DNA from: Amoeboradix gromovi X-113
Lineage: Eukaryota > Fungi > Sanchytriomycota
Reading direction: 5' to 3'
Length of the DNA stretch: 32,000 bases
Assembly (NCBI GenBank): GCA_018985225.1
Contig: JADGIF010000029.1
Coordinates: 1 to 32,000, forward strand
Notes under the pieces: model-generated
What the model was told of the DNA's origin: nothing
Database searches by the model: none
Seen by the model: only the letters and a program-made list of their open reading frames with translations
Position numbers and translations under genes: made by a program
Shown: positions 1 through 32,000 of the stretch, piece after piece
Layout of the letters: every line of letters begins with the position of its first letter
Position numbering within the stretch: position 1 is the stretch's first letter

Positions 1-10344: not shown

Positions 10345-12177
10345 ATGGCGTCCGAATCAAATTCTAAACAAATGGCTAGTTTAACCTGGCATGATGTAGA
10401 ATATTCAGTCAAAACCAAGAAGGTTGAAAAGCAACTACTTAAGAAAATTAGTGGTGAATGTTTACCTGGTCAACTAGTTGCCATTCTAGGCTCAAGTGGT
10501 GCTGGTAAATCCACGCTATTGAACGTTCTTAGTGGTAGGGCAACTGGAAATATATCTAGCTCTTCCCAAGTACTAGTGAATGGCCAACCTCGGGACCCTG
10601 CAGACTGGCTTAAAATGACTTCTTTTGTTGAGCAAGATGATTTATTTTTCGAGAACATTACTTGCAACGAGTCCATTCAATTTAGTGCCGATCTTAAACT
10701 ACCCCACTTAACATCTAAGCAGCGAAAACAGGTTGTAGAAGATACAATTAATGAGTTAGGACTCGTAAATGTAAAAAATTCCCCCATTGGAAATGCCAGT
10801 ACACGTGGTATAAGTGGAGGCGAGCGAAAACGAGTGGCAATTGCTGTTGAATTAGTTACTGACCCTGCGATTATATTTCTTGATGAACCCACTAGTGGCC
10901 TGGATTCATTTATTGCTTTAAATATCATAAAAACCTTGAAAGAAATGGCTGTATCTAAGAATAAGACCATCATAATGACCATTCACCAACCTCGTGAAAC
11001 CATTATTCAGTTGTTTGACAATATTATGCTTCTTAGTCAAGGGAAGATGGTTTTTTTTGGCAATTTAGAGCAAGGCATTAAACACTTCTCTGATCTCGGT
11101 TTTCCGTGCCCCGATAACACAAATCCTGCAAATTTCTTTTTGGATTGTATAACAGAAGACTACAGGTCTCCGGAGCTGCAAGAGTCATCAAAGTTGCGAA
11201 TTACGAAACTGCAAGATAACTGGTACTCCGACACAAAGCTGCAAAATCCTAAATTAGAATCCTCTGATTACAACAAGTCATTTAAAATGACTTTAATGAA
11301 ATTTAATGCTTCATGGCCATATGAAATGATTCTGCTGCTACAACGCGATTATAAGAACATATTTAGAAATGCTTCGACATTCGGTGCCACTATTGGAGGT
11401 GGGTTGGTTTCTTTGCTAATATTTAGCATTATCTACCATGACACGTCTGACAGTCCTGCGGGTATTCAGAACAGACAAGGGTTGATATTTAATGTATGTA
11501 TTAATGCGATGTTTGGTAGTTTAAATGTTATTAATTATTTTCCTGCTGAAAAACCTATAATTCGAAAGGAGAGATCTGCTGGGATGTACAGAGCACCCAG
11601 TGCATATTTATCAAAGGTTTTCGCTTATTTTCCGTTGATAGTACTGCAGGTCGTAGTGCTAAGTGTCCCGCTGTACTGGATAGTGGGACTACGGAACGAT
11701 GTTGTTATATTTCTGATTTATGTGCTGGTTATATTTATAACAACGATAACAGCTACATTCATGGGATTTATGTAATTAAACGATTAACGTAGGATAGGTG
11801 CATGGGCGCCCAATGTCACTGTAGGTCAGATTTTTGGACCAATGATTGCCATCTTGTTCATGGTATTTGGTGGATTATTTGCAAATCTGGACTCTATAAC
11901 ACCTGTGATAAGATGGATACAGTACATATCACTAGTAGCAAATGCAAATAAAGCGCTAAACCAGAATGAATTTGATGGGACAGAGTACAGCTGTGCGAAA
12001 GAAGTCCAGGGCAAGTGTGTATCATTGACTGGAGAAGACATAGTCAAGAATTCAAGTTTAAACACACCTGGGTTATGGATAGTTACATTGGTCAACATTG
12101 GAATGATTTGTGTATTTTGCGTAATTGGAATGATTGGATTTTACAAGACAACACGACCACAAATCAAGCTGAAGTAG
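10345..12177 (+). CDS. ABCG (White-type) half-transporter, 2 exons (10345-11771, 11793-12177), about 603 aa
   Basis: NBD first (GSSGAGKST, ISGGERKR, FLDEPTSGLD, TIHQP), NPANF linker, then a C-terminal ABC2 membrane domain. Splicing restores MGFMIGAWAPN. The second ATG (MASES) is the likelier start than 10279. Confidence 0.93.
11772..11792 (+). other. 21-nt spliceosomal intron (GTAATTAAACGATTAACGTAG)
   Basis: GT..AG ends and the same TTAACGTAG 3' end as the ABCA intron. Joins ORFs 10279-11775 and 11842-12177 in frame. Confidence 0.9.
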
Positions 12178-12446
12178 CTACAATAAACACAACATTGACT
12201 TAAACAATCCCCAATCTTCTTAGGATCAAGTCAATGCAGCCATGACACTCAATAATTTATTCCAAATCGACTCTCTTAGCAGTTTCTATCTAGGTACATA
12301 TTGATTAATCCAAATAGAAATGAAATTTAAATCAGTTTTATTAACCCGTCACCTTAATGTTCTCTTAACATGTAACGTCTAAACTGAACTAAATGAGTAA
12401 AATGTACGTTATATGTTTTGTCTTTAACATGCCTCTGATCGGTACT

Positions 12447-12952
12447 CCTCAATAAAAGTCCTAATTAACGAGAAAATCGAGAATTTCCACAGAGAAACTA
12501 ACAATGCTAGATGCTCCGTTGCAGTGCCTGCTCACGCTCTCACTACTCATAGGCGGGATTGAATAAGGATGCATATACTTGATGTATATGTTCCTTGCAG
12601 CCATATGGTCTCTATCTATCTTCAAATGACAGTTAGTTGGTACAGGTTCAGGTTTCTAAGTTGGTTTCTTTAGAGTACCATACCTCGTACATGTCTGACT
12701 AGTAAATGATTCATTTCATTCGACCATCGTCTTTCCTCTTTGTTTACACTTGAACTTCAAGCATTCCTTGAATAAATTATGCAGATATCACTGTCTAGGC
12801 ATTGAAAGACATCTAATTCTTCCATGTTTGGATCAGTTCCTCAGTGTTGATGAATGTACACTACAACTATTAGTTATTTCTTTAGATTCCATTTACCATC
12901 TGCGAAGATAAAGAATATCGAGTGTTTAAGCTGTTGGAAAAATCTGGAAAAG
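12447..12952 (-). pseudogene. Fanzor (Fanzor2-like)/TnpB RNA-guided nuclease 3' remnant plus putative omegaRNA (copy A)
   Basis: Minus-strand translation from 12892: MESKEITNSCSVHSSTLRN*...YLHNLFKECLKFKCKQRGKTMVE*NESFTSQTCTRYGTLKKP, then (shifted) TCTN/CHLKIDRDHMAARNIYIK. This matches the bridge helix, E-x-x-T-S-x-T-C zinc finger and RuvC-III DRDxxAARNI motifs. It has stops and frameshifts. Confidence 0.85.
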
Positions 12953-13163
12953 TCATGAAATTATATAGAAATGCATACAAATTCGCGATAAATGATTTAT
13001 TCAAGAAAACAGTCGACCTGACCCCAAATTTTCTTAATTTTCTAAAAATAGTAATCAATTACTGCTCTATTTCCCATTTTATTATATTTAATTGAGGATG
13101 AGTAGTGGACAGTATCTCGGATCTGTCACAAATATATGATACTGTATAATCAAACAATACGAT

Positions 13164-14693
13164 CTATATGAGTTGATAAATTACAAAATTGCACTCTTTC
13201 ACTTGGTTCGGAGTTCTAGCTCTAAAAAGCCACTTTGTTTGAATTTCAATGTTTTTGAGAAATTCAACCTCGACGTTGGGTAAGTTATCCTTCTTCAGAG
13301 TCTTAACCTTGAAACTCGAATCACTGAATTTAAACCCAATATAATACTTTTCATCAGAATAAAAGTTGAAGGAAGAATCTGGAACAATTTTCATTGCCTC
13401 GATAAATTTGTTTCCTTCTTTTCTGAATAAGTAGGCAAAATCGGACAATTCGTTATTGGATGATAGCATATAGCTGCTCTTTCCATTTTCTCTTTTCAGT
13501 TGGTAAAAGTCGCTCACCCAATATTTCCAACCTTTGACGCAAATCTCATCTTTTTTTGAATCTGGAACATGCAGGTTTATTTCTTGCTTAACACCGTACA
13601 TTCCTATTCCGGTGTTCTTTTCCAAATTTGGGGGAATATCCGACTCTGGAATAAGATTTAAAATAAGATCTAAAATGTGGATCACTTTGGCATCGTAAGG
13701 CAAAAGAGATCCGGAGATAGTTGACGAAGAACTCGAACTATCGAAATTAGAGCTGGTGTGACCGATGTCAAACCCAACTGAAGTTTTGAAGAATATGGCA
13801 TCTGCTCCAACATCGGCTTTTAAAGCCCAGTCTCTCGCATTTGCTTTACTTGAAACATCAATTGAGCTGGAACCTGTGCTTATCCTGCCTAGGTAACCCT
13901 CAACAAGGACAAATTCTCCGTATTTCTTTATAAAGTCTTGCAACTTTTTAGTAGAGATTATGCCGTTAATCATTATTTTTTCTTTCAATTCAATGTAAAG
14001 TTGGCCGAAAGTGACTAATCTTCTATTCTGGGATCCAGAAACTGTCAAAGATTTGGATCTCTCGGCATTGTATATTGCAACTTTTGATGTAGAATAACCT
14101 ACTAGGAAATTAAACGATAATCTGTCAGAACTGCCTTTCGAGATAAGAGAACCAAAAGATGAAATTAAAGACGATTCATTTTCATCTTGAAAATCTTCGT
14201 ATATGCGATTAAAATCGAATTCCATGATATTTGCAAATGATGGGCCGGGTGTCAAAAACGCGTAGTCAGATGACAATTTATAGCAATAAAGATGCCTTAT
14301 TTTTCTGAGTTCCAAATGACCTCTAATGATTCGTGCCCATTCTTCAACATTTGAAACTATGCGGACAGGGGATAACCTAAATTTAAACTGGATTGAGTTG
14401 ACTACACCAAAGGATCTAACAATTTCAATTTCCAAATCATTGTCTAACAGAAACAATATACTGTCATTCCTATACAAGTAGTGCTTTTCACATTGATGGA
14501 GTACCGTCAATAATACCTCTGGGTTCAAACTCATTAGATTACTCTGTATCATATCCTTAACAAGGACGAAATTCTTTGCATTGCAATAAACGAGAGTCAC
14601 CAAAAGACCGTTAACAAACTCTTGAGATATCGCAGGATCATCGGGTTTATTACTATGTTCAATCAGCTCGGAAAAGCTAAAGTAGGGGCCCAT
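13164..14693 (-). CDS. Protein with a putative MACPF/perforin-like domain
   Basis: 509-aa ORF. FIKKYGEFVLVEGYLG resembles the MACPF (Y/W)G(T/S)H(F/Y)x6GG signature. It is followed by a Ser/Gly-rich amphipathic stretch (ALKADVGADAIFFKTSVGFDIGHTSS) like TMH2. No signal peptide. Confidence 0.5.
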   Translation of the reverse strand: MGPYFSFSELIEHSNKPDDPAISQEFVNGLLVTLVYCNAKNFVLVKDMIQSNLMSLNPEVLLTVLHQCEKHYLYRNDSILFLLDNDLEIEIVRSFGVVNSIQFKFRLSPVRIVSNVEEWARIIRGHLELRKIRHLYCYKLSSDYAFLTPGPSFANIMEFDFNRIYEDFQDENESSLISSFGSLISKGSSDRLSFNFLVGYSTSKVAIYNAERSKSLTVSGSQNRRLVTFGQLYIELKEKIMINGIISTKKLQDFIKKYGEFVLVEGYLGRISTGSSSIDVSSKANARDWALKADVGADAIFFKTSVGFDIGHTSSNFDSSSSSSTISGSLLPYDAKVIHILDLILNLIPESDIPPNLEKNTGIGMYGVKQEINLHVPDSKKDEICVKGWKYWVSDFYQLKRENGKSSYMLSSNNELSDFAYLFRKEGNKFIEAMKIVPDSSFNFYSDEKYYIGFKFSDSSFKVKTLKKDNLPNVEVEFLKNIEIQTKWLFRARTPNQVKECNFVIYQLI

Positions 14694-14709
14694 TAGTTTT
14701 ACTCCCTAA

Positions 14710-15363
14710 ATGTCAAATTATTCTGAAGAATTTTTAAAAGTCATGGAAAGCTGCTACATCTCATTGAGCAAAGATGAGTATAAACAAATTCGTGCTAAAA
14801 ATACTGCAGCTGCAGATTTCCGAAAAATTCTGAGCGAAAAGAATGACTATTATAAAAAGAAGACTGTCAGAGAATTACAAGAATGTCGCGACAAGGTGGA
14901 CGCATTCGGTTATGAACTCACGAAAGAAGATCACGAAAATCTGTTTTGTGTTCTTACAAGTGCTCACCTTCTCGCTTTAATTAGGGAAAGACCTTTGGAG
15001 GAACAATTTCCAAAAAATGTAAAAGACGTCCAAAAGCTGCAAGGCATCGCTGAAGTGCTAAAAGAGAAGGATCCAAACATCCGAGCTAGTAATAAAGATA
15101 TTCTCATGGGTAACAAGACATTTAGAGTCAATGAAATATTGGACAACCCAGAAAGAATATACGCACAATTTGACAAATCTGATAAAATTTATGATGCTGA
15201 TTTTGCTATTTTAAGAGAAATTGTAGCAAACCCAGAGTTAATAGACAAAGCACAGGAGTCGAAAAGTCATGGCTACAGGTCCTTTCAAAATAAGTTTGGT
15301 ACAAATTTTCCAGTTGATAAAGTCCAAAAGCTGCGTACTGAACATCCGAGCCTATTTAAATAA
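14710..15363 (+). CDS. Hypothetical charged helical protein
   Basis: 217-aa ATG-TAA ORF with an internal repeat FP..(D/K)VQKL (GTCCAAAAGCTGC at 15028-15040 and 15322-15334). Confidence 0.6.
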   Translation: MSNYSEEFLKVMESCYISLSKDEYKQIRAKNTAAADFRKILSEKNDYYKKKTVRELQECRDKVDAFGYELTKEDHENLFCVLTSAHLLALIRERPLEEQFPKNVKDVQKLQGIAEVLKEKDPNIRASNKDILMGNKTFRVNEILDNPERIYAQFDKSDKIYDADFAILREIVANPELIDKAQESKSHGYRSFQNKFGTNFPVDKVQKLRTEHPSLFK

Positions 15364-15417
15364 ACTGCGGGTTGTCTTCAAGTTGGTGCTATGAGGAGCA
15401 GTTGAGAGATCATTAAT

Positions 15418-15430
15418 GGGACACCAAATG
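15418..15430 (+). repeat. Truncated stub of the Sola-like TIR
   Basis: GGGACACCAAATG is identical to the first 13 bp of the TIR at 20102 and is immediately replaced by a different repeat. Confidence 0.55.
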
Positions 15431-15463
15431 GGACCTGATCTGACAAAATGTCCCTAACTCCAA
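15431..15463 (+). repeat. Direct repeat copy 1 (probable Merlin terminal sequence)
   Basis: GACCTGATCTGACAAAATGTCCCTAACTCCAA recurs at 17301-17331 with 1 mismatch and 1 indel. Confidence 0.8.
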
Positions 15464-15622
15464 TTTTAATAAATTTCTATTTATTGCGAAATCAAGTAGC
15501 TTAAATCGTAAACTATCACCTGTTCAAAGTAGAATTTTATTATACCAACACCTCTTGAAGTTATACCATTTCTCCGTCTGATAAACTCGTAACTCAAGTC
15601 TTATTCTAAGATAGTCCCTAAC

Positions 15623-17248
15623 TTGGTTCAGCCAATCAAAAAAAAATATTTTTATAGGACAAAGCATGAGATAACTGTTAGCTATGACGGAATTGAATCG
15701 TCTCTATCTTTTGATGAAGGAAAAATGGCTGGACATTTACGTACAAAGCTAGCAGAACTTACTAAAGAAAAACTAGAATTAATTGAAATTTATTATGGCG
15801 GAATTAAGATGATTGGAGGAGAATTATTGGTAGCAAATGCTATTTATGAATATAGATATTCAACAGATCAAAAAGAGTCCTTTAAAACTACGACTAAACA
15901 AGCGAAAGATATTTTAAGTCGTTCAAAACAAAAAGAAATTCCTGAGTTGATTAAGACATTTTCTTCGCAATCTGTCGACATAAATGATGAAGCATTGACC
16001 AGTGCATCCGATGAGCTTCAAATGCAATCTGCCATCATTGATTTTCTTAAAAACCTTTGCGAAGAGAAATGTTTGCTATCATTTCACGATACTTCTGCAA
16101 AACCAATTATTGGATCAAATCGAAAGCCTGATGTCACTTGTGTGTCTAAATCGATTACTGGGCATCCTTCTTTGAGTATGGTTGTTACAGTGATTGAATT
16201 AAAATTTGAATGGGATAAATCTTCGAGTAAGAAGTATAAAGAAGCAGTTCAGCAGGCATATACATTTGCAGAGGAAGTTTTCAAATGTCAACCAAGTCGT
16301 AGCATGTTTTATGCCATTGTAACAGATATTAAGGAGACACAAATATGGAAATACTTTAATGGTAAGTCAAAATTAGAATGCCAATGTAGCCAACTTCTTG
16401 ATTGGACAAGCGCTAAACCAGTAATTAAACACTTACTAACACAATCACTAATGGAATTGGGTTTTACTAAATGTTTGACCTCTTCCATAGGTAACATTTC
16501 AGATATTGAGAGTATCAAGGCCAAATATTCTAACAGTAGTGCTCGGGTATTCCGATGTAGATATAAAGACTCTGAACAAATTGTTCTTAAATGCCGTTTT
16601 AGTTCAATGTTGATTGACTATGAGCGAAAAGTGATGAATGAGCTTATTCATGATAACATTGCTAAATCCTCGGAAGTATTTAAAGGCATCATTGATTTTG
16701 TACATTATCACTATATTCAAATTCGTCCATGTGGTCAAGTATTTGATAGAGAACATAAAGCTATAGCAAATGATGTTTACACAAAACTGAAAGGAGCACT
16801 TGAATTTGCTCATAAGAGTGGATATTGCCACAGAGATGTTAAACCAATGAATATCGTTATTCATACTGATAACACACCTATATTGATTGACTGGGAACTG
16901 GCAGTCGAGTCTGATACAGATGTTGAATTTGAACTATCATTTACGTGGGCATTTGCATCAGACGAGTATTTGAAACTTATATTTCAAACTGAAAAAGCCA
17001 ATTTTAAAAAAGAATATGATTTTGATTCTTTATTGTATTCAATAATATATGTTAAAATAGATCTCTGGCCAACAATTCGATTGGAAAGTATTGAATCCGT
17101 GAAGAATTTTATTCAAAAACGACAGAAAATAGTGGACAACATATTAAATCGAGAACCAGAATTTCGAGAATTAGTCAATCCTCGAATCAATAACGACTTG
17201 GATATTGTGCCAAAAATGGATGGATTGAAAATCTTGGACACCAAATAA
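15623..17248 (+). CDS. Crinkler/RHS-type (FunK1-like) effector: Ubl-like N-terminus + PD-(D/E)xK nuclease-like domain + protein kinase
   Basis: RKPDV..IELK..AVQQ..QPSR..AIVTD is the REase-like module. CHRDVKPMNI and LIDWELA are kinase motifs. The start is uncertain: TTG at 15623, first in-frame ATG at 15725. Confidence 0.8.
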   Translation: MVQPIKKKYFYRTKHEITVSYDGIESSLSFDEGKMAGHLRTKLAELTKEKLELIEIYYGGIKMIGGELLVANAIYEYRYSTDQKESFKTTTKQAKDILSRSKQKEIPELIKTFSSQSVDINDEALTSASDELQMQSAIIDFLKNLCEEKCLLSFHDTSAKPIIGSNRKPDVTCVSKSITGHPSLSMVVTVIELKFEWDKSSSKKYKEAVQQAYTFAEEVFKCQPSRSMFYAIVTDIKETQIWKYFNGKSKLECQCSQLLDWTSAKPVIKHLLTQSLMELGFTKCLTSSIGNISDIESIKAKYSNSSARVFRCRYKDSEQIVLKCRFSSMLIDYERKVMNELIHDNIAKSSEVFKGIIDFVHYHYIQIRPCGQVFDREHKAIANDVYTKLKGALEFAHKSGYCHRDVKPMNIVIHTDNTPILIDWELAVESDTDVEFELSFTWAFASDEYLKLIFQTEKANFKKEYDFDSLLYSIIYVKIDLWPTIRLESIESVKNFIQKRQKIVDNILNREPEFRELVNPRINNDLDIVPKMDGLKILDTK

Positions 17249-17300
17249 ATTGAATGCAGTAATTCGTTTTTTAATTTAACTATGTAAAATTGATATTTAA

Positions 17301-17331
17301 GACCTAATCTGACAAAATGTCCTAACTCCAA
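17301..17331 (+). repeat. Direct repeat copy 2, just upstream of the Merlin transposase remnant
   Basis: GACCTAATCTGACAAAATGTCCTAACTCCAA, near-identical to 15432-15463. Confidence 0.8.
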
Positions 17332-17374
17332 ATGGATATACTATAGTAAAGCAACAAGAGGGCAAAGGAGAAAG

Positions 17375-17707
17375 ATGAATCGAGATTTACCATGGGTGAA
17401 CGTGAATGAAGACGACTACATTCAATATTGCTTTGACAATAATTTACTTTACAAAGAGTTGCAGTGTTCAATTTGCCAATCATCTATGAATTTGAAGATC
17501 AATCAAAAAGCATTTCGTTGTATAAATTCTTGTTGTAGCAAAAAATCATTATAAGATACGATAACTTCTTTTCGATGTCCAAATTGAAGTTCAGCCACAT
17601 TCTTTTGGTCTCATACTATTAGGTCCACTCTGTACCAACAAATTCTGTGATCTCTATGACAGGGCATTCGCCCAGCACAGTAGTTTCATTTTTTCAAATA
17701 TACAAGG
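17375..17707 (+). pseudogene. Merlin/IS1595 (ISXO2-like) transposase, N-terminal fragment
   Basis: MNRD..YCFDNNLLYKELQCSICQSSM..AFRCINSCC (Zn ribbon), frameshift, then IRYDNFFSMSKLKFSHILLVSYY*..SMTGHSPSTVVSFF (HTH). Truncated before the DDE domain. Confidence 0.75.
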
Positions 17708-17876
17708 TGTTATGATCTCCACAGAGTTGTTGAGCTATCAGTAGTCATACGGGAGCTGTTGTGACTCCCTGTAAAGTCATAGGATTGTACAACCCCTGAG
17801 TCATGTCATCATGGACTTGGGAGTCCAACAAGGGATTCCTCCTAGGTCACAAGTGAGCATCGTGATCCCTGGATGT

Positions 17877-17885
17877 TATAAATAG
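17877..17885 (+). promoter_or_regulatory. TATA-box-like element upstream of the transposase-homeodomain ORF
   Basis: TATAAATAG about 25-35 bp before the ATG at 17911. Confidence 0.35.
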
Positions 17886-17910
17886 AGTGTTTATCTTTAG
17901 TAAATAACTT

Positions 17911-19971
17911 ATGACTTCCAACGCTACTTCACCTCGAAATAGAGATTCTACAAGAGAATCTACAAGAGATCCCAGTGAGAATCCAAACATGACGCACCAT
18001 CTACTATCAACTCAAAATCCATTTAATACACAGGAAAGCTATTTCGTATCTCCTAACGTAGAAACGTTTGATGATATGACATCGTCTAGTAATCATTCAG
18101 AATCTGATGAGGAACAAATAGACATTGTGGAAAATTGGGTAAATGAATCTACTCACCTTGAATGTTGTCAGAAGAGATGTTTACGAGGGAAAGATAATGA
18201 ACTAACACACTTTAGAATCAACTATTTAAGTTGGACAAGTGAACAAAGAAAATCATGCACGAAAACAATTGTCTACTGCTCTAGAAGAAAGAATCAAAGT
18301 AATCCAACTACTGGACGTGAAGTCCTTCAATACACTTTCTATCCTTTTCAGGAGGTATGTGTTAATGCCATTACAAGATTATTTAGTATTAATCATAAGA
18401 CAGTGAAGAGATGGCTACATAACTTTAAACATGATGGCCTACAATTGAAATCACATGGTAATACACGTAGAGAACCTTCTCATGCATTGTCAAGTATATT
18501 GAAGGAAGATATAGCTGAGTGGCTTACAGCCTTTGCAAATCGAGAAGGTGAACAACGACCAGGTCAGTGGAGAAATAATGGTCAATTGGTAAGAGATACA
18601 AGTACCTACACAGTCATTCCATCTCACTATATGATTCAAGCAATCTACAACCTGTATCTTTCAGATAATCAAGTTAGTGTAAGCTACTCAACCTTTAAAC
18701 GACTCTTTGACCTACAGCCTGTTAAAATCCAAACACCCAAGTCTGATATCTGTGATGAATGTACACAACTCAAATTGAAAATCACTCAATGTGTAGATGA
18801 AATGACATTGACAGAGTTAAATCAAGTACTCTCAACTCATTTGAAAGAAGCAAGATACACTAGAGAAGAGTATCATGTAGACTCAAGACAAGAAGAAGTT
18901 ACACACCTTTCATTTGATTATGCTCAGAATCTATGGTTACCTCATCTTGCTAATCAACCTGCTTCCTTTTACTTCATGTCATTGTTAAATGTATGTGTTT
19001 TTGGAATATTAGATGAAAAAAAGAATGTTCAGATGAATTATATTTACAATGAAGGTCAAGGTAAGAAAGGAAGTAACAATGTCATGTCAATGTTAATTCA
19101 TTATTATTATAAATTAAGACCTGAGAAACGAAGACAAATTGTTTGTCACTGTGACAACTGTACAGGTCAGAATAAAAATAATTGTACCGTCAAGATGTTA
19201 TGTTGGCTAGTTCTTCAAGGACATTCAGAGGATATTCAATTGAAGTTTATGGTACGTGGACATACAAAGTTTGGTCCTGATTCTCATTTTGGTGTGATCA
19301 AGAAAGCTTTTCAATTAAGAGATTGTTATACCCTTGATCATGTTTGTAATACAATCAATGACTCCTCAGAGGAAATGAATCAATGTTATATTTTTCCAAG
19401 TAGAAAGTTTAAAGATTATAGAAGTTCTTTGGATCGTATCTTCAATGACGTGAAGAGCATTACAAGTTATCAATGTTTCTGGTTCAACAAGGATTGGAAA
19501 GGAAAAGTCAAGGTAAGAAAATCTGTGAATGATGAATTTGAGATGATTGATTTACTTAAGATATCATTAGCCTCTTACACTTTTTATCCTCAACAGCTGG
19601 AAGTTCCTGGACTTAAGATGATTAAGAAGGAAGGATTGTATACAAAAGTACGTCCATTTATTCCTGAAGCATTTAAAGATATTTTATGTCCTAGACCTAC
19701 TGTTGTTCAAAATGAAGATGAAGTTGAGTTAGAAGTAACTGAAAGAGTGGAAGATGAAAGCAATACTGTTGTAGATGTAGGTGTAGATCCAAATGTAAAT
19801 CTTAAGAAACGTAGAATAACTAATGCGGATGAAATTCGAAAGCTGACAAGTGTGTTCAGTATAAATCCAAATCCAGATAAACAAGTATTGGAAACTCTAG
19901 CAGTTGATCTTGGATGGGACATTCAACGTGTTAGTTTTTGGTTTGGAAACAAGAGAAAGAGAACAAAATGA
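17911..19971 (+). CDS. Sola1-like DDD transposase with a C-terminal homeodomain (intact, 686 aa)
   Basis: HGN, D-I-C-D-E-C...H Zn motif, and catalytic-type motifs SFDYAQN, HCDNCTGQNKNN and FMVRGHTKFGPDSHFG. An acidic linker leads to a homeodomain ending WFGNKRKRTK. Confidence 0.88.
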   Translation: MTSNATSPRNRDSTRESTRDPSENPNMTHHLLSTQNPFNTQESYFVSPNVETFDDMTSSSNHSESDEEQIDIVENWVNESTHLECCQKRCLRGKDNELTHFRINYLSWTSEQRKSCTKTIVYCSRRKNQSNPTTGREVLQYTFYPFQEVCVNAITRLFSINHKTVKRWLHNFKHDGLQLKSHGNTRREPSHALSSILKEDIAEWLTAFANREGEQRPGQWRNNGQLVRDTSTYTVIPSHYMIQAIYNLYLSDNQVSVSYSTFKRLFDLQPVKIQTPKSDICDECTQLKLKITQCVDEMTLTELNQVLSTHLKEARYTREEYHVDSRQEEVTHLSFDYAQNLWLPHLANQPASFYFMSLLNVCVFGILDEKKNVQMNYIYNEGQGKKGSNNVMSMLIHYYYKLRPEKRRQIVCHCDNCTGQNKNNCTVKMLCWLVLQGHSEDIQLKFMVRGHTKFGPDSHFGVIKKAFQLRDCYTLDHVCNTINDSSEEMNQCYIFPSRKFKDYRSSLDRIFNDVKSITSYQCFWFNKDWKGKVKVRKSVNDEFEMIDLLKISLASYTFYPQQLEVPGLKMIKKEGLYTKVRPFIPEAFKDILCPRPTVVQNEDEVELEVTERVEDESNTVVDVGVDPNVNLKKRRITNADEIRKLTSVFSINPNPDKQVLETLAVDLGWDIQRVSFWFGNKRKRTK

Positions 19972-20422
19972 GTAAATGACTTTTGTAGTTGGACATTTAA
20001 CTTTTTTAAATAGATTTAACAATTATTTATACTATATCAGAGTTTTAAAGCAAATTGAAACTATTGTTTGGTAAAAACTAGGTTGTGGAAAGTTTTCATT
20101 TGGGACACCAAATGTAAAAACTAGACTAAGCCGAAAATTTCCGTTTTGAGATATTTCAATTTGAAATTTGTATTGTAATTCAAATATAAAAACCAGACTA
20201 AATAATTTTCAACCAATTAAGTAATTTTTCAGAAATTTCTACAAATAGCTAACGTTATAATTCTTTGATCCAATTAAGATAAACAAAATTATTACTATTA
20301 TTAAATAATATCTTAATTAAACAATGGGTATGTAAATTGATTTAAGAGTCTTTCATGGTGTTACTTTGATTGGGTAAGAGTTAATTTTTTAAAGGGTTTA
20401 AAACATTGGAAATGAAAAATCA

Positions 20423-22177
20423 ATGAAAGTTGAAAATTCTTCTGAGAATACTTTTGAAGATATGATGAAGCAGATTACAAGTTCATCTGCATGGAAATAT
20501 TTAAAGGGGGTCGAGTTTAAAGATATCCAGTTCAGGGATCTTTCCTATAAATTCCCTTTGATGAATTGGGAGAATAAACTAAAAGAAAAAGAATGGAATG
20601 AATTAAAGCCGTTGTTGGAGATGAAATATGCTTGGCTATCATTGGTTGACAACAAGAAAATCATCAAAAACAACTTTCGTTCTGAGATTACCGAATTCCC
20701 TGTCAATATAACCAAGCAAATAGTTGCAGTATTTACAAATATCATGCATATTCACAAAGTGGATCCGATCAACAAGTGCGTATATCTAACAGAATTACGA
20801 TATTGCAAAGATCAAGGTTTTATTTTGAAAAAGAATAAAATTGAATGTATCAATTCACTTGAATGTGATTGTAGTGAATTTAGCACCACAAGACGTGCTA
20901 TTAATGGTGTTAAAAGATTCAAGAATAATAGCTTTTGTAGGCATGTGTTTTTTATAAGCCATTTTTGTTTGGGTAAACCACAACATGAGTTTACTATGGA
21001 CACATGTTTTGATTTACAGGTCCCATATGCAAATAATTTATTTCAAGTAGAAGGTCATAGTGTTATGCAAAGAAAAGATGTAATTGATACACCTGATAAA
21101 TTTGAGATTTGTGGTAGTTGTTTTAATAGTGTCATAAAAGATCACGAGTATTCAGGTGATATATGCTTTAGATGTAATTCCCATCCTATTCGTATTCTAA
21201 ATCATTATATTTCTAAATTAGAATTCAACAAATTTCCTCGTGATCTAGTAGAGTCTTGTCAATTTAATGATAATAAATGGAAGAAATGGTTAAAAATGCA
21301 TGATGATATTGAGCAGTATTTATATGGTGGTAATTTGGTCTTGTCTTTCCTGGATGAGATGTTATCCAGTGACTCAACATGGTCCGATGTATTTAATTTA
21401 TTCAAGGGTTATTCAAAGTTATATGAATGTTGTGTACTATTTCATGGTACAACAGATAATTTAAAAAAGGATGTATTGTTGGCTTATAAATCTATCCGAT
21501 GTGCATTTACTTCAACTGATGTTATATCCAACTTAAAAGTGTTTGACGATAGTTTAGCTTTGCAGTTTAAAAATAATTGTCTGCTATCTTTTACTCAATC
21601 AAATGTGTCTGGGGATGATAATAAGATATTTATTTCATGGAATAAGAATCAACAAGAATTACAACTTGATACATTAACAAATGAAAATGAAATATTAATG
21701 CATCATGGCACAAGTAGAGGTTATTGTTTAACTTGGATTGAAGCTTGTACATGGGATTTAAAATCCTTATTCTGAAGGCCAAGATTTTAATACTACGAAT
21801 CAATCAGCATTTTACTTGCAAACAGATTTTGATTCTGCCAAGATGAGGGCTGACGCTGCTGTAAAGTTTAAAGGGAAAATGACATGTGTAATGGTATATG
21901 CAGCTAAAGTATCATATAATATGTCTAAGAATTACACAAAGTTGAAAGGAAAGGATTGGAAAGATGCGGTCATAGGCTTTCGAAACGACAAGAACCCAAA
22001 GAATTAGGATATAAGCATTGTATTGAAGGACCTATGGTTACCAATTCAAAAGGTGTTGGCAAAGGGGAGATTCCAAATGGAGGAGGTAGGGGTGATAATG
22101 TTCAAATATGTATTAAAAACCAGAACTTTTTCAAGGATAATTTTCGCTTTCTAGGGCTTGCATTATATGGGGCTTAA
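20423..22177 (+). pseudogene. Cargo gene: SWIM zinc finger + Cys-rich region + frameshifted ADP-ribosyltransferase-like (DUF3990-like) domain
   Basis: CDC..FCRH (SWIM), then CGSC..CFRC. HHGTS is followed, across three frames, by GQDF..AFYLQTDFDSAK..VMVY..WKDAV..R..IEGPM..QICIK. Confidence 0.65.
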
Positions 22178-22213
22178 ATTATATGAATAAATCTATTTAC
22201 TTGCTATATTCAC

Positions 22214-23310
22214 TCATTCACCATAAATAGCATGAAATTCCTCAGGGATATATCTGAGTGCACGACCAATGTCTCGTTTCTTCCTCTCAGACAATGCCGT
22301 TGGAATTAATGATTCAGGTGTAAATAAATAGTCATTTTGACTCAAGTCCTCTTCAATAATAGTATCAAATTCCACAAACATCGGATCGTTGACTTGTTTC
22401 TTACAAAAAACAACACCTGGGTGTTCAGCCTTGAATAAAAAGACGTGATATTTTGCAATGCTTGAAACATCATTGAATACAAGATCTAATTTAGATCGAT
22501 AATCTTTGAATATATGACTTGGAAATATCTTGCATTCATTGGTGACTGAAGACGATTCTATAATTGATTTCACTTGATCCAAATGAAATACATTTTCTCT
22601 TGCATATTTCTTTTTAATGTGACCAAATCCACTATCAGGACTAAATTTAGTATGTCCTTTTATCATAAATTTAAATTCAATCGTATTGCATTTTCCAAGT
22701 AAACACATCCATGACATCAATTTAATAATGGTGTTGTTTTTATTTTGACCAACACAATTATCTGCATGCAATATCAAGTTCACTCGTTGTTCTTTTGGGA
22801 GGCAATAGGCATAATCTAGTAGTAACGTGGCCACATTATTATTTGCCTTTCTGCCTTGGTCTTCTCTGTAAATGTGATTCACTTGTTTGTGATGGGTTTC
22901 ATTGCGTATTCCAAATAAATTAACGTTTAATAAAGAAAGAAAGTACAAGTCACTTGGTTGATCGTGTAATTGTGGTCAACTTAAATTTTGGCTGTAATCA
23001 AATGACAAGTGTGTAAATCCTTGTCTACTGTGATCGCGGTTGTAATCGAGTCTTGCTAATTTGGCTTGTCGTAAATGTAATTGAAAGGCCGTGGTCAATT
23101 CCAAAGTAGCACTTTCTGATAAATCTATTGTATTAAGTTGTTCGCGAAAGACAGTTCAAGTGTCGCAGACATCCGTTTTTCCTGATTTTATTTTAATATT
23201 GCCACATAATTTAAAATACTTGCGAAATGTTTCTATATTGATATTCAATGTAGTGGTGTCACAGATGTACATACCATGTCGACAATTCATCAAACATTGA
23301 TGTTAATGGT
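22214..23310 (-). pseudogene. Sola1-like transposase pseudogene
   Basis: HADNCVGQNKNN and FMIKGHTKFSPDSGFG are in the 244-aa ORF. Upstream KTDVCDT* and THLSFDYSQNLS*PQLHDQP carry stops and frameshifts. Colinear with 17911-19971 but lacks the homeodomain. Confidence 0.9.
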
Positions 23311-24680
23311 CTGTTGAATATATCTTGTGATATTAGAGGTGATAATAATGATGAAAAACGACAACATTTATATGAATGGTTCAATAGAAATTTTCCACCA
23401 GCAATTATCAATGGATTAAGGGTCATGTTACTTGTAAATTTTAATTATGCTCGATTTGGGAGGTTGATCCTTGGATTTATTTCATCACATGCTAATGCTG
23501 GAAATCACCGATATATTAGTACAACATTTAGACTATACGGTTAGTCTAATATTCATACTTGAATAAATATTATAAATAAAATCATTGGTTCATTTATTTA
23601 GTCTATTTTTCATATTCGAATCAAGATTTAAAAGTCATTTCATTGGTCAAATGTATTTAGTCTAGTTATTACATTTGATTAACACGATTATCTTTAAAGT
23701 GACGTAACTAAGTGAATAATGGCTACATTGACTCGAAATTATGATTTTTGAAAAGATCATGTTCTAGAGATTCTGAAAAGTCTATTGTTTAAATTTCTTA
23801 TAATTTCGAGTCAGTCTAGTTTTTATATTTGGTGTCCCATATAGTCTTGGTAAACTTTCAAACTTTGTATAATTGTGCAGTTTCAATTGCGGCATATTTT
23901 CAGACCCCTCGCAGCATGACTTTGCATAAAAAAGCAGAATTATCAGATAGAATTTAATTTGGTAATTCTTTAGAATAAGTACTAGTTTCAGCTTCTATAG
24001 TAAAGTCTTCAAACTGCTAAAAAGTCATCTAGTTTCAGTATTCCTGACGCAATTTAACACTGATAGTAAGCTTGAAACAAATCTTTTGATGTTTTTGAGA
24101 GTCGATGTCAGTGCAAGAAAATATTTACGAGGTACATAGGTCTTGGTAGATGATGTTCTGCATGTGTTTTTACACTTAAGATGACAGCTCTCAATTGCAC
24201 TTGAATAAACTAATTATTATGATTGCACGAAATAAAATGCTCCAACATGGTCTCTTTCCAGAGTTTCCCGCTAGGAAAAACGATACTCAATTTTTTATCG
24301 ATTGCAAAAGGCTCCAAACCGATAACTCAATTATGTCATTTCTAAAGAAATCATTAATTCAGGCAAAACATACTCTTCCACACTAAAAACTCGTACAAAG
24401 GTACAGCTTTCATGACGATTCAAAGAAATAATAAGATTAAGAGAGAAATGAGCCACGGGCTTTGTAATCATGATAGTTTCGCTACTGTTGCTATCACGGC
24501 GATTATATCAAATAAGCGCGTTTCCATTAACACTATGGAGCTCGCATAAAATAATTTTTCCGGTCATGTTTGGTGCCATTTCGGCATACCTGGGTTTAAT
24601 TCAACAGTATTATCTGGGCTCATTGAGTAAATTCATCTGGCACCTTGTGTGTCAGGCAAACGAAAAATTAAATTTGAAAC

Positions 24681-25640
24681 ATGGCAAATCTTGCACCATG
24701 TCCCTACAAATTGGGAAAAGAATTGGGTGAAGGAAGTTATGCGATAGTTAAAGAAACGTGTCATATGCCAACAGGAAAGAAGTATGCTGCTAAAATATTT
24801 AATAAGAAGTTAATAAAAAACAAGCAACATGTGGTATTAAATGAGATAAATATACTGAAAGAACTTTCAGACTGCCCAGATTGCATTTTAAAGCTAGTAG
24901 ATTATTTTGAGAGCTTGAATAACCTTTATGTAATTATGGAATTGGCTAGTGAGGATTTATTTGATAAAATGCTAAGAGGTGTAACTGAGACGGATACCAT
25001 AATAACAATCAAGAGGGTCTTAAGTGCATTAGAATTTCTTCACTCACACAACATAACACATAGAGATTTGAAGCCAGAAAACATTTTGTTGCGACAATAT
25101 GATAATGTGAATACTGCAATGGTGGGCGACTTTGGACTAGCAAAGTTGATTTCTGTGGATGGAAATATGCGAACTTTATGTGGAACTCCTGGCTATATGT
25201 CACCAGAAGTATTGAATAAAGCGGAATACACAAATGCAGTCGATGTGTGGTCTGTAGGTTGCATAGCATTTTTTATGCTAACAGGTAGCCCACCGTTTGA
25301 AAAGCCAAGTACTCTGGAAGAACTAAAAGCTATACTAAATGTAGATGTAAATATTCCTCAGAATCTGACCGTAGAATCTCAAGACTTTATTAAAAACTGT
25401 TTAAAAAGAGACCCCAGACATCGATTCACAGTATTGCAATGTCAAGCTCATTATTGGATTAATGGTAAGTCTGCAAACATGCAGATAATAACAGGGCAGT
25501 CTAGAATGAGATGGAAGAAGGCAATCGATGCTGTTCAATTTATACGTTTTATTAACAAAAAGGCAGAAGGGAACAAGATATTGTTAGATGTACCAGCTCC
25601 CGTTAAAGAGGAACTGATAGAAATGGTAGTAAACGAATAA
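24681..25640 (+). CDS. Calcium/calmodulin-dependent protein kinase (CaMK1-like)
   Basis: LGEGSYAIV, YAAK, HRDLKPEN, DFG and LCGTPGYMSPE, plus a CaM-binding-like RWKKAIDAV tail. Confidence 0.92.
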   Translation: MANLAPCPYKLGKELGEGSYAIVKETCHMPTGKKYAAKIFNKKLIKNKQHVVLNEINILKELSDCPDCILKLVDYFESLNNLYVIMELASEDLFDKMLRGVTETDTIITIKRVLSALEFLHSHNITHRDLKPENILLRQYDNVNTAMVGDFGLAKLISVDGNMRTLCGTPGYMSPEVLNKAEYTNAVDVWSVGCIAFFMLTGSPPFEKPSTLEELKAILNVDVNIPQNLTVESQDFIKNCLKRDPRHRFTVLQCQAHYWINGKSANMQIITGQSRMRWKKAIDAVQFIRFINKKAEGNKILLDVPAPVKEELIEMVVNE

Positions 25641-26135
25641 ATAGTTTATGTTTTGAAGTGGTATTTGACCGTGAACAAATAGTCATCGGTTCTGCTTGAA
25701 TGAAAAATGAAGCACTTTTCTAGAAGTAATATCAGACGCCTCTAATTGCAAAGGAGAGATTATTGTATCGTTAAAAAGGCGCTCAATATTTGCCTAGTAT
25801 TTCCGCATCTCTCTCAATAGAGATCATTTTGTCTGCGAGAGTCCCGTTCAGTTAATAAAAAGAAGATATTAAACATCAAGTCAAAAAATTATCTCATAAC
25901 TTCTCAGGTGCCAGAATTAAGGACATCGAGAACGTTAATCCGAATGTTGATAGTGGCTATGCTGCGACAAGGGGGATACGCGTTAAGCCTTTCCGCTAAA
26001 GGTAATATTTTCTTCAGAATTTCGAGATTTCAATTAGGCAGCAACCTTGAATTCATCGATGCAATACCGTAAATAGCTGGAACATTCCGATCTGCGCAAA
26101 ACTCCTTCAGAAGGCTTAAAAAGTGGCTCAAGATA

Positions 26136-27218
26136 ATGTTTCTCACTTTGATGTCTGTATACTCCGTGATAAGTGATTGTGCAGACGTAATAAACTTAGC
26201 TAGAGGCTTGAACTTTCAAATGCACGATCCGGATTATTTTGCCGCTATTCAAAATAATTGTTGTGAACTAGTTTACTGTACGGAGACTCATGTGAACATA
26301 ATAGAATGGGATTTATCAGGTATGTTTACTCGTATAAATGGAACCGTAAACGCCTCAGCGATTCCTTATTACGTCGAAAGATTAAGTTTAGCTGGTAATG
26401 AAATTCATGGTGGTATTCCGCAAATTTCTTCTCCTTTCATGCAAATGCTGGAATTGTCAAACAACAACTTCAATGGGACTCTTCCAAGTCTGCCACCAAA
26501 CATTCAAATTTATGCTGTTTCTCAAAACAATCTACATGGCGATGTTCCTTATTTGCCACCTAGCTTAGCCGATTTCTATCTGGGATTTTTCCCATATGAG
26601 GGATGGCAGTATCATACCCAGAACCGCTTTACTGGCGTCGTTAGGCTAAACGCACCAATTGCGCTTAACTTGATCGGCAATTGGATTACTGATGTTATTA
26701 TCGATGATCCCAGCAGATTGGAGAAGGGCCTGTGTGATTTATCAAATAACCCGCTTTTGAACAATCCAAACGTTGCAAAGCTAACAAATTGCATAATGAA
26801 AGATTTGTATGATAGCAGACTGCTTTCTAACACAGTGATTGCTTTGAGCACCACAAACGAACTCAAAGCTGGAACAACTGACCCTTTAGTACAAACCAAA
26901 ATCACCACTGACAATCCAGTAGCGACATTCAGGAAGAGATTGAGTAACTCAGCAACGAGAGATCTTCAAATGTCTACCACAACTGCCGCAACGAACTCTG
27001 TCAAAACCGAGAAAGTCTCAATGCCAACTGCCTTCAGAGATGTCAGATCCACAATTCGTCTGGACTTTACCAGCTACTCAGTGACTCAGTATATATTTGC
27101 GGTGCTCAAGATTGTGGTTGATATAGCATTGTCATATTACACGCTCTTGACTGCTCCATTTAAGAGAGAATGGGAGAACAGAAACACTTCAAAGGTGTCC
27201 ACCAAGTCATTTCTTTGA
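26136..27218 (+). CDS. Secreted/membrane leucine-rich-repeat protein with Thr-rich stalk
   Basis: Signal peptide, Cys cap (NNCC), LxLxxNxxxGxxP repeats, CDLSNNPL cap, Thr-rich region and a C-terminal hydrophobic helix. Confidence 0.85.
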   Translation: MFLTLMSVYSVISDCADVINLARGLNFQMHDPDYFAAIQNNCCELVYCTETHVNIIEWDLSGMFTRINGTVNASAIPYYVERLSLAGNEIHGGIPQISSPFMQMLELSNNNFNGTLPSLPPNIQIYAVSQNNLHGDVPYLPPSLADFYLGFFPYEGWQYHTQNRFTGVVRLNAPIALNLIGNWITDVIIDDPSRLEKGLCDLSNNPLLNNPNVAKLTNCIMKDLYDSRLLSNTVIALSTTNELKAGTTDPLVQTKITTDNPVATFRKRLSNSATRDLQMSTTTAATNSVKTEKVSMPTAFRDVRSTIRLDFTSYSVTQYIFAVLKIVVDIALSYYTLLTAPFKREWENRNTSKVSTKSFL

Positions 27219-27460
27219 TTTGTTATACTGAAAAACAATAAATACCATTTCAAACAGCTAAAGAGTTAGTTAAATACATATTAAAAGCATAATAATACTT
27301 GTTGAGTTAGTTCTTTATGGTTCTGTATACCATCTCTTTGCAAAGGGGACAGCCACCAGCTATCTTTCTCTTTCAAATGTTTAAGGTCTCTGCATGCCTA
27401 AGCAAAAGGCACAACCAATAAGATTAATTTATTTTAATTTACTATCGGTTAATACACACT

Positions 27461-27518
27461 TGAAATAATGCTTCAAACTGTTTCAGAAAGTTAGTCCAGT
27501 TTTTATATTTGATGTCCA
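27461..27518. repeat. Solo terminal fragment of the Sola-like element
   Basis: CAGAAAGTTAGTCCAGTTTTTATATTTGATGTCC is identical to 6121-6154. Similarity extends about 25 bp further inward (TGAAATAATG). No adjacent partner end is visible. Confidence 0.8.
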
Positions 27519-27843
27519 ATTTGTATAGCACCAGAATGTAAAATTTGAAAACGAGGATAGTAAAATTCTTCACACAGACAATGCAACAAACTGACCAAAT
27601 ATCTTAACTTAAGTTGGCTAATTTGCAGAAATCTCAAGTAATCATATTTTATTTCATAAAAACCATTTTTCGTAATTGAATTGGTAATCTTTAGACTCTG
27701 AAGATTATTTCTAAAATCTCTGAAGTACTAAACAAGTTGTATACAATCATATAATCACAATCCACTTCATTGTGCAGTAAGAGGTCCGAAATTTATTAGC
27801 AAACAAAACCATCAAAAATTCTTTAAATCACCTTATTTATTCT

Positions 27844-29119
27844 CTATTTGCTCATATACAAACTCGGATCAATATTATCAGGTTTTTCTGTAATATTCAC
27901 TTCAAACTTTTCTTGTACTTCGTTCAACACATCTGTATCTCCAGCACTGCTCACAAATGTAATACCCAATCCTTTTGTACCAAATCTACCAGCTCTTCCG
28001 ACTCTATGCAAATACTGATGAGGCTCTTAATTAATTTGAATTACCGTCAGGCATATCGTAGTTGATGACAACATTAACACGCTCTACATCTATACCTCTT
28101 CCAAAAAGATCGGTAGCAACCATCACTCTTTTCTCGTAGCTTTTGAAGTCGTTGTATCTTCTAATTCTTTCATTTTGGTTTAAGTCACCGTGAATACTAA
28201 TGCTAGGAAATCCTTTGTCACTTAATATCTTACTTAGTCGCTCTGTAAATCTACCACTTTTCACAAATATGACAATCTGATTGAACTGTAAGTTGTCGAG
28301 CAACTGAATGACAGATTTGATTTTATCTTTTTCTTCTAATTTCATGTAGTACTGACTCAAACCATGCAGAGTTAATTTAGCCTGATCGTCTACGAATATC
28401 TCTAAAGGGTTTGTCATGAAGAGTCTACAGGTCTTTTTCATCGCATCGTCCATTGTAGCTGAGAACATCATAACTTGCTTGTTCTTTGGACAGTGCTTGA
28501 AGATGTCTTGTACATCCTGGCGCATGCGAGGCTCACCTAACATTTTGTCGCATTCATCGAGCACAAAAAATTTGGTTTTATCTAAAATGACATGCTTTTC
28601 ATTAACCAACTGCTTCATTCTGCCCGGAGTAGCTACAATAATGGATGGCTTATTCATCTTCAGAGCATCCAAGTTGTCTCTTAAACTAATTCCACCAAAA
28701 ACAACTTCAGTCTTAACGTCCGGTAAATATTTCGAGAAACGATCGAACTCCTTCTTGATTTGGTAAGCCAGCTCTCTAGTATGACACAGGATCACGCATG
28801 ATGGATAATGCGGTAATCCCAATTGTTCTTGCTTTGGTTCGCTGTCTAGTTGATGTAAAGTACTTAATACAAACACTGCAGTCTTTCCCATCCCAGATTT
28901 AGCCTGGCAGAGTACATCACATCCCAACAATGACTGAGGAATGCATTCTTGCTGAACCATTGAAGGGTGTTCAAATCCATTGTCTTGGATAGCACGTAAT
29001 AATTCAGGTTTAAGCATAAAGTCCTTAAAACCTGTTGAGTGAGCACCCACGTAACTACCTTTTTGTTCGCTCTTTTTGGTTACCTTTTTGGTTGTTTGCA
29101 ATTCTTCAAATTGTGGCAT
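27844..29119 (-). CDS. SUB2: ATP-dependent RNA helicase SUB2/UAP56 (DECD box), 2 exons (29119-28045, 28025-27844), about 418 aa
   Basis: [40 protein letters not shown] and MMFSAT. After splicing it reads [24 protein letters not shown]...SLYMSK*. Confidence 0.95.
28026..28044 (-). other. 19-nt spliceosomal intron (GTAATTCAAATTAATTAAG)
   Basis: The only short GT..AG choice I found that restores the frame and the canonical DMP-x5-YLHR spacing before helicase motif VI. Confidence 0.87.
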
Positions 29120-29460
29120 CTTGCAAATAGTCTCCAAGTCTCGAAAAATAAACAGAGTTTGCAAATGTTCCTAAAATACAAACACAACATAAGTCCTCTG
29201 GTCTATTTTCAACCGTTTAAATGTGAATCAAAGGCGTCTTTAAAGAGCTATTTGAATTAATTAAAGATAGTATCTAATCAACAAAGTGTACAAACTATTT
29301 TAGAAACTATCAAGAAATCTAGCGTCAAGCAACAATCTCATCAATTTTATTAGAATTTTGTGGAATTCTAGACGGAAATGTGATTTTCAAATGAAAAATT
29401 TATTTTGAATATCTACGTTAAATGTGAAGTTCTTCGGTTAGGCAGTGCCCACAATTCATA

Positions 29461-30123
29461 CATAATATTCCAAGTACGTTACCACCTGGATTAATAACTT
29501 TATATTTAGAGCATCCTGGTTATCCGGGCAATCACTTTACAGGCACGTTAAAATTAAATAAGCCAGCCTATTTATACATTAATGACAATTACATTACTGA
29601 TATCATTATTAGCGATACAAGTAGTTTATTGGAATGTGATTTATCCAATAATCTATTGTTGGGGAATCCGAATGTTATAAGTCTTACGATGTGTACAAAA
29701 AATAATCTTTACTTTGCTAATCTTCTATCAATTACAGTAACTCAAACAACTTCAATTAGTTTTGCAAATAGTGCAACCTTTTTCAGTAGCATTATCAGTA
29801 GCATTATCAGTAGCATGACATCAGATATCATCAGTGTTCAAGAGAGTAGCTCAACTAAAAGCGCCGATACCACCGTTTATCAAATATCCATAAATGCAAA
29901 ACCTTTCACAACCTTAGAACGTAGTCAAACCAGTGCGAGTACTATGAATATGACCACCAGTGAAAAAACTGAAATTGTAGTGACAGCATCACAAACAGCA
30001 ATATCATCCACAACAACTGCTACATCAAATACTACAACTATTACAACCATCCCTACAACCTCAAAAACCTTTTCTGCCACCAGTGTCCCAATTTATATGG
30101 CTTCTTATTCTCAAGCACACTGA
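29461..30123 (+). pseudogene. 5'-truncated paralog of the LRR surface protein
   Basis: IPSTLPPGLITLYL..GNHFTGTLKLNKP..ITDIIISD..CDLSNNLLLGNPNV aligns with 26136-27218. No ATG or signal peptide (stops upstream) and no TM tail. Confidence 0.75.
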
Positions 30124-30545
30124 GACATACTCTTATCTCTTCTGAATCAAGTGTCTGAATATCGACTGCTTTTATCAAGTCTTCAAACAAATAGCACCAA
30201 AATTTTGTAGTACGATACCAATGAGCCACCTTACTAGAAAGCCTTATGAATGCCATCAGCTCTATTGAGCTAATACCTTTTGCCTAGCTGAAGCACTTGA
30301 ATACCGAAGACGCATTATTCCATAAGTAATCATCTAAACGTTTATAAGAAGAGTTGCGTTCAACGTCAAGAAGCATCTCTAGGAATATAGCAACGCATCG
30401 GAAGGCTTATCTGAAATACTCTGCGTTACCTTTTTGCAACACAATAGCTTGTTCTGTTCAGATACGATAGGCACGAGAGCATCTTGTACAGGAGAAGATA
30501 ATTCGTCTCCAATTACACAAAATTATATAGGTACCAATTTATGAT

Positions 30546-30965
30546 TTACATAACACAGTACAGTGCTCTTGATTGTATTTTCTTTTTTTCTTCTTCCAAA
30601 CTATCTACAAATTCCCAAATATCTGCCCAGCTTGATGACTTGGTTTCTTCCGGAACACTCTTCAATCTTGCATATGTTGCGGAATCCTTGATCCAGCGGG
30701 CAACTTTAAATTTGGAGGATTTGATTTGAAATTTGCTTGGCAATTTCCGCAAATTGTAATCCTTGTACAAGGCATCTGCACCACTGTAATATTCGTATTG
30801 CTGTTTAGCAAATGGAACAATCAGGTTCTCAATAGTAGGTAGGTTATATTCCAACACCACCAGTTTCTTGTCATCCATGTTATTTGCAATGAAATGGAGA
30901 GCAGCAGTAGTCATACTACCATGAGTACATATACAGTAAAAATAAGAATTGCTATCTCTACCCAT
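30546..30965 (-). CDS. Hypothetical protein
   Basis: 139-aa ATG-initiated ORF with no recognisable motif. Confidence 0.35.
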   Translation of the reverse strand: MGRDSNSYFYCICTHGSMTTAALHFIANNMDDKKLVVLEYNLPTIENLIVPFAKQQYEYYSGADALYKDYNLRKLPSKFQIKSSKFKVARWIKDSATYARLKSVPEETKSSSWADIWEFVDSLEEEKKKIQSRALYCVM

Positions 30966-30976
30966 CGGAGCACTAT

Positions 30977-31808
30977 TTATACTAACATTATTAGGAATAT
31001 CACTGAAATATTTATGCTATAGGAATTAGAAAAGCATTTAATTTTAAATGCATCAGGTAATTTCGTGCAATTACTAGCAACTGTTTCGGAATCAAAATAA
31101 CCACAAAATGCTTCAACTCTCAAATTATGTGGATAGGAGCCCTTCTCATATTGTGCCATTAAAAACTGAGACGCATTCTCCAGGAAAGCTGTAGATGAAG
31201 GAGATTCAGAGGTGAAAAACACTGTAGAATCATTTGTTTCAATAACTGCGTAAACGCCAGAATTAGTTTTGAACACTGTGTTGATAACAGACTCGACTGC
31301 TTTTTCCCATTTTGACTCTGTTGACGCATTGTCTGACTTGCAGCATTTCTGGGCATATTCAGCTACATTTCTACAATTTTCATCATTTCTGCAAGAGTTG
31401 TATTCACCTTGTAACAATACTGCTTCTAATTCAAACCCACCCTGTTTCTCGACAATGCTAGCTTGGGTAGAATCCACCTCTTCTGCAAAAAGTTCAGCTA
31501 CCTTTCTACAATTTTCATCAGTGTTACAAGGCTTGTCATTACCCAAACCACCCTGTTTCTCAATAAAGCTAGCTCGAGTGGAATCAGATTCGTCTGGAAA
31601 AAACCTACCATGGCGTGCATTTCAGATAATGCTATTGAGGGTCTCCTCATTCTCAATATAATTATCATATATAGCATTGCAGTGCTCTGCTGCCAGTGAA
31701 AAATGACCGTTATGCCCGTTCTTGTAGTTGTCAATTGGCCATATTACATCATCGTCTTCCTGTATATATTCTCTTAACTGTAGTTTAATGTGTTTTGGAT
31801 GTGGTAAT
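30977..31808 (-). pseudogene. Repeat-containing, possibly GPI-anchored surface protein with an internal stop
   Basis: The frame of ORF 30977-31546 extends upstream through one TGA (about 31622-31624) to about 31808. Repeated DENCR(K/N)VAE and DST(Q/R)AS..EKQGG units; hydrophobic C-terminus. Confidence 0.4.
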
Positions 31809-32000
31809 TATTACTTATTGCCTTGGTTCTTTCTAGCCCTTCATATTATCATCTTTTTCAATGGCTCTTTCTGCATGGTTTCTTAAGGATGATAATGTGT
31901 AATCTAGTGTGGTTTCTAGGTGTTCCTCCTGCTCTTTGTGAAGCAGAAAAAAGAAACGGAAGACTGCACGTAAAGAGTATGTAGAGGTACTGCGACAAAC

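What the first reader, a model, noticed from the sequence alone, without database searches (positions are those of the whole stretch)
17911..19971. Intact Sola1-like transposase fused to a homeodomain
Seen: the last 57 or so residues (about 19798-19968) fit homeodomain spacing exactly (R5, L16, F20, P26, L34, A35, L38, G39, V45, W48, F49, N51, R53; G at 50; no TALE insertion). They are joined by an acidic linker to a transposase with all three acidic motifs intact. The neighbouring paralog (22214-23310) stops at IPEEFHAIYGE*, where this extension begins. No TIR pair flanks this ORF. Inference: either a homeodomain-targeted transposase or a domesticated chimeric transcription factor. I do not know of this architecture being described.
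Basis: partly seen in the sequence, partly recalled or inferred. Interest (0 to 1): 0.8.

Follow-up and report, generated by a model that had tools for sequence, protein, structure and literature searches.

The report
Sola1 transposase carrying a true homeodomain
This gene is the only intact copy of a jumping-gene enzyme (Sola1-type transposase) that ends in a genuine homeodomain. I found no published report of this pairing, and it has been kept across a small old lineage of such elements, so the homeodomain most likely gives the transposase an extra DNA-recognition module.

Summary
ORF 17911-19971 (686 aa; the real start is probably M27 at 17989) encodes a DUF7869 DDD-type transposase, a disordered acidic linker and a canonical non-TALE homeodomain. 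The homeodomain scores 43 bits against a Pfam cut-off of 22.9 and forms three helices at pLDDT about 96.

It is a transposon gene, not a single-copy host gene. The genome holds at least 6 further, decayed copies at 72-92% nucleotide identity, and four of them still show the homeodomain. Its left copy lies at 15430, 2.5 kb upstream, and no right copy is in the window. Two complete elements elsewhere have 4-bp ATTT duplications, the Sola1 AWWT hallmark.

The fusion is old but narrow. Of 71 long relatives, 5 carry the homeodomain (this ORF, three proteins at 34-56% identity and one C-terminal fragment). On a transposase-only tree the four closest form one clade and the fifth lies beside it.

W versus C1105 gives dN/dS of 0.11 for the core, 1.1 for the linker and 0.34 for the homeodomain.

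Unexpectedly, 11 of 15 family termini sit in one AAAT inside the TIR of a rival, homeodomain-less Sola1 MITE family with 1638 termini.

An earlier follow-up in this scan (s1-519876) reached the same fusion from a broken copy elsewhere in this genome. No read or RNA check was possible.

The parts
15418..15429 (.). Outer 12 nt of a split TIR of the rival (B-type) Sola1 family, ending in the AAAT target or duplication
   Evidence: The same 12 nt precede 7 of the 15 family termini in the genome (an eighth has a variant), each with different outer flanks.
15430..15640 (+). Left end of the homeodomain-Sola1 (M-type) element. The 33-nt TIR is 15430-15462 and the conserved subterminal region runs to about 15640.
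   Evidence: The genome has 13 DNA matches. In W, C908, C426 and C384 this left end lies roughly 2.2-2.7 kb upstream of the homeodomain transposase in the same orientation. An inverted partner closes complete elements on C908 and C542.
15623..17248 (+). Passenger or nested ORF (DUF6826 plus protein kinase) between the left end and the transposase
   Evidence: Pfam result. Other copies carry different large ORFs at this place.
17299..17333 (+). Degenerate second copy of the M-type terminus, in direct orientation
   Evidence: It is preceded by ATTT.
17847..17988 (.). Unrelated short repeat that supplies the upstream in-frame ATG at 17911
   Evidence: About 10 copies occur elsewhere, and one is inserted inside the C908 copy.
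17989..19971 (+). Transposase coding sequence from the probable true start (M27) to the stop, 660 aa
   Evidence: Homology to all copies begins at 17990-18013. The N-termini of the relatives agree. The AF2 model has mean pLDDT 86.6.
18358..18636 (+). N-terminal helix-turn-helix region (residues 150-242), present in all relatives
   Evidence: Weak HTH_23/32/28 hits, and helices in the model.
18910..19515 (+). RNase H-like DDD core, comprising the SFDYAQN motif (334-340) and the DUF7869 hit at residues 358-535. Candidate catalytic residues are D336 (18916), D415 (19153) and D457 (19279).
   Evidence: Pfam 83.6 bits, conserved acidic columns, and Foldseek hits to TnsB, IstA, Mos1 and integrases with probability 0.97-0.99.
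19699..19797 (+). Acidic, disordered, fast-evolving linker
   Evidence: pLDDT is below 50 for model residues 584-606. dN/dS is about 1.1, and the length varies between copies.
19798..19968 (+). Homeodomain, positions 1-57, with recognition helix WFGNKRKR
   Evidence: PF00046 43.2 bits, PDB homeodomains only, three helices at pLDDT about 96, and conservation in copies and relatives.
19972..20006 (+). Last bases shared with other copies. The 3' end of this copy is undefined beyond here.
   Evidence: Homology to C908 ends at 20006. Only C1105 continues to 20220. No inverted M-type TIR is found anywhere in the window.
20102..23838 (.). Neighbouring B-type Sola1 element with its own TIRs and a decayed homeodomain-less transposase (context, not part of this element)
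   Evidence: 39-nt inverted repeat at 87%, TIR scan, and paralog at 43% identity with stops.

Best explanation
The ORF is the transposase of a low-copy Sola1-type cut-and-paste transposon lineage whose enzyme has a canonical homeodomain at its C-terminus. An N-terminal helix-turn-helix region and an RNase H-like DDD core (D336, D415, D457) do what they do in homeodomain-less relatives. A floppy acidic linker tethers the homeodomain as a second, sequence-specific DNA-binding module. That module was acquired once or very few times, long ago, and has been kept by selection in part of the lineage. The window copy is the only intact reading frame found in this genome. It still has the family's left TIR 2.5 kb upstream but no recognisable right TIR, so it probably acts, or recently acted, as a source of enzyme rather than as a mobile unit itself. 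The inferred role of the homeodomain is one of two. Either it recognises the element's own ends, setting them apart from the roughly 1600 ends of the rival family, or it steers integration into that family's TIR. Shown here: the architecture, the copy family, TIRs and TSDs, the conservation and the insertion bias. Inferred: transposition activity and what the homeodomain binds.
For: The domains are supported by Pfam and PDB sequence searches. The AF2 model has pLDDT 86.6, a disordered linker and a confident three-helix homeodomain. Foldseek's top hits are DDE transposases and integrases. The own genome gives 68 tblastn matches. The homeodomain subfamily is found on C1105, C908, C426, C811, C575 and C384, mostly with stops or frameshifts. 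Complete elements C908:13537-21553 and C542:93-4656 have 33-nt TIRs and ATTT duplications. AWWT is described as the Sola1 hallmark, and insect Sola1 TIRs start GGACC (PMC3845634). Sola elements have a DDD transposase, a 4-bp TSD and a size of 2-9 kb (PMC10741241). Homeodomain-bearing relatives P0001, P0002, P0012 and P0045 account, with this ORF, for 5 of 71 relatives. W, C1105, P0001 and P0002 form a clade with 100% support on a tree built without the homeodomain. Relative P0001's contig has the same TIR type 1 kb upstream of its gene. P0002 and two near-identical proteins (same 90% cluster) sit on three contigs of one metagenome. dN/dS is 0.11 for the core, 1.1 for the linker and 0.34 for the homeodomain. 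The W branch has the fewest unique changes and the lowest N/S ratio.
Against: No right TIR is present in this window, and the 3' junction to the neighbouring element is shared with C1105 and unexplained. Copies are 11-28% diverged, so there has been no recent burst. The Sola1 assignment could not be checked against Repbase reference proteins. The homeodomain dN/dS rests on 57 codons. The assembly reportedly comes from whole-genome-amplified single sporangia, which can create chimeric junctions (PMC8371127).
Confidence: 0.8

Rival explanations
1. Domesticated chimeric transcription factor. The host has kept this one copy as a homeodomain regulator, or as a repressor of the family, and it no longer transposes.
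For: It is the only intact ORF among at least 7 copies. No right TIR is present in the window. The W branch has the lowest N/S ratio.
Against: All three catalytic acids and the whole core are kept. The same architecture is multi-copy in another organism's metagenome and carries a TIR there. The left TIR is retained. Purifying selection is also seen on branches leading to copies that are now dead, as expected for a transposon lineage.
Confidence: 0.1
2. The homeodomain is a target-selection module. It tethers the transpososome to the TIR of the rival B-type family, so that integration falls in the AAAT at positions 9-12 of that TIR.
For: 11 of 15 M-type termini abut a split B-type TIR cut at that AAAT, with different outer flanks. 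B-type TIRs offer only about 1638 of my estimated 0.45 million AWWT sites. B-type elements, whose enzyme lacks the homeodomain, sit in generic AWWT sites with no shared flank.
Against: This is a correlation in one genome with about 13 elements. The N-terminal DNA-binding region of a paralogous enzyme could recognise the related TIR just as well, as in the end-targeting of bacterial IS30-type elements (my own knowledge). Relative P0001 is not inserted in such a TIR, and three termini lie in generic sites.
Confidence: 0.25
3. The homeodomain recognises the element's own ends and so discriminates M-type from B-type ends.
For: Helix 3 reads WFGNKR, as in PBC-class homeodomains. The M-type TIR holds TGAT and TGAC half-sites at positions 7-16 that the B-type TIR lacks, and TGACA recurs in the P0001 TIR. 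The binding preference of PBC and MEIS proteins is from my own knowledge. A C-terminal DNA-binding domain binds the ends in piggyBac (my own knowledge).
Against: Four-base motifs in a 33-nt TIR are expected by chance. Position 50 varies (G, T, N) among relatives. Homeodomain-less relatives manage end recognition without it.
Confidence: 0.35
4. Assembly or annotation artefact: the homeodomain exon was joined to a transposase by misassembly.
For: The genome reportedly derives from amplified single sporangia, and reads could not be checked.
Against: The same junction is present in three other copies of this genome and in independent assemblies from four other samples.
Confidence: 0.01

Closest known systems
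Sola1 DNA transposons (Sola superfamily; Bao et al. 2009, as cited in PMC3845634 and PMC10741241)
   Same: A DDD-type RNase H-like transposase of about 630-660 aa, 4-bp AWWT target duplications, TIRs that begin GGACC or GGGACC, element sizes of 2-9 kb, and abundant MITE derivatives.
   Different: The enzyme carries a canonical homeodomain after the core. The element inserts preferentially inside the TIR of a sister family. It is found in a zoosporic fungus in which no Sola elements have been reported.
piggyBac transposase with its C-terminal cysteine-rich DNA-binding domain
   Same: A DDE/D core followed by a C-terminal sequence-specific DNA-binding domain (my own knowledge).
   Different: It belongs to a different superfamily, its domain is a zinc-binding fold rather than a homeodomain, and there the C-terminal domain is the main end-binding module.
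Chromodomain-bearing integrases and transposases (chromoviruses; Ginger was not examined here)
   Same: An accessory C-terminal module added to a DDE enzyme and thought to bias the choice of target (my own knowledge).
   Different: That module reads chromatin marks rather than DNA sequence.
PBC-class (PBX/Extradenticle) homeodomains
   Same: The recognition helix WFGNKR with G50. The borderline Homeobox_KN score is 25.8 against a cut-off of 24 when the domain is scanned alone.
   Different: There is no three-residue TALE loop, no PBC domain, and position 50 is not conserved in relatives.
Paired domain and Tc1/mariner 'homeodomain-like' helix-turn-helix regions
   Same: A link between transposases and helix-turn-helix DNA-binding folds (PMC4901127).
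   Different: Those are N-terminal paired-like folds that do not match the homeobox profile. Here a true PF00046 homeodomain is present.

Membership tests
Homeodomain (PF00046) | Profile score above the curated cut-off | tested here: met
   43.2 bits for the isolated C-terminus and 38.7 bits in the whole protein, against a cut-off of 22.9.
Homeodomain (PF00046) | Three-helix fold with W48, F49, N51 and R53 in helix 3 | tested here: met
   Model helices 613-625, 631-641 and 645-659 at pLDDT about 96. The residues were read from the sequence.
Homeodomain (PF00046) | Sequence-specific DNA binding | not testable with these tools
   Needs SELEX, DAP-seq or EMSA.
TALE / PBC homeodomain class | Three extra residues between helices 1 and 2 | tested here: not met
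   52 query residues align to 55 residues of PBX1. Homeobox_KN is below its cut-off in the full protein (21.9 against 24).
Sola1 transposons | 4-bp target-site duplication with consensus AWWT | tested here: met
   ATTT on both sides of the complete C908 and C542 elements. 12 of 15 termini are flanked by AWWT. The sister family shows 16 of 29. The hallmark is stated in PMC3845634.
Sola1 transposons | DDD catalytic triad in an RNase H-like fold | tested here: met
   D336, D415 and D457 are conserved in at least 94% of 71 relatives. The model shows the beta1-3, alpha1, beta4, alpha2, beta5, alpha order. Fold hits are to DDE transposases. Catalysis itself was not tested.
Sola1 transposons | Terminal inverted repeats | tested here: met
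   A 33-nt TIR pair on C908 and C542. In the window only the left one is present.
Sola1 transposons | Sequence similarity to reference (Repbase) Sola1 transposases, as opposed to Sola2 or Sola3 | not testable with these tools
   No Repbase or Dfam proteins were on hand. Pfam only names the core DUF7869, and no paper mentions that name.
Domesticated transposase gene | Single copy, no transposon ends, orthologous position in related species | tested here: not met
   The gene is multi-copy with decayed copies and its left TIR is present. Orthology could not be tested because no related genomes were searchable, and flanking genes of relatives found no match.

The most novel reading that the evidence does not exclude
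A eukaryotic cut-and-paste transposase uses a bolted-on homeodomain to choose its integration site. This directs the element into one defined 4-bp site inside the terminal repeat of a competing transposon family. It would be a natural, modular, sequence-guided DDE integrase and a form of transposon-on-transposon parasitism.
Probability: 0.22. Interest if true: 0.85.

Novelty: new variant of a known kind. Interest (0 to 1): 0.6.

Why it matters
Homeodomains are known as host transcription-factor modules. Here a canonical homeodomain is kept by selection on a mobile-element enzyme, so it can travel with transposons. That bears on how DNA-binding domains and transposases exchange parts in both directions. 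The modular layout (core, floppy linker, small well-understood DNA reader) makes it a simple natural system for asking whether an added DNA-binding domain redirects a DDE transposase. The observed nesting in one site of a rival family's TIR gives a concrete read-out. The finding also documents Sola1-type elements, about 800 MITE copies, and passenger genes in a fungal phylum whose transposons have not been described.

Tried and rejected
- **Word-based search with the homeodomain region alone.** It found nothing. That is uninformative, because even known relatives were missed.
- **Right TIR in the window.** None was found with up to 3 mismatches. DNA after the neighbouring element (23839-24680) is unique host sequence, so the element does not resume there.
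- **The 'Merlin end' reading.** I rejected this for three reasons: the duplications are 4-bp AWWT, the end lies upstream of the homeodomain transposase in four loci, and the same TIR type lies upstream of relative P0001's gene.
- **TIRs on environmental contigs.** No inverted pair was found because the contigs are too short.
- **Synteny between relatives' flanking genes and this genome.** No matches.
- **Reference papers.** The Bao 2009 and Yuan & Wessler 2011 papers are not held, so Sola1 features are cited second-hand.
- **Maximum-likelihood tree with a mixture model.** It did not finish in time, and FastTree was used instead.
- **Taxon names for relatives.** None are recorded.
Full report
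**1. Observation**

The window has an uninterrupted ORF at 17911-19971 (+) of 686 aa.
- Pfam finds DUF7869 at residues 358-535 (83.6 bits, cut-off 26).
- Pfam also finds a Homeodomain at residues 632-686. It scores 38.7 bits in context and 43.2 bits (E 3.4e-11) when the last 73 residues are scanned alone, against a cut-off of 22.9.
- A sequence search of the PDB with the C-terminus returns only homeodomains, with DUX4 best at 4e-6.
- The alignment to PBX1 is three residues shorter than PBX1, so the TALE loop is absent.
- The paralog on the other strand (22214-22948) ends in IPEEFHAIYGE, where the extension of this ORF begins. Intact paralogs on C367 (579 aa) and C915 (586 aa) stop at the same place.

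One correction is needed. DNA similarity to every other copy begins at 17990-18013. The stretch 17847-17989 is an unrelated short repeat with about ten copies. Two environmental relatives start about 8 residues before the conserved NPFNTQESYF motif. The real start is therefore probably M27 (ATG at 17989), giving 660 aa.

**2. Structure**

An AlphaFold2 model of the 660-aa form, built with a 71-sequence alignment, has mean pLDDT 86.6. It shows four parts:
- an N-terminal helical region;
- a strand-helix succession typical of the RNase H fold;
- a disordered stretch at model residues 584-606, which is the acidic linker;
- three confident helices at 613-625, 631-641 and 645-659 (pLDDT about 96), which are the homeodomain.

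Foldseek against the PDB places TnsB, IstA, Mos1, Metnase, Hermes and retroviral integrases on top, with probabilities of 0.97-0.99 for the best. Acidic residues conserved in at least 94% of 71 relatives are D336 (in SFDYAQ), D415 (in CDNC) and D457 (in GHTKFGPD). These are a plausible DDD triad on beta1, beta4 and the following helix.

**3.

A six-frame search of the whole assembly (10.5 Mb, 1319 contigs) gives 68 matches. One subfamily shares 72-92% nucleotide identity with the window gene:

| Copy | State |
|---|---|
| C1105 | 5'-truncated; last 378 codons open |
| C908 | full length but with stops and a 306-bp insertion |
| C426 | stops; frame lost inside the homeodomain |
| C811 | older; frameshifts and a stop inside the homeodomain |
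| C575 | fragment |
| C384 | fragment |

. The window copy is the only intact frame found.

In four loci (W, C908, C426, C384) a conserved block of about 210 bp lies roughly 2.2-2.7 kb upstream of the gene in the same orientation. It starts with a 33-nt terminus beginning GGGACCTGATC. In the window this terminus is at 15430.

On C908 the same 33 nt recur inverted 8 kb downstream (element 13537-21553). On C542 they bound a 4.6-kb element without a transposase. Both complete elements are flanked by ATTT on each side. Of the 15 termini in the genome, 12 are preceded by AWWT.

AWWT is reported as the hallmark of Sola1, and insect Sola1 TIRs begin GGACC (PMC3845634). Sola elements are described as having a DDD transposase, a 4-bp TSD and a size of 2-9 kb (PMC10741241). 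I could not compare the protein with Repbase Sola1 references, so the subgroup rests on these features.

In the window no inverted partner exists within 3 mismatches. A degenerate second terminus in direct orientation sits at 17299. Family similarity ends at 20006, 35 nt after the stop. Only C1105 continues, to 20220, into the left TIR of the neighbouring element. The DNA beyond that neighbour (23839-24680) is unique. The 3' end of this copy is thus truncated or rearranged. Because the assembly apparently derives from amplified single sporangia, an artefactual junction cannot be excluded.

**4. A second, homeodomain-less family and a striking nesting pattern**

The neighbouring element (20102-23838) and a MITE at 5646-6155 carry a different TIR that begins GGGACACCAAAT. 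This TIR occurs 1638 times in the genome, against 0 for the control pattern. Its transposases are 36-46% identical to the window protein and lack the homeodomain. Their insertion flanks are generic AWWT (16 of 29) with no shared context.

By contrast, 11 of the 15 termini of the homeodomain family abut one half of that rival TIR, cut exactly at its AAAT (positions 9-12). In both complete elements the two halves reconstitute one TIR plus the duplication. The outer flanks differ between loci, so these are independent events. The window copy shows the same pattern at 15418-15429.

By my estimate, 10.5 Mb at 35% G+C holds about 0.45 million AWWT sites. Rival TIRs therefore make up about 0.4% of the available sites, so the bias is far beyond chance. 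Three termini lie in ordinary AWWT sites and one is ambiguous.

**5. How old and how wide is the fusion**

- The word-based search found two full-length relatives with both domains: P0001 (647 aa, 55% identity) and P0002 (638 aa, 50%).
- The exhaustive search found 5063 relatives at E up to 0.001.
- Of 71 long ones scanned with Pfam, 69 have DUF7869 and 5 have the homeodomain: this ORF, P0001, P0002, P0012 and the C-terminal fragment P0045.
- Large Atlas clusters of DUF7869 proteins from molluscs, arthropods and rotifers show no homeodomain.
- All the homeodomains align in register after the same ...CP.P motif. Position 50 varies: G here, T or N elsewhere.
- On a FastTree built after removing the homeodomain, W, C1105, P0001 and P0002 form a clade with 100% support. 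P0012 sits just outside, next to homeodomain-less proteins and the genome's own rival family, all within one clade of 97% support. This fits one early gain with later losses, or two gains.
- P0001's contig carries the same TIR type about 1 kb upstream of its gene, flanked by ATAT.
- P0002 and two near-identical proteins of the same 90% cluster lie on three contigs of one metagenome. The two contigs compared share only the gene plus 76 nt upstream and 25 nt downstream.

**6. Selection**

Between W and C1105 the values are:

| Region | dN/dS |
|---|---|
| core | 0.11 |
| linker | 1.1 |
| homeodomain | 0.34 |

(dS about 0.36 overall). Against the environmental relatives synonymous sites are saturated. 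Non-synonymous divergence still ranks core (0.24), then homeodomain (0.37-0.42), then linker (0.57-0.63).

Branch-specific counts are small. W has the fewest unique changes and the lowest N/S ratio (6/9). C1105 has 14/13 and C908 has 23/14, against a neutral expectation near 4. This fits a lineage that stayed functional longest. It does not separate 'master copy' from 'domesticated'.

**7. Interpretation**

The best-supported reading is a Sola1-type transposase with an accessory homeodomain, inherited within an old, narrow lineage. The window gene is the last intact source of the enzyme in this genome.

Homeodomain-less relatives have the same N-terminal helix-turn-helix region, so the homeodomain is an addition rather than the basic end-binding device. 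Two roles are plausible, and I cannot choose between them:
- **Reading the element's own TIR.** That TIR contains TGAT and TGAC half-sites that are absent from the rival TIR, next to a PBC-like WFGNKR helix. This is a lead from general knowledge and carries weak statistical weight.
- **Steering integration into the rival TIR.** This rests on the bias described in section 4.

A domesticated regulator is less likely. The catalytic core is fully kept, the left end is kept, and the same architecture behaves as a repeat elsewhere. Misassembly is excluded by the independent copies and assemblies.

**8. Context and literature**

The genome's size and G+C content fit Amoeboradix gromovi (10.5 Mb, 36%; PMC8371127). 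I did not verify the species.

A survey of fungal DNA transposons found Sola1 only in Rhizophagus and as single cases in Dikarya (PMC5751038). The sanchytrid genome paper does not mention transposons. Phrase searches for a homeodomain-transposase pairing returned nothing. The homeodomain review mentions transposases only for the paired domain. Absence from the searched library is not proof of novelty.

**9. Limits**

- No reads or RNA could be examined.
- There were no Repbase profiles and no related genomes to test orthology.
- The tree is FastTree only.
- Only 71 of about 5000 relatives were scanned for added domains.

Noticed in passing
window 5646-6155, 20102-23838, 27491-27518; genome-wide: A second Sola1-like family with a TIR beginning GGGACACCAAAT has 1638 termini in 10.5 Mb (control 0). 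That is roughly 800 mostly MITE-sized copies. Intact homeodomain-less transposases are on C367 and C915.
   Followed up: partly
window 15418-15430; G000 C908, C542, C422, C448, C775, C426, C443, C284: 11 of 15 termini of the homeodomain family are inserted in the same AAAT inside the rival family's TIR, at loci with different outer flanks. This is transposon-in-transposon-end nesting far beyond chance.
   Followed up: partly
window 15623-17248; L031:3010-4986(-); L040:1476-3491(-): Copies of the homeodomain element carry different large ORFs between the left end and the transposase. The window copy has a DUF6826-plus-kinase protein, C908 has a 659-aa protein with a ubiquitin-like domain, and C542 has a 672-aa Cas12f/TnpB-like (Fanzor-type) protein. 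Whether these are passengers or nested insertions is open.
   Followed up: partly
window 17847-17989: A repeat of about 145 bp (about 10 copies, one inside the C908 transposase) sits directly upstream of the true start and provides an in-frame ATG, lengthening the ORF by 26 codons.
   Followed up: yes
window 17326-17551: A small ORF with a CxxC...CxxxxC pattern lies after the degenerate second terminus. It has no Pfam match and is unique in the genome.
   Followed up: partly
window 18835-20220 versus L035:288-1634: The junction from the transposase 3' end into the left TIR of a rival-family element is shared at 84% identity by two loci (C556 and C1105). The nested arrangement therefore predates their split, and how it spread is unexplained.
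   Followed up: partly
L038 and L049 (metagenome ERZ27314334): Two contigs carrying near-identical homeodomain transposases share only the gene plus 76 nt upstream and 25 nt downstream. In the window too, the family similarity ends 35 nt after the stop. The conserved unit is little more than the ORF.
   Followed up: no
window 20423-21775: A 450-aa ORF inside the neighbouring element has no Pfam family at E up to 1.
   Followed up: no
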